Source: Chloroflexota bacterium (GTDB lineage: Bacteria > Chloroflexota > Dehalococcoidia > Lucifugimonadales > GCA-002723415). Taken from it: 64,000 bases of DNA. This document shows, one piece after another, positions 1 through 64,000 of the stretch. Location: the NCBI GenBank assembly GCA_002723415.1, contig PBOA01000009.1, forward strand, positions 23,258-87,257, in the 5' to 3' direction. How positions within the stretch are numbered: the first letter of the stretch is position 1; each line of letters starts with the position of its first letter. The notes under the pieces were generated by a model. The model had not been told where the DNA came from. It made no database searches and saw only the letters and a program-made list of their open reading frames with translations. The translations under genes and the position numbers were made by a program.

Positions 1-40
1 ATTACGTAATATAATATTTTTTCCTTGAATGTACATAATT

Positions 41-478
41 TCACTCTGGCCTTGATTGCCTATCAGCCAATAAAAAACTTTCTTTAACAATATCAACCTC
101 ACTCTCAAAAGTCATATATTTTAGAGCTTTTTGTTTTGGAACCCAAACAACTTCATCAAATTCTTCATCATGATTAATAAAATCCCCAGCAATCCATCTC
201 ATTAAAAAAAAATAAACAGTTTTACTATAATGCATGCTATTTCGCAATTCATAATAATTATATTGAATTGAATTGACAAACTCCACTATTTCTACTATTA
301 ATCCTGTTTCTTCTTTAACTTCCCTGATTGCAGCATCTTCAATAGTTTCTCCTTGTTCAATTTTACCTTTAGGCAACACCCATAAATCTGTAGAAAATCG
401 CCTGCAAATTGCAATTTCATAGCTAGAATTTATTACTACTCCGCCTGCTGAAGATATTTTTTCCTTGGGACTATCCAA
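41..478 (-). CDS. NUDIX hydrolase (Ap4A hydrolase-like)
   Basis: Nudix box PKGKIEQGETIEDAAIREVKEETGL; TTG start. Confidence 0.9.
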   Translation of the reverse strand: MDSPKEKISSAGGVVINSSYEIAICRRFSTDLWVLPKGKIEQGETIEDAAIREVKEETGLIVEIVEFVNSIQYNYYELRNSMHYSKTVYFFLMRWIAGDFINHDEEFDEVVWVPKQKALKYMTFESEVDIVKESFLLADRQSRPE

Positions 479-533
479 TATAATACTTCGTTCCTTAATT
501 TCAATATTTTCATATATTATTATATATTAATGC

Positions 534-563
534 TTGAATTCTTTTAGAACAATCTAGTAAAAT
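534..563 (+). promoter_or_regulatory. Putative sigma70 promoter of the pyr operon
   Basis: TTGAAT (534-539), 18-nt spacer, TAAAAT (558-563), just 5' of the PyrR-binding hairpin; AT-rich background lowers specificity. Confidence 0.5.
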
Positions 564-574
564 ATCCTCAGATG

Positions 575-607
575 CCCTTTAAATTAGTACTGTGATGCTT
601 ACAAGGG
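575..607 (+). promoter_or_regulatory. PyrR-binding RNA hairpin in the pyr leader
   Basis: CCCTTT-AAATT-AGTACTGTGATGCT-TAC-AAGGG; matches the ARUCCNGNGAGGYU consensus at 12/14 with a compensatory C-G to A-U pair; lies directly upstream of pyrR. Confidence 0.75.
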
Positions 608-662
608 ATATATGTTGACAAAAAATATGTCGCTTTTAGCTTCACGCATATAGAAAGGTTTA

Positions 663-1241
663 ATGTCAACATACAACTCCAAGCCTCCTCTTAATTCTAT
701 ATACACAAAGATATTATTAGATTCTAATGCTATTAATAAGTCTTTAATTCGAATTTCTCACGAAATTATAGAGAGAAATAAAGATTTAGAATCAGTAATT
801 CTAATTGGTATTCAAAGAAGAGGAGTTACTATAGCAAAACGATTAAAAACCCTTATATATAATTTTACAAATATTTCTCTTAAAACAGGAGACTTAGATA
901 TTGGTTTTTATAGGGATGACCTTTCTTTTATTCATCGCCCATTTATTAGAGAAACATCTATACAAAACAACATAGACAATAAAACAATAATATTAATTGA
1001 CGATGTTTTATTTACTGGCAGAACAATTAGAGCTGCAATGAATGCTTTAATTGACTTTGGCCGACCAAAATTTATTCAACTTGCTGTACTAATCGACAGA
1101 GGTCACAGAGAATTGCCGATTCGCCCAGATTACATTGGCAAAAATATACCTACCTCTAGCAAAGAAAATATTCAAGTTAAATTAACTGAAATAGATCAAG
1201 AAGAACAAGTATTACTTCAAAAGGATTCTTATGAAAATTAA
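663..1241 (+). CDS. pyrR: Pyrimidine regulatory protein / uracil phosphoribosyltransferase PyrR
   Basis: GIQRRG, LDIGFYRDD, LIDDVLFTGRTIRAAM, DRGHRELPIRPDYIGKN motifs. Confidence 0.97.
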   Translation: MSTYNSKPPLNSIYTKILLDSNAINKSLIRISHEIIERNKDLESVILIGIQRRGVTIAKRLKTLIYNFTNISLKTGDLDIGFYRDDLSFIHRPFIRETSIQNNIDNKTIILIDDVLFTGRTIRAAMNALIDFGRPKFIQLAVLIDRGHRELPIRPDYIGKNIPTSSKENIQVKLTEIDQEEQVLLQKDSYEN

Positions 1242-2190
1242 TCCAAAAAAATATTTACTAGATATTGATTGTTATTCTAAAGAAGAAATTCTACAAATTA
1301 TAAATGATTCAAAAATAATGATGGAAATTCTGAATAGAAAGGTTAAAAAAATACCCACACTTAGAGGCAAAACAATTGTAACATTATTTTATGAACCTAG
1401 TACACGAACAAGAATATCATTTGAGCAGGCGGGGAAAATTTTAAATGCCGACGTTATTAATATAGCTACTAAGGAAAGCAGTTCAAACAAAGGTGAATCT
1501 TTATTAAACACAATTTTAACAATACAATCTATAAAGGCTGACCTTATTATAATAAGGCACCCTCACGCCGGAGCCCCTTATTTCTTAGCAAAAAACTCTG
1601 AAATTCCAATAATTAATGCAGGAGATGGATCCCATGCACATCCGACTCAATCTTTACTGGACTTATATACAATTCATAATAATATTGGACAAATAGAAAA
1701 TCTTAATATTGTTATGGTTGGAGACATTTTATATAGCCGTGTTGCTAGATCAAACATCCTTGGTTTATCTATATTAGGCGCTAATATAACTTTATGCGGT
1801 CCTAAAACTTTAATACCAAATGAATTTCTATCTAAATCTCAATTATTTAATAATATTACATTTGAACATTCTTTAAAAAAAGCTGTTAATAATGCGGACA
1901 TAGTTATGCCACTTAGAATTCAATTAGAACGCCAATCATCTGGACATCTTCCAAATTTAGAAGAATATTCAAAACATTGGTGCATAACAAATGACATTCT
2001 AAAATTTGCAAAACCAAGTGTAAAAATATTGCACCCAGGCCCAATGAACGAAGGAATAGAAATTTCCTCTGAAGTTGCACATGGATCTAAATCTCTTATT
2101 AAAGAACAAGTTACTAACGGAGTTGCTGTTAGAATGGCCCTACTTTATTCAATGCTAAATTCAGAATCAAAAATGAGCCTGGAGGAATAA
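1231..2190 (+). CDS. pyrB: Aspartate carbamoyltransferase catalytic subunit
   Basis: FYEPSTRTR, INAGDGSHAHPTQ, HPGP motifs; operon position. Confidence 0.97.
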   Translation: MKINPKKYLLDIDCYSKEEILQIINDSKIMMEILNRKVKKIPTLRGKTIVTLFYEPSTRTRISFEQAGKILNADVINIATKESSSNKGESLLNTILTIQSIKADLIIIRHPHAGAPYFLAKNSEIPIINAGDGSHAHPTQSLLDLYTIHNNIGQIENLNIVMVGDILYSRVARSNILGLSILGANITLCGPKTLIPNEFLSKSQLFNNITFEHSLKKAVNNADIVMPLRIQLERQSSGHLPNLEEYSKHWCITNDILKFAKPSVKILHPGPMNEGIEISSEVAHGSKSLIKEQVTNGVAVRMALLYSMLNSESKMSLEE

Positions 2191-3533
2191 TGCCAACAAA
2201 GCCTATTTTAATAAAAAACGGAAGAGCAATAGATCCAACACAAAACTTAGATTCTAACAAAGATATTTTAATTGAAAATGGCATTATTTCACAAATCTCA
2301 AATAACATAACCCATTCTACGGCTGAAAAAATTGATGCAAAAGGATTAATAGTTTCTCCAGGGTTTATAGATCTTCATTGCCATTTGAGAGAACCTGGAT
2401 ATGAATCATCTGAAACAATTAAAACTGGCACTGCTGCTGCTGCTGCTGGGGGGTACACAACTATTTGTGCAATGCCTAATACCAATCCAACCATAGATTC
2501 TAAGGTAGCAATAAAATATGTTCAACAAGAATCAAAAAAAAATGGATATATAAATGTTTTACCCATTGGTGCAGTAACAAAAAATAGAGAGGGAATAGAA
2601 TTATCTCCAATGATAGAGCTTGCTGATTTAGGAGCTATTGGTTTCAGCGATGATGGAAATCCTGTTTATGATGCAAATATTATGCGCCAAGCTTTAAACT
2701 ACAGCACATTAACAAACACACCGATTATTAACCACTGTGAAGTACTAGAATTATCTAAAAACGGATTAATCAATGAAGGAATAATATCTACTAGATTAGG
2801 TGTTAAAGGTATCCCAGGTGCCGCAGAATCTATTATGGCATACAGAGATATACAACTTTGCGAACTTACTGGAGGAAAACTTCATATTGCACATGTAAGT
2901 ACAAAATCAACGCTCGATATAATTAAACAAGCAAAAGAATCAGGAATAAATGTAACTTGTGAAGTTACTCCGCACCATATTACTTTGACTGAAGACCTTC
3001 TTTTAGGTAAAACCGGATCTGATTTAAAGCAGGAAGCTTTAAATATAAATTCTTATGATACTAATGCAAAAGTTAAACCACCATTACGTAATTCTTTTGA
3101 TGTTAAATCGATGATTGATGGTATTAAAAACGGTATTATTGATTTTATAGCGACCGACCATGCACCTCATAAATTTTTAGGCAAAAATACAACTTTAGAA
3201 AATGCTGAATTTGGCATAAGTAATATTGAAACTTCTTTAACCTCATCTTTGTCTCTATATCATAATGATAATTTTCCATTGCCATTAATTATTGATAAAT
3301 TAAGCTCTTCTCCTGCAAAATTTTTAAATATTTCCAATATAGGAAATTTAAATAAAGGATCCAAAGGTGACATAACTATATTTGATCCAAATAAAATTTG
3401 GACTATTAACTATGACAACTTTTATTCTAAAGGAAAAAACACCCCTATAAATGGCTATAAAATGAAAGGAAAAGTAATTACAACCATAGTATCAGGAAAA
3501 ATAATTTATGAAAAAGGAAAGATCCATGATTAA
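2190..3533 (+). CDS. pyrC: Dihydroorotase (type I)
   Basis: DLHCHLREPG, AMPNT, ATDHAPH metal-binding motifs. Confidence 0.95.
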   Translation: MPTKPILIKNGRAIDPTQNLDSNKDILIENGIISQISNNITHSTAEKIDAKGLIVSPGFIDLHCHLREPGYESSETIKTGTAAAAAGGYTTICAMPNTNPTIDSKVAIKYVQQESKKNGYINVLPIGAVTKNREGIELSPMIELADLGAIGFSDDGNPVYDANIMRQALNYSTLTNTPIINHCEVLELSKNGLINEGIISTRLGVKGIPGAAESIMAYRDIQLCELTGGKLHIAHVSTKSTLDIIKQAKESGINVTCEVTPHHITLTEDLLLGKTGSDLKQEALNINSYDTNAKVKPPLRNSFDVKSMIDGIKNGIIDFIATDHAPHKFLGKNTTLENAEFGISNIETSLTSSLSLYHNDNFPLPLIIDKLSSSPAKFLNISNIGNLNKGSKGDITIFDPNKIWTINYDNFYSKGKNTPINGYKMKGKVITTIVSGKIIYEKGKIHD

Positions 3534-4668
3534 ACCTTCAATATTGGCACTTGAAGACGGAACTATATTTAATGGTGTTTCATATGGAAGTACTAAATCT
3601 ATTTCAGGTGAAGTAGTATTCAACACATCAATGGCTGGATATCAAGAAATTCTTACTGACCCATCTTATGCAGGGCAAATTGTAGTTTTAACTTATCCAT
3701 TAATTGGTAATTACGGCATAAACATATCTGATTTTGAATCTTCAAAAGTCCAAGTAGCTGGATTTATTGTTAAAGAACATTGTAAATACCCAAGTAGCTC
3801 TAAACCAATGTCATCTTTTGATGATTTTTTAACTAAACAAAATATATCTGGAATCATGGGGTTAGACACCAGAGCTCTTACAAAGAAAATAAGAACATAT
3901 GGTGCAATGAAGGGAATGATTTCAACAAAAAAATCTGTTCCAGGAATACTCGAAAATTTACAAAACTCTGCAAATTATAATGAAATAAATTTTGTAGATC
4001 ATGTCACTACTAATGATTCTTTCGTCTGGAACTCAAAATTCAATCGCCCGGAGCCTTCAACTTCTTTTAAAAATGAACCTGGTAAAAATAAAATTGCAGT
4101 TTTAGATTATGGAATAAAATATAACATTTTACGCATCCTAGAAAATTTAAATTGTACAACTTTAACTTTACCTGCAAACACATCCTCTAATGACGTTCTA
4201 AGCCTAAAACCTGATGGAATTTTGTTATCCCCTGGACCTGGTGACCCTGAACTCTTAACAAGGCCGATCGATAACGTAAAAAAATTGATTGGAAAAGTCC
4301 CGATAATGGGAATATGTCTTGGCAACCAAATTTTAGCAAAAGCATTTGGTGGAAAAACTTATAAACTCAAATTTGGGCACCATGGAGCCAACCATCCTGT
4401 AAAAAATTTATCAACAGGTGAAGTATATGTTACCTCTCAAAACCATGGATATTCTGTAGACCCAGAATCTCTCCCTTCTGAATTAGAAGTAAGTTATATA
4501 AACTTAAATGATAACACCGTAGAGGGGTTGCGCCATAATTCATTGCCCATATTAAGCGTTCAATATCATTCAGAAGGAGCTCCTGGTCCTGAGGAAAATT
4601 CATACATATTTAATGAATTTATAAACTTAGTTAATAATTATAATAACAAGGAGAATAATAATCAGTAA
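3526..4668 (+). CDS. carA: Carbamoyl-phosphate synthase small subunit
   Basis: LALEDGT, GEVVFNT, GICLG, QYHSE; ATG 3526 (after AAAGGA) preferred over ORF-track 3508. Confidence 0.97.
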   Translation: MIKPSILALEDGTIFNGVSYGSTKSISGEVVFNTSMAGYQEILTDPSYAGQIVVLTYPLIGNYGINISDFESSKVQVAGFIVKEHCKYPSSSKPMSSFDDFLTKQNISGIMGLDTRALTKKIRTYGAMKGMISTKKSVPGILENLQNSANYNEINFVDHVTTNDSFVWNSKFNRPEPSTSFKNEPGKNKIAVLDYGIKYNILRILENLNCTTLTLPANTSSNDVLSLKPDGILLSPGPGDPELLTRPIDNVKKLIGKVPIMGICLGNQILAKAFGGKTYKLKFGHHGANHPVKNLSTGEVYVTSQNHGYSVDPESLPSELEVSYINLNDNTVEGLRHNSLPILSVQYHSEGAPGPEENSYIFNEFINLVNNYNNKENNNQ

Positions 4669-7600
4669 TTTATTAAAAACGAAGCTAAAAAAAGTAATGG
4701 TTATTGGTTCAGGCCCAATAATAATTGGGCAAGCTGCAGAATTTGATTATGCAGGAACACAAGCATGCAAGTCTTTGCGAGAAGAAGGAATTTTTACAAT
4801 TTTAATAAATTCTAATCCTGCAACTATCATGACTGATAAAGATATTGCAGACACCATATATATAGAGCCCTTAACAGTTGAAGTTATTACAAGAATAATT
4901 GAAAAAGAACAACCTGATGGAATTTTGCCAACACTAGGAGGACAAACTGCATTAAACCTAGCAGTAAAACTTCATGATGAAGGAATATTAAAAAAATATA
5001 ATGTGGCTCTTCTAGGTACGCCTGTCGAAACAATCAAAAATTCAGAAGATAGAGATCTTTTCAGATCTCTTTTAATTAAAATAAATGAACCCGTCCTTCC
5101 AAGTCAAATTGTTTCAACAGTTGAAGAAGCAAACAAAGTAGCTCTAGATATCGGAATGCCATTAATCGTTAGGCCTGCATATACATTAGGTGGTACTGGA
5201 GGAGGAATAGTCAATAATATAAACTCTCTAAAAAGCACAGTTCAAAACGGACTAAATGCAAGCCCAATTAACCAGGTACTACTTGAAAGGTACCTGAAAG
5301 GATGGAAAGAAGTTGAATATGAAGTTATTAGAGACTCTAATAACAATTGTATAACCGTATGCAATATGGAAAATTTTGACCCTATGGGCGTACACACTGG
5401 AGATAGTATTGTTGTTGCTCCATCACAAACACTCACTGATAAAGAATACCAAATGCTAAGATCAGCAAGCATAAAAATCATTAGAGAATTAAATATTCAA
5501 GGAGGATGCAATGTTCAATTTGCTTTACACCCAGGAGAAATCATTAGAAAATCTCTAGACAAAAATGAAGAAGAAAGCCCTTATTATGTTATTGAAGTAA
5601 ACCCGCGTGTTAGCAGAAGCTCAGCTTTAGCTAGTAAAGCTACAGGATACCCTATTGCGAGAGTGGCTGCAAAAATAGCCATAGGTAAAACTTTAGATGA
5701 AATAAAAAACCAAGTTACAGGCCAAACCTCTGCTGCATTTGAACCAGCCTTAGATTATTGCGTAGTAAAAATTCCTAGGTTCCCATTTGATAAATTTCCT
5801 GAAGCTGATCGCACAATTGGAACTCAAATGAAAGCAACCGGTGAAGTCATGGCAATAGGAAGATCTTTTGAGTCAGCTATTCAAAAAGCTATAAGATCAT
5901 TAGAAATTCCTGGAGCTTCTTTATTGTGGGAAGATCAAGACTGGCACACTCTTAATAATAAAGAAATATTAGCTCTTTTATCAAAGAATGTTTCTGACAA
6001 AAGATTGTGGTTAGTTATTACAGCATTAAGAAGAGGTATATCGCCTAAAGATGTATCTATAAAAACAGGAATAGACCCCTGGTTTACTTTCTCAATATCA
6101 AATATTATTAAAGCTGAAAAAACGATCACCTCTTCTGTTATTGATAAAGAATTATTGAAAAACATAAAATCTTTAGGATTCTCTGATAAAGATATATCAA
6201 TTTTAAAAAATGTGCCTCAATCTGATATTCGTAAACTTAGAACTAAATGGAATATATTTCCAACATATAAAATGGTAGACACCTGCGCTGCTGAATTTCC
6301 TGCACAAACTCCTTATTTTTATAGCACCTATGAAGAAGAAAATGAAGCCTTCCCATTAGAAAAGAGAAAAGCTTTAGTTATTGGTAGTGGTCCCATTAGA
6401 ATTGGGCAAGGAATAGAATTTGATTATTGCTCTGTACATGCAGCTTGGAGTTTTCAAAATAATGATATTGCAAGCATTATGGTCAATTCTAACCCTGAAA
6501 CCGTTTCTACTGACTTTGACACCTCTTCTAGGTTATATTTCGAACCACTAGATGAAGAAAGCATACAAGATATAATTAATCTTGAATCTGCAAATCTCAC
6601 AGACTCTACTTCTGTCTCTACAGTTGTGCAGTTTGGAGGACAAACTGCAATTAATTTATCTCAGCCTTTAAATGAATCAAAATTGCCTATTTTAGGGACC
6701 TCAGCAGAGTCCACTAACATAGCCTCTGACAGAGATTCATTTGAAAAATTTTTAAAATCTACTAACATTCCCAGTCCTCCTGGATACTCCATTTATACAA
6801 CTGAAGAAGCAGTATCTGCAGCAAAAAAAATTGGATACCCTGTTGTTGTAAGGCCTAGTTATGTATTAGGCGGAAGAGCAATGAAAATTATTTATGAAGA
6901 AAAATACCTAAAAAAATATATGAAGCAAATAATAGGATCAATTGAAAATAACAAAATCTTAATTGATAAATATATATACGGAAAAGAAATAGAAGTTGAC
7001 GCAGTAAGTGATGGGGAAAATGTATTAATACCAGGCATAATGGAGCACATAGAAAAAGCAGGAGTTCATAGTGGAGATTCTATAGCCGTATATCCCACAG
7101 TATCAATTTCTCAGGATGAGATTGATACAATTGTAGAATATACAACATTAATAGGAAAAAAATTAAAAATTACTGGATTAATGAATATCCAATATGTAAT
7201 TTATAAGCCTAATCCAAATGAGCCTTCAATAATATATATTATCGAAGTAAATCCAAGGTCTAGTCGTACAATTCCTTTTATATCCAAAGTAACTAATATT
7301 CCTATGGTAAAAATTGCTATTGAAAACATGCTTGGAAAAACTTTAAAAGATCTTGGCCTTACCCCAGGATTACAAAAAGCCTCCAATACTTTTGCAGTAA
7401 AAGCACCTGTGTTTTCGATGTCAAAACTTATAGGAGTAGATACAGAACTTGGACCTGAAATGAAGTCAACTGGAGAAGTTATGGGTATTGACTATGATCT
7501 TAAATTTGCTTTAAAAAAAGCAATGATTTCTGCAGGATTAACTATACCAGAAAAAGGTTCAATCTTATTAAGTGTTGCAGATAAAGACAAAGAAGAAGCA

Positions 7601-7957
7601 ATATCAATTTTTACAACTCTTCACTCTATTGGATATCATCTTTATGCTACAGACGGAACAGCATCATTAATTAAATCACTTGGAATACCTGTGACAACTA
7701 TTTCTAGACGGCTAGACAGAGAACATCCAAATGTATTAGACGTAATACTTAATAACACAGTTGATGCTGTAATAAATACAGTTACCGGTTCACGAGATGT
7801 ATTAATGGACGGTTTTTATATAAGGAGAGCCGCTGTTGACAAAAAAATTCCTTGTTTTACATCTATAGACACTGCTAAGGCTGCTATTGATGCACTAAGC
7901 AATACCTCAGAATATAGTATTAAACCTTTAAATAAATATTTAAATAAATACCCATAA
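4661..7957 (+). CDS. carB: Carbamoyl-phosphate synthase large subunit (start uncertain: ATA 4658 / ATC 4661, or ATG 4697)
   Basis: VIGSGPIIIGQAAEFDY, two ATP-grasp IEVNPR motifs, C-terminal MGS domain; frame open from 4631 with AAGGAG at 4648-4653. Confidence 0.95.
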   Translation: MSNLLKTKLKKVMVIGSGPIIIGQAAEFDYAGTQACKSLREEGIFTILINSNPATIMTDKDIADTIYIEPLTVEVITRIIEKEQPDGILPTLGGQTALNLAVKLHDEGILKKYNVALLGTPVETIKNSEDRDLFRSLLIKINEPVLPSQIVSTVEEANKVALDIGMPLIVRPAYTLGGTGGGIVNNINSLKSTVQNGLNASPINQVLLERYLKGWKEVEYEVIRDSNNNCITVCNMENFDPMGVHTGDSIVVAPSQTLTDKEYQMLRSASIKIIRELNIQGGCNVQFALHPGEIIRKSLDKNEEESPYYVIEVNPRVSRSSALASKATGYPIARVAAKIAIGKTLDEIKNQVTGQTSAAFEPALDYCVVKIPRFPFDKFPEADRTIGTQMKATGEVMAIGRSFESAIQKAIRSLEIPGASLLWEDQDWHTLNNKEILALLSKNVSDKRLWLVITALRRGISPKDVSIKTGIDPWFTFSISNIIKAEKTITSSVIDKELLKNIKSLGFSDKDISILKNVPQSDIRKLRTKWNIFPTYKMVDTCAAEFPAQTPYFYSTYEEENEAFPLEKRKALVIGSGPIRIGQGIEFDYCSVHAAWSFQNNDIASIMVNSNPETVSTDFDTSSRLYFEPLDEESIQDIINLESANLTDSTSVSTVVQFGGQTAINLSQPLNESKLPILGTSAESTNIASDRDSFEKFLKSTNIPSPPGYSIYTTEEAVSAAKKIGYPVVVRPSYVLGGRAMKIIYEEKYLKKYMKQIIGSIENNKILIDKYIYGKEIEVDAVSDGENVLIPGIMEHIEKAGVHSGDSIAVYPTVSISQDEIDTIVEYTTLIGKKLKITGLMNIQYVIYKPNPNEPSIIYIIEVNPRSSRTIPFISKVTNIPMVKIAIENMLGKTLKDLGLTPGLQKASNTFAVKAPVFSMSKLIGVDTELGPEMKSTGEVMGIDYDLKFALKKAMISAGLTIPEKGSILLSVADKDKEEAISIFTTLHSIGYHLYATDGTASLIKSLGIPVTTISRRLDREHPNVLDVILNNTVDAVINTVTGSRDVLMDGFYIRRAAVDKKIPCFTSIDTAKAAIDALSNTSEYSIKPLNKYLNKYP

Positions 7958-10536
7958 TGATTCCTTTACGTTTAAAAGTAAAAAATTTTATGTGTTATGG
8001 GTCAAGCCCACAAATTTTAGAATTTTCAGGAATCCATCTAGCATGTTTATGTGGTTCAAATGGCCATGGTAAAACAGCATTACTAGATGCAATAACATGG
8101 GCTCTTTGGGGACATACAAGAACCAGAACACAAGAAGAACTAGTTCATCAAGGACAATTAGATATGTCTGTTGAATTAGATTTTTCAGCTCGAGCACAAA
8201 AATACAAAGTAATTCGCCGATATTCTCGTTCATCAGGAGCAAAACAGGGAGTAACTATATTAGAACTTCAAGTGGCGTATTCTTCTGAAAATTATCAAGC
8301 TATTACACAAAACACTCTAAGAGAAACCGAGCATAAAATTAAAGAACTTCTTAATTTAGATTATGACACATTTATTAATACAGCATTTTTAAGACAAGGA
8401 GACGCTGATAGATTTACTACAAGCCGACCTGCAGAAAGAAAAACAACATTAGCAGAAGTTTTAGGATTATCAGAATATGAAAAAATCGAATTAAAAGCAA
8501 AAGCTAAATACAGGACTCTTACGTCAACATTGAAAGATTTTGAAACTAAAAAACATTTTTTAGAAGAAGAAATTTCTGAAAAAGTTAAATATGAAAATGA
8601 ACTAACAGAAATTGATCTAGAAATATATTCGTTAGAGACGAATCTTACAAAAACACAAAATAAATTTGAATTATTAAATAATATTTCTACCAAACTTAAC
8701 CAACAAGAAGCAGAACTAAAAGAAGCAGAATCGCAATTAACTAAAAACAGTTTGGAAATAGAAAATTTGATTGAACAGCTTGACAAACATAATAAAACAT
8801 ATCATGAAATAAAAGAGCTTCTCTTAGATAAAGATCAAATTACTAAAGGATATTTAACATTAAACTCTTATAAATCTACTCTTAATAAATTAGATAAAGA
8901 TTTTGAAATTAAAGTAGACCTTGATAGAAAAATTGCTAACGTAAATGCAGAGCTCAATATAAAAAAAACAAAGATTATGACAACAATTGATCAATTAGAG
9001 GCTCAACTAAAAAATAATTTAATTCCAAAAACTAGGAACAAAACAGAAATTGAAGAAAAAATAAATCAACTTTTAAACAAAGAACAAGAATGGAAATTAA
9101 TTCATTCTCAAATTGAATCATTAAATAATAATTATGAAAAAACTAATACTAAAATAAGCGACTTAAAAGCATTTAATCAGGTCTTACTCAATCAAATGGA
9201 AGATGATAGGAAAAAATTTGACATGCTAAAAATATCTGGAGGAAAGTGCCCTTTATGCCAACAGAAACTAGACAATAATGGCCATGATATTTTATTAAAA
9301 AACTATACTCACCAAGGCCTTACAAATAAACAAAATTATCAAAAAAATTTAGAAAACCAAAACTCTCTTATAACTCAAAATTCAACTTTAAAAACACAAA
9401 TTAACTTCATAGAAAAAAAACTTTCTGATGACCAGCAACATGTTAATACCAGCATAATTAAACTTAAATCGGAATTAACAGACTCAATAAAAGCAGAAAA
9501 AAATATAAACATTTCCCAAAATGAAATTAATGCTTTAGAAAATTCAATTAATAGCAATAATTATGCTGGAAATGACATTGATAAGCTCGAAGAATTAAAT
9601 GAACAGTTAAATAACCTAAATTATTCAACAGAATTACATTCAAAAGTTAAATCTCAAATAATAGAACTATCCTCATATGAAGAAAAACATATTAAATTAA
9701 AAAGTGCAGAAACATTATTTCCAAAAGAAGAAAGTTTAATTAAATCAACAAAAAATATTTTAGAAAACAGAAAAATTGAAAAAGAATTACTCTCTAATAA
9801 AATAATAAACATAAAAGCCGAATTAGAAAAAAAAGAAGATATAACCTTAGAATTAAATAAAATTAATAACGACCTATCAATATTAAAACCTAACTTACAA
9901 AACCTATATATAAAAAAAGGAATATTAACAGATAATATAGCAAGATGTGCAAAATATGAAAAGGAATTAAATGAACTAAATAAACAAGTTAATTCTATCT
10001 CAAAAGAAGCTGATATATTTAATGAACTATCATTAGCATTTGGTAAAAACGGATTGCAGGCTTTAATAATTGAAACCTCTATTCCTCAACTTGAACAGGA
10101 CTCTAATCAATTATTGTCTAGGCTTAGCGAAAACAAAATGGCTATTAAATTTCAATTGGTTGCAGGAAGAAAAGATAGCAGAACTGGCATGGTTTCAGAA
10201 GAACTAGATATAAAAGTATCAGATGAAGTAGGAACAAGAAATTATGAAACTTTTAGCGGAGGGGAAGCATTTAGAATAAATTTTGCTATAAGAATAGCAT
10301 TATCTAGACTTCTTGCCAGAAGATCAGGAGCTCCTTTACCAATTCTTTTTATAGATGAAGGCTTTGGTTCTCAAGATTTTGAAGGTCAAGAAAAATTAAT
10401 ACAATCTATACAATCTATACAAAATGATTTTGAAAAAATCATTGTTATAACACATATTGAACAAATCAAAGATTCTTTTCCTGTTAGAATCGAAGTAACT
10501 AAATCAGGAGAAGGGTCTACTCTTGAAGTATATTAA
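7957..10536 (+). CDS. sbcC: SbcC/Rad50-family SMC ATPase
   Basis: Walker A GSNGHGKT, long coiled coil with CPLC zinc hook, signature FSGGE, Walker B FIDEG, H-loop ITH. Confidence 0.88.
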   Translation: MIPLRLKVKNFMCYGSSPQILEFSGIHLACLCGSNGHGKTALLDAITWALWGHTRTRTQEELVHQGQLDMSVELDFSARAQKYKVIRRYSRSSGAKQGVTILELQVAYSSENYQAITQNTLRETEHKIKELLNLDYDTFINTAFLRQGDADRFTTSRPAERKTTLAEVLGLSEYEKIELKAKAKYRTLTSTLKDFETKKHFLEEEISEKVKYENELTEIDLEIYSLETNLTKTQNKFELLNNISTKLNQQEAELKEAESQLTKNSLEIENLIEQLDKHNKTYHEIKELLLDKDQITKGYLTLNSYKSTLNKLDKDFEIKVDLDRKIANVNAELNIKKTKIMTTIDQLEAQLKNNLIPKTRNKTEIEEKINQLLNKEQEWKLIHSQIESLNNNYEKTNTKISDLKAFNQVLLNQMEDDRKKFDMLKISGGKCPLCQQKLDNNGHDILLKNYTHQGLTNKQNYQKNLENQNSLITQNSTLKTQINFIEKKLSDDQQHVNTSIIKLKSELTDSIKAEKNINISQNEINALENSINSNNYAGNDIDKLEELNEQLNNLNYSTELHSKVKSQIIELSSYEEKHIKLKSAETLFPKEESLIKSTKNILENRKIEKELLSNKIINIKAELEKKEDITLELNKINNDLSILKPNLQNLYIKKGILTDNIARCAKYEKELNELNKQVNSISKEADIFNELSLAFGKNGLQALIIETSIPQLEQDSNQLLSRLSENKMAIKFQLVAGRKDSRTGMVSEELDIKVSDEVGTRNYETFSGGEAFRINFAIRIALSRLLARRSGAPLPILFIDEGFGSQDFEGQEKLIQSIQSIQNDFEKIIVITHIEQIKDSFPVRIEVTKSGEGSTLEVY

Positions 10537-20473: not shown

Positions 20474-21151
20474 TTACAGCACTTCTCTATCATTTAAAAT
20501 TTCTTCTTTGGTAATGTGAGAAGCATCACAAAATCTATTAACTTTAAAATAAGCAGGATTGTTTTGTGTAAAACCTTTCTCTATCCATCTTGTTTTATCA
20601 AAATCGAAATCAAAAATAGCTGTATTAGGTATATTAATTTTACAAACAATATTAGATTTCAATATAGCTGATATTAAGTGCTGCATTATTCCTCCATGCG
20701 TAAAAATTAATATAGTATCCTCGTCTGAATGGTTTTCAAACAAAAACTCCATAACCAAATTAGCTCTTTCGGACATATCTAAATAAGATTCGGCCCCGTC
20801 AACTAAATCCCAATTTATTCCCTTATCAAACCCTTCAATTAATGTTCCAAATTTACTTTCTATTTCAGGCCACGTTAAATTAGAGAATACTCCTACATCA
20901 TGCTCAATAATTTTTTCCCATTTTTTAATTTCAATTTTCCAATTTTTGCAAACAATACTTGCTGTTTGAAAAGTTCTTGATAATGGACTTGAATAAATGT
21001 GCGTTGGAATTAGTTTTTCGTTATAAAACCTATCCTGCAACTTCTTTGCCTCCTCTATACCCATATTGCTGAGGCTATAGTCTGCGTGTCCTTGCATTCT
21101 TTTTGATGCATTTGCAATTGATTCTGCGTGCCTAATAAATATAATTCTCAT
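20474..21151 (-). CDS. Histidine phosphatase (phosphoglycerate-mutase superfamily)
   Basis: RHAES, SSPLSRTFQTA, FTHGG. Confidence 0.88.
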   Translation of the reverse strand: MRIIFIRHAESIANASKRMQGHADYSLSNMGIEEAKKLQDRFYNEKLIPTHIYSSPLSRTFQTASIVCKNWKIEIKKWEKIIEHDVGVFSNLTWPEIESKFGTLIEGFDKGINWDLVDGAESYLDMSERANLVMEFLFENHSDEDTILIFTHGGIMQHLISAILKSNIVCKINIPNTAIFDFDFDKTRWIEKGFTQNNPAYFKVNRFCDASHITKEEILNDREVL

Positions 21152-21732
21152 AATTCGCTCAGATCACTATAGCTTGAAGGCCAAATCTCCCCCTTTTCAT
21201 TTGCTGTTAAAAATGAAAAAAACTTATAACCTCTTTTTTTAATTTCATTGCTTCCGCCTTCGTTTCTGTCCAAAATAGATGCAACCTGAACAACCGTACA
21301 CCCTTGATTTTCTATTGCTTCTATTGCCATAAAAAGGCTTCTAGCCGTAGTACAAGTATCATCAACAACCATTACATTCATTCCTTCATATAAAGTTCCT
21401 TCAATTTGCTTTTTCCCACCATGGGCCTTTTGATCTTTCCTAACTAGCAACCCTGAAATAGGCCTCTTTTCCATAAAACTGGAAAAGATTACTGATGCAA
21501 CTATAGGGTCTGCACCTATAGTTGGCCCCGCAATAGCATTTGCCCCAACTTTATAAGCCAAAGCTAACATCCCTTTAGCAATATAATAAGATCCTTCAGG
21601 GTCAAGTGTTAAAATCCTTCCATCAAAATAAAATGGGCTTTTACCTCCTGCAGATAAATCAAATGACCCAAAAAGTAATGCTTTTTTTTCTTTGGCAAGT
21701 TCTAAAACCCTCTCAGAAATGTTTTTGTCCAT
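21148..21732 (-). CDS. pyrE: Orotate phosphoribosyltransferase
   Basis: FDLSAGGKSPFYFD, VRKDQKAHG, PRPP loop VVDDTCTT. Confidence 0.9.
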   Translation of the reverse strand: MDKNISERVLELAKEKKALLFGSFDLSAGGKSPFYFDGRILTLDPEGSYYIAKGMLALAYKVGANAIAGPTIGADPIVASVIFSSFMEKRPISGLLVRKDQKAHGGKKQIEGTLYEGMNVMVVDDTCTTARSLFMAIEAIENQGCTVVQVASILDRNEGGSNEIKKRGYKFFSFLTANEKGEIWPSSYSDLSEL

Positions 21733-21742
21733 ATACTACCTC

Positions 21743-22318
21743 TTAATATTTATACAATTTGTTCTTTCTTATATAATCTTCTACTTTTTCTGGAACAAGC
21801 AAGTCTAAATTTGAACCTTGTTTTATTTTTTCTCTTATTTCACTTGCACTAACTTCAATAAATTTACCATCAATAATATTAAATTTAATATTTTTCATAT
21901 ATGACTTAGCGCTATTAAATCCAGGCCTATTAATAACAAAAAATTCTGAAGATTGTATCAAATCTTTATACCTGTGCCATTTTTTAATATCACTTAAAAC
22001 ATCTGAGCCTAAAAGAATACAAGGCTTATCTTCAGAATTTTTTTTATTAAGATCGGACAATGTATCGACCATATAAGTGGGGCCTTTTCTTTGAATATCT
22101 ACATCTGAGACAAAAAATGCTGGATTTGAATCTATAGCAATCTTTATCATATTTAACCTGTGAAATGCGCTTACTGTATTAGAGCTTTTCATCCAGGGAT
22201 TTCCCGCAGGCACAAATATAACTTTATTAAAGTTATATGAATTTAATGCCAGTTCGGCTGCCAATAAATGCCCCTTATGTATTGGGTCAAATGTTCCTCC
22301 AAATATAATTTCTCTCAC
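21743..22318 (-). CDS. nadD: Nicotinate-nucleotide adenylyltransferase
   Basis: FGGTFDPIHKGH, GPTYMVDT, LLGSD, VSASEIR; GTG start. Confidence 0.95.
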   Translation of the reverse strand: MREIIFGGTFDPIHKGHLLAAELALNSYNFNKVIFVPAGNPWMKSSNTVSAFHRLNMIKIAIDSNPAFFVSDVDIQRKGPTYMVDTLSDLNKKNSEDKPCILLGSDVLSDIKKWHRYKDLIQSSEFFVINRPGFNSAKSYMKNIKFNIIDGKFIEVSASEIREKIKQGSNLDLLVPEKVEDYIRKNKLYKY

Positions 22319-23565
22319 ATATTACCCCATTTCCACTCAGCTTCACCAATTCTCACCAAGCTACCTTCTTCAATTCCATAATCAATCAGTTTTTTAAAAA
22401 CTCCAGCCTTTTCTAAGAAAGCGTTCCATTGGGCTTTAGCATTCCAGTCTCTAAAGTCCACCATCCCTGAAACCCTCTCTCCTTTTCGGTACTCTACTAT
22501 AAATACACCATCTTTCTTAAGTATATTGATCTCATCTTGTATTTTTACAGGGACATCGTTTCTAATATATGAAGTAACCCTATCACAAGGAATATTCTTT
22601 AAAAGAGTTTCAATAGATTCTAGCAATGAACTGAGTCCTTCCCCTGTTAAAGCTGATATAAACACAGGGGACAGGGGATAAACCATTTCTTTTATTGAGC
22701 TTTTTTCTATGTTCATTTGGTCAACTTTATTAATAACAAGTAATTTCGGCTTGTTATTTAAACCTGATTGACTCATTTTTAATTCTGCATCAATCAAGCC
22801 AATATCATTTTTTATGTCAGAGGATGTCCCGTCAACTAAGTGGATTAGAGCTTGGGTTTTTTTAGCATGTTTTAAAAACTCAATTCCTAGTCCTGCGCCC
22901 TTATGTGCTCCTTCTATAAGTCCTGGAACTTCAATTACTTTTATAGTTTTTTCATCATTATAAATATTTACCATTCCAATTACTGGCTCGAGGGTTGTAA
23001 AAGGATATCCTGCTATTTTAGGCTTGGCCTTACTAATTCGTGATAAAGTCGTTGATTTACCAGCATTAGGAAGACCCACTATACCCACCTCTGCAAGTAT
23101 CCTCATTTCAAGTTTTAGTTGTTTTGAAGTAGTTTGTACTCCTTTTTCTGCCAATAATGGAAATCTATTGACTGGCGATACAAACCACTTATTTCCTTTT
23201 CCTCCACTTCCTCCATGTTGTAAAACAACTTCATCTTTGTTTTTTAATAATTCTGCGTAAGGATCACTCTCTTCGTCTTTATATATATATGTTCCAACAG
23301 GAACTTCTATAATCAAATTATTAGAATCCGAACCATGTTTTAGCCTTGGCTTTCCAGAATGCCCATCTGTCGCAAAAAACTTTTCGCCATTTCTAATATG
23401 ATTTAAAGTGTTTAAATTGTGGCTGGCTTTTACTATTATATCTCCTCCTTTTCCTCCATCACCCCCGTCAGGTCCACCAGCAGATACAAACTTTTCTTTC
23501 CTCCCACTAATACAACCATCTCCACCATTACCCGCCTTTATTGTAATTAATACTTCATCAATCAT
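22315..23565 (-). CDS. obgE: Obg/CgtA GTPase
   Basis: Gly-rich Obg fold (GGPDGGDGGKGG), G1 GLPNAGKS, G2 YPFTT, G4 NKVD, C-terminal OCT-like domain. Confidence 0.96.
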   Translation of the reverse strand: MIDEVLITIKAGNGGDGCISGRKEKFVSAGGPDGGDGGKGGDIIVKASHNLNTLNHIRNGEKFFATDGHSGKPRLKHGSDSNNLIIEVPVGTYIYKDEESDPYAELLKNKDEVVLQHGGSGGKGNKWFVSPVNRFPLLAEKGVQTTSKQLKLEMRILAEVGIVGLPNAGKSTTLSRISKAKPKIAGYPFTTLEPVIGMVNIYNDEKTIKVIEVPGLIEGAHKGAGLGIEFLKHAKKTQALIHLVDGTSSDIKNDIGLIDAELKMSQSGLNNKPKLLVINKVDQMNIEKSSIKEMVYPLSPVFISALTGEGLSSLLESIETLLKNIPCDRVTSYIRNDVPVKIQDEINILKKDGVFIVEYRKGERVSGMVDFRDWNAKAQWNAFLEKAGVFKKLIDYGIEEGSLVRIGEAEWKWGNM

Positions 23566-23580
23566 TTAATTTAATCCAAT

Positions 23581-23823
23581 ATATATAATAATAATAATAA
23601 TAATGTTTATTTGTATACTAATATAAAGATTTTAGTGGTTTTAGGAATAATTTTAACACAAAGTATTGGTTGATATGAGTTTATATTTGTTACTTCTATG
23701 TTCTTTGTTGAGTTTCCTTTTTGTTGACAAGAAGGGGAGCTTTTTATAGGAGAACACAAGTCAACGGTTTATAAACGCATAGGAAACCCTTCCGTTGATT
23801 TAGGCAGATAAGAGGGTTGATAT
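23581..23823. other. Predicted chromosomal replication origin (oriC)
   Basis: Intergenic region just downstream of dnaA; + strand changes from C-rich to G/T-rich here (by eye); AT-rich tract with (TAA)6; six GTTGA/TCAAC cores; TTTAACACA (23652-23660) is one mismatch from TTWTNCACA. Confidence 0.7.
23586..23603 (+). repeat. (TAA)6 trinucleotide array, candidate DnaA-trios
   Basis: Six perfect TAA units (3'-AAT-5') immediately followed by box-like TGTTTATTT (23604-23612). Confidence 0.6.
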
Positions 23824-25131
23824 TGTTTTGTTGTAATTAATATCTTCCTGCATTTTTTTAATAGAGTTGTTTAGTATTTTGATCACGGTGGAGTGTGATC
23901 GTCCACCAAGTTTTCTTCCGATGTCAGTTGGCCCCAGGTTGGTTTTTTCACTAAGAAGGTGTATCGTTATCATTCTTCCTAAAGCTATTGACTTAGCCCT
24001 GTTTGTGCTTTCAATTTCACTTTCGTCTATTTTTAAATGTTTTGCTACAAGCGATAAGATATCCTCCGCAGAAAATATTTTTTTTGTTTGTGAAGTAAAT
24101 TCAGAGGAGAGGTCTCTAGCTTTATCAAGAGTAAGCTCTTTTTTAGATATTTTTGCATATGCGGTGAGCCTCGTTAGGGCTCCCTCAATATCCCTTATGC
24201 TCTTAAACTTTTGTTCTGCTAGAAAAGATATGATTGATGGGTTTATATAAAACCCTGTTGCTTCTAATTTTGATGATAATATAGCAGCCTTTGTTTCTAA
24301 TTCAGGCTTTTTGATGTCTACTATAAGCCCACTTTTTAATCGTGACTGAATTCTTTTTTCAAGCTGGTGCAGTTCGGAAACAGGTCTGTCACTAGCAATG
24401 ACAATTTGTTTGTTTAAGAGATGCAAATAATTAAACATATGAAAAAAGGCTTCTTGTGTTTGTTCTTTTCCAATTAAAAACTGTATATCATCAATAAGTA
24501 TAACGTCAGATTTTCGCAAATTATCTCGAAATTCACTAGTTTTCCCATTTTTAATCGAAGATATAAATTGATTTGTGTATTCTTCAGAAGTTAAATATAA
24601 AGAAGAGGCTTTTTTGATATTGGAAGCGGTGCCAATGGAATGAAGTAAGTGGGTTTTGCCCAGCCCGACTTCAGAATAAATAAATAAAGGGTTATATAAA
24701 ACCCCAGGATTTTCAGATACTGCCAGGGCTGCATGATAAGCAAGTTCATTTGATTCTCCAACAACAAATGAACTAAAAGTGTAGCGATCGTTTAAAGGTA
24801 GTAATGGAGTAAAAACATTTTCTTTATTTTCTTTTTTGATATTTTTTGCTTGGCGTGATGGCTTTGTAGTAGAATTTTTTCCAACAACAACAAATTTCAA
24901 ATCAATATTAGTTGATGCAATCCTCTGTGTGGTTTCAGAAATAAGCGGATACATCCTATTCTGTAGCATTTCAGCAACAAAAATATTTGGAGTGCCAACA
25001 GTAAGGGTATTGTCTTTAGATTCTAGCCCAATGGTATCTTTTAGCCAAGTTTCATATGTTGGTCTTGTGATTTGTATTTGGAGATCTCCAAGGACTGTTT
25101 GCCAAATATTTTTTGCAGTTAAATCAGTCAT
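23800..25131 (-). CDS. dnaA: Chromosomal replication initiator DnaA
   Basis: Domain I (W...TYETW), YTFSSFVVGESN, YNPLFIY, GLGKTHLL, LIDDIQF, domain IV GGRSHSTV. Confidence 0.97.
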   Translation of the reverse strand: MTDLTAKNIWQTVLGDLQIQITRPTYETWLKDTIGLESKDNTLTVGTPNIFVAEMLQNRMYPLISETTQRIASTNIDLKFVVVGKNSTTKPSRQAKNIKKENKENVFTPLLPLNDRYTFSSFVVGESNELAYHAALAVSENPGVLYNPLFIYSEVGLGKTHLLHSIGTASNIKKASSLYLTSEEYTNQFISSIKNGKTSEFRDNLRKSDVILIDDIQFLIGKEQTQEAFFHMFNYLHLLNKQIVIASDRPVSELHQLEKRIQSRLKSGLIVDIKKPELETKAAILSSKLEATGFYINPSIISFLAEQKFKSIRDIEGALTRLTAYAKISKKELTLDKARDLSSEFTSQTKKIFSAEDILSLVAKHLKIDESEIESTNRAKSIALGRMITIHLLSEKTNLGPTDIGRKLGGRSHSTVIKILNNSIKKMQEDINYNKTISTLLSA

Positions 25132-25284
25132 TTTTTCCTGTATAATAATAATGAATAGAAATAGATTTTAACATAACAAAATATCAAAATTGCAAGCATA
25201 AAATTGCGAATTTTTCATCATTAAAAATAATTCTGAATTAGCTAAAATTTGATGCATTGCTAAAAGAAGGGATAACAAGGCTTT

Positions 25285-26094
25285 ATGCTCAGTAAAAGCG
25301 GGCAAACATGCTTGCACACCGTTATACAGGTAGCCCTTGACGCAGGGAGTGTTTTAAGAAAAAAATTTACTCTCGATAAAACTATAAAATATAAAGGATT
25401 GAGAGATATTGTTACAGATGTAGACCTGTTGGTAGAAAAGAAAATAAGAGAAAATTTAAAAGAGGAATTTCCTGAAATTGGATTTGTTGGAGAAGAAAGT
25501 GTTGGAAAGGAAGATATTGATTATAAAGAAGGGTACAAATGGATTGTTGATCCTATAGATGGAACAAGGAATTTTGCTGCGGGCATTCCTTTTTTTTCTT
25601 TAGTAATTGGATTAAGTTTTAATAATAAAATAATATTGGCAGTAAACTATGATCCTTTAAGGAATGAAATGTTTTCTGTTGAAAAAGGAAAAGGGGCTTT
25701 TTTAAATAAAAAGAAGATAAATGTGTCAACAAAAAATTCACTTGAACAAAGTATTGTTGGAATAGATTTATCATATGACGCAAACGGGGCTATTAATACT
25801 ATAGAACCAATTATTAAAATGTGGCCAAAAATACAAACAGCTCGGATCATGGGGTCAGCAGCCCTGGGATTATCATATGTTGCTTCAGGAAGAACGGATT
25901 TATATTTTCATTATCAATTACAGCCCTGGGATCAGGTTGCTGGTATATTGCTTGTAAATGAAGCAGGGGGGGTCGTTTCAGATAGAGAAGGGAAGAAAAT
26001 TAAAATTTTTAGTAACGGAATAGTTGCCGCGAATAAAAAAATACATATGGAATTTTTAGAAATAAGCAGAGGGTTAGATTTTACTAAAATTTAA
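25285..26094 (+). CDS. suhB: Inositol monophosphatase family protein (SuhB-like)
   Basis: VTDVD, GEE, WIVDPIDGTRNF, GSAAL, PWDQVAG. Confidence 0.85.
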   Translation: MLSKSGQTCLHTVIQVALDAGSVLRKKFTLDKTIKYKGLRDIVTDVDLLVEKKIRENLKEEFPEIGFVGEESVGKEDIDYKEGYKWIVDPIDGTRNFAAGIPFFSLVIGLSFNNKIILAVNYDPLRNEMFSVEKGKGAFLNKKKINVSTKNSLEQSIVGIDLSYDANGAINTIEPIIKMWPKIQTARIMGSAALGLSYVASGRTDLYFHYQLQPWDQVAGILLVNEAGGVVSDREGKKIKIFSNGIVAANKKIHMEFLEISRGLDFTKI

Positions 26095-26106
26095 CCCAGA
26101 ATTAGA

Positions 26107-26295
26107 TTATCTAATCCTTTTGCGCCTTATTCTTCTCATGCTTCTTTGTTTGTCAAGACGGACCTGCTCACCTTTTGATCTAAAAAATCTTTTGTTTCGA
26201 AGATCCCTTAATATGCCAGAACGTTGCATAATAGTTTGAAATCTTTTTAAAAGTCCTTCGGGGTCTTCTCGGTCGCGAAGTTTAACGTAAGCCAA
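26107..26295 (-). CDS. rpsU: 30S ribosomal protein bS21
   Basis: VKLRDREDPEGLLKRF...GILRDLRNKRFF; basic 62 aa; AGGAG + TTG start. Confidence 0.9.
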   Translation of the reverse strand: MAYVKLRDREDPEGLLKRFQTIMQRSGILRDLRNKRFFRSKGEQVRLDKQRSMRRIRRKRIR

Positions 26296-26375
26296 GGTTA
26301 TCTCTCTCCTAAATTATTTTTGGTATTATCAGATATAATTGTACCATAATATCATTTATCGAACATCAAATATAT

Positions 26376-27065
26376 TTAGATTAAGGGCCAAGGGACGTTA
26401 TAATAAGGGTTAAGGTGAGGCACGTAAGGGTTTTTAATTAGAATGTTTAATCGATTTATCAGAGCTTGATATTCTATGTCTGAAATAAAGGAATTTATAT
26501 TATCAGATATAGAATGCCTTTGATTTAATTGTTCTAAAAAAATGATTAAATCGTTAATGATATCTTTAGGGATTTTTTTCCCTTCGAAATCAAAAATTAC
26601 CGTTCGAACTTTAAAAATATGATGAAAGGTAAGGCCGTGGTCAATACTCCATAAAATATCATTATAATCTAGTAAAAAATGACCTCCTTTTCTGTCAGCA
26701 TTATTAACTATAATATCAAAAATTGCTATTTTTAATAAATCATCAGGAAATCTATTTAGTAATGTAAAATAATTTTCTTGTTTTTTATACTTTACAAGTT
26801 TTTGGACTGATCCTATTCCGTGAGGACCTTCATAAATTAATGTTTCTGGTATGTTTGGCCAACCTAATGTTTGGCTAACCAAATATGCTGCAAATTCTCT
26901 TTTATATAAAGTTCCAGGTGAAAAATCTATTAATGGTTTTTCTCCTAATTTAGGCTTATATATTGATTCAATTAAATTGTTATCTAAGTCACAAATAGTT
27001 GCGTGAAAAACTTTATTAGATCCAGTAAGAATTGGATTTGAAATTAAAAGATCATTTATTTTCAT
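26376..27065 (-). CDS. SCO1664-family PI3/PI4-kinase-like protein
   Basis: YKPKLGEKPLIDF, REFAAY, GSVQ, FDIIVNNADRKGGH, IDHGLTF, PWPL; family recognised from memory. Confidence 0.85.
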   Translation of the reverse strand: MKINDLLISNPILTGSNKVFHATICDLDNNLIESIYKPKLGEKPLIDFSPGTLYKREFAAYLVSQTLGWPNIPETLIYEGPHGIGSVQKLVKYKKQENYFTLLNRFPDDLLKIAIFDIIVNNADRKGGHFLLDYNDILWSIDHGLTFHHIFKVRTVIFDFEGKKIPKDIINDLIIFLEQLNQRHSISDNINSFISDIEYQALINRLNILIKNPYVPHLNPYYNVPWPLI

Positions 27066-27087
27066 ATTACTCCATGAATCAGATCAT

Positions 27088-27603
27088 TTATGTTTCAAAT
27101 TGTAGGTCTTCTTTATTTATGTGTCCATTAGTTCTCGGGCAATTATGTCCTTCAGGGTTTATAGCTTCTCCACAGAGAGGGCAAAGGGGCCTGCCAGCTG
27201 CACATACCTTTAAAGCGTCTGAAGCAAAAATTTTGATTTTTTCAGAAGATGTATATATTTGTAAAGTGGGAGTATTTTTTGAGGCAGAATCATAAATATC
27301 AAAAACGAATAATTTTGATAAAGGGTCTTTTTTTACTTCTAGCCGGATTAATTTAATATCTAATATAAATTTTTCATTATTTTTTAAATCCTTTTCCAAA
27401 ATGTCGTTGCTTAAATCTTTATCATTTGCTGACAACTCTTGAATGATCAAAGACAGTTGAACTAGCTGTTCTTTTTCTAGCCTTATTGTTGCCTTGCCTT
27501 CGTTTCCTTCAGCTAATATGTAGAAAGTTCTATTACCTGGTTTTCCTTCAGAGAAAGGCTGGAAAGATCTAAGGTTGGTTAATTTATTAATTGATTCACT
27601 CAT
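27088..27603 (-). CDS. DUF3090-family protein with C-terminal Cys/His motif
   Basis: GKPGNRTFY, LEKEQL, AAGRPLCPLCGEAINPEGHNCPRTNGH; adjacent to the SCO1664 gene. Confidence 0.85.
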   Translation of the reverse strand: MSESINKLTNLRSFQPFSEGKPGNRTFYILAEGNEGKATIRLEKEQLVQLSLIIQELSANDKDLSNDILEKDLKNNEKFILDIKLIRLEVKKDPLSKLFVFDIYDSASKNTPTLQIYTSSEKIKIFASDALKVCAAGRPLCPLCGEAINPEGHNCPRTNGHINKEDLQFET

Positions 27604-27694
27604 AAATTTACACTCAACTGATTATATGAAAAATTAATACAATAGTTATTATATTAATTTAGTGCAAAAAAGCACAAGCCTTAATTTTATCAAG

Positions 27695-28453
27695 CTATTT
27701 TCCAGTGTTTAAAAGTATTGAAGAAGCTATATATCCAGCTCCAAACCCGTTATCTATGTTAACTACGCTTACTCCTGGAGAACAAGAATTTAACATACTT
27801 AATAGGGCTGCTATTCCATTAAAGCTGGATCCATAACCTACGCTAGTTGGAACAGCGATTATCGGCACGCTTACTAAGCCTGAAACTACTGAAGGCAAGG
27901 CTCCGTCCATCCCTGCAGTAACTATTATAACTTTTGCTTTTTGTATACTTTTAATTTGAGAAAAAAGCCTATGTAATCCTGCAACTCCAACATCAAAAAG
28001 GTGTTCTACTGTACAACCCATTGATTCTGCAGTAATAATAGCTTCTTTAGCTACAGGTATATCTGATGTTCCAGCTGCTAGAACCATAATTCCTGGAGTT
28101 TTATTTTTTAAATTATTAAGTTTGTTTACAAATATGATTTTTGAAATTTCATCGAATTTTGCATCACTGTAAAATTTTTTAATTTCTAAAAATGTTTCTA
28201 AGTTCGACCTAGTTATTAAAAGATCTTTAGATTGTGAAAGAATAGATTTTGCAATTGTAACAACTTGTTCTTTTGTCTTGCCTTCAGCATAAATTACTTC
28301 AGGAAACCCTTTTCTAATTGCTCTGTGGTGATCTATTTTTGCAAAATCTATGTCTTCGAAAGGAAGAAAGCTGAGCTTATCGATTATTTCGTCAATCCCA
28401 ATTTTTTCTTCTTTATATTGATTTAATAAACTTATTAAAATATCTTTATTTAT
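27695..28453 (-). CDS. larB: LarB-family nickel-pincer nucleotide biosynthesis protein (extended 5' of the ORF track; ATA start)
   Basis: LPFEDIDFAKIDHHR...GFPEVIYAEGKT upstream of the ORF-track start; AAGTSD, DVGVAGLHR, AGMDGAL, PTSVGYG, VNIDNGFGA; AAGGAG + 6 nt + ATA at 28453. Confidence 0.9.
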   Translation of the reverse strand: MNKDILISLLNQYKEEKIGIDEIIDKLSFLPFEDIDFAKIDHHRAIRKGFPEVIYAEGKTKEQVVTIAKSILSQSKDLLITRSNLETFLEIKKFYSDAKFDEISKIIFVNKLNNLKNKTPGIMVLAAGTSDIPVAKEAIITAESMGCTVEHLFDVGVAGLHRLFSQIKSIQKAKVIIVTAGMDGALPSVVSGLVSVPIIAVPTSVGYGSSFNGIAALLSMLNSCSPGVSVVNIDNGFGAGYIASSILLNTGK

Positions 28454-28482
28454 CTTATTCTCCTTATTTTTGATTAAGAATT

Positions 28483-29403
28483 TTATGATATCAAATCTAA
28501 TTTTTTTAACAAACTAGGAATCATGCTTTCTTCTTCTTGGGTTAAGCTTTTCAAAGGCCGGGATACGGTTTTATGTTTAATTACTCCCAAGAGTTTTAAC
28601 GCAGCCTTAATTCCTGAAAATGTGGAAGCTGAAGAACTGCGTCCTGTTGAAAAAGAAAGGATTTTTTGTGCTATAGCAATTTTAGAATTAGCTTCGTGAA
28701 TTTCTTTAGAGTTGTTTTTTTCTCCAGAATCCCAGCCGGAAGAACAAATTGCAGGAATCAAATTTGCTATGCCTGGAATTGCACCGTGTATGTTTAGGTT
28801 TGAAGTTGATGTAATTCTATAAGTCGTTCCAATAAACCTAAGCAAGGATAATGATTTAGATTTACACAAATAATTTAATTGAGCAAGGTTTTCACCGTGT
28901 CCGGAAGAATCTTTAACTCCTTCTATTAAATTTTCTTCAGATAAATTTGCAATGGTTGAAGGGCTAACTGTAGATTTAACATTTTGAGGAATATTGTATA
29001 CCCATATATTTTGGCCAAGTTGGGAAGAAATATGCCTATAATGGTCTAATATTTCTTCTTGTGAACAGTCATAGTAATAAGGAGGAGTGCAGGCTAATCC
29101 ATCTAAGTTAAGGTTTTGTATATATTTACCTAGATTTATAGATGTTTTAGTGCTGGCACATGATATGTTTGCTATTATTGGTACTTTGTTGTTGACTTCT
29201 GAACAAACTGTTTCTATGGATTCAATTCTAGTCTTTTCGTCCAAATTTGCGAATTCCCCAGTTGTTCCTGAAACCCATAATCCGTGTACGCCATTGTCTA
29301 AAAGATACCGAACTAATGATTTTAAAGAATCTTTATCTAAAGTTTCGTCTGGATTTAAGGGGGTAATGATTGGGACTACTATTCCTTGCATGTTTTTTAT
29401 CAT
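28483..29403 (-). CDS. DapA/NAL-family class I aldolase (probably not a true DHDPS)
   Basis: GTTGEF, YNIP, Schiff-base GVKDSSG; lacks the DHDPS Arg after YNxP. Confidence 0.85.
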   Translation of the reverse strand: MIKNMQGIVVPIITPLNPDETLDKDSLKSLVRYLLDNGVHGLWVSGTTGEFANLDEKTRIESIETVCSEVNNKVPIIANISCASTKTSINLGKYIQNLNLDGLACTPPYYYDCSQEEILDHYRHISSQLGQNIWVYNIPQNVKSTVSPSTIANLSEENLIEGVKDSSGHGENLAQLNYLCKSKSLSLLRFIGTTYRITSTSNLNIHGAIPGIANLIPAICSSGWDSGEKNNSKEIHEANSKIAIAQKILSFSTGRSSSASTFSGIKAALKLLGVIKHKTVSRPLKSLTQEEESMIPSLLKKLDLIS

Positions 29404-29434
29404 TTTAACTCCTTGTTTAAGATATAATCACATA

Positions 29435-32272
29435 TTATTTAAGCATGTTTTTTAAATATTTTCCTGTAAACGATTTTTTAACTAATGATATAGATTCAGG
29501 GGTGCCTTCAGCTACCAATTCTCCTCCATCTTCACCTGCTCCTGGCCCTAGGTCAATTATCCAGTCTGCATTCTTAATCAGATCTAAATGGTGTTCTATT
29601 ACTATAACAGTATTTCCATATGAAACTAATCTTTGTAAAACATTAATCAATTGAGAGCAATCTTGAAAAGATAATCCTGTAGTTGGTTCGTCTAGTATAT
29701 AAAGTGTTTTTCCAGTAGATTTTTTTGACAATTCTGTTGAAAGTTTAATTCTTTGGGCTTCGCCTCCACTTAGTTGAGTGGCTGGTTGGCCTAGCTGGAT
29801 ATATCCTAGTCCTACATCAATCATTGTTTCTAGTTTGGAACGAATTTTTGGAATTTTATAAAAAAAACTGTGAGCTTCGGTAACGGTCATATTTAAAATT
29901 TCAGATATGTTTTTATTTTTAAATGTTACCTCAAGCGCTTCACGGTTATATCTTATTCCATTACAAACTTCACAGGGAACAGTAACATCAGGCAAAAATT
30001 GCATTTCAATTTTTTTGTAGCCATCTCCGGAACACGTTTCACACCTACCTCCTTTGACATTGAAAGAAAATCTTCCTGGTTTATACCCTCTAATTTTTGC
30101 CTCTGGCATACTTGCAAACAGCTCTCTTATATAAGTAAATGTTCCAGTATAAGTGGCTGGATTACTTCTGGGTGTTCGTCCAATTGGTGATTGAGTAACA
30201 TTGACTATTTTATCAATGTGGTTTTGAAAGTCTACCCCTTTATTTTTTCCAGGTCTAATTTTTGATCTATTAAATTTTTGAGAAAGAGTTTTATAAAGTA
30301 TTTCATTTACTAAAGTACTTTTCCCGGAACCTGAAACTCCCGTAACACAAACAAGTAACCCTAATGGAATTTCGATTGTAATGTTCTTTAAGTTATTTTC
30401 ATAAGCTTCATTAATAACTATTTTTTTACCATTTCCCTTTCTTCTTGTTAAAGGGGTGGCTATTTCTAAAGCTCCACTTAAATATTGTCCAGTGAGTGAC
30501 TTTTTAGAAGATAGAAGTGATTTTAAGCTTCCTGAAAATATAATGGTTCCGCCATCTTTTCCTGCCCCCGGGCCTAGGTCAATTATCCAGTCTGCAGATC
30601 TGATGATTGCTTCATCGTGTTCAACAATAATTACAGTGTTTCCTAAAACTTTTAATCTATTTAAGGTGTTAATTAATAAATTTCCATCAGCTGGGTGTAG
30701 GCCTATAGAAGGTTCGTCGCAAACATATATTACGCCAGTTAAACCTGATCCAATTTGTGTAGCTAGCCGTATTCTCTGAGCTTCTCCTCCGCTTAACGAT
30801 GATGCCGGTCTAGATAAAGTAATATAATGAAGGCCAATATTTAGCAGAAACTGGATTCTTAGTTGAATTTCCTCTAAAATTTTGTCAGCAATAGCTAGCT
30901 GTTGAATATTTAAATGAACACTAGAATTCTTAGACTTTATAGATTTAAACCATTTGTTTAGTTCTTTTACAGTTTTTGAACTGATATCCATAATGTTTAA
31001 GCCGCATATTTTAACAGAAAGAGATTCAGGACGTAATCTATAGCTTTTACATCCGTGACAAGGCAAGGATGTCATATAATTCTCAATCCAAAGTCTTACA
31101 TTTGACGAAGTTGTTTCTTTATATCTTCTTTCCAAATTATTTATAAATCCTTCAAAATATCTTCCAAAGCCACGTTTTTTTCTTTTAGTTTTAAAGGAAG
31201 GTGTAATAAATTCTCCATAAAAAAGCATTTTAATTACATCTTTTGACATCGATTGGAAAGGAACATCTTTATCAATATCGTAGTAGTTTGATAATGAATT
31301 AATTACATTTACAAACCATTTGTTTGTAAACCTACCTGTATTCCACGGCTCAATTGCTCCTTGTTTAATTGATAAATCCGGATTTGGAACAATAAGATCT
31401 GGGTCTACTACAAGTTTATAGCCTAATCCATCACATAAACTACATGCTCCATGAGGACTATTAAAGCTAAAATTCCTAGGTTCAACCTTGCCTATACTAA
31501 TATTGCATTTAATACATGCAAAATTTTCGGAAAATAAAATATCTTTCATTCCTGATATTGATACCAATACTAGGCCTCCCGATATTTGGGCTGCAGTTTC
31601 AATAGACTCAGTCAGCCTGCCCATGTCTATATCTTTAGATATAATTAAACGATCAACTACAATTTCAACATCATGATATTTATTTTTTTCTAAGTTTATA
31701 GGATTTGACAGGTCTAAGGTTTCTCTATTTACTCTTACTCTTACAAATCCAGATTTTGAAGCATAATCAAAAATATTTTTATGTTCTCCTTTTTTGCGAA
31801 TTATCACAGGAGATAATATTTGAATTCGACTATTATTTGGAATAGAGTTAATAGCATCAGCTATTTGCTCAATACTTTGTTGTTCTACAAGGTTCCCGCA
31901 TTTATAACAATGTATATCTCCAATTCTTGAAAACAGAAGTCTTAGGTAATCATAAATCTCTGTGACAGTTCCAACTGTTGATCTTGGGTTATGGGATGTT
32001 GTTTTTTGATCAATCGATATTGTTGGAGATAATCCTGAAATATTGTCTACATCTGGTTTATCAAGTTTTCCAAGAAATTGTCTTGCGTAAGAAGACAAAG
32101 ATTCCACATATCTCCTTTGTCCTTCAGCGTAAATAGTGTCAAAAGCTAAAGTGCTCTTTCCTGAACCTGATACGCCAGTAATTACTACTAGCTTGTTTTT
32201 TGGTATAGCAATATCAATATTTTTTAAATTATGTTCTCTGGCACCGCGTATGATTATTTTTTTTAGTTGCAT
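29435..32272 (-). CDS. uvrA: Excinuclease ABC subunit A
   Basis: Two ABC cassettes (GVSGSGKS, LSGGEAQR), zinc fingers, RSNPATYTG. Confidence 0.98.
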   Translation of the reverse strand: MQLKKIIIRGAREHNLKNIDIAIPKNKLVVITGVSGSGKSTLAFDTIYAEGQRRYVESLSSYARQFLGKLDKPDVDNISGLSPTISIDQKTTSHNPRSTVGTVTEIYDYLRLLFSRIGDIHCYKCGNLVEQQSIEQIADAINSIPNNSRIQILSPVIIRKKGEHKNIFDYASKSGFVRVRVNRETLDLSNPINLEKNKYHDVEIVVDRLIISKDIDMGRLTESIETAAQISGGLVLVSISGMKDILFSENFACIKCNISIGKVEPRNFSFNSPHGACSLCDGLGYKLVVDPDLIVPNPDLSIKQGAIEPWNTGRFTNKWFVNVINSLSNYYDIDKDVPFQSMSKDVIKMLFYGEFITPSFKTKRKKRGFGRYFEGFINNLERRYKETTSSNVRLWIENYMTSLPCHGCKSYRLRPESLSVKICGLNIMDISSKTVKELNKWFKSIKSKNSSVHLNIQQLAIADKILEEIQLRIQFLLNIGLHYITLSRPASSLSGGEAQRIRLATQIGSGLTGVIYVCDEPSIGLHPADGNLLINTLNRLKVLGNTVIIVEHDEAIIRSADWIIDLGPGAGKDGGTIIFSGSLKSLLSSKKSLTGQYLSGALEIATPLTRRKGNGKKIVINEAYENNLKNITIEIPLGLLVCVTGVSGSGKSTLVNEILYKTLSQKFNRSKIRPGKNKGVDFQNHIDKIVNVTQSPIGRTPRSNPATYTGTFTYIRELFASMPEAKIRGYKPGRFSFNVKGGRCETCSGDGYKKIEMQFLPDVTVPCEVCNGIRYNREALEVTFKNKNISEILNMTVTEAHSFFYKIPKIRSKLETMIDVGLGYIQLGQPATQLSGGEAQRIKLSTELSKKSTGKTLYILDEPTTGLSFQDCSQLINVLQRLVSYGNTVIVIEHHLDLIKNADWIIDLGPGAGEDGGELVAEGTPESISLVKKSFTGKYLKNMLK

Positions 32273-32319
32273 TTTTATCTCAAATTATTGATATATTTTA
32301 TGGCTAATTTTTAGTTATA

Positions 32320-33189
32320 TTAAAACTTCAATTTGTTATTTTCTACATAGTTTCGAATAAGATCAATATCATTTTCAGAACCTACTATAATTTTTTTAGA
32401 CCACTGTTTTAGTTTATTAGATTCAATATTTTTCTGCCAATCATTAATTAATTGTTTTTCAACAATTAATTTTTTAGGGGATAGAAATTTTTTCAACCCT
32501 GAATTTTTTTTTATACTAAAAATTTTTTTGTTATTTTCATATGCTAATAAATGCCCAGAGGCAACATCCCATAATTTTGGATTAAAAAAGACAGCATAAT
32601 CGAGTATTCCTAGGCAAACTAAGGCCATTTCATAAGCAATGCTTCCTGTGACTCTAATGTTTCCTAAATTTACATTTGATGAAAAATTACCCGGTAAAGC
32701 AATTAATGCATCTTTTTTAGTTTTTGATTTTTTTATTAATTTACTATTTACAAATAATCCACTGTTTTTGTAAGCATGTAATATAATTCCTTGATCATTA
32801 TTTGGCCAAGGTATAAATATTGACCCAGCAATAGGCGTCCCTTTATATAGGATTCCAATTGAAGAAGCAAATATTGGAAGTCCGTTTATAAAATTTTTTG
32901 TTCCATCAATCGGATCTATAACCCACATGAACTCAGAAAAATTCTCAGATTGATGGGGAGTATTTTCTTCAGCAAGAATTCTATGTTCTGGGAATTCCTT
33001 TTTTATTTTTTGAATTAATTTATTTTGAATTTCTATGTCAACTGAGCTTACAGGGTCATCTATATCTTTATATTTGATATCAACATTTTTCCCAAAGTTG
33101 TTATTAAGAATATTTCCAGCAATTTCTGCTAATTCTTTAGTGAAAGAACCTAATTTGATTAAATATTTTTTGTCTATTTCATTATCCAA
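32320..33189 (-). CDS. Second inositol monophosphatase family protein
   Basis: LAEE, WVIDPIDGTKNF, GSIAY, LWDVASG; TTG start. Confidence 0.88.
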   Translation of the reverse strand: MDNEIDKKYLIKLGSFTKELAEIAGNILNNNFGKNVDIKYKDIDDPVSSVDIEIQNKLIQKIKKEFPEHRILAEENTPHQSENFSEFMWVIDPIDGTKNFINGLPIFASSIGILYKGTPIAGSIFIPWPNNDQGIILHAYKNSGLFVNSKLIKKSKTKKDALIALPGNFSSNVNLGNIRVTGSIAYEMALVCLGILDYAVFFNPKLWDVASGHLLAYENNKKIFSIKKNSGLKKFLSPKKLIVEKQLINDWQKNIESNKLKQWSKKIIVGSENDIDLIRNYVENNKLKF

Positions 33190-33209
33190 AATTTAATCCT
33201 TCAGTGTTG

Positions 33210-33992
33210 CTAGATAAATTTTTTTGATTTTTCCCATAGCAGTTCTTGCTCATTTTTATTAAGGTTACTAAAATTTTTATTTTCTTTATTACTTAGTTTC
33301 TCCATAATTTCAAATCTTTTTATAAATTTATGATTTGATTTTCTTAAAGCAATTTCACTGTCTATTCCGATCCATCTTGCAATGTTCACAAGAGTAAATA
33401 GTAAGTCGCCAAATTCAATTTCTTGTTCTTCAGGGTTGGCGGATTCTTTAATTTCGGTCAATTCTTCATTAATTTTAGGTAAAATATCTTCGAATTTTTT
33501 CCAATCAAAATTGGCGAAAGAGGCACGTTTTTGAATTAATTGTGCTAAGGTTAATGAAGGCAGGGATTGTGGAATGCCTGCTAAAAGGGATTTATTTTGA
33601 GAGTTTATTTTTTCTTCCTTTTTAATAGTTTCCCATTTGGATTCAGGGGATTCATTTATGTATTTTTTAGAAGATGAAAAGATTTCTGGGTGGCGATTTA
33701 CTAGTTTGTCAATAATACCTTTAAAAACATCTTCTTTTTTAAATAATTTTTTATCTTCAATTAGTTTAATTTGAAAAATTATAAGAAACAATAAATCGCC
33801 TACTTCTTCTAATAAATTTTTATAGTTTTGATCATTTATTGCGTCAATAATTTCATAGGTTTCTTCTAATAAATATGTTCTTAATGATTTAATTGTTTGA
33901 GTTTTGTCCCATTCACAGCCTGTGGGAGATGTTAATTTAAGAATTAGTGAAAATAACCCGTTGAATGTATATGAAAAATTATGTTTTGGCAT
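33210..33992 (-). CDS. mazG: Nucleoside triphosphate pyrophosphohydrolase MazG (tandem domain)
   Basis: CEWDKTQT, LEETYE, EEVGDLL, EFGDLLF, KFIKRF. Confidence 0.95.
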   Translation of the reverse strand: MPKHNFSYTFNGLFSLILKLTSPTGCEWDKTQTIKSLRTYLLEETYEIIDAINDQNYKNLLEEVGDLLFLIIFQIKLIEDKKLFKKEDVFKGIIDKLVNRHPEIFSSSKKYINESPESKWETIKKEEKINSQNKSLLAGIPQSLPSLTLAQLIQKRASFANFDWKKFEDILPKINEELTEIKESANPEEQEIEFGDLLFTLVNIARWIGIDSEIALRKSNHKFIKRFEIMEKLSNKENKNFSNLNKNEQELLWEKSKKFI

Positions 33993-34090
33993 TTTTATCC
34001 TAAATTTTTGTTTGACTAAATGTTAATACTAGGTTTTATTTATATAATGAGAAAAAAAATCATTAAATTTATTAACTGTTTCTAATTATT

Positions 34091-34816
34091 ATGTTTTTAA
34101 ATATTAATATATTTAAAATATTTATCCAAATATTGATAATAATATCTGTTTTCATATTATTAATAACTACAAACGTAAAATTAGTTATTAATAATATGAA
34201 ATTTTATGATTATGAATTTTCCAAATATGAAATTTCAAAGAAAACTGGAATTGATCAAAAAGAATTGATATCTGTAGCCAAACAAATCAAAGATTATTTT
34301 AACAATGATGAAAAATTTTTAAAAGTAAGTATATGGAAAAACAATGTAAAAATAGAAAATTTGTTTAATTCTAAAGAAATTTTGCATATGGTAGATGTGA
34401 AAAAACTAATTAGGTTGGTTTATATTTTTCAATCAATTTCATTTATTTTTTTAATTAGTTATTTATTAATAGGTTTTTATTTATTAAAAACTAAGATTTT
34501 TTTAATTTTTAATAAACTTTTATTTATAAGTTCTATAACAATTATAATAATTATTATTACTGTCGGCTTAATTTCTTTTATTGGTTTTGAAAAAGTCTTT
34601 TTAATATTTCATCAAATAAGCTTTACAAATGATTTATGGCAACTTAATCCTAGAAAAGATTATTTGATTGCAATATTTCCGGAGGGATTCTTTTTTGAAA
34701 CTACAATGTTGATAGCTTTTTTAACTTTAATTGAGTGTCTATTTATTTTTTGTATAACTAAGCTTTTAAAAAATTCGAGCAATTATGCTAAGCTAAATAA
34801 AGTAATGTTAATTTAG
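34091..34816 (+). CDS. DUF1461/TIGR01906 integral membrane protein; Lit-like lipoprotein intramolecular transacylase
   Basis: Four hydrophobic helices; EILHMVDVK and [11 protein letters not shown]...FPEGFF motifs. Confidence 0.75.
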
Positions 34817-34827
34817 GAGTTGGCAAT

Positions 34828-36024
34828 ATGATAAACACTAATCGCCCAGATAAAGATGGGCATTTTGGAGAATATGGTGGAAAATTTGTTCCTGAAACTC
34901 TGATGGGTGCATTAGAAGAGCTAGATATAAAATATAAGGAGATTAAAGATAATAATGATTTTCAAAAGAAATTAATTGATTTAAATGCAAATTTTGCTGG
35001 CAGGCCAACACCATTATACTATGCAAAAAACCTTTCTAATAAATTGGGGGGAGCAAAAATATATTTAAAACGGGAAGATCTTGCTCATACTGGAGCTCAT
35101 AAAATTAATAATGCGTTAGGACAAGGATTACTCGCAAGTTACATTGGTAAAAATAGAGTTATTGCTGAGACTGGCGCAGGGCAACATGGAGTTGCTACAG
35201 CAACTGTAAGTGCAATGCTTAACCAAGAATGTATTATTTATATGGGAGAAGAAGACATTAAACGCCAATCATTGAATGTTTTTCGCATGCGTTTACTTGG
35301 GGCAAAAGTTGAAGCTGTTACTTCTGGAAGTAAAACATTAAAAGATGCTATTAATGAATGTATTAGAGATTGGGTTACGAATGTAGAAAACACTCATTAT
35401 AGTATTGGTAGTGTAGTTGGACCGCACCCATATCCTATGATGGTTAGAGATTTTCAATCTGTTATTGGGCATGAAGCCAAAAAACAAATTTTATCAATTG
35501 CTGATACTTTGCCAAATTATATTGTTGCTTGTGTTGGAGGTGGAAGTAATGCTATTGGTATATTTAACGAATTTATAGAAGACGATGTTGTTTTGATAGG
35601 TGTTGAGGCTGGTGGAGTTGGCAATGGCTCTGATAAACATGCAGCTACTTTATCTAATGGAAAAATAGGAGTTTTGCATGGTAGTAAGTCTTATTTGCTT
35701 CAAGATGAAAATGGGCAAATAAGTGAAACTTATAGTGTTTCTGCTGGACTTGATTATCCCGGAGTAGGGCCTGAACACAGTTATTTGATGGATCAAGGTA
35801 GGGCTAAATATACAAGCGTATCAGATGATGAGGCTATAAAGGGGCTTAAATTGTTGTCTGAAACTGAAGGAATAATAGCTGCGCTAGAGACAGCGCATGC
35901 TATTTATTATGCCCAAGAGTTAGCAAAAAGCTTGCCAAAAGATGAAAAAATAATTGTTTGTTTAAGCGGAAGGGGAGATAAAGATATGAATACAATTGCA
36001 GAAAGAGAAGGATTTAAAAAATAA
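34828..36024 (+). CDS. trpB: Tryptophan synthase beta chain (TrpB1 type)
   Basis: [16 protein letters not shown] (PLP lysine), [19 protein letters not shown]. Confidence 0.97.
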
Positions 36025-36050
36025 AAAACCTTTTTTACGTGTTAAAGGGT

Positions 36051-36079
36051 TTGACCTTATATTAATGTGAATTTATAAT
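36051..36079 (+). promoter_or_regulatory. Sigma70 promoter of purF-purM-purH
   Basis: TTGACC (36051-36056), 17-nt spacer, TATAAT (36074-36079). Confidence 0.75.
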
Positions 36080-36118
36080 GCGATAGTTGTTCGTATATAT
36101 TCTTATATAAAGGAATTT

Positions 36119-37534
36119 ATGATATTTCAAAAAGATGTTCCAAGAGAAGAATGTGGTGTTGTAGGTGTTTACTCTAACAATGCTGAATCAATATCTAAAG
36201 AAATATTTTTTGGTCTTTATGCATTACAACATAGAGGGCAAGAAAGTGCTGGTATTTGCACCAGTGATGGTGAATCATTTTACATTCACAAAGGAATGGG
36301 TCTTGTCGCGCAAGTTTTTAAAGAATCAACTTTTGGAAAATTAAAAGGTAATGTTGGAATAGGTCATACACGATATTCAACTACAGGTTCAAGCAGAATT
36401 GAAAATGCTCAGCCTTTTTTGATTGATGGCAAACAAATCGATATTGCTTTGGCTCATAATGGAAATGTCATTAATTCTAATGAGTTGAAAAAAGAAATAA
36501 TTAACTCGGGACATCATTTGTCATCTTCTTCTGATTCTGAAATAATTGCACATCTAATTTCTTATGCACCTGCATTATCTTGGCAAGATAGAATTGCTTA
36601 TTGTATGAGAAAAATACAAGGAGCATACTCATTGGTGTTAATGAGTAAAAATGAATTAATAGGAATAAGAGATCCGTTAGGAGTTAGGCCTTTATGTATT
36701 GGGAAAAAAGAAAATGAATGGGTTATTGCTTCTTAAACTTGTGCATTAGATCATATGGGGGCAGAATTTGTGCGCGAGGTAAAACCAGGAGAGGCTGTTT
36801 TAATTAATCAAAATGGAATTAATTCTATTTACCAAAAAGAAAAAAATGATTTTCTTGGGACTTGTGTGTTTGAACATATATATTTTGCCCGCCCTGATAG
36901 TAAAATAAACGGAACTTTACTATATAAAAATAGAATGGCCATGGGGTCGGAACTTGCAAAAGAATTTCCTGTAGAAGCGGATATGGTGATTGGAGTTCCT
37001 GATTCAGCAACTGCAGCAGCAGTTGGGTATTCTCAAGAGTCGGGTATACCTTTTGGAGAAGGTTTAGTTAAAAACAGGTATGTAGGAAGAACTTTTATCA
37101 TTCCTGACCAGATTCTCAGAGATGCTGGTGTAAGATGGAAGCTTAATCTTCTTTCTGAATTAATTGAAGGAAAAAAAATAGTTGTTGTTGATGATAGTAT
37201 TGTCAGGGGTACTACAACCCCGCATGTTGTTAATTTGTTAAAAAAAGGAGGGGCAAAAGAAATTCATTTTCGAATTTGTGCTCCACCAATTATATCCCCA
37301 TGTCATTTTGGTGTAGATATGGCAACGAAGAGCGAACTACTTGCTGCGAACATGGATATTGAGGAGATACGTCAGTTTATTGGAGCAGATTCTCTGGGGT
37401 ATTTAAGTCATGATGGGCTTATAAAAGCAGTTAACTCTTCTAGAGATAATTTGTGCCTGGGTTGTTTTACTGGTAATTATCCAATTCCTGTTCAGCTTGA
37501 AATGGATAAATTAATTCTTGAGACAGAAAGTTGA
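36119..37534 (+). pseudogene. purF: Amidophosphoribosyltransferase interrupted by one in-frame TAA (36734-36736); true pseudogene or base error
   Basis: Propeptide + CGVVG, QHRGQ, GHTRYST; reads VIAS*TCALD where homologues have ASETCA; the same frame continues through CVFEHIYF, VDDSIVRGTT, CLGCF. Confidence 0.85.
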
Positions 37535-37590
37535 ATTTTGTGTATTTTATAGCTTTATAGCTTAAATGGTAAATTTTAAGAGGCGCGATT

Positions 37591-38604
37591 TTGAACGACA
37601 AAACATATAAAAAAGCTGGTGTAGATTTAGACCTTGCGGCAAAAATTAAGAAAAGTATAAGTAATCCTATAATTTCAACTCATAATAAACAGGTGTTAAA
37701 TGGTCTAGGGTCATTTGGGTCTATGTTTGAATTAAAAGGATTTAACCAGCCAATTATTGTTTCAAGTACTGACGGGGTTGGAACTAAATTAAAGTTGGCT
37801 ATCGAATTAGATTGTTATGATTTTATTGGCGTAGATTTAGTTAATGCTTGTGTTAACGATATTGTTGTTTGTGGAGCAAAGCCATTATTCTTTTTAGATT
37901 ATATTGCAGTTAATAAATTAGATAATTTTGTAATAAATAAGCTTATTTCAGGAATGTCAAAAGCTTGTATCAATGTGGGTTGTGCATTAATAGGAGGAGA
38001 AACTGCTCAAATGCCAGGAATTTATAAAAATAAAGATTTTGATATGGCAGGATTTGTAGTTGGGGCAGTGGAAAAAGCCCAGGTTTTAAATCCTTTGGAT
38101 GTCAAGGAGCAGGATGTTATAATAGGGCTTTCTTCTGAAGGTTTGCATACTAATGGATATTCATTAGTTAGGCATGCTTTATCTATTGATGAAAATCCTC
38201 AAATCCTCAATAAATTCTACAGTGATTTAGGGTCAACATTAGGAGCAGCTCTGTTAAAACCTCACATAAGTTATGTTGAATCAATTTTATCAGTTTTACC
38301 ATATATTAAATCAGCAGCTCATATTACAGGAGGAGGATTAATTGAAAACATTCCTAGGGCTTTTTCATCTGACCTTGCTGCATATATTGATCTTTCTGCA
38401 TGGGATGTTTTATCAATTTTTAATATTATTCAAGCCGAAGGAAACATTGCAGAAGAGGAAATGTATAAAGTTTTCAATATGGGTTTGGGTATGATTGTTA
38501 TTTGTGACAAGAAAATGGAAGACAATGTATTATCTTCCATTTCGGGATCATTTAAAATTGGTTATATTTCAAAAAGAATCGGCGAAAGCCAAGTTATATT
38601 TTAA
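37591..38604 (+). CDS. purM: Phosphoribosylformylglycinamidine cyclo-ligase
   Basis: YKKAGVD, TDGVGTK, GGETAQMPG, GLHTNGYS, AHITGGG. Confidence 0.97.
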   Translation: MNDKTYKKAGVDLDLAAKIKKSISNPIISTHNKQVLNGLGSFGSMFELKGFNQPIIVSSTDGVGTKLKLAIELDCYDFIGVDLVNACVNDIVVCGAKPLFFLDYIAVNKLDNFVINKLISGMSKACINVGCALIGGETAQMPGIYKNKDFDMAGFVVGAVEKAQVLNPLDVKEQDVIIGLSSEGLHTNGYSLVRHALSIDENPQILNKFYSDLGSTLGAALLKPHISYVESILSVLPYIKSAAHITGGGLIENIPRAFSSDLAAYIDLSAWDVLSIFNIIQAEGNIAEEEMYKVFNMGLGMIVICDKKMEDNVLSSISGSFKIGYISKRIGESQVIF

Positions 38605-38615
38605 ATGGAGATGTA

Positions 38616-40163
38616 ATGAGAGCACTTTTTAGTGTAAGCAATAAGAGTGGAATAGAAAATTTAGCAAAGCCTGTTATTAATTATGGTTTTAATATAATCA
38701 GTAGCGGAGGAACTTATTCATATCTAAAAGAAAAAAATTTTCAAGTACAAGAAGTTTCTGAATATACACAATCTTCGGAATTATTAGAGGGAAGAGTAAA
38801 AACTTTACACCCAATAATTCATGCAGGCATTTTAGCTAAGAGAGATTCTTTATCGCACATGTCGGAGTTGGAAGATAATCAAATAGGAAAAATTGATTTA
38901 GTTGTGGTTAATCTTTATCCATTTGTTGAAAAGGTTAATAATGGAGATAGCCATGAAAATATTATTGAAAATATTGATATTGGTGGGCCTACATTGATTC
39001 GAGCAGCTGCAAAAAATTTTAAAGATGTGATAATTATAGTTGATCCCGAAGACTATAATTGGATTGCCAAGAGATTTCTAGAATTTGATAAGAAAAGGGA
39101 TGTTTTAGAGATTCTTTCATATGAAGAAAGAAAGAATTTGGCTAAAAAGGCATTTCAACATGTCTCTGTTTATGATGCATCAATTTCAAGATACTTTTCT
39201 TCTTCAGAAGATGTATATATTTCTGAAGAATCATCCTTTGGCTTTAAAAAATCATTAAATTTAAGATATGGGGAAAACCCTCATCAAAAAGGTTCTTTAT
39301 ACAAAGATCCTTTAAGTAATACTGGTATAGCTAACGCAATTCAGTTAAATGGAAAAGAATTATCTTTTAATAATATATTAGATGCTGACGCGGCTTGGAA
39401 TATAGTTGCAGAATTTTCAGATTCATCAGTTGCAATTATTAAGCATGGCAATCCTTGTGGATTTTCAGTTAATAATAATCAATTAAATGCTTATAAGCTT
39501 GCATATTTAGGAGATTCGGTGTCAGCTTATGGAGGAATTATTGCTTTTAATAAAGAAGTTAGCACTGAATCTGCTTTGAGTATGATGGAAGTATTTTATG
39601 AAGTAGTTATTGCCCCTAGTTATTCTTTTGAAGCTCTAAATATTCTTAAATCCAAAAAAAATCTTAGAATATTACAAATGCCAAGACAGAATAAGGAGAA
39701 ATTTAATTTTCCAGATATAAAAATAATTAGTGGGGGCGCATTAATTCAAGGATTTGATACCTTAAAACAAGATCCCAGTGAATGGAATGTTGTAACAAAG
39801 TTGAAGCCTGATAAGAGGGAATTACAAGACTTACAATTAGCATGGAAGATAGTAAAACATATAAAATCTAATGGAATTGTGCTTGTAAAAGATAATTCTT
39901 TAATTGGAATGGGTGCAGGCCAACCAAACAGATTAAATAGTATTCAGCTAGCTATAAACGCTGCTGGAAGCAAATCAAAGGGGGCTGTGTTGGCTTCTGA
40001 TGCGTTTTTCCCATATAAAGACAATGTAGATTTAGCATTAAGTGGTGAAATCAGTTGTATTATACAGCCAGGAGGGTCTATTAGAGATAAGGAAGTCATT
40101 GATGCAGCAGATTTGGCAGGAATATCTATGGTGTTTACGGGAAAAAGGCATTTTAAACATTAA
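38616..40163 (+). CDS. purH: Bifunctional AICAR transformylase / IMP cyclohydrolase
   Basis: GRVKTLHP, ENIDIGGP, LRYGENPHQ, KHGNPCG, ASDAFFP. Confidence 0.97.
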   Translation: MRALFSVSNKSGIENLAKPVINYGFNIISSGGTYSYLKEKNFQVQEVSEYTQSSELLEGRVKTLHPIIHAGILAKRDSLSHMSELEDNQIGKIDLVVVNLYPFVEKVNNGDSHENIIENIDIGGPTLIRAAAKNFKDVIIIVDPEDYNWIAKRFLEFDKKRDVLEILSYEERKNLAKKAFQHVSVYDASISRYFSSSEDVYISEESSFGFKKSLNLRYGENPHQKGSLYKDPLSNTGIANAIQLNGKELSFNNILDADAAWNIVAEFSDSSVAIIKHGNPCGFSVNNNQLNAYKLAYLGDSVSAYGGIIAFNKEVSTESALSMMEVFYEVVIAPSYSFEALNILKSKKNLRILQMPRQNKEKFNFPDIKIISGGALIQGFDTLKQDPSEWNVVTKLKPDKRELQDLQLAWKIVKHIKSNGIVLVKDNSLIGMGAGQPNRLNSIQLAINAAGSKSKGAVLASDAFFPYKDNVDLALSGEISCIIQPGGSIRDKEVIDAADLAGISMVFTGKRHFKH

Positions 40164-40181
40164 TTGTTTATATAGTTTGAT

Positions 40182-40928
40182 ATGAAAAAATTAGACATTG
40201 TATTGCCAGTTTTAAATGAAGAAAATATTCTTAATAAAAATGTTGGTATTTTATATAAATTTCTGCAAAATAATTTATCCTCTTTAAATTGGAAAATTAT
40301 AATAACAGATAATGGATCGGTTGATCTAACTCAAAGATTTGGAGAAAAATTAGCTAAAGAAAATATTGAAATTGAATACCTTAGGCTTGAAGAAAGAGGT
40401 AGGGGAAGGGCATTAAAACACTCATGGGGTAATAGTAAAGCTGATTTAGTCTCGTACATGGATATAGATTTATCAACCAACCTCAGCCATTTTCCAGAAT
40501 TAGTCATGTCAATTTTATATGAGGATTACGATTTAGCTATAGGGTCTCGACTTCTTAACAATTCTCAAGTCCAAGGCAGAACTTTTTTTAGAGAAATTTG
40601 TTCTCGTGGTTATAGTTTTATTTTTAGAACTATGTTTAATACAAAATTCTATGATGCTCAATGTGGATTTAAGGTTTTAAATATATCTTCTATGAAGGAA
40701 ACTTTAAAAGTTGTGGAAGATAATGAATGGTTTTTTGATACTGAATTATTAATCATTGCTGAAAAAAACAGATATAAAATTAAAGAAATTGCGGTCGAAT
40801 GGGTTGACGACTCAGATTCCAGGGTAAATGTTTTAAAAACTATTTTTCAAGATTTGAAAGGTTTATTTAGGTTAAAATTTGGTGGGCTAAAAAAAGCATC
40901 ATTAAAGCTTAAAACGCATAAGGGTTAA
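40182..40928 (+). CDS. GT2 glycosyltransferase (polyprenol-phosphate glycosyltransferase-like)
   Basis: LPVLNEE, DNGSVD, YMDID, DAQCGFK, WFFDTELL. Confidence 0.88.
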   Translation: MKKLDIVLPVLNEENILNKNVGILYKFLQNNLSSLNWKIIITDNGSVDLTQRFGEKLAKENIEIEYLRLEERGRGRALKHSWGNSKADLVSYMDIDLSTNLSHFPELVMSILYEDYDLAIGSRLLNNSQVQGRTFFREICSRGYSFIFRTMFNTKFYDAQCGFKVLNISSMKETLKVVEDNEWFFDTELLIIAEKNRYKIKEIAVEWVDDSDSRVNVLKTIFQDLKGLFRLKFGGLKKASLKLKTHKG

Positions 40929-40991
40929 TGTTAAAACAATTTATATAGGATATAATTACATCTGATTAGAAATTAGAGATTGGAGTTAGGC

Positions 40992-41990
40992 ATGGTAAAC
41001 CCTGAATTCGAAATTAGGCCTTCAGTTCTAGTTGGTGATACGGCTGATATATCTCTTCAAAGAACTTTAACTGTTTTAAGAAATGAAGGATTAAATCCAA
41101 CTGTGGCTGTAGAATATTTTTCTAATAATAATGGGGTATTTTCTGGAATTAAAGAAGTTAAACTACTGTTAGCAAAAATACTACCAGAAGTAGGAGTAGA
41201 AGTCTGGGCTATAGATGAAGGTGAAAAAATGGAAAAAGGAGAAACAATTCTTAGAATTAAAGCTCCATACAGTTCGTTTGGTTTATATGATACTGCTATT
41301 TGCGGAACTCTTTCTTCAAGTAGTAACTGGGCTACTGCAGCAAGTAATTGTGTAGAAGTGGCAAAAGGCATACCGATAATTTGTACTGGATCTAAATATG
41401 TTCACCCGCTTGTTTCTTCAGGGTTAGATTATTCTTCAATAGTTGGAGGATGCTTAGCTTCTTCAACTATTCTAGGTTCAAGACTATCGGGATTGACCCC
41501 TTCTGGAGATATGCCACATTCTTTACCTTTATTATTTGGAGACACCTCAAAAGCTATGCAAGCCTTTGATAAACATATTCCTGTTGATGTTCCTAGAATC
41601 GCTTTAATTGATACTTTCAAAGATGAAACAGAGGAGTCAATTGCTGTTGCAACTTTGTTAAGAGAGAGGTTGAGAGGAGTTAGGCTAGATACTCCTTCAG
41701 AAAGAGGCGGTGTTACTCCTCAATTAGTGAAAGAGACAAGACTTCGCTTAGATCATGCAGGATTTAAGCATGTTGAAATTTTTGTTAGTGGCGGAATTAA
41801 TCCTGACAGAATAGTTGAGTTTGTTGATAATGATGCGCCAGTTAATACATTTACGGTTGGTTCTTATATAGCAAATTATACAGATATAAATTTTCATTCT
41901 GAAATTCATGAAATTGATGGCCGTCCTGTTGCAAAAAGAGGGAAGTTGCCTGGAATAAATGAGAATCCAAAATTAGGTCAAATAATGTAA
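40992..41990 (+). CDS. Nicotinate phosphoribosyltransferase-like type II PRTase, divergent active site
   Basis: MPH, LIDTF, VRLDTPSERGG, VSGGI, AKRG motifs; ATG 40992 preferred over TTG 40980. Confidence 0.85.
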   Translation: MVNPEFEIRPSVLVGDTADISLQRTLTVLRNEGLNPTVAVEYFSNNNGVFSGIKEVKLLLAKILPEVGVEVWAIDEGEKMEKGETILRIKAPYSSFGLYDTAICGTLSSSSNWATAASNCVEVAKGIPIICTGSKYVHPLVSSGLDYSSIVGGCLASSTILGSRLSGLTPSGDMPHSLPLLFGDTSKAMQAFDKHIPVDVPRIALIDTFKDETEESIAVATLLRERLRGVRLDTPSERGGVTPQLVKETRLRLDHAGFKHVEIFVSGGINPDRIVEFVDNDAPVNTFTVGSYIANYTDINFHSEIHEIDGRPVAKRGKLPGINENPKLGQIM

Positions 41991-41996
41991 CAGTTA

Positions 41997-43454
41997 TCAC
42001 TTAATATTTCGAGATATCTTAATTAATAGTTGCTTTTTTGTTAAATCATTAGTTTTATATAATTCTGATATTCTATAACCTACAACCCAGGCAATATTAT
42101 TTCCACAAAGAATTAGAGGTATAGAGTCTCTAATTCTTTGTGGAATTTTTAAATTGGTCATAAAGTCTTGTAATTTTTGGTTGTTTTTCATTCCTAGTGG
42201 TTGAAAACGATCACCTGAAATCCTTGTTCTTACATATATATTTTGCTTTTTTTCAGAACAATCCAATCCAATAGAGTATTCAATTTTACCTAATTGTTTG
42301 TTTTGAGTTTCTCTAAATATATATTTGTCTTTCTGGTTTGTGTATTCAGTTTCAATGGTCCAGTCTTTTAACATCGTTTTGCCGGGTGTTTGAACAATAT
42401 ATTTTTTATTAATATAGGGAAATTTATCACTATCAGTTTTGTTTTTAAAAATTTGACATATTTCGTAATCAACATAAAAAATCCAGCCATTTTTTAAATT
42501 TAAATATTGGCCAGGTTTCGAATTTATTATTTTAATCATAGGTTCTATATGATTAAAATATATATTAGAGGATTCTCCAGTTATCTTAGATATTAATTTA
42601 ATTAGTATTTTTCTTTGTATAGCATAATCTAATGCTTGGAAATCCTTTTTTTTAATATAAGCTGTATGATTTTTAATTTCTGTAGTTTTATTTAAATATT
42701 TATTTGTTTCCTTGTTTATATAATTAATATCTGAGGAGGCTATTTCAGAAAGTCTTTTTATAGATTTATTAATTGAGGGATTAAAATTTTTTTGTAAAAA
42801 AGGGATTAAGTCTAATCTAATTTTATTTCTTGTGAAATAATTAGAATAATTTGTAGAATCTTCTTGAAATTCAATATTATTTTTTAAACAATAATTTGAA
42901 TTTTCTAAATGTGTAAAGTGCAATAATGGACGAAAAATTTTGATAGAATTATAAGGACTTTTTTGATTACTCATAGGCTTCATGCCTGATAATCCTTCAA
43001 GCCCAGTGCCTCTTATTATATTCATCAATATTGTCTCTATGTTGTCATTAAAATTATGCCCTAATGCTATAGATTTTGCTCCAATCTGATTAGCAACAGA
43101 ATTTAGAAATTTATATCTGAATTCGCGCAAAATATTTTCATTAATAGTTGATTTATGTAGAGTTGATTTATCCAATTCTCCAATTGTAATAGGGAGGTTT
43201 AACTTACTTGCAAGTTTATTTACAAATTTAACATCATTTAGTGACTCAAGTTTTCTTTGATTATGATTAAAATGAGCAATATGTAAAGTTAGATCGAATT
43301 TGTCCTTAATTGAATATAATGAATGTAGCATTGCTGTGGAATCAGGTCCTCCTGATAAAGCAATAACTATTACCTTACCTAGGGATTCATAATATTTGGT
43401 TATATTTTCTGTTACTGATGTATTAATTTTATAAATAATTTTATCTTTATTCAT
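41997..43454 (-). CDS. tilS: tRNA(Ile)-lysidine synthetase
   Basis: ALSGGPDS, HFNH, GHNFND, RPLL, RNKIR, C-terminal GDRF/KKLQD-type domain. Confidence 0.95.
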   Translation of the reverse strand: MNKDKIIYKINTSVTENITKYYESLGKVIVIALSGGPDSTAMLHSLYSIKDKFDLTLHIAHFNHNQRKLESLNDVKFVNKLASKLNLPITIGELDKSTLHKSTINENILREFRYKFLNSVANQIGAKSIALGHNFNDNIETILMNIIRGTGLEGLSGMKPMSNQKSPYNSIKIFRPLLHFTHLENSNYCLKNNIEFQEDSTNYSNYFTRNKIRLDLIPFLQKNFNPSINKSIKRLSEIASSDINYINKETNKYLNKTTEIKNHTAYIKKKDFQALDYAIQRKILIKLISKITGESSNIYFNHIEPMIKIINSKPGQYLNLKNGWIFYVDYEICQIFKNKTDSDKFPYINKKYIVQTPGKTMLKDWTIETEYTNQKDKYIFRETQNKQLGKIEYSIGLDCSEKKQNIYVRTRISGDRFQPLGMKNNQKLQDFMTNLKIPQRIRDSIPLILCGNNIAWVVGYRISELYKTNDLTKKQLLIKISRNIK

Positions 43455-43470
43455 AATTTTTTAAATAAAT

Positions 43471-44751
43471 CTAGTTTAATTTTTCATACTTATAAATTTT
43501 TGATTTAGAGATTTGTAATGTTTCAATTTTTAGATTTTTCATTGTTATTATTTCAATTTTTAAGTTTTTATAACTTAGTTGTTGGCCTTCATTTGGGATT
43601 TTACCTAATATATTTAATACAAATCCAGCTACAGTTTCATAATCGCCTTCAGGTAAAGATATTTTCATTTGTTCATTGGCTTCTTCTAAGCTTATACCTC
43701 CATCAACCTGAAATGTATTTTTATCTATTGTTTCAACTTCTTCTTCTGGTCCATGGCCCTCTTCTCCTACAGGCCCCATTACTTCTTCAACTAATTCTTT
43801 TAAACTAACTAAACCTGCTATGCCTCCAAATTCATCTATTGCAATTGCAATTTGATTTCCAGTTTGACGTAATTCATTGAAAAGCTCAGCTATTCTTTTT
43901 GTTTCTGGAACAAAAAATACATCTCTAATAGAATCAGTTACAGATTCTTCAAGATTTATACTTTTGTTAGCCATTGCTTTTAGTATGTCTTTTGTTGAAA
44001 TAATTCCAATTATATTATCAACAGATTCTTTAAATATAGGAAATCTTGTATGTGGGTAACTTTTATATACTGATAAAAATTTATTTAGAGTTGTACCTCT
44101 CTTAATTGAAATTATTTCAGTTCTAGGCGTCATTACTTCTCTAACTTGTCTATCTCCAAATCGAAATACATTTTCAAGCATTTCAGCTTCACTTGACTCA
44201 AAAGTTCCTTCAGCTTCCCCTATATCTATTAAAGTTCGCAATTCTCCTTCAGTGATTGATATATTTGAAACACTACCAAAAAATGATCCTATATGCTTAC
44301 TTAACCAATGTAAAATTGTAACAATAGGCTTAAATGCCCATTGGGTTAATATTAATGGGTTTGCATAAATAAAGGCTATTTTTTCAGAATGTCTTAAGGC
44401 TAATGATTTTGGAATAGTTTCACCAAATACTAAAAGGCATATTGTTCCTAATAAAGTGGCAATAATAACACCAAATGCTTCACCTATTTTATCTACTATA
44501 ATTGCGGTTACTATTGCCGCAAACGCAACGTTGACAAGGTTGTTTGCAAGTAAAATTGTAAATAGTAAGTTTTCGGGAGTTTGAATCATTTTTGAAACTT
44601 TAATAGCGGAAAGGTGGCCTGTTGAAGCTAAATGGGAAATTCTAGACTTTTGTAGAGATAGATATGCTGCTTCAGCACTTGAGAAAAATGCTGAAAGAAA
44701 AATACAAAATATTGATAAAGATATTAATCCCCATGTTTCATTTCCTGACAT
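43471..44751 (-). CDS. CNNM/CorC (hemolysin-family) transporter: DUF21 + CBS pair + CorC_HlyC
   Basis: FFSSAEAA, GETIPKS, VMTPR, HTRFP, IDEFGG, YETVAGF. Confidence 0.92.
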   Translation of the reverse strand: MSGNETWGLISLSIFCIFLSAFFSSAEAAYLSLQKSRISHLASTGHLSAIKVSKMIQTPENLLFTILLANNLVNVAFAAIVTAIIVDKIGEAFGVIIATLLGTICLLVFGETIPKSLALRHSEKIAFIYANPLILTQWAFKPIVTILHWLSKHIGSFFGSVSNISITEGELRTLIDIGEAEGTFESSEAEMLENVFRFGDRQVREVMTPRTEIISIKRGTTLNKFLSVYKSYPHTRFPIFKESVDNIIGIISTKDILKAMANKSINLEESVTDSIRDVFFVPETKRIAELFNELRQTGNQIAIAIDEFGGIAGLVSLKELVEEVMGPVGEEGHGPEEEVETIDKNTFQVDGGISLEEANEQMKISLPEGDYETVAGFVLNILGKIPNEGQQLSYKNLKIEIITMKNLKIETLQISKSKIYKYEKLN

Positions 44752-44899
44752 GCATTTCTCCTTTTATTTTATTAATACTTATAAATATATTTTTTGAACA
44801 TATCATTAAAATAAGTAAATTATATAATAACAAATAACAATGCTGAAAATATTTTTGAATTAAGCTAGGGTTTTATTGCTAAATAGTTAATAAAATAGC

Positions 44900-45889
44900 T
44901 TAAGTCAGGATTTTTTCTTTAACTAAAGATTCTATTTCTTTTGTGATTTCTGGGTTGTTCTTTAGAAATGCTTTGCTGTTTTCTCTGCCTTGACCTAACT
45001 TTGTTTCTCCAAATGAATAAAATGCACCACTTTTGTTTATTATTTTTGATTCAGTTCCTAAATCTAATAAATCTCCGGTTTTGCTAATTCCTTCGTTAAA
45101 CATTATGTCAAATTCAGCTAATCTAAAAGGAGGGGCAACTTTATTTTTAACAATTTTAGCTTTTACTCTGTTTCCGATTACATCAGTGCCTTGCTTGAGG
45201 GATTCAATTCTTCTAAGGTCAATTCTTACAGAGCTATAGAATTTTAAGGCTCTGCCTCCAGGAGTTACTTCAGGGTTGCCGAAAAAAACACCAACTTTTT
45301 CTCGTATTTGATTAATAAATATTACTGCTGTATTTGAGCGGCTAATTGCTGCTGTTAATTTTCTGAGACCTTGAGACATTAATCTTGCTTGTAACCCAAC
45401 ATGTGAATCGCCCATATCCCCCTCTAATTCTGCTTTAGGTACCATTGCAGCAACACTATCAACAACTAGTATATCTAGTGCTCCACTTCTAACTAAATAT
45501 TCACAAATTTCTAGGCTTTGTTCTGCTGTATCTGGTTGTGAAACTAGTAGTTCATCAATATTTACTCCACACTTTTTTGCATACAGTGGATCCATTGCGT
45601 GCTCAGCGTCTATATAAGCTGCGTATCCATTTACGCGCTGGGCTTCAGCCATGAAATGATATGCCAAAGTTGTTTTTCCTGAGGATTCGTTGCCAAATAT
45701 TTCTGTTATTCTACCTTTAGGAACGCCGCCAATACCTAAAGCTGAGTCTAGAGAAATTGATCCACTTGGTATAGATTGGACTGCAGGGTCTTGGTTTTCA
45801 TCACCCATTTTCATTACTGCGCCACTGCCAAAATGTCTGTCTATTTGACTTATAGCTAATTCAAGAGCTTTGGCTTTATCATTATTCAT
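44900..45889 (-). CDS. recA: Recombinase A
   Basis: [35 protein letters not shown]. Confidence 0.99.
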
Positions 45890-45994
45890 TAAGGTCCTTC
45901 CGTATAACTTAAATATAAAGCTTCTATTATTTAAGTTAAGCTATAAATTACAATTGAAAATGTTTTTATTCTATCATAGAAATATATAAATTTA

Positions 45995-46008
45995 AACACA
46001 TTTGTTCT
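45995..46008 (-). promoter_or_regulatory. Possible LexA (GAAC-N4-GTTC type) SOS box upstream of recA
   Basis: Minus strand AGAAC-AAAT-GTGTT: one perfect half-site, the other with two mismatches; about 105 bp before the recA start. Confidence 0.4.
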
Positions 46009-46053
46009 ATTTTTATTTAATTTTGTAAATTAATAACCAAATTTATATTCGCA

Positions 46054-46062
46054 TGTTATAAT
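46054..46062 (+). promoter_or_regulatory. Extended -10 promoter element upstream of rplY
   Basis: TGTTATAAT (TGnTATAAT) about 50 bp before the start; no clear -35. Confidence 0.5.
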
Positions 46063-46111
46063 GATTATTTGATTAAATAAAATTTAAAAGAAAGCCCTAT
46101 TGGAGCTGAGG

Positions 46112-46762
46112 ATGTCTATATTAAAATTAAAAGCTGAAAATCGAGTTATTACGGGTAAAAAAGTAAAAAAATTGCGTCAAGATGGCAATATACCCGTACA
46201 TATGTATGGTAATAAGGAAGCTTCAAAAAATTTGAGTATTGAGAAAAAAGTAATTGATGCATTATTGGCAAACACTGGTCAAAATGTAGCTATTTCTTTA
46301 GAAATTAATGGTGAAAATGGTGAAAATGTTTGTTTGATTCGAGATGTTCAGAGACACCCTGTAACTGAGGAAGTTTTACATATTGACTTTTTAAAAGTAG
46401 ATTTAAATAAAAAAATTCAAGTCAATATTCCGATTTCAATAATAGGTACTGCCTCTGCAGTATGGCAATTGGGAGGAACATTATTGCAGTCTTTGCAATC
46501 AATATCTGTTCAAATTTTACCTTTAAACATTCCAGAAAAATTTGAATTAGACATTTCTTCGTTGAATACTTTTGAAGATTCTTTATTTGTAAAAGATGTG
46601 AAAATTGACAAAGGAATTGATGTTAATGATGATTTGGAAATTTTAGTTGCGCGAGTGATGCCTCCTAGAGTTGAAGAAGATATTCAAACTCAGGAAGAAG
46701 AAGTGGGTGCTGCTGAAGTTCCTGTCGTAGAGGGTGAAACTGAACCAGAGCCAGAGCAATAA
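46112..46762 (+). CDS. rplY: 50S ribosomal protein bL25/Ctc (long form)
   Basis: KKLRQDGNIPVHMYG, VQRHPV, HIDF, C-terminal TL5 domain with acidic tail. Confidence 0.93.
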   Translation: MSILKLKAENRVITGKKVKKLRQDGNIPVHMYGNKEASKNLSIEKKVIDALLANTGQNVAISLEINGENGENVCLIRDVQRHPVTEEVLHIDFLKVDLNKKIQVNIPISIIGTASAVWQLGGTLLQSLQSISVQILPLNIPEKFELDISSLNTFEDSLFVKDVKIDKGIDVNDDLEILVARVMPPRVEEDIQTQEEEVGAAEVPVVEGETEPEPEQ

Positions 46763-46820
46763 TTATTTTATTTGGTATTTAGAAAATTATTACTGGTTCA
46801 AAATAATCCCTAATCCAGGT

Positions 46821-47921
46821 TTATTCCACTTTATAAGGTGCTAATGTATTCCATTTAGGTTTTAATCCAAGACCAGGTAAATCTGGTGCGTAGACATATC
46901 CATCTTTAATAGTTAATTCGTGCTCCCATATCTTTCCATGCATTGGATCTACAGAATCTCTGTAATATTCCAAGATTAATCCGTTTGGTATAGCTGCGAC
47001 AAGATGTATATGTACCTCTTGTGCTCCATGCGGGGCAATATCTAAGTCATTTGCCTGAGCTAATGCGGCTACTTTCATATACTCAGTAATACCACCCAAA
47101 ATAAGTGCGTCCGGTTGAAGTATATCGACGGCTCTAGCATTTATCATATCGCGGAATCCATAACGAGTATATTCATTTTCACCTGCGGCGATTGGAATTG
47201 AGGTGGCACGTGTGATTTCAGCTTGCCCAATATAATCGTCAGGTTCTACGGGCTCTTCGAACCAAAATAGATCGTATTTTTCTGCTTTTCTAGCAAACTC
47301 TATTGCTTGATAATGTCTATATGCATTATTTGCATCAACCATTAACCTTACATCTGGTCCGATAGCATCTCTACAGACTCTAATCCGTTCAATATCTTCG
47401 TTAATTGATACGGCACCAACTTTAATTTTAACTGCTCTTGCACCTAAATTAACGTTGTCTTCCATTTCTTTGGCAAGTTCTTTAAGTCCTTTTCCTTCTT
47501 CGTAGTACCCTCCTGCTATGTATGTGTCTACTTTATTTGTGAATCCACCGAGCATTTTATATACAGGCATATTAGCAATTTTACCTTTTATGTCCCATAG
47601 AGCAATGTCAATGCCTGCAATAATTCTAGTGGAAATACCTCTTCGGCCGACGAGTTTTGGTCTCCACATAGTGTGCCAAAGTGCTTCATTATTAAGTGGG
47701 TCTTGATCTATAAGCCCTTTTTTAAAATGTTCAATAAATGAAGCCCCTACTTTCGGTGAGGATTCAATACCACCTGCTAATCCAATCCCCTGAATATCTG
47801 GGTCATCAGTGTCTATTACAACAATGTTTAGTAGATTATGCGTATATGTATATAGTCCATTTGTAATAGGAACTGTTCTTGGCCATTTAAACATTTCCAA
47901 ACGTACGTCAGTAATTTTCAT
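46821..47921 (-). CDS. Mandelate racemase / muconate lactonizing (enolase superfamily) enzyme
   Basis: DIALWDI, KIKVG (KxK), VDAN, WFEEP, AGEN, QPD, APH. Confidence 0.92.
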   Translation of the reverse strand: MKITDVRLEMFKWPRTVPITNGLYTYTHNLLNIVVIDTDDPDIQGIGLAGGIESSPKVGASFIEHFKKGLIDQDPLNNEALWHTMWRPKLVGRRGISTRIIAGIDIALWDIKGKIANMPVYKMLGGFTNKVDTYIAGGYYEEGKGLKELAKEMEDNVNLGARAVKIKVGAVSINEDIERIRVCRDAIGPDVRLMVDANNAYRHYQAIEFARKAEKYDLFWFEEPVEPDDYIGQAEITRATSIPIAAGENEYTRYGFRDMINARAVDILQPDALILGGITEYMKVAALAQANDLDIAPHGAQEVHIHLVAAIPNGLILEYYRDSVDPMHGKIWEHELTIKDGYVYAPDLPGLGLKPKWNTLAPYKVE

Positions 47922-48087
47922 TCTGAGCTTTTCCTTTATTTATTATTTAAGCTAGTATTAATAAATATATGTGAAGCATATATAATATATTTAAATAATA
48001 ATATACACCAATTTAAAAAGAAAAAATAATTTTTATAAGACTAGTTTATAGTGTTTTTTTATTTAGTTGTTATTGGAATTTTATTTT

Positions 48088-49014
48088 ATGAAAAATAATT
48101 TAATAAAATATATTTACTTATTAAGTTTAATAATAATTTTTTTGTCTTGTAACAGTAATACAATACAAAATGAAAATATTGATTTTATAAATAAGGATAG
48201 TTTTTCGGTTAATGTTCCATCAAACAACAAAGACAGTAATATAAATATACATTGGGCAACTACTGATATAAGTATTGGCAAAAACAGAATAGCTTTTGCG
48301 TTAACAGAAGAATCTGAGGGGTTTTTGAAAGATTATGAAGTAATAGTTTCTTCTTTTTATTTGTCTAATAATAAAAATTCATTAATTCATGAAATTGTTA
48401 GAGCTAGTTATTATGATTGGCCTCATAGTAGAGGGATTTATGTGGCAAATATGGATTTTGACAAATCTGGTTCATGGGGAATCGCAATTTCAGTTAGTAA
48501 TACACAAATAACAGGAGAATTAACCACTGCTTTAACTGTTAATGATGAAAGTAAAACTCCGTCTTTAAATTCTAAAGCTTTAATGAGTATAAACAAAGTT
48601 AACATTTCAGAAGACAATTTAAGTAATATTACATCAGACTTAAATCCAGACCCAGAACTATATTCCTTAACTATATCTGAAGCCATTAAATCTGAGAAAC
48701 CTTTATTAGTAGTTTTTGCAAGTCCTGGGTACTGTATTACAAAAACATGTGGACCTCAAGTAGATATTTTAAAGGAGTTAAAAGATAAGTATAAGAATGA
48801 AATGAATTTTATTCATATAGATGTGTATGACAACCTAGATCAAATTAAAGGTAATTTAGAACAAGCACGCATTAGTCAGGTAGTTTTAGACTGGGGATTG
48901 CCAAGTGAACCATGGTCTTTTTTGATAAATTCAAAAGGAATTATAGTAGGTAAATTTGAAGGTTTTATAAGTGAAGAAGAATTAAGCCAGAATATTCAAT
49001 TGGTAATCAGATGA
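48088..49014 (+). CDS. Lipoprotein with C-terminal thioredoxin-like fold (CX4C)
   Basis: Lipobox FLSC (Cys21); FASPGYCITKTCGP; LPSEPWSFLIN...GIIVGKFEG. Confidence 0.7.
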   Translation: MKNNLIKYIYLLSLIIIFLSCNSNTIQNENIDFINKDSFSVNVPSNNKDSNINIHWATTDISIGKNRIAFALTEESEGFLKDYEVIVSSFYLSNNKNSLIHEIVRASYYDWPHSRGIYVANMDFDKSGSWGIAISVSNTQITGELTTALTVNDESKTPSLNSKALMSINKVNISEDNLSNITSDLNPDPELYSLTISEAIKSEKPLLVVFASPGYCITKTCGPQVDILKELKDKYKNEMNFIHIDVYDNLDQIKGNLEQARISQVVLDWGLPSEPWSFLINSKGIIVGKFEGFISEEELSQNIQLVIR

Positions 49015-52000
49015 AATCTTTTTCTTTAAGCGATGCTTTATACAATTTAAGTCAATCATCAAATTTTAAAGAAATTATTTCAAAAAATAAGTTTAAATCA
49101 AACATTATGATTGAAAGTTTTAATGCTTCTATGTTGTTATCGAGCATTTTTAAGAATATCGATAACAACATTATGATTGTGACAGCTAAACCAGATGATG
49201 CAAGTTTTTTATATGAACAATTATTATTTTGGCTTAATAATGAAATAGATTTATACCATTTTGTTGGGAATGATATTTTTGCATATGATAAATCGGATTT
49301 TGATATTCAATCAAGTAGCAAAAGAGTGGAAGTGCTTGCTAACAAGATAAATAATTTAAATAAACAATCAATAACGGTAGCATCTTTAGAAGCAATATTA
49401 CAAAAAACAATATCGAGCATATCTATCAAGGAAACTACGCACTCTTTAAAAGTAGGAGACGATATTGCTGTTGATACTTTGATATCAAGGTGGTTAAATT
49501 TAGGTTATCAAAAAGATTCAATTGTTTATGCCCCTGGGATGATGAGTAGAAGAGGTGGAATCTTAGATATATACCCAACAGGATTATTTAATCCGGTGAG
49601 AATTGAGTTTTGGGGAGATAAAATTGAAAGTATTAGGGAATTTGATGTTAATACTCAAAGAACACTTGAGTTAATTGATTCTGTTCAAATATTGCCATTT
49701 TATGAATATGTTCCCAATTTAAGTAATATTGGATCAATTAACTCGCAGCTGGAATCTTTAAACTGGGAGAATACTTCCAAAAAAACGAAAAATGTTATAA
49801 AAAGCGAATTAACGAAATTATTATCAGGTTATGAAGTTGAAAATAATTCATTTTATATGGGTTTTTTTAATCAAGATACAATATTAAATTATTTTAAAGG
49901 GGCTGATTTAATAATTTTTTTTGATTATAAAAAAATTATTGAATCAAGCAAAGAATATGAATATTCTATTTCTAGTGGATTTAATTTGTTAAATGAGCCT
50001 CTTCCAGAAAATTTTCCTCTTCCTATAACTAGACCTGAACAAATCATTAACAATATTTCTTCTTTTTATAATAATTTAAAAATTTATATTTCAGACCAAG
50101 CTCAATGCCCATCAGATAATCTGTATAATTTTATGAAAACACCATCATTTTATGGAGATATATCATCTTTTAGCAAAGTTGTTGATGAATTTGTTGCAGA
50201 TGGGTATAAAATTATTATTATTAGTGCACATACAGGTAGAATCCTGGAAGAATTAAAGAATTTTGATATTGGAATTTTGACAAATATAAATTATTTAGAA
50301 GAAAAATTAATAAAGAATATATATGTTTTACAAACTGAATTGGCTAACCTTCTTTCAGGCTTTATATTAGATATTGAAGACAGTAAAATTGTTATTTTTT
50401 CTGATTTAGAAATTTATGGATTTTCTAATCGAAAAACAAATAGTAGAAAAACAAATATTAAGAGGAAGCCTTTTTATACTGAGGTCAATAATGGCGACTA
50501 TATGGTTCATGTTGATCATGGTATTGGAAAATTTTTAGAAATAGGGTTTATACCTGGTGAAGAAGAGGGGCAAGAATATTTTATACTTGAATATGATCAA
50601 AAGGATAAAATATATGTTCCGATGGATAACTTAGATCGAATCAGCCCATATGTTGCTCCTTCACAGCATATGCCAAAGCTTACAAGGCTAGGGACTCAAG
50701 AATGGAGTCGTGCAAAGCAAAAGGCTTCTGATTCTTCAAAAGAAATTGCTGCTAACTTGTTAAAAATTTATGCTAAAAGAGAGATATCTAAAGGAGTCCC
50801 TACTTCTTTAGATACAAAATGGCAGCATGAACTTGAAAATTCATTTAAATTTCAAGAAACTGATGATCAAATTAAAGCGATCAATGATGTGAAATTAGAC
50901 ATGGAATCCATTATGCCAATGGATAGGTTAATTTGCGGAGATGTTGGTTATGGAAAGACAGAAGTAGCATTAAGAGCTGCATTTAAATCGGTGATGTCAG
51001 GCAAACAAGTAGCATTATTGGCTCCTACAACTGTTCTTGCCCAGCAGCATTATGAAACATTTAGAGAACGTTTAACTCCATATTCTACTAATATACAAGT
51101 TTTAAGTAGGTTTAAGTCAAAAAAAGAGCAAGGATTAATTATTGAAGGACTTTTTGATGGAAGTATTGATATTTGTATTGGAACGCACAGATTAATTCAA
51201 AAAGATGTGAATTTTAAAAACCTTGGCTTGGTAATTATAGATGAAGAACAACGGTTTGGCGTAGAACATAAGGAAAGGTTTAAATCTATGAGAAGTGAGG
51301 TAGATATTTTAACTATGACGGCTACACCAATCCCGCGTACTTTACATATGTCTTTAGCAGGAGTAAGGGATATGAGTGTTATTGAAACGCCACCGGATCG
51401 TAGGTCCCCAATAAAGACATATATTTTTGAATTTAGTGACTCAGTTATAAAGCAAGCAATTATTAAGGAGTTAGATAGGGAAGGGCAAGTTTTTTTTGTT
51501 CATAATAGAGTGCACAATATTGATTATTTTGCTAATTATATAAATAAATTGGTTCCTAAAGCTAGAATTGGAATAGCTCATGGCCAAATGCCAGAAAATG
51601 ATCTTGAATTTGTAATGAAAGAATTCGCAAATTATAAAATAGATATACTTGTATGTACTACAATAATAGAGTCTGGGTTAGATTTAGCAAATGTAAATAC
51701 GTTAATAGTAAATAAAGCCGATACATTTGGATTATCTCAGCTATATCAGTTAAGAGGTAGGGTTGGAAGAGGAGATAAGCGAGCATATGCATATTTTTTA
51801 TCTGGATCAAGTATTTCTATAAATCCAAATGCACAAAATAGGCTTAAGGCTATTTTAAGTTTAAAAGATATAGGAGGTGGGCTTGAGATAGCCATGAAAG
51901 ATTTAGAGATAAGAGGTGCAGGCAATGTTTTAGGTTCTGAACAAAGTGGGCATATACAGGCTATTGGTTTTGATTTATATAATAAATTATTAGCTTATGC

Positions 52001-52532
52001 AGTAGATGATATCAAATCTGATGTGATAGTAGAAAACAGTTATAGTAAGAAAAATATAAAAGAAAACCCTCTTGATCCTCCACTCAGGTCCATGGTTCAA
52101 CTTAATATTTCGTCTAATATACCTTCTGAATATATTCCAGATATATCCCAAAGGATAGATATTTATCAAAGGCTTTCAAAAATTCAACTTAACGGTGATT
52201 GGGAGAATATTCAAGAAGAATTATATGATAGATTTGGAGATCTCCCTGAATCAGTAATAAATTTGTTATATGTAAATAGAATAATAGTAATAGCAAAGAC
52301 CCTAAATATAAAATCTATCATTAGAAAAAATAATAGGGTGTATTTGTCTTTTATGTATGATGTAGGAGGAGCAAAAAACGTACTTCAAAGTTATCTGAAG
52401 AATTCTATTAATATTAATATTGGCAATAATAAATTGATGCTTGAAATTAGTGAGAATATTTTAATCTGGAAGGATGAATTGTTAAATTTATTAACTAGAT
52501 TAGAGGAATTCAATCAAGATTACCAAATTTGA
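49011..52532 (+). CDS. mfd: Transcription-repair coupling factor
   Basis: RRGGILD, VHVDHGIG, GDVGYGKT, IIDEEQRFG, QLRGRVGR, DLEIRGAG, C-terminal TRCF domain. Confidence 0.97.
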   Translation: MKSFSLSDALYNLSQSSNFKEIISKNKFKSNIMIESFNASMLLSSIFKNIDNNIMIVTAKPDDASFLYEQLLFWLNNEIDLYHFVGNDIFAYDKSDFDIQSSSKRVEVLANKINNLNKQSITVASLEAILQKTISSISIKETTHSLKVGDDIAVDTLISRWLNLGYQKDSIVYAPGMMSRRGGILDIYPTGLFNPVRIEFWGDKIESIREFDVNTQRTLELIDSVQILPFYEYVPNLSNIGSINSQLESLNWENTSKKTKNVIKSELTKLLSGYEVENNSFYMGFFNQDTILNYFKGADLIIFFDYKKIIESSKEYEYSISSGFNLLNEPLPENFPLPITRPEQIINNISSFYNNLKIYISDQAQCPSDNLYNFMKTPSFYGDISSFSKVVDEFVADGYKIIIISAHTGRILEELKNFDIGILTNINYLEEKLIKNIYVLQTELANLLSGFILDIEDSKIVIFSDLEIYGFSNRKTNSRKTNIKRKPFYTEVNNGDYMVHVDHGIGKFLEIGFIPGEEEGQEYFILEYDQKDKIYVPMDNLDRISPYVAPSQHMPKLTRLGTQEWSRAKQKASDSSKEIAANLLKIYAKREISKGVPTSLDTKWQHELENSFKFQETDDQIKAINDVKLDMESIMPMDRLICGDVGYGKTEVALRAAFKSVMSGKQVALLAPTTVLAQQHYETFRERLTPYSTNIQVLSRFKSKKEQGLIIEGLFDGSIDICIGTHRLIQKDVNFKNLGLVIIDEEQRFGVEHKERFKSMRSEVDILTMTATPIPRTLHMSLAGVRDMSVIETPPDRRSPIKTYIFEFSDSVIKQAIIKELDREGQVFFVHNRVHNIDYFANYINKLVPKARIGIAHGQMPENDLEFVMKEFANYKIDILVCTTIIESGLDLANVNTLIVNKADTFGLSQLYQLRGRVGRGDKRAYAYFLSGSSISINPNAQNRLKAILSLKDIGGGLEIAMKDLEIRGAGNVLGSEQSGHIQAIGFDLYNKLLAYAVDDIKSDVIVENSYSKKNIKENPLDPPLRSMVQLNISSNIPSEYIPDISQRIDIYQRLSKIQLNGDWENIQEELYDRFGDLPESVINLLYVNRIIVIAKTLNIKSIIRKNNRVYLSFMYDVGGAKNVLQSYLKNSININIGNNKLMLEISENILIWKDELLNLLTRLEEFNQDYQI

Positions 52533-53232
52533 AGGACATTATAATATCTGAAAGCTCAGTTAAAGAGGTGATTTTTTTACACTCTTTAAAATTATTGTTA
52601 ATATTGTCTCTATCAATTAAAACAGGTGTAATCCCGGCATTTCTTGCTCCACGAATATCTGAAATTATTTGGTCTCCAATGTGAATACAATTTTCTGCTT
52701 TTTCGTTTGCTTTTTCTAGCGCCTTTATAAATATTTTTGGGTGCGGTTTTTCTGCCTTAACATCTTTTGAGGTTATGACAAAGTCAAGGTAATTAGATAG
52801 TCCAAGCTTTGATGATAGTTGATTACCATCTGTATTCATATTAGATATCAAACCTAATTTTAACCCTTTTGATTTTAAAGTTTTTAATGAGGAATGTACG
52901 TCATTATAACAAGCTAAATCATAAGGTATTTTTTTAATATAATTCCATATTTTAGAAGCAGTCTCTGTATTAATTTTAATTTTATCTCCACTTAATATAA
53001 GTTTTTGATATTCAGAAAAAAAGTTTTCTCTCTCTTGTATGTTCATGTTTCTAATAGGATGAATTTGATTTTGTTCTGACATTAAATTATCTGCAATAGC
53101 ATATCCCTGAGTTATTCCATTTCTAGTAACTTTATAACCAAATTTATTGCAAGCTTTTGATTGGATTTCAAATCTATCAGGTGAAAATCCAGCTAAGGTT
53201 CCGTATAAATCAAAAAAAATTGTATTAATCAT
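52510..53232 (-). CDS. HAD-superfamily hydrolase subfamily IA
   Basis: FDLYGTL, ISN, KPHPKIF, HIGDQIISD. Confidence 0.88.
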   Translation of the reverse strand: MINTIFFDLYGTLAGFSPDRFEIQSKACNKFGYKVTRNGITQGYAIADNLMSEQNQIHPIRNMNIQERENFFSEYQKLILSGDKIKINTETASKIWNYIKKIPYDLACYNDVHSSLKTLKSKGLKLGLISNMNTDGNQLSSKLGLSNYLDFVITSKDVKAEKPHPKIFIKALEKANEKAENCIHIGDQIISDIRGARNAGITPVLIDRDNINNNFKECKKITSLTELSDIIMSFKFGNLD

Positions 53233-53299
53233 ATAATTATTTTATGGTAGCATTTATCGTTATCATAAACTATTTAATTAATAAATCACAGGTAGAAAA

Positions 53300-54304
53300 T
53301 TGAAAGCTGGTAAATTACCATTAGAATTATTAAGCAATTTGTTGTCAGAAATCAAGGTTAAAGACCCTAGAGTTATTTTAGGAGCGAAGACGGGTGAAGA
53401 TGCTGCGGTTATTGATATAGGGGATCGTTTTCTTGTTGCAAAAATGGATCCAATAACTTTTGCAACAGATGAAATTGGTTGGTATTTGGTGCAAATTAAC
53501 TCTAATGACTTGTTTGTTATGGGAGCTACTCCAAAATGGTTAATGGCTACATTACTTTTTCCCGAGACTTATTCAAAAACATTGATTAAAAATATATTCA
53601 ATCAATTAAGTAAAGCTTGTGAAGAAGCAAACATTACTTTAATTGGAGGTCATACTGAGATAACTTATGGTTTAGATAGACCTTTAGCAATTGGAGCAAT
53701 ACTAGGGGAAGTAAATAAGAATCATGTAATCTATACTTCAGATGCAAATATAGGAGATGAAATTGTTATAACTAAAGGAATAGCAATTGAAGGAACTGCT
53801 ATTATTGCTAGAGAAAAGGAAGCTCATCTTTTATCTTTGGGGGTAAATAAGAAATATATTAATAATGCCAAGAATTTTATATTTGAGCCAGGGATAAGTA
53901 TAAAGAATGATAGTAAAATCGCAATAAATTCAGGAAATATAACTTCAATGCATGATCCGACTGAGGGAGGTCTATTTGGGGCTTTGCAAGAGATAGCTAA
54001 AGCTGCAAATGTAGGGTTGCATATAGAAGAAAATGAGATATATATATTGCCTGAATGTTTAGAAATATGTTCAAAAATTGATATAAATCCTTTTGGAATG
54101 ATTGCGTCAGGTTCGTTATTATGTACAGTTAAGGCGGGAAGTTCAAATAAATTAATCGATAATCTTCGAGATGCAGGTTCATATGGATATAAAATTGGAA
54201 AAATCATGCCTAAAGAATATGGCATTATGTTATCTAATTCTAAAGGAGTTAAAAAAATGCCTATATTTAAAAGAGATGAGATAGCTAGATATTTGAGTCA
54301 ATAA
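53300..54304 (+). CDS. AIR-synthase (PurM/ThiL/HypE/SelD) superfamily protein of unknown function
   Basis: GEDAAV, DPITF, NSNDLFVMGA, IGGHTE, MHDPTEGG; TTG start. Confidence 0.85.
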   Translation: MKAGKLPLELLSNLLSEIKVKDPRVILGAKTGEDAAVIDIGDRFLVAKMDPITFATDEIGWYLVQINSNDLFVMGATPKWLMATLLFPETYSKTLIKNIFNQLSKACEEANITLIGGHTEITYGLDRPLAIGAILGEVNKNHVIYTSDANIGDEIVITKGIAIEGTAIIAREKEAHLLSLGVNKKYINNAKNFIFEPGISIKNDSKIAINSGNITSMHDPTEGGLFGALQEIAKAANVGLHIEENEIYILPECLEICSKIDINPFGMIASGSLLCTVKAGSSNKLIDNLRDAGSYGYKIGKIMPKEYGIMLSNSKGVKKMPIFKRDEIARYLSQ

Positions 54305-54306
54305 GT

Positions 54307-54336
54307 TTGACAGTGATTTAAAGCCGATGCTAAACT
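54307..54336 (+). promoter_or_regulatory. Sigma70 promoter of the nuo operon
   Basis: TTGACA (54307-54312), 18-nt spacer, extended -10 TGcTAAACT (54328-54336). Confidence 0.7.
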
Positions 54337-54375
54337 TACTTAGAGCAAGCGCAGTTTTATATTAGGAGACTAATT

Positions 54376-54744
54376 TTGCCTTTAGGATATGACCTTAATT
54401 GGGCTGTAATAGCTATTATGGGCTTTCTAGGACTGTCGTCAGTACTAGGAATGTTCTTAATTTCTTTTTTAATTGCACCTAAGCGTAAGTCTGAAATTAA
54501 AAACACTCCATATGAATGTGGCATTTTGCCAGATTCATATAATTGGTCACAAATTAATATTCGTTATTATATATTTGCCATTCTTTTTTTGCTTTTTGAT
54601 ATTGAAGCTGTTTTTTTGTTTCCATGGGCAATGATTTTTGTGAATGCATTACCTATTGTTTTTTATGAAATGATTTTGTTCATTGCAATTTTGTTTTTTG
54701 GATTGATTTATGCTTGGAGAAAGGGAGTTTTGAAATGGCAATAG
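54376..54744 (+). CDS. nuoA: Complex I subunit A
   Basis: [26 protein letters not shown]. Confidence 0.95.
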
Positions 54745-55280
54745 AACCGAAAAATCAAGATAATTTAGGTAAAGGAAATATTGCTGAACCAAGTATTTTT
54801 GAAAAAGTATTGCCTAATGCTGTTGTATGTAAATCGAATGAACTTTTTGCTAATGCTAGAAAATCATCTTTGTGGACTTTGTCTTTTGGGCTAGCATGTT
54901 GTGCTATTGAGATGATTAGTACTCATATGTCACATCATGATTTTGATCGTTTTGGAATAGTAACCTGGCCTTCTCCAAGACAAGCTGATGTTATGATAGT
55001 TGCAGGGACAGTCGTTAAAAAAATGGCTGATCCTATCAAAATTCTTTATGAGCAAATGCCTGATCCAAAATGGGTAATAGCTATGGGAAGTTGTGCGACA
55101 AATGGAGGACCTTATTATCGCTCTTATTCAGTTGTAATGGGAGTAGATCATATTGTTCCTGTAGATATATATGTTCCTGGATGCCCCCCTCGTCCGGAGG
55201 CGTTAATGTATGGAATTTTACAACTACAAGAAAAGATAAAAAAGGATTCAAGCGGTAGTGGAAGATCAGAAGATAAATAA
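54735..55280 (+). CDS. nuoB: Complex I subunit B
   Basis: [25 protein letters not shown] (cluster N2). Confidence 0.96.
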
Positions 55281-55782
55281 AGATACCAAAGACAATTTGC
55301 CACCTGTTTTAAACTTTACGCCCGAACAAGATCAGCTAATATCTTTATTAACAAAAACACTTCCTTCTATATCAAATATAAATGTTAATAATTTACAAGG
55401 GGATGTTGAGCTAAATATAGATTCAAAAGATATAAAATCTATTTGCAGGGTTTTAAAGGATAGCCCAGAGTTAAATTTTAACTATCTTGAATGTATATCT
55501 TTAGTTGATTACGAAGAGAAACTTGAAGTTGTTTATCACTTGACCTCTTTTAAATTAAAGAAAAGCATAATAATCAAGACATCAATTCCTGCAGAAGAAC
55601 CAGAAATTAATTCTGTTATTAGTGTTTGGCGTGCAGCAGATTGGTTTGAAAGAGAAGCACATGATTTATTTGGTGTAAATTTTTTAGGGCATCCAAATTT
55701 AGAACCATTACTTCTTTTTGATGGATTTGAAGGTTATCCTGGAAGAAAAAATTTTCCTATAAACGATTATCAAGAATGGTAA
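55258..55782 (+). CDS. nuoC: Complex I subunit C
   Basis: [22 protein letters not shown]. Confidence 0.93.
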
Positions 55783-55802
55783 AATATTATTAATACAGAC
55801 TT

Positions 55803-56921
55803 ATGGAAATAAATAAAACAATAAACTCAGATAGTGTTGACTTAATGATAAATATGGGGCCTCAGCATCCAAGTACGCATGGGGTCTTTAGGCTATTATT
55901 AAATATAGACGGAGAAAGAATAATTGATGTTAAACCTTATATTGGATATTTACATAGAGGCTCTGAGAAATTGTGTGAAAATGAGCGTTATGCTCAAGTT
56001 ATAACATTATTTGACAGACTTGATTATGTAGCAAATCTTAATATGGAACTTGGGTTTTGCTTGGCTGTAGAAAGTTTAATGGAGTTAGATGTTCCAGATA
56101 GGGCAAGTTATATTAGAGTAATTTTATGTGAATTAAATAGAATAGCAAGCCATCTATTATTTTATGGCACGTATGGTTTAGATGTGGGAGCTATGACTCC
56201 AGTACTTTATGCTTTTAGAGAAAGAGAGAAAATTCAAGGTTTTTTTGAATCTATAACTGGCGCAAGAATGATGCACAATTATTTTCGCATAGGAGGGGTA
56301 AAAGGAGAACTGCCAGGTGGATTTGGTAATCGATTGAATCTATTATTAGATGAAATTAGTAAAGGCATAGAAGAATGTGACCAGCTTTTATCAAAAAATG
56401 AAATGTTTCTTGCCAGAACAAAAAATGTGGGTGTTATTAGTTCTAGTGATGCTGTAGATTTTGGCGTAAGTGGTCCAAATTTGCGTGCTAGTGGCATAGC
56501 TAGAGATATTAGAATATCTAAACCATATTCTATTTATGATAGATTTGATTATGGAATTCCTGTTGCGTCTTCCGGTGATTGTTGGGATAGGTATTATGTT
56601 CGATTGGAAGAGATTAGGCAGTCTGTAAAAATTATTAAGCAAGCTATGAATCAGATGGAAGATGGTCCTATATTAGCTCAAGTTCGACGAATACCTAGGC
56701 CTCCTAAAGGAGAAATTTATTTTAGAACTGAAAGTCCTAGAGGAGATTTTGGTATTTATCTTGTAAGCGACGGATCTGATAAACCTTATAGAGTTAAAGT
56801 TAGAGCCCCTTCTTTTGCAAATTTACAATCATTACAATATTTGTTAAAAGGAGCTTATATTGCAGATGCAGTTACTATTTTAGGATCAATAGATATTATT
56901 ATGGGAGAAGTTGATAGGTGA
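55803..56921 (+). CDS. nuoD: Complex I subunit D
   Basis: NMGPQHPSTHG, GYLHRG, DRLDY, ESPRG, GEVDR; no NiFe CxxC. Confidence 0.96.
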   Translation: MEINKTINSDSVDLMINMGPQHPSTHGVFRLLLNIDGERIIDVKPYIGYLHRGSEKLCENERYAQVITLFDRLDYVANLNMELGFCLAVESLMELDVPDRASYIRVILCELNRIASHLLFYGTYGLDVGAMTPVLYAFREREKIQGFFESITGARMMHNYFRIGGVKGELPGGFGNRLNLLLDEISKGIEECDQLLSKNEMFLARTKNVGVISSSDAVDFGVSGPNLRASGIARDIRISKPYSIYDRFDYGIPVASSGDCWDRYYVRLEEIRQSVKIIKQAMNQMEDGPILAQVRRIPRPPKGEIYFRTESPRGDFGIYLVSDGSDKPYRVKVRAPSFANLQSLQYLLKGAYIADAVTILGSIDIIMGEVDR

Positions 56922-58057
56922 GCATCGCAGATTTATTTAATTATATGAGTTACGTTTTTGGATTATTTTTATCTCTAACTTTAATAGTATTATTGCTAGT
57001 TTGGTTAGAGCGTAAAGTTTTAGCAAGGATTCAGATGAGAATGGGGCCTATGAGAGTCGGTTTTCATGGAGCTTTACAGCCAATAGCTGATGCCATTAAA
57101 TTAATTTCTAAAGAAGATATTTTGCCAGCATGGACAGACAAATTGGTATATTGGTTTGCTCCAATAGTTGTATTTGTTCCTGCATTTTTATTATGGGTTA
57201 CTATCCCTTTTGGTAAAAATATGGTTATTAGAAGTTTAGATTTAGGATTATTTTTTATTGTTGCTATATCTGTGTTATCAGTCTTGGGTTTGATTATGGC
57301 AGGTTGGGGGTCTGCAAACAAATATGCTGTTTTGGGTGGGCTTAGGGCTGCAGGACAGTTAATTAGTTATGAAATTCCTCTTATAATGGCCATCCTTACT
57401 ATTGCTATATTACATCAATCTTTAAATTTAGTTGAAATAGTTGATAAACAATCACAAATACCTAATATTTTTATTCAGCCATTGGGATTAGTTTTATTTT
57501 TTATTGCTGGATTGGCAGAGTTAGGAAGAACTCCTTTTGATATTCATCATGCAGAATCTGAAGTTGTTGGAGGCCCTTTTGTTGAATATAGTGGTGCACA
57601 TTGGTCGGTTTTCTTTTTGGCTGAGTATATTAATACTTTTACAATTAGTATATTGACTGTTTTATTATTTTTGGGAGGCTGGCATTGGCCAAATATTCCT
57701 TTTTCTGGCAACTTGCAAACGGTATTATCTGTTTTTGTAGTCTTGATTAAAACAATATTAGTCGTAATTGTAATTTTTTGGATACGTGCTACTTATCCAA
57801 GATTAAGGATAGACCAATTAATGTCGTTTGGTTGGAAAATGTTAATTCCTATGGCTTTTATCAATGTAACTATTACTGCATGTATAGTATATTATGACGA
57901 GTTGCCTTTATGGATTTTGCCAATATTATCCATAATTTTATTAGTATTAGGTGCTGTTATAATTCAGAGGAAGTTTTCTAAAAACATTACAAGTACTATT
58001 GAAGTTATATCTTCGAAATCCCTTTTAAAGGAGAAAAGTGAAGTTAATATTAATTAG
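56918..58057 (+). CDS. nuoH: Complex I subunit H
   Basis: ERKVLARIQMRMGP, QPIADAIK, SYEIP, RTPFD, EYSG, PRLRIDQ. Confidence 0.96.
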   Translation: MSIADLFNYMSYVFGLFLSLTLIVLLLVWLERKVLARIQMRMGPMRVGFHGALQPIADAIKLISKEDILPAWTDKLVYWFAPIVVFVPAFLLWVTIPFGKNMVIRSLDLGLFFIVAISVLSVLGLIMAGWGSANKYAVLGGLRAAGQLISYEIPLIMAILTIAILHQSLNLVEIVDKQSQIPNIFIQPLGLVLFFIAGLAELGRTPFDIHHAESEVVGGPFVEYSGAHWSVFFLAEYINTFTISILTVLLFLGGWHWPNIPFSGNLQTVLSVFVVLIKTILVVIVIFWIRATYPRLRIDQLMSFGWKMLIPMAFINVTITACIVYYDELPLWILPILSIILLVLGAVIIQRKFSKNITSTIEVISSKSLLKEKSEVNIN

Positions 58058-58099
58058 TTTTATTAATAATTATAAAGTTTTATTAAGGATATTGAATTA

Positions 58100-58612
58100 A
58101 TGATTGGGTTTTTGGCTGGTTTATTTGTAACAATAAAAACTGGATTCAGGCGTCCAGTTACTGCTCAATATCCAGATCCTAAAAAAAGAATAAAGGTAGA
58201 AAACAGGTTTATGGGTTTTCCTTCTCTTACATGGGATTATGACGTAGAAGAACCTTATTGCACTGGTTGTATGGTATGCGTGCGTGAATGCCCTACTGAA
58301 TGTATGTCTGCGAAGATGAAAGACAATCCTTTATTTTCTGAAGGCAAAAGTAGACGTAAAAAAATAATTGATGAATTTGAAATAAATTTAGGTAGATGTA
58401 TTTTGTGTGGTATATGTGTTGAAGTTTGTAATTTTGATGCAATCGAGATGAGTCATGAGCATGAATTAAGTAAGCGCGTTCGTAATGGTAATAGGTTTGA
58501 TTTACAACAATTATTGAATTTAGGTATTAAATTTCAATCAGATACAAATTGGAAGCCTAAGCAGCCTGAGAAAAACAGCGGGGTTCCTGCAAAAAAAATC
58601 GATGAAGATTAG
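58100..58612 (+). CDS. nuoI: Complex I subunit I
   Basis: Two CxxCxxCxxxC(P) ferredoxin motifs; VTAQYP. Confidence 0.95.
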   Translation: MIGFLAGLFVTIKTGFRRPVTAQYPDPKKRIKVENRFMGFPSLTWDYDVEEPYCTGCMVCVRECPTECMSAKMKDNPLFSEGKSRRKKIIDEFEINLGRCILCGICVEVCNFDAIEMSHEHELSKRVRNGNRFDLQQLLNLGIKFQSDTNWKPKQPEKNSGVPAKKIDED

Positions 58613-58630
58613 GGTGGATTTTTTAATTTT

Positions 58631-59122
58631 ATGATTTCTTTAATAATATTTTATATAATTAGTGCTTTAGTTTTGATTGGATCTGCTGGAGTAATTTTTT
58701 CTAGAAATATTGTTTATGCTGCTTTTTCTTTATTTTTAGCGCTTTTAGGTACGGCTGGTGTCTTTGTATTATTATTAGCTGAATTTCTCGCTATAGTTCA
58801 AATATTAATATATGGCGGTGCGGTGGTTACTGTAATATTATTTGCTTTAATGCTTACTAAGATAGATGATTTTCGAAGTCTTTCAAATATTAATTATTGG
58901 CCTGTGTCTGCATTTTTATCCTTGATCGTATTAATTACACTTATTTTAGGAGTTTCTCAGGCTAAAATTAATACTCAAAATTTAGGGCTAGTTAAATTTA
59001 ATGATTTTAGTAATGATCTTTTTGAATATTGGGGTATTCCATTTGAAATTGCATCATTGGTGCTGCTTGTTGCTTTGATAGGAGCAATCGTAATACTAAA
59101 AGATAAAGGGAATGATTCTTGA
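58631..59122 (+). CDS. nuoJ: Complex I subunit J
   Basis: QILIYGGAV, PFEIAS, LVALIGA. Confidence 0.93.
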   Translation: MISLIIFYIISALVLIGSAGVIFSRNIVYAAFSLFLALLGTAGVFVLLLAEFLAIVQILIYGGAVVTVILFALMLTKIDDFRSLSNINYWPVSAFLSLIVLITLILGVSQAKINTQNLGLVKFNDFSNDLFEYWGIPFEIASLVLLVALIGAIVILKDKGNDS

Positions 59123-59436
59123 TAGAGTTAATTCATATACAAATTTTAAGTGCATTAATGTTTTGTATTGGCGTTTATGGTGTGATAACCAGGAGAAGCG
59201 CTATTTTAATTTTAATGTGTGTAGAATTAATGTTGAATGCGGTTAATATTAATTTGATTGGATTTTCTGCGTTTAGAGACTTTTCTCAAAACCAGAGAAT
59301 TTTTGGTCATGTTATGATCGTATTTATTATTACGATTGCTGCAGTAGAATTGGCACTTGCAATAGCTATAATTTTGCGTCTTTATAAAAACAAGTCTTCA
59401 GTTAATGTTGATGAAGTTGATTTAATGAAATGGTAG
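59119..59436 (+). CDS. nuoK: Complex I subunit K
   Basis: LMCVELMLNA, AAVELALA. Confidence 0.94.
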   Translation: MIELIHIQILSALMFCIGVYGVITRRSAILILMCVELMLNAVNINLIGFSAFRDFSQNQRIFGHVMIVFIITIAAVELALAIAIILRLYKNKSSVNVDEVDLMKW

Positions 59437-59464
59437 ATAATGTTTGTAATAGAGAGAGTAATAT

Positions 59465-61318
59465 ATGGGTGTTAATTTAGCTTATTTCCCTCCGGTTATA
59501 TGTGGTATTAGCTTTATATTGACGGTTTTTTTTACTCGTAAAGCGCCGCTAATAAGTTCTTTAATATCAGTTTTTGCAATATTAAGTTCATTTATTTTAT
59601 TTATTTTTATATTAATTGACTTTTTGTCACCTAATTTAAATTCGATTGACTTTTCTATTGATTGGATTGATGTTTTAGACACGAGAATATCATGGGGTAT
59701 TTTACTTGATAGCTTGTCAGTTACTATGCTTGGTTTAATAACTTTAGTAGCCTTATTAGTTCAAGTATATTCCATTAGCTATATGAAGGGTGATTCTAGG
59801 TTCGGCTGGTATTTTTCAGTGCATAGTTTGTTTGCTGCAGCAATGATTGCAGTTGTTTTAGTAGACAACCTGCTTTTAATGTATTTTGCATGGGAATTAG
59901 TCGGATTAGGTTCATATTTATTAATAGGGTTTTGGTATGAAAAAAGAGCTGCATCTGAAGCGGCTAAAAAGGCCTTTATTACGACTAGAATTGGTGATGT
60001 TGCTTTATTAATAGGGATAATTTTAATTTTTAAATCTACTGGCACATTTAATATTTCTTCTATATTTCATATTGCTAACAATGGAGGAATAAATGAAAAT
60101 ATTTTAACAATATCTACCTTTTTGATATTCTTAGGAGCTATGGGTAAATCTGCTCAATTTCCTTTTCATGTTTGGTTGCCTGATGCAATGGAAGGGCCTA
60201 CTCCTGTTAGCGCTTTAATTCATGCAGCGACTATGGTGGCAGCTGGAGTTTATCTTGTAGCTAGAATGATGCCTTTATTTTCATTAGCTCCATATGTTTT
60301 AGACTTTGTTGTATTTATTGGTTTATTTACTTTTATATTTGGGGGAACCATGGCTATTGTTATGCATGATATTAAGCGTGTTTTAGCTTATTCAACAATT
60401 AGTCATTTAGGATTAATGATGTTGTCTTTAGGTTTTATGGGAATAGCTTCGGCTATTTTTCATCTTATAGTTCATGGGGTTTCCAAAGCTTTATTATTTT
60501 TAGGTGCAGGGTCTTTAATGCATGAAATGGAAGGAGAAACAGATATAAGGAATATGGGCGGGTTGGTTAATAAAATGCCAATTACAGCAATTACATTTAT
60601 TATAGGCTCTGTTTCTTTAGCAGGCATAATTCCATTGAGTGGATTTTTCAGTAAAGATGAAATCCTTTTGACAGTATTTGAAAAAGGTGGAATTTTGATT
60701 TTGTTCCTTACATTAATAGGTGCCTTTTTAAGTTCTTTATATATGTTTAGGTTAACTTTTATTACTTTTTTTGGTTCTTTAAAAAGTGATAATTCTAAAA
60801 TTGGAGAATCTCCAATTTTAATGACTTTGCCGTTAATATTATTAGCTTTACTTGCTATTTTTATGAGTGCATTATTATTAGAAATTTCAACTTTTAAAGG
60901 GTTTATATTTTTTATTTCTGGGTATAAAGCGCATTTAAATTTATTATTAATAGTTTTTTCTAGTATTTTGTCATTTGTAGCTTTAATATTAGCATGGTTT
61001 ATTTATATTAAGGATTCAAAATATTTAACTGATTGGTTTAAGTTAAATATGAACTGTTTTTATAAGCTACTTCTCAATAAATACTATATTGATGAATTAT
61101 ATCAGTATGTTATTAATCAAATAGTATTAAGGTTTGCTCAATTTATTGCTTTGTTTGACAGGCTAGTTGTTAACGATATAGGAGTAGATAAAAGCTCTTT
61201 ATCAGTAAAATCTTTAGGTTTAAAGCTTAAATTTATTCAAACAGGCAAAATGCATGGGTATGCTATAAGCATGGTTATTGGATTTTTAATTTTAATTTTT
61301 ACATGGGCAATTTTGTGA
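59465..61318 (+). CDS. nuoL: Complex I subunit L
   Basis: WELVG, RIGD, KSAQFP, WLPDAMEGPTP, AYST. Confidence 0.96.
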   Translation: MGVNLAYFPPVICGISFILTVFFTRKAPLISSLISVFAILSSFILFIFILIDFLSPNLNSIDFSIDWIDVLDTRISWGILLDSLSVTMLGLITLVALLVQVYSISYMKGDSRFGWYFSVHSLFAAAMIAVVLVDNLLLMYFAWELVGLGSYLLIGFWYEKRAASEAAKKAFITTRIGDVALLIGIILIFKSTGTFNISSIFHIANNGGINENILTISTFLIFLGAMGKSAQFPFHVWLPDAMEGPTPVSALIHAATMVAAGVYLVARMMPLFSLAPYVLDFVVFIGLFTFIFGGTMAIVMHDIKRVLAYSTISHLGLMMLSLGFMGIASAIFHLIVHGVSKALLFLGAGSLMHEMEGETDIRNMGGLVNKMPITAITFIIGSVSLAGIIPLSGFFSKDEILLTVFEKGGILILFLTLIGAFLSSLYMFRLTFITFFGSLKSDNSKIGESPILMTLPLILLALLAIFMSALLLEISTFKGFIFFISGYKAHLNLLLIVFSSILSFVALILAWFIYIKDSKYLTDWFKLNMNCFYKLLLNKYYIDELYQYVINQIVLRFAQFIALFDRLVVNDIGVDKSSLSVKSLGLKLKFIQTGKMHGYAISMVIGFLILIFTWAIL

Positions 61319-61331
61319 TCGGTAATTTACA

Positions 61332-62879
61332 ATGGATTTAATTAAAGAAAATATTTTAATATTAACAATTTTGTTGCCGCTGATAGGAGCATCTTTAATT
61401 TTTATTACTCCAGGGCATTTGAATAATATAATCAAATACATTTCATTAGTAGTGTCATTTATTACTTTCATAATTGTTATATTAATTTTTATTTTTTATG
61501 ACATTAATTCAGGAGGCGTGCAGCTATTATGGAATTGGAATTGGTTAAGCCTTAAAGGTGCCTGGCCCCTAGGTAGTGAAGGAATAAGTTTAAATTTAGG
61601 AGTAGACGGAATATCTGTAATGATGGTTTTGTTAACTGGTACTGTCATGTTGACCGGGGTCATGGCTTCATGGAATATACAAAGCCGAAATAAAGATTTC
61701 TTTGTTCTGTATTTTCTGTTGCTAGCTGGTGTCTTTGGTGTTTTTATATCTTATGATATGTTTTTCTTTTTCTTTTTCTATGAATTATCTGTAATGCCTA
61801 TGTTTTTACTTATTGGTTATTGGGGCAGTAGTAGTGATTTTCGTACTTTTATTAGAACTAAAGAATATGCAGCTATGAAGCTAACATTATTTTTAGTTGC
61901 TGGAAGTGTCTTGATTTGGGTTGCTATTATAGCAATATTTGTTCAGGCAGGATTAGGCACATTTAATTTATTGGAAATTCAAAAAGTTGTAGATGATAAG
62001 TTCCCATTATTTTTTCAACAAGTAAATTTTTTAATGATTATTATTGGATTTGGAATATTGGCTGGAATGTGGCCTTTTCATACTTGGTCTCCTGATGGTC
62101 ATGTAGCAGCTCCAACTTCAGTAAGTATGGTTCATGCTGGAGTTTTAATGAAGCTAGGTGCTTTTGGGATTATTAGAATTGGTATGGCATTACTTCCTGA
62201 AGGCGCTAATTCTTTGATGCCATTATTGATGATATTAGGCTGTGTAAACGTAATTTATGGTGCTTTTTCTGCACTTGGTCAAACTGATTTGAAATATGTT
62301 GTAGGTTATTCAAGTGTTAGCCATATGGGATATGTTTTGATGGGTTTAGCTAGTATGGAACATTTGGGTTTAACTGGAGCAGTTTATCAAATGTTTTCTC
62401 ATGGCATCATGACTGCTCTCTTTTTCTTAGCAGTAGGAGCGATTTATCACTCTATGCATACGAGAGATATCCTTATACTTAAAGGGATTATTAAAAAAAT
62501 GCCATATGCATCTATTTTCTTTGTTTTTGCAGGTTTAACATCTTTAGGATTGCCGGGTTTAAGTGGATTTGCTGCTGAAATATTGATTTTCTTAGGTGTT
62601 TTTAAATCTTATGGGTCTCTAGGAGTATTATTTGGATCTTTGGCTGTAGCAGGTGCAGGAATTACTGCGATATATATTTTGCGTTTGGTGTCTAAAGTAT
62701 TTTTTGGCCGGCCAGATCAAAATATAAATAATATTTTAGATACAACAAAATTTGAAAACATGGCTGGGATAATATTAGTTGTATTAATATTATTTGGAGG
62801 TCTATATCCATTGCCATTTATTGATATGATTACATCTGGTGTTACGCCAATATTGAATAATATTTTAGGTGCCTTATGA
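61332..62879 (+). CDS. nuoM: Complex I subunit M
   Basis: DGIS, FFYE, PFHTWSPD, LMKLG, YSSVSHMG, LPGLSGF. Confidence 0.95.
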   Translation: MDLIKENILILTILLPLIGASLIFITPGHLNNIIKYISLVVSFITFIIVILIFIFYDINSGGVQLLWNWNWLSLKGAWPLGSEGISLNLGVDGISVMMVLLTGTVMLTGVMASWNIQSRNKDFFVLYFLLLAGVFGVFISYDMFFFFFFYELSVMPMFLLIGYWGSSSDFRTFIRTKEYAAMKLTLFLVAGSVLIWVAIIAIFVQAGLGTFNLLEIQKVVDDKFPLFFQQVNFLMIIIGFGILAGMWPFHTWSPDGHVAAPTSVSMVHAGVLMKLGAFGIIRIGMALLPEGANSLMPLLMILGCVNVIYGAFSALGQTDLKYVVGYSSVSHMGYVLMGLASMEHLGLTGAVYQMFSHGIMTALFFLAVGAIYHSMHTRDILILKGIIKKMPYASIFFVFAGLTSLGLPGLSGFAAEILIFLGVFKSYGSLGVLFGSLAVAGAGITAIYILRLVSKVFFGRPDQNINNILDTTKFENMAGIILVVLILFGGLYPLPFIDMITSGVTPILNNILGAL

Positions 62880-64000
62880 CTATCAACTTAGACTTATTAA
62901 TACCTGAAATACTAGTAGGATCTTTAGCTTTTATAATACTTGGATTAGATTTGTTTCTTAAGTCTAAGTATAAAGAATATATTGCATATATAGCGGCTAC
63001 AGGATTAATTTTGGTTTTAATATTTTCAATTATACCTATTTGGAATACTAAGGCTAATATTTATGGAGATATTTTAGTTTTAGACGGTTATGCAATATTT
63101 TTTAAAGCCTTTTTCTTGACCTTTGGAGCAGTATTAATTTTGTCGTCTAAGAACTATGTAGGGAATAATTTTTCATATATAGCTGAATATTACAGTATAG
63201 TGATTTTTACTATATTAGCTATGATGTTTATGGTAAGTTCGGCTGAAATTCTTACAGCTTACATAAGTTTAGAGCTTTTAAGTTTTAGTTTATATGTTTT
63301 AGTTGCTTTTAATAGGTTTAATAATAGAGCTAATGAAGCATCTATTAAATATATATTGTTAGGTGCTTTTTCTTCGGCAATATTGTTATATGGTGTTAGT
63401 CAAATATATGGTCATCTTGGAACAACAAACCTAGTACAAATTCAACAAGCATTAAGTATGAATTCGGAAATGAGCCTTGGTTTGATAATTGGGTTCTCTA
63501 TGTTCATTGTAGGATTTTTGTTTAAAATAGGGATTGTTCCTTTTCATATGTGGGTTCCAGATGTATATGAAGGCTCTGCAACTCCTGTAACAGCATATTT
63601 AGCTGTACTTGTAAAAGTTGCTATAGTAGCATTATTTATTCGTGTTCTTGTTGTGGGGTTAATGCCCATTGCTCAAGATTGGCAACTTATTTTAATTGGA
63701 TTTTCAATTGTTACTATGGTTGTAGGAAATGTGGTAGCACTAATACAATCAAATATAAAAAGATTATTAGCTTATTCAAGTATTGGGCATGCTGGTTATA
63801 TTTTATTAGGCGTGGCTGCTATTGGAACCTTAGATCAAAAAGGTTTAATTTTAGTTGATTTTAGTAGGTTAATAGTTAATGGAATTATTTTACATTTGGT
63901 ATCTTATAGCTTAGCTAGTATAGCTATATTTTTATGCATAGATATAATTTTTGGAAATTCTGAAGAAGAACAAATTGATTCGATGAAAGGTTTGCATGAT
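62876..64000 (+). CDS. nuoN: Complex I subunit N (partial, runs off the window; absent from the ORF track)
   Basis: ATG 62876 overlaps the nuoM stop; my reading of this frame gives EASIKY, FKIGIVPFHMWVPDVYEG, KRLLAYSSIGHAGY. Confidence 0.93.
   Translation, partial: MTINLDLLIPEILVGSLAFIILGLDLFLKSKYKEYIAYIAATGLILVLIFSIIPIWNTKANIYGDILVLDGYAIFFKAFFLTFGAVLILSSKNYVGNNFSYIAEYYSIVIFTILAMMFMVSSAEILTAYISLELLSFSLYVLVAFNRFNNRANEASIKYILLGAFSSAILLYGVSQIYGHLGTTNLVQIQQALSMNSEMSLGLIIGFSMFIVGFLFKIGIVPFHMWVPDVYEGSATPVTAYLAVLVKVAIVALFIRVLVVGLMPIAQDWQLILIGFSIVTMVVGNVVALIQSNIKRLLAYSSIGHAGYILLGVAAIGTLDQKGLILVDFSRLIVNGIILHLVSYSLASIAIFLCIDIIFGNSEEEQIDSMKGLHD

Follow-up and report, generated by a model that had tools for sequence, protein, structure and literature searches.

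A predicted replication origin with candidate TnAAC-type DnaA boxes between dnaA and obg of a SAR202-type bacterium

Few protein-DNA recognition pairs of bacteria are as conserved as the DnaA box and its reader, and Ori-Finder, DoriC and the BUS search program rely on this conservation. Few departures have been documented, namely that of Thermotoga and that at box position 5 in Epsilonproteobacteria. The 64-kb stretch of DNA analysed here (the window) raises the question of where, and through which sites, a chromosome starts replication when this box is missing: the window holds no exact match to the canonical TTATCCACA, and matches with one mismatch are rarer in it than chance would give (11 observed versus 22.8 expected). 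A first-pass annotation had placed an origin with altered boxes and a DnaA-trio array next to dnaA, in an interval that it described as free of canonical boxes; this interval also lacks any one-mismatch match to TTATCCACA.

The genome is a draft of 37 contigs and 1.86 Mb (31% GC, 97.6% complete). Its host is best explained as a low-GC, genome-reduced bacterium of the SAR202 order (Chloroflexota) and of marine type. The earlier description of the chromosome as SAR202-like fits the source names (SAR202 or Chloroflexi) carried by homologues at about 47% identity.

Position of the predicted origin on the contig

Open reading frames and Pfam matches place a 234-bp gap downstream of dnaA and upstream of obg, both of which lie on the - strand (Table 1). 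Cumulative GC skew along the 97-kb contig reaches its minimum at about 23.7 kb (window position), within the 23.6-23.8 kb expected by the first-pass annotation, which had seen strand composition flip in this interval, and then forms a plateau to about 33.7 kb. Because skew in this genome strongly follows gene orientation, we fitted per-gene skew to two terms, the orientation of the gene and the side of a switch point on which it lies. The fit gave 0.139 for orientation and 0.119 for the replication side. It was best with the switch between obg (skew -0.29) and dnaA (+0.09), two genes on the same strand, and the residual sum of squares was 351 with the switch versus 1584 without it. The plateau from 23.7 to 33.7 kb is accounted for by - strand genes between 26 and 34 kb, whose replication term is that of the right-hand side. 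On either side of the gap, genes point away from it. Skew was judged from this single 97-kb contig because the assembly is in 37 pieces.

No cluster of canonical boxes was found elsewhere in the 97.6%-complete assembly; canonical boxes at a skew minimum elsewhere were what the first-pass annotation had named in advance as speaking against its proposal. The gap upstream of dnaA (25132-25284) has neither TCAAC nor TCCAC cores, and the gaps at 26.1, 28.1 and 34.0 kb have no box cores. The last of these, a 98-bp gap of 15% GC between divergent genes (33993-34090), marks a flip in gene orientation and causes the second step in the raw GC skew. It was rejected as an origin on the grounds that the - strand genes at 26-34 kb already have right-hand skew and that it holds no box cluster.

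Of the features by which an oriC is recognized, linkage to dnaA or another origin neighbour is present, as the region lies between dnaA and obg; a cluster of TTATCCACA or TTWTNCACA boxes is absent, the gap containing no TnCAC core at all. The location proposed at the outset is supported by the skew switch, by the homology of the gap to box-and-trio modules in related genomes and by the lack of a canonical cluster elsewhere. The dnaA-obg gap is very probably the chromosomal oriC, and the coincidence of the skew switch with the dnaA-obg module supports this module as the true origin in SAR202. An RNA element in its place is unlikely, since an Rfam search of 22-36 kb at the E-value threshold gave no match and single-strand folding of the gap gave no structure signal (z = -0.40).

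Site content and architecture of the dnaA-obg gap

TCAAC/GTTGA occurs five times in the gap versus 0.38 times expected from first-order Markov simulations of the 234 bp (P = 5e-5), and the more general TnAAC occurs 10 times versus 3.6 expected (P = 0.004). A look-elsewhere calculation, in which any 5-mer with at least two G/C could reach five copies in the gap, gave P = 0.028, a value that we count against reading these sites as TnAAC boxes. The genome-wide rate of TCAAC/GTTGA is 0.33 per 160 bp, and the gap holds the densest non-tandem, non-coding cluster of the 1.86-Mb genome; other clusters of five apparently lie within coding sequence. Only one GTTGA cluster is denser. It lies about 6.1 kb to the left of the window start (G000:C9:17144-17270), in an 18-bp tandem repeat that resembles GTTGAAAACACTGAAACT and contains N calls; the repeat ends an apparent coding sequence, and a likely ssb gene follows shortly downstream.

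All six GTTGA cores listed in the first-pass annotation are present where it had placed them, five on the + strand and one on the - strand (Table 1). Not all of them are purely intergenic: the site at 23815-23823 lies inside dnaA, and that at 23793-23801 straddles the end of the gene. The consensus given there, NGTTGAYWW, says too much, and TnAAC describes the core better than GTTGA. T-n-A-A-C, with the fifth box position free, is all that the sites have in common, and beyond the 5-bp core they share little. The TAA third of the box, which is read by Arg399, is degenerate, so that in a gap of 26% GC the sites have low information content. A genome scan with the full 9-mer (TTATCAACA, at most two mismatches) proved uninformative because AT-rich DNA dominates its matches, among them the gap at 34 kb with 15% GC. 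On the + strand at 23713-23738, a T-tailed hairpin carries the TGTTGACA box in its loop, and relatives have small hairpins at the same place. We rejected it as a dnaA terminator, as its T-tail is on the wrong strand for dnaA.

Table 1. Features of the dnaA-obg region, in window coordinates
Feature	Coordinates	Strand	Basis or remark
obg GTPase gene, conserved downstream neighbour of the origin module	22315..23565	-	Pfam; synteny in 24/30 same-order loci
dnaA-obg intergenic region, predicted oriC (box cluster, obg promoter and unwinding module)	23566..23799	.	ORFs, Pfam, skew switch, homologous gaps
DnaA-trio-like array, (TAA)6 read 5'-3' (3'-AAT-5' repeats)	23586..23603	+	Longest run in genome; nearly invariant in relatives
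Trio-proximal candidate variant box TGTTTATTT (reverse complement AAATAAACA, core TAAAC)	23604..23612	+	Alignment A1: block nearly invariant in all lineages
Extended -10 promoter TGTGTTAAAAT, probable obg promoter (putative function)	23650..23660	-	Family alignment and order-level gaps
Candidate variant box GGTTGATAT	23668..23676	+	GTTGA at 23669; in this genome only, not in aligned relatives
GTTTA (TAAAC) core of positionally conserved TnAAC site	23679..23683	+	Aligned in four family lineages
Candidate variant box TGTTGAGTT	23706..23714	+	GTTGA at 23707; not conserved in relatives
Candidate variant box TGTTGACAA (reverse complement TTGTCAACA) in loop of small hairpin	23722..23730	+	GTTGA at 23723
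Tandem pair of candidate boxes on dnaA-sense strand, CGTTTATAA then CGTTGACTT, 11 bp apart	23758..23776	-	GTTGA at 23761-23765
Candidate variant box CGTTGATTT (reverse complement AAATCAACG), overlapping dnaA stop codon	23793..23801	+	GTTGA at 23794
dnaA, 443 aa	23800..25131	-	Pfam Bac_DnaA, Bac_DnaA_C, DnaA_N; stop codon 23800-23802
GGTTGATAT within dnaA coding sequence, last codons; doubtful box	23815..23823	+	GTTGA at 23816; inside ORF 23800-25131

There is no genus- or family-level relative among species representatives, and a search of genome contigs for related loci returned only distant DnaAs from other phyla. We therefore turned to genomes of the same order, 40 of which have DnaAs that are at most 50% identical. 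Of 30 same-order loci, 24 have obg next after dnaA across a gap of 140-410 bp, and these gaps carry canonical TGTGGATAA clusters in a shared layout. Read on the dnaA-sense strand, a first TCCAC box is followed by two or three tandem (T/C)GTGGA(T/C)AAC boxes and then by one to three TCCACA boxes; towards obg there follow an extended -10 (TGnTAnAAT), one or two TCCACA-type boxes and, just before obg, the trio element TTAYTAYTGTTATTA. This element is kept across the order, including genomes of 55-65% GC. In several loci (L050, L052, L058; G011:C1:306.9-308.2 kb) dnaA and obg are separated by an inserted MFS transporter gene, and the box-plus-trio module stays immediately upstream of obg rather than beside dnaA.

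The gap of the present genome has the same order of elements, with cores that are all TCAAC/GTTGA or TAAAC/GTTTA. Its tandem pair corresponds to the tandem TGTGGATAAC boxes of canonical relatives, and its trio-proximal box occupies the place of their TCCACA box beside the trios. The orientation of box to trios is also theirs, TCCACA followed by TTA-type repeats on the dnaA-sense strand. B. subtilis has the same orientation. The extended -10 lies between the box cluster and the trios, here and at the same relative place in L010-L052; if an obg promoter sits inside the origin, obg transcripts would start there and cross the unwinding element.

By its published definition (PMC8287927), a basal unwinding system has three or more NAN trios, preferably 3'-[G/A]AT-5', and a box from which a spacer of 0-16 bp separates them; the order-level module at the obg end fits this definition. 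Here the trios are six perfect TAA units (at least three are needed), and (TAA)6 exceeds every other TAA/TTA run of the 1.86-Mb genome, in which only three runs reach five units. The array directly abuts TGTTTATTT, as had been read from the sequence earlier. The definition's box, which allows at most two mismatches at 0-16 bp from the trios, would correspond to AAATAAACA with no spacer; this site has four mismatches to TTATCCACA, and two both to TTATCAACA and to the putative variant TTATNAACA. The pairing of trios and adjoining box that the first-pass annotation had likened to an unwinding module is conserved in relatives.

Seven DnaAs from marine metagenomes are 74-76% identical to that of this genome, and their contigs are fully syntenic. 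In the gap alignment, the block GTATACAAAT(A/G)AACA(TTA)5-6TATATA is nearly invariant and the extended -10 is likewise kept; outside these elements the gap sequences diverge. The main variable column of the trio-proximal block (alignment A1) is the free fifth box position, A or G, and the adjoining GTATAC (23613-23618) differs only in L044 (TAGAC). TnAAC is found at dnaA-sense positions 24-25, 117-119 and 190-192 in 4/4 lineages, and only two TnAAC positions are strictly co-aligned in all four. At 24-25 the four lineages have GTTnA; at 35-36 the GTTGA of this genome is joined only by GTTCA in L041, with ATTGC in L039. The core at 23679..23683 reads TAAAC, TAAAC, TAAAC and TCAAC across the four lineages.

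Single TCAAC sites turn over more freely. Five are present here, four in L044, two in L039 and one in L041, and we count this turnover against the reading as TnAAC boxes. The TAAATCAAC of the box at 23793..23801 is kept in L039, L040 and L044, TCAAC or TTAAC lies near the place of the 23722..23730 box in L044 and L039, and the site at 23815..23823 is conserved in L041-L043 only. With the four lineages pooled, GTTGA is the most enriched 5-mer (12 versus 1.95 expected), and TnCAC is absent or nearly so from the four family gaps (0-1 copies). The conservation in relatives on which the first-pass annotation had staked its motif is only partial for single sites at about 75% identity.

DnaA residue 433 and box position 6

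We aligned the C-terminal 126 residues of this DnaA to E. coli domain IV (1J1V), to which it has a phmmer match, and to B. subtilis DnaA (8BTG). The segment that reads GGRDHTTV(L/I)HA in E. coli and B. subtilis is GGRSHSTVIKI here, with Ser412 (codon 23896-23898) as the equivalent of E. coli Asp433. The E. coli base-contact residues, as relayed from Fujikawa 2003 by PMC2533591 and PMC7561715, are R399, P423, D433, H434, T435 and H439; this DnaA has R, T, S, H, S and K at these positions and so departs from the canonical set. Its nearest relatives with canonical boxes (L010, L012 and L013) have R, T, D, H, S and K, and since they are otherwise identical at the contact positions, Asp433Ser is the only base-contact difference. 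Ser433 is fixed in 7/7 relatives at 74-76% identity, as part of RSHST(I/V). The Asp-His pair at 433-434 is described as highly conserved, whereas Ser435 and Lys439 also occur often in Epsilon- and Deltaproteobacteria (PMC5043019). The helix that begins at residue 434 reads TnCACA (PMC5742627), and this is the part of the box that is changed here; we infer that Asp433 contacts box position 6. Another match to the Bac_DnaA ATPase domain elsewhere in the genome (G000:C8:22070-22489; L002) is weak (25.9 bits); the open frame of 458 aa that holds it may encode a DnaA-related AAA+ protein.

Counts of box cores follow residue 433 across the order. Lineages with Asp433 are dominated by TnCAC even in low-GC gaps (L020 has 7 TnCAC versus 0 TnAAC), and low-GC canonical relatives keep 4-7 TnCAC copies. 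Lineages with Ser433/Ser435 or Thr433/Ala435 have 6-10 TnAAC and 0-1 TnCAC. Lineages with Asn433 are mixed, and because L046 and L050 keep TnCAC with Asn433, residue 433 is no simple one-to-one code.

The Thr433 clade consists of GC-rich SAR202 bacteria whose DnaA reads KTHATV (Asp433Thr, Thr435Ala), with four species represented (L049, L051, L052 and G011, which holds L035). Upstream of obg, all four species conserve an aaTCAACg box, the equivalent of the 23793..23801 box, followed by three tandem TGTT(G/C/A)ATAAC (TGTTNATAAC) boxes, and on the trio side they have TCAACAct(A/G)TC(G/A)ACAggc and then TTAYYAYTA..GTTATTA. The fifth position of the 10-mers varies and position 6 stays A; as these sequences are 52-58% GC, the 10-mers are no effect of composition. 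In three of the four species an MFS transporter gene splits dnaA from the module. Around the module of G011, skew across 200 kb is too noisy to speak for or against an origin there. On the DnaA tree the Ser433 family lies among canonical lineages with Asp433, and the Thr433 clade lies inside an Asn433 clade that keeps TnCAC. These separate placements mean that the change from C to A arose twice.

Together, the covariation and the homology of architecture make a shift of the DnaA boxes to T-n-A-A-C in company with Asp433Ser the best reading, and a likely one. The changed initiator recognition sequence put forward in the first-pass annotation is largely supported by the counts in the gap, by Asp433Ser and by the independent Asp433Thr clade, binding itself being predicted.

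Two further lineages have TnGAC sites. L021 (G022:C1), with DnaA KSHNTV (Ser433/Asn435), has TGTCGATAA boxes with TTGACA/CCGACA beside the trios and G at position 6. The 25% GC gap of L033 (G025:C43) has five ATTGACA repeats (TnGAC), and a one-residue deletion in its DnaA removes Asp433 (GKR-HSSIIY); it may also be of the type with G at position 6. We tentatively suggest, at slightly less than even confidence, that residues 433 and 435 set the specificity for position 6 and that a series of naturally re-coded initiator-origin pairs exists within the SAR202 order, in which Asp would read C, Ser/Ser and Thr/Ala would read A (twice independently), and Ser/Asn (L021) and the Asp433-less DnaA of L033 would read G.

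Proposed mechanism, competing readings and known systems

We propose that the gap is an origin at which DnaA would bind TnAAC 9-mers through a domain altered by Asp433Ser and would unwind the duplex at the trios; taken as a whole, we judge this explanation probable. DnaA would bind clustered 9-mers in which T-n-A-A-C replaces T-n-C-A-C as the major-groove core, that is, with A at box position 6 (T at position 4 when written TGTGGATAA). Promoter-distal sites in both orientations would be bound near the dnaA end. The conserved AAATAAACA abutting six TTA/TAA trios by obg would then allow a DnaA-ATP filament to stretch and open the duplex, as in the basal unwinding system of B. subtilis. The changed box would accompany Asp433Ser at the start of the recognition helix, and obg transcripts from a promoter within the origin would cross the unwinding element. 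DnaA binding at these sites, the reading of position 6 by residue 433 and unwinding at the trios are all predictions from sequence comparison.

The gap could be an origin in which the GTTGA/TCAAC repeats are incidental. DnaA would then have a relaxed or different specificity, or would depend on the trio module and other factors, and the real determinants would be the AAAT(A/G)AACA-(TTA)n block and a few TnAAC sites. The turnover of TCAAC between close relatives, the co-alignment of just two TnAAC positions in four lineages, the look-elsewhere P of 0.028 and the degenerate site flanks all point this way; set against them are the rank of GTTGA as the top pooled 5-mer, the near-absence of TnCAC from four gaps when low-GC canonical relatives retain several copies, and an independent clade with the same C-to-A change in strongly conserved 10-mers. 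We regard incidental repeats as unlikely.

The remaining two alternatives assign the sites to functions other than initiation. A leader or promoter of obg could also explain the conserved TTA run and extended -10, and the region could be a DnaA-controlled regulatory element of an obg-nadD operon, its boxes and TTA run acting on the obg promoter or leader and not marking a replication start. A conserved extended -10 does lie inside the module, and transcripts from it would run through the TTA repeats; where a gene is inserted, the module remains beside obg and not dnaA; and local skew near the G011 module is unclear. Yet the replication-side skew term switches exactly at the gap with genes pointing away on both sides, the assembly has no other box cluster, and origin and promoter roles can coexist, so that a purely regulatory role seems improbable. 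Less probable again, and in our view very unlikely, is that the GTTGA(C) motifs are sites of another DNA-binding protein (a transcription factor or nucleoid protein) or -35-like TTGAC elements. Two sites do contain TTGAC(A/T), which resembles a -35 hexamer, and a promoter scan returned weak promoter-like matches in the region, but these number 3 versus 2.1 in shuffled sequence; the sites also match the DnaA boxes of homologous gaps in position and orientation, their change parallels a substitution in the reading helix of DnaA, and the region yielded neither an Rfam family nor a structure signal.

The proposed origin with TnAAC boxes most resembles the incC/basal unwinding system of B. subtilis oriC (DnaA-box#6/#7 plus trios; PMC6669920, PMC8287927). 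Both have a box or pair of boxes followed on the same side by at least three trinucleotides with central A (3'-[G/A]AT-5'), both lie downstream of dnaA with further boxes at a distance, and in both the module is conserved in relatives. Here, in contrast, obg takes the place of dnaN as the neighbour, a perfect (TAA)6 makes up the trios, no spacer separates it from the proximal box AAATAAACA, the cores are TnAAC instead of TnCAC and the promoter of the downstream gene lies within the module. Compared with E. coli domain IV on TTATCCACA (PDB 1J1V; consensus TTWTNCACA), the domain is the same (Bac_DnaA_C), Arg399 and His434 are kept and the fifth position is free in both. Asp433 is replaced by Ser; Pro423Thr, Thr435Ser and His439Lys differ too, but these three are also found in SAR202 relatives with canonical boxes. 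Position 6 is A here, whereas E. coli requires C. Other dnaA-obg modules of SAR202 and Dehalococcoidia agree with this one in locus, element order, extended -10 and trios by obg, and differ in having canonical TGTGGATAA or CGTGGACAAC boxes together with Asp433.

Precedents in which box specificity is tied to substitutions in helix 5 of domain IV are the 12-mer box AAACCTACCACC of Thermotoga maritima and the T-specific position 5 of Epsilonproteobacteria (PMC6669920, PMC5043019). The present case differs from both in that a single position (6, C to A) is linked to residue 433, that the change recurs independently within one order and that a sister G variant exists (L021, L033). TTATCAACA has been recorded on the linear chromosome of Cyanothece 51142 (PMC4674748) and in oriC oligonucleotides of Thermoanaerobacter tengcongensis (PMC1888806). 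Those origins have it as a lone degenerate site amid canonical boxes, and their DnaA is canonical, whereas here its core is the sole core type. The literature that we searched holds TTATCAACA only as such a single degenerate site in otherwise canonical origins, and no paper in it dealt with origins of SAR202 or with a variant at position 6.

In this locus one core base (position 6) and one residue at the start of the reading helix appear to have changed together, with recurrence in another clade and a G type in two further lineages, which gives a case in which the joint evolution of origin and initiator can be tested. Short oligonucleotides (TTATCAACA, TTATAAACA, TTATCCACA and TTATCGACA) and a domain of roughly 100 residues would suffice for the test. 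The change would also account for searches with canonical boxes finding nothing in an abundant marine group. If the code suggested for residues 433 and 435 is true, DnaA-box recognition is more evolvable than has been assumed, origin finders based on TTATCCACA miss such origins, and the pairs could serve as orthogonal initiator-origin sets. At a further locus, upstream of a KNHATV dnaA that has no obg downstream, a 3.6-Mb contig carries dense repeats of the GTCAGT/ACTGAC type in both orientations (L047:1861-2000).

What the first reader, a model, noticed from the sequence alone, without database searches (positions are those of the whole stretch)
23860..24010. DnaA recognition helix is substituted at box-contacting residues
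Seen: NLGPTDIG...GGRSHSTVIKI versus E. coli NHSLPEIG...[11 protein letters not shown], i.e. P423T, D433S, T435S, H439K, A440I (my manual alignment), with R399 and H434 kept. Known (from memory of the DnaA IV-DNA structure): P423, D433, H434, T435 and H439 read the box in the major groove. Inference: protein and origin co-evolved, explaining the TCAAC cores next door; a natural test of the DnaA recognition code.
Basis: partly seen in the sequence, partly recalled or inferred. Interest (0 to 1): 0.7.

Follow-up and report, generated by a model that had tools for sequence, protein, structure and literature searches.

The report
DnaA Asp433Ser variant with matching origin boxes
The only replication-initiator gene (dnaA) of this marine Chloroflexota genome has serine where nearly all studied DnaA proteins have a DNA-reading aspartate, and its origin next door is built from TCAAC sites instead of the textbook TCCAC; related genomes show the same pairing, but no binding assay has tested it.

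Summary
DnaA (window 23800-25131, minus strand) reads GGRSHSTVIKI where E. coli reads [11 protein letters not shown]. That gives P423T, D433S, T435S, H439K and A440I, with R399 and H434 kept.

Four of the five changes (T423, S435, K439, I440-type) are ordinary for this order. Relatives that carry them have normal TTATCCACA/TTGTCCACG origins. Only D433S is specific to the window's family, and it is invariant across 8 proteins of 74-100% identity.

The dnaA-obg spacer is the origin:
- it holds the only intergenic TCAAC cluster in the genome;
- it has an AT-rich (TTA)n stretch;
- the GC-skew minimum lies beside it;
- the layout is syntenic across the order.

In the order, D433 origins have C at box position 6 in 54 of 81 boxes. 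Origins with other residues at 433 have it in 1 of 34 (P=5e-11). All five Ser/Thr/Ala433 lineages use A, G or T there.

Ser/Thr433 DnaAs occur in at least 120 species across several phyla. Canonical boxes are almost absent beside these genes.

There are exceptions: one D433 relative with TCAAC boxes, Thermotoga, and one Thr433 genome with C6 boxes. Binding has not been tested. I read this as a new variant of a known system, of moderate to high interest.

The parts
23800..25131 (-). dnaA, 443 aa, the only DnaA gene of the genome
   Evidence: ORF. Pfam DnaA_N, Bac_DnaA and Bac_DnaA_C. E=2e-98 to B. subtilis DnaA 8BTG. Single PF08299 match in the genome.
23803..24066 (-). DnaA domain IV (residues 356-443), the DNA-binding helix-turn-helix domain
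   Evidence: Bac_DnaA_C covers residues 356-419. Ungapped alignment to E. coli domain IV 1J1V.
23875..23901 (-). Recognition helix R411-S412-H413-S414-T415-V416-I417-K418-I419 (E. coli 432-440). S412 (23896-23898) replaces D433.
   Evidence: Invariant in 8 family proteins.
23926..23928 (-). T402, equivalent to E. coli P423. Thr is the norm in this order.
   Evidence: order consensus LxxTxIG.
23998..24000 (-). R378, equivalent to the minor-groove Arg399, retained
   Evidence: Invariant in the family.
23815..23823 (-). Box-like 9-mer ATATCAACC inside the last codons of dnaA. It may owe its conservation to coding.
   Evidence: it encodes ..ISTLLSA.
23793..23801 (-). Variant DnaA box AAATCAACG, overlapping the dnaA stop codon. 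Conserved in 3 of 4 family members.
23766..23777 (.). Palindromic pair TTATAAACC / TTATAAACG (A at position 6)
23758..23766 (+). Variant DnaA box AAGTCAACG
23722..23730 (-). Variant DnaA box TTGTCAACA, one base (C6->A) from the actinobacterial/Chloroflexota type TTGTCCACA
23706..23714 (-). Variant DnaA box AACTCAACA
23668..23676 (-). Variant DnaA box ATATCAACC
23604..23612 (-). Element AAATAAACA next to the repeats. It reads AAATGAACA in relative L032. The element ..(T/C)NAACA.. also occurs in D433 relatives, so it was not used as covariation evidence.
23566..23660 (.). AT-rich probable unwinding region, including the (TTA)n / (TAA)n DnaA-trio-like run 23586-23604. The most conserved part of the spacer in the family.
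   Evidence: alignment A4, and order-wide alignment A2.
22315..23565 (-). obg, the downstream neighbour that bounds the origin. The order dnaA - origin - obg is conserved across the order.

Best explanation
This is the chromosomal initiator DnaA and its origin in an uncultured marine low-GC Chloroflexota lineage. The Asp that begins the DNA-reading helix (E. coli D433) has become Ser. The DnaA boxes of the adjacent origin, in the dnaA-obg spacer, have changed at one position, from TTATC-C-ACA to wwnTC-A-ACn.

Shown here: the substitution is real and fixed in the family; the spacer is the origin by every sequence criterion; and across the order the residue at 433 and the base at box position 6 change together. 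Asp goes with C, as does Asn in the one genus where boxes could be called. Ser, Thr and Ala go with A, G or T.

Inferred: residue 433 helps to read position 6. My chemical guess is that the Asp or Asn side chain accepts a hydrogen bond from the cytosine amino group, and that a short hydroxyl or methyl side chain cannot do so and instead suits a purine N7 or a thymine. If so, the initiator's specificity and its sites were retuned together.
For: Gene and residue:
- Identity and substitutions are shown.
- S412 is invariant in 8 family proteins of 74-100% identity.

Origin:
- There are six TCAAC/GTTGA cores in about 160 bp, against 0.33 expected (Poisson P=1.5e-6; 0.017 such windows expected genome-wide).
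- This is the top genome-wide cluster of WWNTCAACN. No canonical-box cluster exists anywhere in the genome.
- The other TCAAC clusters and the best TTATCCACA groups all lie inside genes.
- The cumulative GC-skew minimum of the contig falls at window ~23.2 kb.
- An AT-rich (TTA)n run lies beside the boxes.
- The layout dnaA - three boxes ~21 bp apart - AT-rich stretch - obg recurs across about 30 families of the order.
- In an unbiased 5-mer count over four family spacers, TCAAC ranks first: 12 observed against 1.18 expected (P=5e-9), with TCCAC at 0.

Covariation in the order:
- D433 loci have 54 C6 boxes out of 81. Non-D433 loci have 1 of 34 (P=4.9e-11).
- By lineage, C6 is the plurality in 15 of 17 D433 loci and in 0 of 5 Ser/Thr/Ala433 lineages (P=8e-4).
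- The non-Asp lineages are: own family S433, TCAAC; G294 S433, TTATCGAC; G022 S433 and G075 A433, TTATCGAC; G342 T433, TTATCTAC/TTATAGAC; genus g12 T433, three TTATCAAC. The sister g12 N433 has TTATGCAC/TTATCCAC.
- These lineages are scattered among D433 relatives on the DnaA tree.
- Near-isogenic helices: L003 RDHSTVIKN has TTATCCAC boxes, and the window's RSHSTVIKI has TCAAC.

Other phyla:
- At least 120 species have Ser or Thr at 433.
- Canonical boxes are almost absent within 700 bp of these dnaA genes.
- Clostridia, Actinomarinales and Muribaculaceae examples carry dense TTATGAACA/TTATAAACA arrays beside dnaA.
Against: - No binding data exist for this protein or for any S433 DnaA.
- S433 goes with A here but with G in G294 and G022, so Ser does not specify one base.
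- L031 keeps D433 yet has four TCAAC boxes and no TCCAC. L015 has two TTATCAAC among its three array boxes.
- T. maritima DnaA reads NRSHPVV and its published box keeps CCAC (PMC4285127).
- L126 (RTHTTVMSA) has 8-9 TTATGCACA boxes.
- One family member (L032) has only one TCAAC in its spacer.
- The family sits on a very long DnaA branch of 2.4 changes per site, so other substitutions could be responsible.
- The readable literature places the D433 contact at box position 7 (PMC8235120). I could not read the primary structure paper.
- The statistics are not corrected for phylogeny beyond the lineage count.
Confidence: 0.68

Rival explanations
1. Loss of a contact, not retuning. Ser433 simply no longer reads position 6, and the boxes then drift with the genome's mutation pressure: towards A in this 30% GC genome, towards G in GC-rich relatives. 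DnaA would then depend on the remaining contacts and on cooperative binding.
For: S433 pairs with A in low-GC genomes and with G in GC-rich ones. Box number and position are poorly conserved within the family, and L032 has one TCAAC. TATAC and TAAAC variants also occur in the window's spacer.
Against: If position 6 were unread, the ancestral C should persist, especially in GC-rich genomes. It is nearly absent: 1 of 34 boxes. Each lineage has one dominant base rather than a mixture.
Confidence: 0.17
2. D433S is a passenger. The change in box preference is caused by other residues of domain IV, or of the fast-evolving protein as a whole (for example positions 438/439, or backbone contacts), and Ser433 is a tolerated by-product.
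For: L031 has TCAAC boxes with D433 but S438/L439. The family's DnaA lies on a branch of 2.4 changes per site. Earlier scan notes on other genomes link A6 boxes to changes at 435 and 439 (unchecked AI notes).
Against: Five separate lineages of the order with different helix contexts (IK, IS, KH, MH, LH at 438/439) all lose C6 when 433 is Ser, Thr or Ala. K439 and I/V438 occur with D433 and normal boxes in L003, L005 and L006.
Confidence: 0.1
3. The TCAAC words are not DnaA sites. They would belong to another DNA-binding protein, or be chance, and DnaA would bind elsewhere.
For: There is no direct binding evidence. TCAAC is a common word in the genome (3885 copies).
Against: The words occupy exactly the place that canonical DnaA-box arrays occupy in about 30 related families. 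They differ from the canonical box at one position only. This is the only intergenic cluster in the genome, and it sits at the GC-skew minimum.
Confidence: 0.05

Closest known systems
E. coli / B. subtilis DnaA domain IV with the R-type box TTWTNCACA (structures 1J1V and 8BTG)
   Same: Same four-domain protein, the same helix-turn-helix domain with ungapped alignment, and R399 and H434 kept. The box matches at T4, A7 and C8. The origin lies next to dnaA with an AT-rich unwinding region and trio-like repeats.
   Different: Ser replaces the Asp of the 'DH dyad', which reviews call highly or near-universally conserved (PMC5043019; PMC8235120). Box position 6 is A, whereas every experimentally defined high-affinity box listed in the 2015 review keeps C there (PMC4285127).
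Borrelia burgdorferi DnaA (T451/S453, equivalent to D433T/T435S)
   Same: The base-contacting Asp is replaced by a small hydroxyl residue, and T435 by Ser. The authors suggest that the protein may recognise unique sequences (PMC9879097). Borrelia loci turned up in my scan as KTHSTVLYS.
   Different: Thr rather than Ser, and a different phylum. According to that paper, the borrelial box had not yet been defined.
Epsilonproteobacterial DnaA with the TCATTCACA box
   Same: A documented case where recognition-helix differences (S435, K439) go with an altered box and an altered footprint (PMC5043019).
   Different: There the change is at box position 5 and the DH dyad is kept. Here S435 and K439 are clade background with normal boxes, and the change is at D433 and position 6.
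Thermotoga maritima DnaA with the 12-mer AAACCTACCACC
   Same: It also has Ser at the D433 position (NRSHPVV; alignment to 2Z4R).
   Different: Its box keeps the CCAC core (PMC4285127), and its helix also differs at 435 and 436. It argues against a simple rule that Ser433 means 'not C'.
Mollicutes DnaA-box consensus TT(A/T)TC(C/A)ACA
   Same: If recalled correctly, this is a described consensus that allows A at position 6.
   Different: The source papers were not held, so this is a lead and not a tested comparison.

Membership tests
Bacterial replication initiator DnaA | Domain architecture DnaA_N + AAA+ Bac_DnaA + Bac_DnaA_C | tested here: met
   Pfam hits at 35, 205 and 58 bits, all above their cut-offs. 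E=2e-98 to B. subtilis DnaA.
Bacterial replication initiator DnaA | Walker A motif GxxGxGKTHL | tested here: met
   The translation reads VGLGKTHLLHSIG.
Bacterial replication initiator DnaA | It is the genome's initiator copy, not a paralogue such as Hda | tested here: met
   Single PF08299 match in a genome estimated 97.6% complete. Full length, and syntenic with the dnaA of about 30 related families.
Bacterial replication initiator DnaA | Domain IV base-contact set R399, P423, D433, H434, T435, H439 (as listed in PMC2533591) | tested here: not met
   Only R399 and H434 are kept. T402, S412, S414 and K418 replace P423, D433, T435 and H439.
Chromosomal origin oriC (DnaA-box cluster plus unwinding element) | Cluster of DnaA-box-like 9-mers beyond chance | tested here: met
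   Six TCAAC cores in 160 bp (P=1.5e-6). Top genome-wide cluster. Enriched across the family (P=5e-9). The boxes are of the variant type.
Chromosomal origin oriC (DnaA-box cluster plus unwinding element) | Adjacent AT-rich unwinding region with trio-like repeats | tested here: met
   The region 23566-23660 includes the (TTA)n run and is conserved in the family. Whether it unwinds cannot be tested here.
Chromosomal origin oriC (DnaA-box cluster plus unwinding element) | GC-skew switch at the site | tested here: met
   The cumulative skew minimum of contig C9 falls at window ~23.2 kb.
Chromosomal origin oriC (DnaA-box cluster plus unwinding element) | Supports initiation or autonomous replication | not testable with these tools
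   This needs replication profiling or an origin-plasmid assay.
Users of the canonical R-type box TTWTNCACA | C at box position 6 in the origin's boxes | tested here: not met
   There is no TCCAC in the box part of any of the four family spacers. The window's boxes have 5 A, 1 T, 1 G and 0 C at position 6.

The most novel reading that the evidence does not exclude
Residue 433 of DnaA would be a general, predictable specificity switch for box position 6 (and, in some clades, position 7). Asp or Asn would read C. Ser, Thr or Ala would read a non-C base. On this reading the 'universal' DnaA box is one of several codes, used by whole phyla: Planctomycetota, many Anaerolineae, Borrelia, and several Clostridia and Actinomarinales. 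Origins in those groups would be missed or mis-scored by finders that search for TTATCCACA. This order would offer the full mutational path, with Asp, Asn, Thr, Ala and Ser forms each carrying their own origins.
Probability: 0.4. Interest if true: 0.72.

Novelty: new variant of a known kind. Interest (0 to 1): 0.57.

Why it matters
DnaA-box recognition is usually treated as almost invariant, and origin-prediction tools and textbook models rest on TTATCCACA. This site gives a compact natural experiment within one bacterial order that shares a single origin layout. The reading helices differ only at position 433 (RDHSTVIKN against RSHSTVIKI), and the origins differ at one box position. Independent Ser, Thr, Ala and Asn variants exist for comparison.

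That makes the question 'which residue reads which base of the DnaA box' testable with a handful of domain IV proteins and oligonucleotides. If the pairing holds, origins could be predicted in the many uncultured lineages, and in Borrelia, where canonical boxes are missing.

Tried and rejected
- **De novo 8-mer seeds.** A search per locus in the flanks of 120 S/T433 dnaA genes was mostly noise from low-complexity and coding sequence. Only the Anaerolineae TATCCCAA and Clostridia TTATGAAC/TTATAAAC seeds were clear.
- **Pooled enrichment.** Comparing flanks with the rest of each locus using a loose box definition gave only modest ratios (A6 1.3-2.1 fold, C6 about 1). These are confounded by AT-rich intergenic composition, so I rely on the per-locus arrays instead.
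- **Repeat-proximal element.** I first took AAATAAACA (23604-23612) as an orthologous C6->A replacement. I dropped it because D433 relatives also read ..(T/C)NAACA.. at that spot.
- **Alternative origin.** The best groups of TTATCCACA-like words elsewhere in the genome (C4:12468, C3:26412) are three widely spaced words inside genes. The other TCAAC clusters are coding, and one is a tandem coding repeat.
- **Literature.** The primary structure paper (Fujikawa 2003) and the Mollicutes origin papers are not held. Searching for the box strings themselves, and one badly framed taxon query, returned nothing useful.
- **Structure model.** I did not model domain IV. The alignment to 1J1V is ungapped through the helix, and no DNA docking is available, so a model would not have tested the contact.

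Full report
**What is there**

The stretch 23860-24010 lies in the 3' part of an ORF at 23800-25131 on the minus strand (443 aa). The ORF has the three Pfam domains of DnaA. It matches B. subtilis DnaA at E=2e-98. It is the only Bac_DnaA_C match in the 1.86-Mb, 37-contig genome. Near-identical and related proteins are labelled Chloroflexi/Chloroflexota bacterium and come from marine surveys such as Tara.

HMMER aligns domain IV without gaps to the E. coli domain solved on DNA (1J1V)...TNLGPTDIGRKLGGRSHSTVIK... against ...[23 protein letters not shown].... L438I is an additional change. The codons can be read directly.

**Which of the five changes is unusual**

I compared 29 genomes of the same order. 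Each belongs to a different family, and their DnaA proteins are at most 50% identical to the window's. In the domain IV alignment:
- Thr at 423 is the order's consensus.
- Ser at 435 is the majority state.
- The nearest relatives read RDHSTVIKN (L003), KDHSTVVKN (L005) and KDHSTVIKN (L006), so they share K439.

The literature also reports S435 and K439 as common in epsilon and delta proteobacteria, and calls the Asp-His pair highly conserved (PMC5043019). PMC8235120 says the D433 residue is conserved among all classes.

So only D433S sets this family apart. It is fixed there: eight proteins from metagenomes, 74-100% identical overall, all read GGRSHST[VI]IKI. A pattern scan of 400 genomes of the order found Ser or Thr at 433 in only eight.

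**The origin next door**

The spacer between the dnaA stop and obg (23566-23799) holds six TCAAC/GTTGA cores in about 160 bp. One of them lies inside the last dnaA codons.
- From the genome's own word frequency, 0.33 are expected (P=1.5e-6; 0.017 such windows expected in the whole genome).
- It is the top genome-wide cluster of wwnTCAACn. No cluster of canonical boxes exists anywhere.
- The other TCAAC clusters and the best TTATCCACA groups lie inside genes.
- The cumulative GC skew of the contig reaches its minimum at window ~23.2 kb.
- Beside the boxes lies an AT-rich stretch with a (TTA)n run. This is the best conserved part of the spacer in three syntenic family contigs.
- An unbiased count of all 5-mers over the box part of the four family spacers puts TCAAC first (12 observed, 1.18 expected, P=5e-9). 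TCCAC does not occur at all.

Written in the usual orientation, the sites are ATATCAACC, AACTCAACA, TTGTCAACA, AAGTCAACG and AAATCAACG. This is the canonical TTATCCACA with C6 replaced by A.

**The same place in relatives**

The alignment of the dnaA 3' end plus downstream DNA from 30 loci shows a shared layout: dnaA stop, then typically three direct GTGGATAAC boxes about 21 bp apart, further TCCACA boxes, a TGnTAnAAT-like word, an AT-rich ATTATTA-type run, and then obg.

D433 relatives fill this layout with TTATCCAC/TTGTCCAC. The lineages without Asp do not:

| Lineage | Helix (433 residue) | Boxes |
|---|---|---|
| G294 | RSHSTVISA (Ser) | TTATCGAC x2 plus further TCGAC |
| G022 | KSHN (Ser) | TTATCGACA x2 and CCATCGACA |
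| G075, same genus as G022 | KAHN (Ala) | eight T(T/G)ATCGAC-type boxes |
| G342 | KTHT (Thr) | TTATCTACG, TTATAGACA, TTGTCTACA |
| genus g12, Thr form | KTHATVLHG | three TTATCAAC at 21-bp spacing |
| genus g12, Asn form | KNHATVLRG | TTATGCAC x2 and TTATCCAC |

Counting boxes with one fixed definition, D433 loci have C at position 6 in 54 of 81 boxes. Non-Asp loci have it in 1 of 34 (Fisher P=4.9e-11). By lineage, the split is 15 of 17 against 0 of 5 (P=8e-4). On a DnaA tree the non-Asp lineages are scattered among Asp relatives, so these are repeated events.

All three Ser433 lineages of the order use TCN codons. These are one step from Ala or Thr codons, and Thr is one step from Asn, which is one step from Asp. 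All of these intermediates occur in the order. That gives a plausible stepwise path, which is inference only.

**Beyond the order**

About 110 of them are clear DnaA genes: 78 with Ser and 37 with Thr at 433 by the tally. They come from Planctomycetota, Anaerolineae/Aggregatilineales, Borrelia, Actinomarinales, Thermoleophilia, several Clostridia and others.
- Canonical boxes (at most one mismatch) are almost absent within 700 bp of these genes.
- The Clostridia, Actinomarinales and Muribaculaceae loci carry dense arrays of TTATGAACA, TTATAAACA or TTTTGAACA right beside dnaA. This is again TTWTN-A-ACA.
- Anaerolineae with Ser or Thr at 433 repeat TTATCCCAA instead, a change at positions 7-8.

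So Ser433 is not unique to this genome. The window is a clean example of a wider and, as far as I could find, undescribed pattern. For Borrelia, the authors of PMC9879097 noted the equivalent T451/S453 and suggested a distinct, still undefined box.

**How it most likely works**

Shown: the substitution, the origin assignment by sequence criteria, and the covariation.

Inferred: residue 433 takes part in reading position 6. An Asp or Asn side chain can accept a hydrogen bond from the amino group of cytosine. It tolerates adenine, which also has an amino group, and this would explain the occasional TCAAC boxes in D433 origins such as L015, L029 and L031. A Ser or Thr hydroxyl can instead donate to N7 of a purine. 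This chemistry is my reasoning, not a result.

The one readable summary of the crystal structure places the D433 contact at position 7 together with L438 (PMC8235120). I could not read the primary paper. A carboxylate bridging the amino groups of C6 and A7 would reconcile the two accounts, but that is untested.

**What argues against a simple code**

- Ser goes with A here and with G in G294 and G022. GC content may decide between the two purines.
- L031 keeps Asp and has four TCAAC boxes.
- T. maritima has Ser at this position, and its published box retains CCAC (PMC4285127).
- L126 (RTHTTVMSA) has eight or nine TTATGCACA boxes.
- One family member has a single TCAAC in its spacer.
- The family's DnaA sits on a long branch.
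- The repeat-proximal element AAATAAACA cannot be counted as evidence, because D433 relatives have a similar word there.

**Earlier notes of this scan**

The neighbouring note on the origin (e1-5260853) agrees with my reading of the spacer. Several notes on other genomes describe A6-type boxes with altered helices, and some report exceptions. I used them as leads only. They lower the claim to uniqueness but fit the general pattern.

**Verdict**

This is a new variant of a known system, DnaA with its oriC. Its main value is as a well-controlled natural series for working out how DnaA reads its box.

Noticed in passing
L059, L064, L072, L083, L102, L103, L124, L144 (upstream flanks of dnaA): Anaerolineae/Aggregatilineales DnaAs with R[S/T]HSTVLHS or RSHTTVLHG repeat TTATCCCAA upstream of dnaA. 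At least 2 copies occur in 15 of 21 and in 6 of 7 loci. This box variant differs at positions 7-8 rather than 6.
   Followed up: partly
L042-L150 (Planctomycetota loci): Planctomycetota DnaAs almost uniformly read RSHSTV[IV][AS]A. The palindromic word TGCTAGC(A) recurs at least twice in the dnaA flanks of 19 of 38 loci, and TCGAC/TCGAT-type seeds are common. No canonical boxes lie near dnaA.
   Followed up: partly
L126, about 160-330 bp downstream of dnaA: A Thr433 DnaA (RTHTTVMSA) with eight or nine perfect TTATGCACA boxes. This is a clear exception to the rule that a non-Asp residue at 433 means no C at position 6.
   Followed up: partly
L031 (G004), spacer after dnaA: A D433 DnaA with S438/L439 whose origin has four TCAAC boxes and no TCCAC. 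This suggests a second route to the same box variant.
   Followed up: partly
L021, L023, L027, L030 (order relatives): Some DnaAs of the order lack even His434 (helices RHRT, RDPS, WTKK, RDRS) and show no recognisable box array downstream. Their origins and specificity are unknown.
   Followed up: no
window 23640-23660, and the same column block in alignment A2: A TGnTAnAAT word (TGTTAAAAT here), which looks like an extended -10 promoter element, is conserved between the boxes and the AT-rich run in many families of the order. It may be the obg promoter or part of the unwinding module.
   Followed up: no
G000:C9:17140-17290 (about 6 kb before the window start): A tandem coding repeat (..ETVEN.. 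units, with several N bases in the assembly) at the end of an ORF, just upstream of a gene whose first residues looked to me like a single-strand-binding protein (not checked). It produced the genome's largest GTTGA count by chance.
   Followed up: partly
DnaA tree: The window's family sits on a stem branch of about 2.4 changes per site, and its amino-acid make-up differs from the rest of the order. This points to fast, composition-driven evolution of DnaA in this low-GC lineage.
   Followed up: no

What the first reader, a model, noticed from the sequence alone, without database searches (positions are those of the whole stretch)
28400..28470. larB begins with AUA behind a textbook Shine-Dalgarno
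Seen: AAGGAG (28465-28460), 6 nt, then ATA AAT AAA GAT ATT TTA = (M)NKDILISLLNQYKEEKIGIDEIIDKLSFLPFEDIDFAKIDHHR, a typical LarB N-terminus. There is no ATG/GTG/TTG in frame from the upstream TAG to 28087, 122 codons later. With moaA (AUU), carB (AUA/AUC) and many TTG starts (NUDIX, MTase, rpsU, IMPase 2, purM, PurM-like, nuoA, nuoK), this suggests relaxed start-codon discrimination in this lineage (inference), which gene callers would systematically miss.
Basis: partly seen in the sequence, partly recalled or inferred. Interest (0 to 1): 0.75.

Follow-up and report, generated by a model that had tools for sequence, protein, structure and literature searches.

The report
Conserved AUA/AUC start of larB
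The nickel-cofactor gene larB in this marine Dehalococcoidia genome really does start at the weak codon AUA behind a strong ribosome-binding site, and the same AUA/AUC start is kept in about four fifths of larB genes across the whole bacterial class but nowhere else, which suggests a deliberately weak start like the one known for the initiation-factor gene infC.

Summary
larB (27695-28453, minus strand) has AAGGAG, 6 nt, then ATA, and no in-frame ATG/GTG/TTG for 122 codons. Four independent public assemblies carry the same ATA, so it is not a sequencing error.

The ATA is not a quirk of this lineage. The aligned first codon of larB is ATA or ATC (rarely ATT) in 125 of 148 genomes of the same order and in 54 of 80 from other orders of class Dehalococcoidia. 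It is ATG/GTG/TTG in 20 of 20 other Chloroflexota, and no ATH start is needed in 66 loci from other phyla. A 5-mer Shine-Dalgarno motif lies 4-9 nt upstream in 74% of the ATH loci. Most ATG-start larB genes in the class have none. In the same relatives infC is 28/28 ATH, while moaA, argB, carB, surE and larC are not.

Separately, this genome has at least 15 homology-verified non-canonical starts (about 0.9% of genes, mostly ATT). The three tested in relatives (moaA, argB, carB) are not shared. IF3, the ATC start of infC and the relatives' initiator tRNA all look canonical, so relaxed discrimination is unproven.

Best reading: a selected, IF3-sensitive weak start that keeps the NaAD-consuming enzyme LarB at a low level.

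The parts
27695..28453 (-). larB coding sequence (252 codons plus TAG stop) read from the ATA start
   Evidence: NCBIfam LarB NF033503 scores 291 bits (cut-off 175) and Pfam AIRC matches residues 122-247. The protein is collinear with 19 orthologues.
28451..28453 (-). ATA initiation codon of larB
   Evidence: Read directly. The same aligned codon is ATA/ATC/ATT in 179 of 228 Dehalococcoidia larB genes. The ATA is identical in four independent assemblies.
28460..28465 (-). Shine-Dalgarno AAGGAG, 6 nt upstream of the ATA
   Evidence: Read. The modal spacer among orthologues is 6-7 nt.
28514..28516 (-). In-frame TAG that closes the larB frame upstream, 20 codons before the ATA; no canonical start lies between them
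28085..28087 (-). First in-frame ATG, 122 codons downstream. It is the start used by ab initio callers and gives a truncated 130-aa product.
28483..29403 (-). Upstream DHDPS-family (dapA-like) gene. Its TAA stop lies 29 nt before the larB ATA.
4658..7957 (+). carB. AAGGAG at 4648-4653 is followed by in-frame ATA 4658 and ATC 4661. The first ATG (4697) falls inside the conserved first beta-strand.
   Evidence: Relatives start canonically 8-12 codons before 'kvlvigsgp'.
16713..17729 (-). moaA with a probable ATT start at 17729-17727. The CxxxCxxC radical-SAM motif precedes the first ATG.
   Evidence: TIGR02666 model position 2 aligns to residue 12 of the open frame. The 89%-identical orthologue in G015 has ATG at exactly the aligned codon.

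Best explanation
larB is translated from AUA 28453-28451, selected by the AAGGAG 6 nt upstream and, by inference, decoded by initiator tRNA.

This is an ancient, gene-specific trait of class Dehalococcoidia. About 79% of larB genes sampled across the class keep AUA or AUC (rarely AUU) at the homologous first codon, nearly always behind a strong, well-spaced SD. In the rest of Chloroflexota and in other phyla the same position is AUG/GUG/UUG.

The most likely function is a deliberately weak start that IF3 discriminates against. It would hold LarB at a low level and could tie LarB synthesis to IF3 availability, as at infC. LarB irreversibly carboxylates and hydrolyses NaAD, the last precursor of NAD. 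The strong SD would compensate enough for the weak codon to be used at all.

Shown here: the codon, the SD, conservation across the class, absence outside it, specificity against five control genes, and the parallel with infC. Inferred: Met initiation at AUA, low efficiency, IF3 dependence, and the NaAD-sparing rationale.

Separately, this AT-rich, streamlined genome has accumulated at least 14 further non-canonical starts, mostly AUU. Apart from infC (ATH in all 28 relatives) and surE (CTG, shared with two), those tested are not shared with relatives. This is best read as tolerated AT-biased drift, not as proof of a relaxed machinery.
For: Sequence and family assignment.

Not an error: four independent assemblies carry the ATA.

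Census of the aligned first codon:
- Own order: 125 ATH of 148 (ATC 69, ATA 52-53, ATT 3), in 37 of 41 families.
- Other orders of the class: 54 ATH of 80.
- Other classes of the phylum: 0 of 20.
- 66 loci from other phyla: none needs an ATH start.

SD evidence: a 5-mer SD lies 4-9 nt upstream in 133 of 179 ATH loci, against 0-9% at shifted offsets. The spacer mode is 6-7 nt, and 69 of 125 loci have a full GGAGG. Within the class the counts are ATH with SD 151, ATH without SD 27, canonical with SD 5, canonical without SD 34.

The site is not frozen. There are at least 31 changes among ATA/ATC/ATT on a rough tree, and both ATA and ATC occur inside 8 families. ATT is under-used relative to internal Ile codons.

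Controls in the same relatives: infC is 28/28 ATH (ATA 20, ATC 6, ATT 2). moaA, argB, carB, surE and larC show no ATH pattern.

Literature: AUA/AUC/AUU initiate at 1-2% of AUG in E. coli, where only infC and pcnB are confirmed (10.1101/063800). infC AUU/AUC is the target of IF3 autoregulation (PMC5499595). The LarB reaction on NaAD is described in PMC11796402.
Against: - There is no expression, proteomic or ribosome-profiling evidence. The initiating residue and the efficiency are both inferred.
- About 18 switches between ATH and canonical starts occur on the rough tree, and about 20% of class members use ATG. The weak start is therefore dispensable in some lineages.
- The link between ATH and SD is strong only in raw counts. 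The phylogenetically independent test had 6 usable pairs (3-4 in the expected direction, none opposite, p about 0.25).
- No published evidence that LarB overproduction is harmful was found.
- In one E. coli in vitro system, AUA mRNA with an optimised leader behaved like AUG (abstract of PMC5499595). AUA need not be weak in every context.
Confidence: 0.62

Rival explanations
1. Lineage-wide relaxed start-codon discrimination. The translation machinery of this lineage accepts AUH/CUG more readily, and larB is just one of many affected genes.
For: At least 15 homology-verified non-canonical starts occur in 1746 genes of this genome. TTG makes up 21% of SD-backed first canonical starts. CTG starts appear at surE in 3 of 24 genomes and at larC in 3-4 of 20 genomes of the order.
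Against: The larB ATH is conserved across a whole class, while moaA, argB and carB start canonically in 27-28 relatives each. infC keeps an ATH start in 28/28 relatives and in this genome, which only makes sense if IF3 still discriminates. IF3 is full length with both domains. The canonical initiator anticodon arm GGGCTCATAACCC is present in 23 of 30 relatives. SD-preceded ATH codons in gene leaders are barely above control codons genome-wide.
Confidence: 0.2
2. Neutral founder effect. An ATG-to-ATA/ATC change became fixed once in the Dehalococcoidia ancestor. It is merely tolerated because very little LarB is needed, and it has no regulatory role.
For: The trait maps to a single clade. Reversions to ATG occur repeatedly, about 18 switches on the rough tree. 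LarB makes a cofactor that is needed in trace amounts (general knowledge).
Against: Protein identity between families is about 50%, so unconstrained third positions should be randomised. Yet G stays at about 20% and T at about 3%, while A and C interchange at least 31 times. A strong SD is maintained at 74-85% of ATH loci and is absent from most ATG loci. The codon spectrum matches that of the regulated gene infC.
Confidence: 0.15
3. The true start is elsewhere, either a downstream canonical codon (giving a truncated LarB) or an upstream codon, or the ATA is an assembly error.
For: Ab initio callers choose ATG 28087. Some orthologues have a TTG or GTG 5-12 codons downstream.
Against: Starting at ATG 28087 removes about 80 positions of the LarB model. 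In 62 of 125 ATH loci no canonical codon occurs in the downstream stretch examined (at least about 13 codons), and in 100 of 125 none occurs in the open codons upstream. The SD is positioned for the ATH codon. Proteins from other phyla begin with Met at exactly this column. Four independent assemblies agree on the ATA.
Confidence: 0.03

Closest known systems
infC (IF3) AUU/AUC start and translational autoregulation
   Same: Both have a conserved AUH initiation codon at a specific gene, behind an SD. In these very genomes infC shows the same ATA/ATC-over-ATT spectrum. The mechanism proposed for larB, discrimination by IF3, is the one established for infC (PMC5499595).
   Different: larB encodes a metabolic enzyme, not the discriminating factor, so any IF3 dependence would be feed-forward control and not autoregulation. 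The larB trait is restricted to one class, whereas infC's is near-universal. No experiment exists for larB.
pcnB (poly(A) polymerase I) AUU start in E. coli
   Same: A non-canonical AUH start on a gene outside the translation apparatus. It is one of only two confirmed cases in E. coli (10.1101/063800). From my own knowledge, it is usually interpreted as keeping a potentially harmful enzyme scarce.
   Different: The pcnB start alternates among AUG/GUG/UUG across phyla (10.1101/063800). The larB AUH is conserved across some 70 families of a class and is paired with a strong SD.
Phylogenetically conserved weak canonical starts (cyaA UUG, hupB/tufA GUG in Gammaproteobacteria)
   Same: A gene-specific, clade-wide conserved non-AUG start interpreted as regulatory (PMC5499595, section 23).
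   Different: Those genes use codons that IF3 accepts as canonical (UUG/GUG). larB uses AUA/AUC, which IF3 rejects in E. coli.
Lineages with generally broadened start-codon sets (Mycoplasma/Spiroplasma, NCBI table 4; mitochondria)
   Same: ATA/ATT/ATC are used as starts, and this genome is AT-rich with an elevated share of such starts.
   Different: The share here is about 1%, not a general re-coding. The relatives' initiator tRNA keeps three G:C pairs and infC keeps its AUH. The larB trait also occurs in genomes of 60-73% GC.

Membership tests
LarB (nickel-pincer nucleotide cofactor biosynthesis carboxylase/hydrolase, NF033503) | Whole-protein score above the curated NCBIfam cut-off | tested here: met
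   291.1 bits against a cut-off of 175; model positions 1-207 of 209 are covered.
LarB (nickel-pincer nucleotide cofactor biosynthesis carboxylase/hydrolase, NF033503) | PurE-like (AIRC) core preceded by an N-terminal extension of about 120 residues | tested here: met
   Pfam AIRC matches residues 122-247. The extension aligns over its full length with 19 orthologues.
LarB (nickel-pincer nucleotide cofactor biosynthesis carboxylase/hydrolase, NF033503) | Conserved active-site residues, including the Cys of the MLNSC motif | tested here: met
   C224 and the flanking residues L218, M220, G227 and VVNIDNG are invariant in alignment A1. The assignment of this Cys as catalytic rests on the literature cited in PMC11796402 (its ref. 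4) and was not re-derived here.
LarB (nickel-pincer nucleotide cofactor biosynthesis carboxylase/hydrolase, NF033503) | Partner genes of the pathway present in the genome | tested here: inconclusive
   LarC (PF01969) is present in the window's genome at contig C5:91063-92196, E = 5.6e-116. LarE and LarA-type client enzymes were not searched.
Genes with a conserved IF3-discriminated AUH start (infC type) | AUH at the codon homologous to the initiator Met of orthologues | tested here: met
   The column is ATG/GTG/TTG in 20 of 20 other Chloroflexota, and no ATH start is needed at 66 loci of other phyla. It is ATH in 179 of 228 Dehalococcoidia.
Genes with a conserved IF3-discriminated AUH start (infC type) | SD at functional spacing in front of the AUH | tested here: met
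   133 of 179 loci have a 5-mer SD, with a modal spacer of 6-7 nt, against 0-9% at shifted offsets.
Genes with a conserved IF3-discriminated AUH start (infC type) | Gene specificity: other genes of the same genomes start canonically | tested here: met
   moaA, argB, carB, surE and larC show no ATH pattern, while infC is 28/28 ATH.
Genes with a conserved IF3-discriminated AUH start (infC type) | Translation responds to IF3 level, and the N-terminal residue is Met | not testable with these tools
   This needs reporter assays or N-terminomics.
Lineage with relaxed start-codon discrimination | Raised genome-wide share of non-canonical starts | tested here: met
   At least 15 of 1746 genes are verified by homology. 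This is a lower bound, because only cases with 20 or more codons to the first canonical start are detectable.
Lineage with relaxed start-codon discrimination | The same non-canonical starts shared with related genomes | tested here: not met
   moaA, argB and carB are canonical in 27-28 relatives each. Only the surE CTG is shared, with G014 and one other genome. No genome of the same family or genus was available.
Lineage with relaxed start-codon discrimination | Altered initiator tRNA anticodon stem (loss of the three G:C pairs) | tested here: inconclusive
   The initiator tRNA is absent from this 37-contig assembly. The canonical arm is present in 23 of 30 relatives.
Lineage with relaxed start-codon discrimination | Altered or missing IF3 | tested here: not met
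   IF3 is full length, scores 160 bits against two solved bacterial IF3 chains (PDB 5me0_Y and 5lmn_X) over both domains, and keeps the FRGRE segment. infC itself starts at ATC. Individual discrimination residues were not mapped rigorously.

The most novel reading that the evidence does not exclude
Dehalococcoidia use AUA/AUC plus a strong SD as a dedicated regulated class of start codon. Under this reading larB is a second member, beside infC, of an IF3-sensed regulon. Diversion of NaAD into the nickel-pincer cofactor would then be throttled according to the state of the translation apparatus or the growth rate. This would be a class-wide, roughly 70-family-deep example of start-codon-encoded metabolic control.
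Probability: 0.3. Interest if true: 0.75.

Novelty: new member of a known kind. Interest (0 to 1): 0.6.

Why it matters
Only a handful of bacterial genes are known to keep a non-canonical AUH start on purpose; in E. coli the confirmed cases are infC and pcnB. A metabolic gene that keeps AUA/AUC across an entire class, in genomes of 31-73% GC and always paired with a strong SD, is a clean natural test case. It bears on how start-codon strength and SD strength are traded against each other, and on whether IF3 discrimination is used for regulation beyond infC.

There is also a practical consequence. Ab initio gene callers truncate or mis-start this gene: the exact 130-aa fragment from this species sits on at least 20 public contigs. 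Surveys of LarB and the nickel-pincer pathway in Dehalococcoidia and SAR202 that rely on such calls may therefore be biased. The census also yields a simple rule for curators: in this class, look for an SD followed by ATA/ATC followed by GAC/GAA.

Tried and rejected
I used exact-protein look-up and four independent assemblies instead.
- Initiator tRNA of this genome: ARAGORN found only two CAU tRNAs with elongator-type features (a paired acceptor end, one presumably tRNA-Ile2). Pattern searches found no initiator. This feature is therefore untestable in this assembly, and I used relatives instead.
- argB in relatives: the N-termini vary in length, with purine-rich stretches and out-of-frame ATGs. 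No clear start could be assigned in several genomes, so I drew only the conclusion that there is no ATH pattern.
- Genome-wide enrichment of SD-to-ATH in leaders: barely above control codons (ATC 5.9%, ATT 4.3%, ATA 3.4%, against AAT 4.9% and AAA 4.2%). This statistic is too noisy to count ATH starts, so homology-verified cases were used instead.
- Many long-leader candidates from my crude gene finder were AT-rich non-coding leaders in front of a normal ATG. They were discarded.
- Rfam: no family matches the larB leaders of 14 loci; only neighbouring tRNAs were hit. A riboswitch explanation was dropped.
- Translational coupling as a requirement: rejected. The upstream same-strand ORF ends anywhere from an ATAG overlap to more than 200 nt away, and 9 of 48 loci have none within 300 nt.
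- Phylogenetically independent test of ATH against SD: underpowered, with 6 usable pairs.
- Literature searches for larB together with start-codon terms, and for Dehalococcoidia together with non-canonical starts, found nothing relevant.

Full report
**The observation.** On the minus strand the window reads ...AAAAATAAGGAGAATAAG ATA AAT AAA GAT ATT TTA.... AAGGAG lies at 28465-28460, followed by a 6-nt spacer and ATA at 28453-28451. The frame is closed upstream by TAG at 28516-28514. It contains no ATG, GTG or TTG until the ATG at 28087, 122 codons after the ATA. Read from the ATA, the 252-residue product scores 291 bits on NCBIfam LarB (cut-off 175). The model starts at residue 40, so a start at the first ATG would delete about 80 model positions. 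The four other in-frame ATH codons in the open leader all lie upstream of the SD.

**Not an error.** An exact look-up showed that the truncated 130-aa product is called on at least 20 contigs from JGI, ENA, Tara, Logan and NCBI. The 252-aa Met-initiated protein is present in NCBI nr from a 96,939-nt contig, which is the length of the window's own contig. Four independent assemblies of the same population (three Tara/ENA assemblies and GCA_902578945.1) carry AAGGAGAATAAGATA. They have 0-2 mismatches over 1467 nt, and one has an indel in the A-run upstream of the SD. So the ATA is real. Ab initio callers miss it, and NCBI's pipeline already annotates it for this genome.

**Comparative census.** No genome of the same genus or family is held; the nearest relatives are of the same order. 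Record titles of the closest loci read Dehalococcoidia, SAR202 or Chloroflexi.

I located the codon aligned to the window's first residue in every larB found:

| Group sampled | ATH at first codon | Detail |
|---|---|---|
| Own order (250 genomes, 161 with larB, 148 read) | 125 of 148 | ATC 69, ATA 52-53, ATT 3; 23 canonical; ATH in 37 of 41 families |
| Other orders of the class | 54 of 80 | ATC 41, ATA 10, ATT 3 |
| Other classes of the phylum | 0 of 20 | ATG 15, GTG 3, TTG 2 |
| Other phyla (66 named loci) | none needs ATH | The protein begins with Met at this same column (MDE.../MNE...) |

The trait spans loci of 31% to 73% GC. It is therefore not an AT-bias artefact.

**The ATH codon is the one the ribosome-binding site points to.** In the order, 119 of 125 ATH loci have an SD-like motif. 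Sixty-nine of them have a full GGAGG, and the spacer mode is 6-7 nt. Across all 179 ATH loci, a 5-mer SD lies 4-9 nt upstream in 74%. The figure is 0-9% when the same test is applied 15-90 nt away in either direction. In 100 of 125 order loci no canonical codon exists in the open codons upstream. In 62 none follows in the downstream stretch examined, at least about 13 codons.

Class members whose larB starts with ATG mostly lack an SD. The counts within the class are ATH with SD 151, ATH without SD 27, canonical with SD 5, and canonical without SD 34. This looks like compensation between codon strength and SD strength. However, the phylogenetically independent contrast had only six usable pairs. 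Three to four went in the expected direction and none the opposite way, which is not significant.

**The site evolves but avoids G and T.** I built a rough tree from 245 N-terminal fragments with the first codon excluded. On it the start codon changes at least 31 times among ATA, ATC and ATT, and about 18 times between ATH and canonical. Eight families contain both ATA and ATC. ATT is strongly under-represented relative to internal Ile codons of the same genes. In loci below 55% GC it is 3 of 32 at position 1, against 173 of 439 internally (p = 0.0005). In loci above 55% GC it is 1 of 93. These counts are not phylogenetically independent. The tree is short and approximate, so the event numbers are rough.

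**Controls in the same relatives.**
- Positive control: infC is ATH in 28 of 28 (ATA 20, ATC 6, ATT 2), behind an SD. This is the same ATA/ATC-over-ATT spectrum as larB.
- moaA is canonical in 28 relatives. The 89%-identical orthologue in G015 has ATG exactly where the window has ATT.
- argB shows no ATH pattern.
- carB is canonical in 27-28 relatives.
- surE uses TTG/ATG/GTG, with CTG in only three genomes including this one.
- larC, from the same pathway, uses ATG/GTG/TTG, with CTG in 3-4 of 20 and ATH in none.

The 79-84% ATH at larB is therefore gene-specific.

**This genome as a whole.** I built a crude gene set of 1746 stop-to-stop genes scored by codon usage. It gave 53 genes whose coding signal starts 20 or more codons before the first canonical start. 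Profile searches confirmed that the family model begins upstream of the first ATG/GTG/TTG in these genes:
- infC (ATC)
- moaA (ATT)
- argB (ATT)
- surE (CTG)
- truA
- a MogA/MoaB-type gene
- an OppB-like permease (two copies)
- an ABC ATPase, whose Walker A motif precedes the first ATG
- a threonine-aldolase-like gene
- a GT4 glycosyltransferase
- a Usp gene
- tsaE

With larB and carB this makes 15 genes, or 0.9%. This is a lower bound, because a chance canonical codon near the true start hides other cases. Most of the sporadic starts appear to be ATT. TTG accounts for 91 of 439 SD-backed first canonical starts. For comparison, annotated starts in model bacteria sum to 99.95% ATG+GTG+TTG, and E. 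coli has two confirmed AUU starts (10.1101/063800).

**Is discrimination relaxed?** I found no positive evidence for it.
- IF3 is full length and aligns over both domains with two solved bacterial IF3 chains (PDB 5me0_Y, 5lmn_X) at about 160 bits.
- infC keeps a non-canonical start here and in all relatives.
- The canonical initiator anticodon arm with three G:C pairs is present in 23 of 30 relatives, against 1 hit for the reversed control pattern.
- This genome's own initiator tRNA is missing from the 37-contig assembly, so it could not be inspected.

The sporadic ATT starts are best read as tolerated products of AT-biased drift in a streamlined genome of 1.86 Mb and 31% GC. This is an inference.

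[quoted passage not shown] It therefore irreversibly drains the immediate precursor of NAD to make a trace cofactor. In E. coli, AUA, AUC and AUU initiate at 1-2% of AUG (10.1101/063800). An older test gave 5-7.5%, and the AUU/AUC of infC is the target of IF3 repression (PMC5499595).

I therefore propose that Dehalococcoidia keep larB on a weak start that IF3 discriminates against. A strong SD would make that start usable. The arrangement would set a low LarB level and could make LarB synthesis sensitive to IF3 availability. The context is not fixed. In 8 of 48 loci the stop of the upstream gene overlaps the start as ATAG. In others the gap exceeds 100 nt. No Rfam element is present. Everything beyond the sequence pattern is inference.

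**Caveats.**
- One E. coli in vitro study found that AUA with an optimised leader behaved like AUG (abstract of PMC5499595).
- About a fifth of the class has reverted to ATG.
- No report of LarB toxicity was found.

**Novelty.** Full-text searches found nothing on larB start codons or on non-canonical starts in Dehalococcoidia. The single-gene call already exists in NCBI's annotation. The class-wide conservation, the SD pairing and the parallel with infC appear to be undescribed. I file this as a new member of a known kind: genes with a conserved AUH start, such as infC and pcnB.

Noticed in passing
L474, L477, L481 (and possibly L480), at the codon four (L480: six) positions before the conserved Y/F-F/L motif of LarC: larC in 3-4 of 20 same-order genomes has CTG where the others have ATG/GTG/TTG. 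CTG therefore seems to be an occasional start codon in this order. surE also has CTG, in this genome, in G014 and in one more.
   Followed up: partly
L002, L003, L010, L015, L016, L166, L180, L186 at the larB start: The stop codon of the upstream same-strand ORF overlaps the larB start as A-TAG (ATAG). This is an AUA analogue of the familiar ATGA start/stop overlap and suggests translational coupling in these genomes.
   Followed up: partly
L023 (CBDURB010000298.1, 'uncultured bacterium'), aligned first codon of larB: ACG sits at the aligned start position, 6 nt behind AGGAGG, with no canonical codon nearby. This is a possible ACG start in a Dehalococcoidia-like larB.
   Followed up: no
genome.fa contig C16, minus strand, 0-based offsets 42479-43535 (outside the window): prfB (RF2) shows the usual pattern of an N-terminal piece in another frame. 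It is the classical programmed +1 frameshift and not a non-canonical start.
   Followed up: no
whole assembly G000: No initiator tRNA was found. ARAGORN reports 41 tRNAs, with only two CAU tRNAs, both elongator-like. This is probably an assembly gap in a 37-contig MAG.
   Followed up: partly
window 26376-27603 (- strand): Directly downstream of larB lie a DUF3090/TIGR03847 gene and an SCO1664-family (TIGR03843) gene. This is a conserved hypothetical pair. The same synteny with the DHDPS-family gene and larB is seen in all four independent Tara/NCBI contigs.
   Followed up: no
window 28483-29403 (- strand): The dapA-like gene upstream of larB scores below the equivalog cut-offs for dapA (138 against 206) and for nanA. 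It is a DHDPS-family aldolase/lyase of unassigned specificity.
   Followed up: no
L189-L192, L194, L202, L228 (family f55) and family f25 loci: The larB genes of the order that start with ATG cluster in a few families. They lack any SD-like motif within about 20 nt upstream, unlike their ATH-start relatives.
   Followed up: partly
L131 (G015:C23) against window moaA: moaA of G015 is 89% identical to the window's, while argB of the same pair is only 46% identical. This suggests either a recent transfer of the moa region or very uneven divergence.
   Followed up: no
genome.fa contig C17 (outside the window): Several ORFs on this contig contain many ambiguous bases, which translate as X. Start-codon inferences there were discarded.
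   Followed up: no

Follow-up and report, generated by a model that had tools for sequence, protein, structure and literature searches.

A short-form homologue of nicotinate phosphoribosyltransferase with an altered base pocket in a marine SAR202 lineage that has lost nicotinamidase

The archaeal nicotinate phosphoribosyltransferases (NAPRTases) are represented by the enzymes from T. acidophilum (TaNAPRTase; 1YTD and 1YTK) and P. furiosus (2I14) and by the family NF006415/PRK08662. They have a type II phosphoribosyltransferase (PRTase) fold, in which an N-terminal domain is combined with an alpha/beta barrel. Among representatives of the wider family at 50% identity, the long archaeal-type proteins are nearly uniform in their motifs, D[VI]YF, FG.RR.HP, GT[MI]PH[AS], RLDT, SGG and FG[VI]G. 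When 6 is subtracted from the PDB chain numbering of 1YTD, three of the residues of the base pocket become Tyr21, Phe138 and Thr179. The first two of these numbers match those reportedly used in the TaNAPRTase structure paper.

The human and E. faecalis enzymes (NaPRTase, PF04095; 4YUB and 2F7F) form a different, much longer subfamily, with 18% identity to the protein described below. Their pocket layout is nevertheless similar, and the same chemistry would be expected. The second ring clamp of human NaPRTase is a Leu, and its Y21A mutant retains 50% activity with ATP (PMC4442680). NAMPT and NadV belong to the same type II PRTase superfamily and carry an Asp in the base pocket; Asp219 of NAMPT has been equated with S214 of human NaPRTase (PMC4442680). 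NadC (QAPRTase) shares the fold and the QRPTase_N and QRPTase_C domains. A search of a literature collection found no assayed member of the short-form bacterial clade, and another, on NAD salvage in SAR202 and Chloroflexi, found nothing.

The window analysed here, 64,000 nucleotides in its full length, comes from the AT-rich, streamlined genome (1.86 Mb, 97.6% complete) of a marine SAR202 bacterium. It contains a NAPRTase-like gene and the following associated features:

21746..22321, minus strand: nadD, nicotinate-nucleotide adenylyltransferase (NF000840, 199 bits, cut-off 150; stop-to-stop frame)
40929..40991, plus strand: 63-nt spacer that separates the GT2 gene from the NAPRTase-like gene; the 179-aa pncA that relatives have here is cleanly absent
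40982..40985, plus strand: Shine-Dalgarno sequence GGAG, 6 nt 5' of the ATG at 40992, as read from the sequence
40992..41990, plus strand: NAPRTase-like gene (short-form, archaeal-type, pncB-like; 332 aa) with QRPTase_N and QRPTase_C domains and without the C-terminal Zn-knuckle domain

The reading frame is intact from the ATG at 40992 to the stop codon ending at 41990. This ATG, and not the TTG at 40980, is taken as the start because the N-termini of the homologues read MVNxxFEIRP. In a profile search the protein scores 365.4 bits against the curated equivalog NF006415 (cut-off 243), whereas its score against TIGR00078 (QAPRTase/NadC) is 34.7 bits, far below the cut-off of 198.4. The Pfam domains found are QRPTase_N and QRPTase_C. 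The protein is 30-38% identical to the archaeal-type NAPRTases over about 310 residues and has the His of MPH, RLDT, SGG and VG in common with them. Its AF2 model (pLDDT 86.3) superimposes on 2I14 and 1YTD with Foldseek TMq values of 0.83 and 0.82, and the type II PRTase fold, with its N-terminal domain and alpha/beta barrel, is present in the predicted structure. The chain ends at position 323 of the 381 positions of the NF006415 profile, or at about residue 327 of the 395-398-aa PDB chains. Thus the C-terminal domain of the archaeal enzymes (about 60 aa) is missing, as it is from the entire bacterial short-form clade, a feature on which the initial annotation did not remark.

The gene order is purF-purM-purH-GT2-[pncA]-pncB, followed by tilS-CNNM-recA on the other strand. 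The flanking genes and the length of 332 aa are the same in the SAR202 orthologues. The NAPRTase-like gene is a single-copy, vertically inherited, syntenic orthologue of the short-form pncB of SAR202/Dehalococcoidia. No second copy, second pncB or NAMPT was found in the 97.6%-complete genome, and a search of it with PF04095 (pncB/NAMPT) gave no match. The check for a second, canonical pncB that the initial annotation had called for is thereby answered. Among the close counterparts are the short-form pncB genes that lie behind pncA in SAR202/Dehalococcoidia (for example L011 and L012). They have the same length, the same position between GT2 and tilS, 58-66% identity and the catalytic motifs; the GC3 of such pncA-linked genes is 66-82%, compared with 17% here.

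About half of 80 genome loci have a pncA gene directly upstream of the short-form pncB, and so do 10 of 22 order-level genomes; the two adjoin in L011, L012 and many other loci. The best PDB matches of this upstream isochorismatase are nicotinamidases, and a fusion of an isochorismatase with a NAPRTase, 509 aa long, was also found (P0121). Homologues that directly follow an intact pncA are presumably nicotinate enzymes. The present lineage has a deletion of pncA at the locus, and a search of the 97.6%-complete genome with PF00857 (isochorismatase family) gave no match. A His-phosphatase gene and recX have likewise been deleted from this 10-kb region. The loss of nicotinamidase makes a change of role conceivable. 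Such a loss does not require a switch of specificity, since the 9 of 22 relatives that are without any isochorismatase include some with near-canonical pockets (G009, G014 and G016).

The residues that form the predicted base and phosphate sites are encoded as follows:

41052..41054, plus strand: codon TCT of Ser21, which replaces the pyridine-stacking Tyr (Tyr21 of the T. acidophilum and human enzymes)
41385..41399, plus strand: T132-G-S134-K135-Y136, replacing F-G-I-R-R/H; second ring clamp and position of the PRPP-phosphate Arg
41505..41522, plus strand: G172-D173-M-P-H176-S177; His176 is the equivalent of the phospho-His, and S177 aligns with human S214
41682..41696, plus strand: R231-L-D-T-P; the Arg of carboxylate/ribose binding is kept
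41787..41795, plus strand: S266-G-G phosphate loop, kept
41850..41864, plus strand: F287-T288-V-G-S, second phosphate loop; V289-G290 kept

The motifs on which the initial annotation was based are all found in the protein (TADISLQRT 17-25, CTGSKYVHP 131-139, GDMPHS 172-177 and FTVGS 287-291), and its catalytic and phosphate-binding motifs are kept, as had been claimed (His176, RLDTP 231-235, SGG 266-268 and VG). The family motifs with which these were contrasted are also right for the broad family: the alignments with 2I14 and 1YTD show TTDVYFLRT/ASDVYFERT, FGIRHMHP/FGIRRMHP, GTMPHA and FGVG. Compared with the archaeal enzymes, Tyr21 is replaced by Ser, Phe138 by Thr, Arg-Arg/His by Lys-Tyr, Thr179 by Asp and the Gly of FGVG by Thr, in addition to the loss of the Zn-knuckle domain. 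Where this protein has S21, T132, K135, Y136, D173 and T288, the corresponding residues of the wider family are Y, F, R, R/H, T and G.

These substitutions are real. Identical codons (TCT, ACT, TAT and GAT) occur in two further lineages from independent metagenomes, whose proteins are 83-85% identical to this one, and ENA, JGI and Logan, whose assemblies are independent, all contain the same substitutions and codons. By sequence comparison, the pocket substitutions are fixed in a clade of genus or family level. Within this variant clade the dN/dS of the gene is 0.107-0.128, below that of its neighbors (purH, 0.13-0.22; GT2, 0.16-0.22; tilS, 0.13-0.22). Such strong purifying selection shows that the gene is not decaying. 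Nothing was found in favor of a sequencing or assembly error or a pseudogene, and, with an intact reading frame in addition, the chance of either is negligible.

In two trees of the protein family, no internal branch is longer than the one leading to the variant clade (0.87 and 0.62). This length reflects the depth of the lineage: of the GTDB species representatives selected as nearest relatives, none belongs to the same family as this genome. A gene-specific acceleration was considered and rejected: the protein is 62-66% identical to those of the relatives, whereas PurM, PurH and GT2 are only 47-54% identical. Twelve of 162 clade-conserved positions have changed, mostly conservatively. Both Y21S (TAT>TCT) and N173D (AAT>GAT) oppose the extreme AT mutation pressure of the lineage, a hint that selection, and not drift, acted at these two codons.

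The lost aromatic clamp and the pocket Asp had been read as signs of a different base substrate, an amide-specific enzyme or a pseudo-enzyme. The loss of both aromatics is not disqualifying for a nicotinate enzyme, because human Y21A is partly active and the human clamp is Leu (PMC4442680). The second clamp is non-aromatic in the human and E. faecalis enzymes as it is here, although human Tyr21 has no aromatic counterpart in this protein. In the alignment, G172, M174, H176 and S177 correspond to G209, L211, H213 and S214 of human NaPRTase, and R231 to R318, a mapping that rests on the coordinates of aligned stretches and on the alignment with the E. faecalis enzyme; in a PDB search with the barrel fragment, human 4YUB fell below the threshold. 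The comparison of D173 with the specificity-determining Asp of NAMPT is misplaced. D173 lies four residues before the position equated with D219, which is Ser177 here, the NaPRTase state; the Tyr18/Phe193 clamp of NAMPT is missing as well. L071, with an Asp, and L057 and L104, with a Gln, at the position equivalent to S214/D219 would, judged by sequence, be stronger candidates for the use of an amide.

Two features of the pocket nevertheless argue against an ordinary nicotinate enzyme. The stacking Tyr of the characterized NaPRTases and NAMPT is a Ser, and the other clamp is simultaneously a Thr. Furthermore, the Thr of the T. acidophilum enzyme reportedly contacts the carboxylate of nicotinate, and D173 puts a carboxylate nearby.

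The Tyr/Phe clamp and Thr that seem invariant in the archaeal type are not invariant in the large, uncharacterized bacterial short-form clade, where pocket positions vary throughout. Position 132 may be L, T, S, M, I, V, A, F or Y, pncA-linked genes included, and position 288 G, A, S, T, W, I, L or C. At position 21, Tyr is nearly universal among the long-form representatives, and 99 of 120 close homologues have it as well. Position 135, the basic residue for the PRPP phosphate (FG.R; human R171), is Lys in this protein and L005 and Arg in the sister lineage L009. At position 173, the wider family has Thr and most SAR202 have Asn. The modal SAR202 short-form pocket is VYL, LGARHV, GNMPHA and FGVGS, compared with (V/I)SL, TG(S/A)(K/R)YV, GDMPHS and F(T/S)VGS in the variant clade. 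S21 occurs next to an intact pncA in L051 and L107, and D173 in L068, L081 and L088; T132, K135 and S/T288 are each also present in homologues directly 3' of an intact pncA. Only H136Y was not seen behind pncA among homologues with intact motifs. The combination S21, T132, Y136 and D173 is unique to the variant clade. That the pocket had changed beyond expectation was rejected in a pairwise test, in which 7.3 of 20 positions diverged, compared with a clade norm of 6.2 ± 1.4. The pocket is unusual, as the initial annotation held, beside the distant archaeal enzymes, but its divergence is in the normal range of its own clade. Because such pocket changes are common across the bacterial relatives, they do not point to a new enzyme activity, although one is possible.

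It is unlikely, but conceivable, that base specificity changed after nicotinamidase was lost, so that the enzyme would use nicotinamide directly, as NAMPT does, or another polar N-heterocycle. Hydrogen bonds to the base would then come from D173 and from the hydroxyls of S21, T132, S134, Y136, S177 and T288, and NMN would reach NAD through a CinA/PncC-like deamidase and NadD/NadE. A CinA that is full-length and includes a PncC-type domain is encoded in the genome, so NMN could be used, and no pncA, PF04095 protein or second copy was found there. The unique four-residue combination, fixed at a dN/dS of about 0.11, and the two changes against the AT bias point the same way. So does Y136, which is found with intact motifs in four independent lineages, none with pncA nearby. 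On the other hand, D173 and S21 each coexist elsewhere with an adjacent pncA, Ser177 is in the NaPRTase state, the carboxylate partner R231 is retained, relatives without isochorismatase can have near-canonical pockets, and pocket divergence is unexceptional. A search of the genome for a sirtuin detected none, so that a major internal source of nicotinamide would be missing. That this pncA-less, sirtuin-less lineage re-tuned the S21/T132/Y136/D173 pocket for nicotinamide or another polar N-heterocycle, so that a convergent, NAMPT-like or new phosphoribosyltransferase activity within the archaeal-type family replaced the two-step PncA-PncB route, is distinctly improbable; if true, direct salvage of such a base would have arisen independently here. 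Of the new phosphoribosyltransferase initially suggested, there remain substitutions that are real, fixed and under selection, in a genome that lacks pncA and any second pncB or NAMPT.

The reading to which about even confidence can be given is that the protein is a catalytically competent type II PRTase that still serves in pyridine salvage with PRPP, probably using nicotinate as the base. By analogy with the characterized enzymes, it would act as a head-to-tail dimer, in which the barrel pocket of one subunit is closed by the N-terminal helix 19-31 (with S21 and R24) of its partner. K135, the SGG loop, the VG loop and R231 would bind PRPP. The base, a pyridine and most probably nicotinate from seawater, would be joined to ribose-5-phosphate, giving NaMN. 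The residues S21, T132, S134, K135, Y136, D173, S177 and T288 would be the form taken in this lineage by a pocket that is labile across the clade. As this pocket is more polar and less aromatic, an altered affinity is likely, and no new chemistry is needed. The NAD genes found in the genome are nadA, nadC (C5:72074-72883, 294 bits, adjoining nadA), nadD and a glutamine-dependent nadE. NaMN made by the NAPRTase-like enzyme would be consumed by NadD and converted to NAD by NadE, beside the intact de novo route through NadA and NadC.

A full de novo route could make salvage dispensable, and there is evidence that catalysis has been given up by some orthologues. Another 8 order-level genomes are without pncA, and in 5 of them (G025, G026, G027, G031 and G035) the syntenic orthologue is an intact reading frame of about 330 aa (L110, L115, L117-L119) without the catalytic motifs, having lost His176, R231, SGG and/or the VG loop. 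Catalysis is evidently dispensable in these similar genomic settings. Comparable degenerate representatives are present in the global library (P0123, P0125, P0128, P0131, P0135, P0136 and P0142). The initial annotation had also proposed a regulatory pseudo-enzyme. A decaying pseudogene is contradicted by the dN/dS; a protein that is non-catalytic, or becoming so, and has been preserved by another function (in regulation, in the sensing of PRPP or NaMN, or in structure) is an unlikely but conceivable alternative. It would also account for the persistence of dead orthologues in streamlined SAR202 genomes, and the derived SKYVHP recurs in the degenerate L119 ('VSKYVHP'). However, none of the three members of the variant clade has lost any of the PRPP, phosphate or His motifs, although their dS values of 0.66-1.05 imply ample time for decay of unconstrained motifs. 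Within the clade, variation in the pocket is confined to 2 of 20 positions, where the exchanges are conservative (K/R135 and T/S288). A sister relation of the variant clade to the degenerate orthologues, suggested by the common SKYVHP, was not supported by the tree, in which long branches call for caution.

One order of abundant ocean bacteria contains a natural series at this locus: pncA-pncB pairs, pncB alone with a canonical pocket, a remodelled pocket (the present gene), and retained orthologues without the catalytic motifs. This series could be used to ask how genome streamlining loses or repurposes the salvage of vitamin B3. If the protein is a plain nicotinate PRTase, its value is as a corrective for a pocket presumed to be invariant and for names based on HMMs. 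Scores of 306-330 bits against NF006415 are reached even by syntenic orthologues that have lost the catalytic His, the Arg or SGG, so that passing this profile is weak evidence of activity, and the HMM-based name 'nicotinate phosphoribosyltransferase' is assigned to orthologues without catalytic residues as well. The short-form orthologues of SAR202 are annotated as 'nicotinate phosphoribosyltransferase [SAR202 cluster bacterium]'.

The NAPRTase-like gene may well encode a functional PRPP-dependent enzyme of pyridine salvage that is probably still specific for nicotinate; its polar pocket would be particular to the lineage, whose streamlined genome has lost pncA. We favor this reading with about as much belief as doubt. 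The gene lies as follows:

40992-41990, + strand: NAPRTase-like gene, an intact ORF of 332 codons with GGAG 6 nt upstream of the ATG.

The gene ends a purM-purH-GT2 run, and tilS, CNNM and recA converge on it from the opposite strand. The protein matches Pfam QRPTase_N and QRPTase_C and scores 365 bits against NF006415 (PRK08662, the NCBIfam nicotinate phosphoribosyltransferase equivalog; cut-off 243), a match spanning only profile positions 11-323 of 381. The closest solved structures, P. furiosus 2I14 (E 2e-59) and T. acidophilum NAPRTase 1YTD (2e-36), each extend about 65 residues further at the C-terminus. An AlphaFold2 model built from 120 homologs (pLDDT 86, pTM 0.85) superposes on 2I14 with a TM of 0.83 and on 1YTD, the comparison proposed in the initial annotation, with 0.82. 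E. faecalis NAPRTase and quinolinate enzymes superpose less well. The best 120 homologs are all about 332 aa long and all from SAR202/Dehalococcoidia, a taxonomy borne out by 80 genome loci. The window's genome (1.86 Mb, 97.6% complete, about 31% GC) is the sole representative of its family among 40 order-level relatives searched. The gene is single copy, and a search of this genome for a second canonical pncB, also proposed earlier, found neither a PF04095-type pncB nor NAMPT.

The motifs quoted earlier as signs of a rebuilt pocket are all present, and their archaeal counterparts are as claimed. Among 1.8 billion cluster representatives searched, long proteins of the archaeal type are near-uniform (D[VI]YF, FG.RR.HP, GT[MI]PH[AS], RLDT, SGG, FGVG), whereas the window protein has DISL, TGSKYVHP, GDMPHS, RLDT, SGG and FTVGS. 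Subtraction of the 6-residue tag from the PDB numbering gives Tyr21, Phe138 and Thr179 in the T. acidophilum enzyme. Tyr21 and Phe138 fit the numbering of its structure paper. The pocket changes are not sequencing noise, as had been argued: two further lineages (ENA, JGI and Logan assemblies), 83-85% identical in protein, share the pocket, its codons and the gene order. An artifact or a pseudogene is excluded by the intact ORF, by these independent assemblies and by dN/dS of 0.107-0.128.

The pocket is exceptional only relative to the archaeal enzymes, and the flagged positions are hot spots in the bacterial clade.

Residues at pocket positions in the bacterial clade (L-numbers are genome loci with homologs)
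21: Tyr in most; Ser, Glu, Phe, His, Asn, Ala or Val in several independent lineages; Ser directly behind intact pncA in L051, L107
132: L/T/S/M/I/V/A/F/Y; Thr directly behind intact pncA in many genes
135: Lys directly behind intact pncA in L062, L064
136: Tyr with adjacent pncA in none of the intact-motif homologs, the sole such pocket substitution
173: Asn mostly, also S/T/D/H/G; Asp directly behind intact pncA in L068, L081, L088
177: A/S/T/V/I/P/Q/D
288: G/A/S/T/W/I/L/C; Ser directly behind intact pncA in, e.g., L028, L062; Thr in homologs with otherwise modal pockets

At 20 author-chosen positions of the pocket and motifs, the window protein differs from other clade members at a mean of 7.3, against 6.2 ± 1.4 for other pairs matched in overall identity (at least 7 in 38% of those pairs). 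Uniqueness lies in the combination of substitutions, taken with the absence of pncA. Two large subclades without pncA in their flanks each have a fixed pocket variant of their own. One (L056, L060, L072, L076-L079, L082, L084, L085, L091, L092) carries DNEL and YGARHV: Glu replaces Tyr21, position 132 has gained a Tyr, and position 291 is Phe/Tyr. In the other (L027, L030-L032, L036, L038, L040, L041, L043, L044, L058) RLD has become RIN or RVN, Asn replacing the Asp after the carboxylate Arg.

The gene is not decaying. The conservation and dN/dS analysis that had been suggested gave the following values:

dN/dS within the three-member clade, and protein identity to the same relatives
NAPRTase-like: 0.107-0.128; 62-66%
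purH: 0.13-0.22; 48-54%
GT2: 0.16-0.22; 50-53%
tilS: 0.13-0.22; 30-36%
purM: identity 47-52%

Of the 162 positions with at least 85% conservation among the other 82 bacterial sequences, only 12 are altered in all three clade members, the majority conservatively. GC is 36% in the gene (40992-41987) vs 58-65% in relatives at 62-66% protein identity (L011, L012, L016, L018), and GC3 is 17% vs 66-82%. The long stem branch of the window's clade in family trees is thus explained by the depth of the lineage and a drastic change in base composition, given the neighbor-gene identities, the dN/dS and the few conserved positions changed. Gene-specific acceleration is ruled out, the neighbors being more diverged and dN/dS low. 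R135K and H136Y go along with AT pressure; Y21S (TAT to TCT) and N173D (AAT to GAT) go against it, a direction that favors selection on the pocket.

In human NaPRTase the ring is clamped by Tyr21 and Leu170 and contacted by Gly209 and Leu211, the conserved His is His213, the carboxylate partner is Arg318, and the equivalent of NAMPT Asp219 is Ser214; the Y21A mutant keeps half of its activity with ATP (PMC4442680). The profile-to-4YUB stretch and the E. faecalis alignment (SGTHAHS / sgdmphs) map G172 to G209, M174 to L211, H176 to H213 and S177 to S214. The D219 equivalent is therefore Ser177, and D173 corresponds to human residue 210. Asp173, from which amide specificity had been argued, is real; the argument is weak because the specificity position is Ser, the NaPRTase state, and because Y21A keeps half of its activity. 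An altered base specificity is unlikely, yet a live alternative. Elsewhere in the family, with pncA absent nearby, the Ser214/Asp219 position is occupied by Asp (GNMPHD) in L071:2805-3800 and by Gln (GNMPHQ) in L057 (match 6001-6996) and L104 (1501-2496); judged by sequence, these would be stronger candidates than the window protein for an enzyme that uses nicotinamide.

In relatives at 58-66% identity the order is GT2, a 179-aa isochorismatase and NAPRTase, then tilS on the opposite strand. The best PDB matches of this isochorismatase are nicotinamidases (5ZN8, 3S2S, 3O90, 1ILW). The representatives search also yielded a 509-aa fusion of a nicotinamidase-like isochorismatase with a short-form NAPRTase of canonical pocket (P0121). 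By genomic context, therefore, the short-form clade pairs with pncA as its pncB. The window's clade has cleanly lost pncA, a 63-nt spacer being all that lies between GT2 and the NAPRTase-like gene, and no isochorismatase-family gene was found anywhere in the window's 97.6% complete genome. The clade also lacks two genes present in L011 and L012 (compared with window 41997-45889): a His-phosphatase gene (His_Phos_1), which lies there between tilS and CNNM, and recX, which precedes recA. Together with pncA, three small genes are missing from one 10-kb syntenic block, a sign that the region has been streamlined in general. Loss of pncA is not rare: among the 22 order-level genomes that carry the short form, it is adjacent in 10, an isochorismatase lies elsewhere in 3, and none is present in 9, mostly of 1.3-2.5 Mb.

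In five order-level genomes without pncA, mostly small SAR202, the syntenic ortholog (purH-GT2-X-tilS or X-tilS) remains an uninterrupted ORF of about 330 aa and has lost His176, Arg231, SGG and/or the VG loop.

Degenerate orthologs (match about 1500-2490 of each locus)
L110: genome G026
L115: genome G025
L117: genome G031
L118: genome G035
L119: genome G027

Four of the five pass the NF006415 cut-off, and they look like retained pseudo-enzymes being mis-annotated. Comparable representatives occur globally, among them P0142 (509 aa), an isochorismatase fused to a degenerate short-form NAPRTase (no His, KLTT, GGD) whose PRTase half matches only QRPTase_N in Pfam. From these local and global cases, the family repeatedly drifts, after pncA loss, toward forms that persist without being catalytic. 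A non-catalytic or sensing role for the window protein is likewise unlikely, yet a live alternative. All PRPP, phosphate and His motifs are kept across window-clade lineages at dS 0.66-1.05, and the clade is not sister to the degenerate forms in the family tree. The protein is thus read as still catalytic. The retention of the catalytic loops noted initially holds; the different base substrate and the regulatory role proposed with it are both less likely than nicotinate salvage. The gene is of interest less for itself than for the evolutionary series across the clade.

The window's genome encodes NadA, NadC, NadD and glutamine-type NadE, nadD lying some 19 kb upstream from the PRTase gene:

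21746-22321, - strand: nadD, nicotinate-nucleotide adenylyltransferase (NF000840, 199 bits).

The route from NaMN, the product of a nicotinate PRTase, to NAD is complete. A full-length CinA is also encoded, its PncC-type domain being weak, and deamidation could allow use of NMN if the enzyme were amide-specific. Since both routes are possible, the pathway does not discriminate between the nicotinate and amide readings. No sirtuin was detected in the genome; these data show salvage to be accessory to de novo NAD synthesis and a major internal nicotinamide source to be absent. Beyond the window, contig C33 of the same genome (58679-59812, - strand) encodes a 377-aa protein whose N-terminal part weakly resembles CinA/PncC (26 bits) and whose C-terminal part weakly matches a cytidylyltransferase-like domain (27 bits, GxFNPLHKGH motif). 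No NCBIfam model scores above cut-off on it, and it could be a candidate pyridine-nucleotide enzyme.
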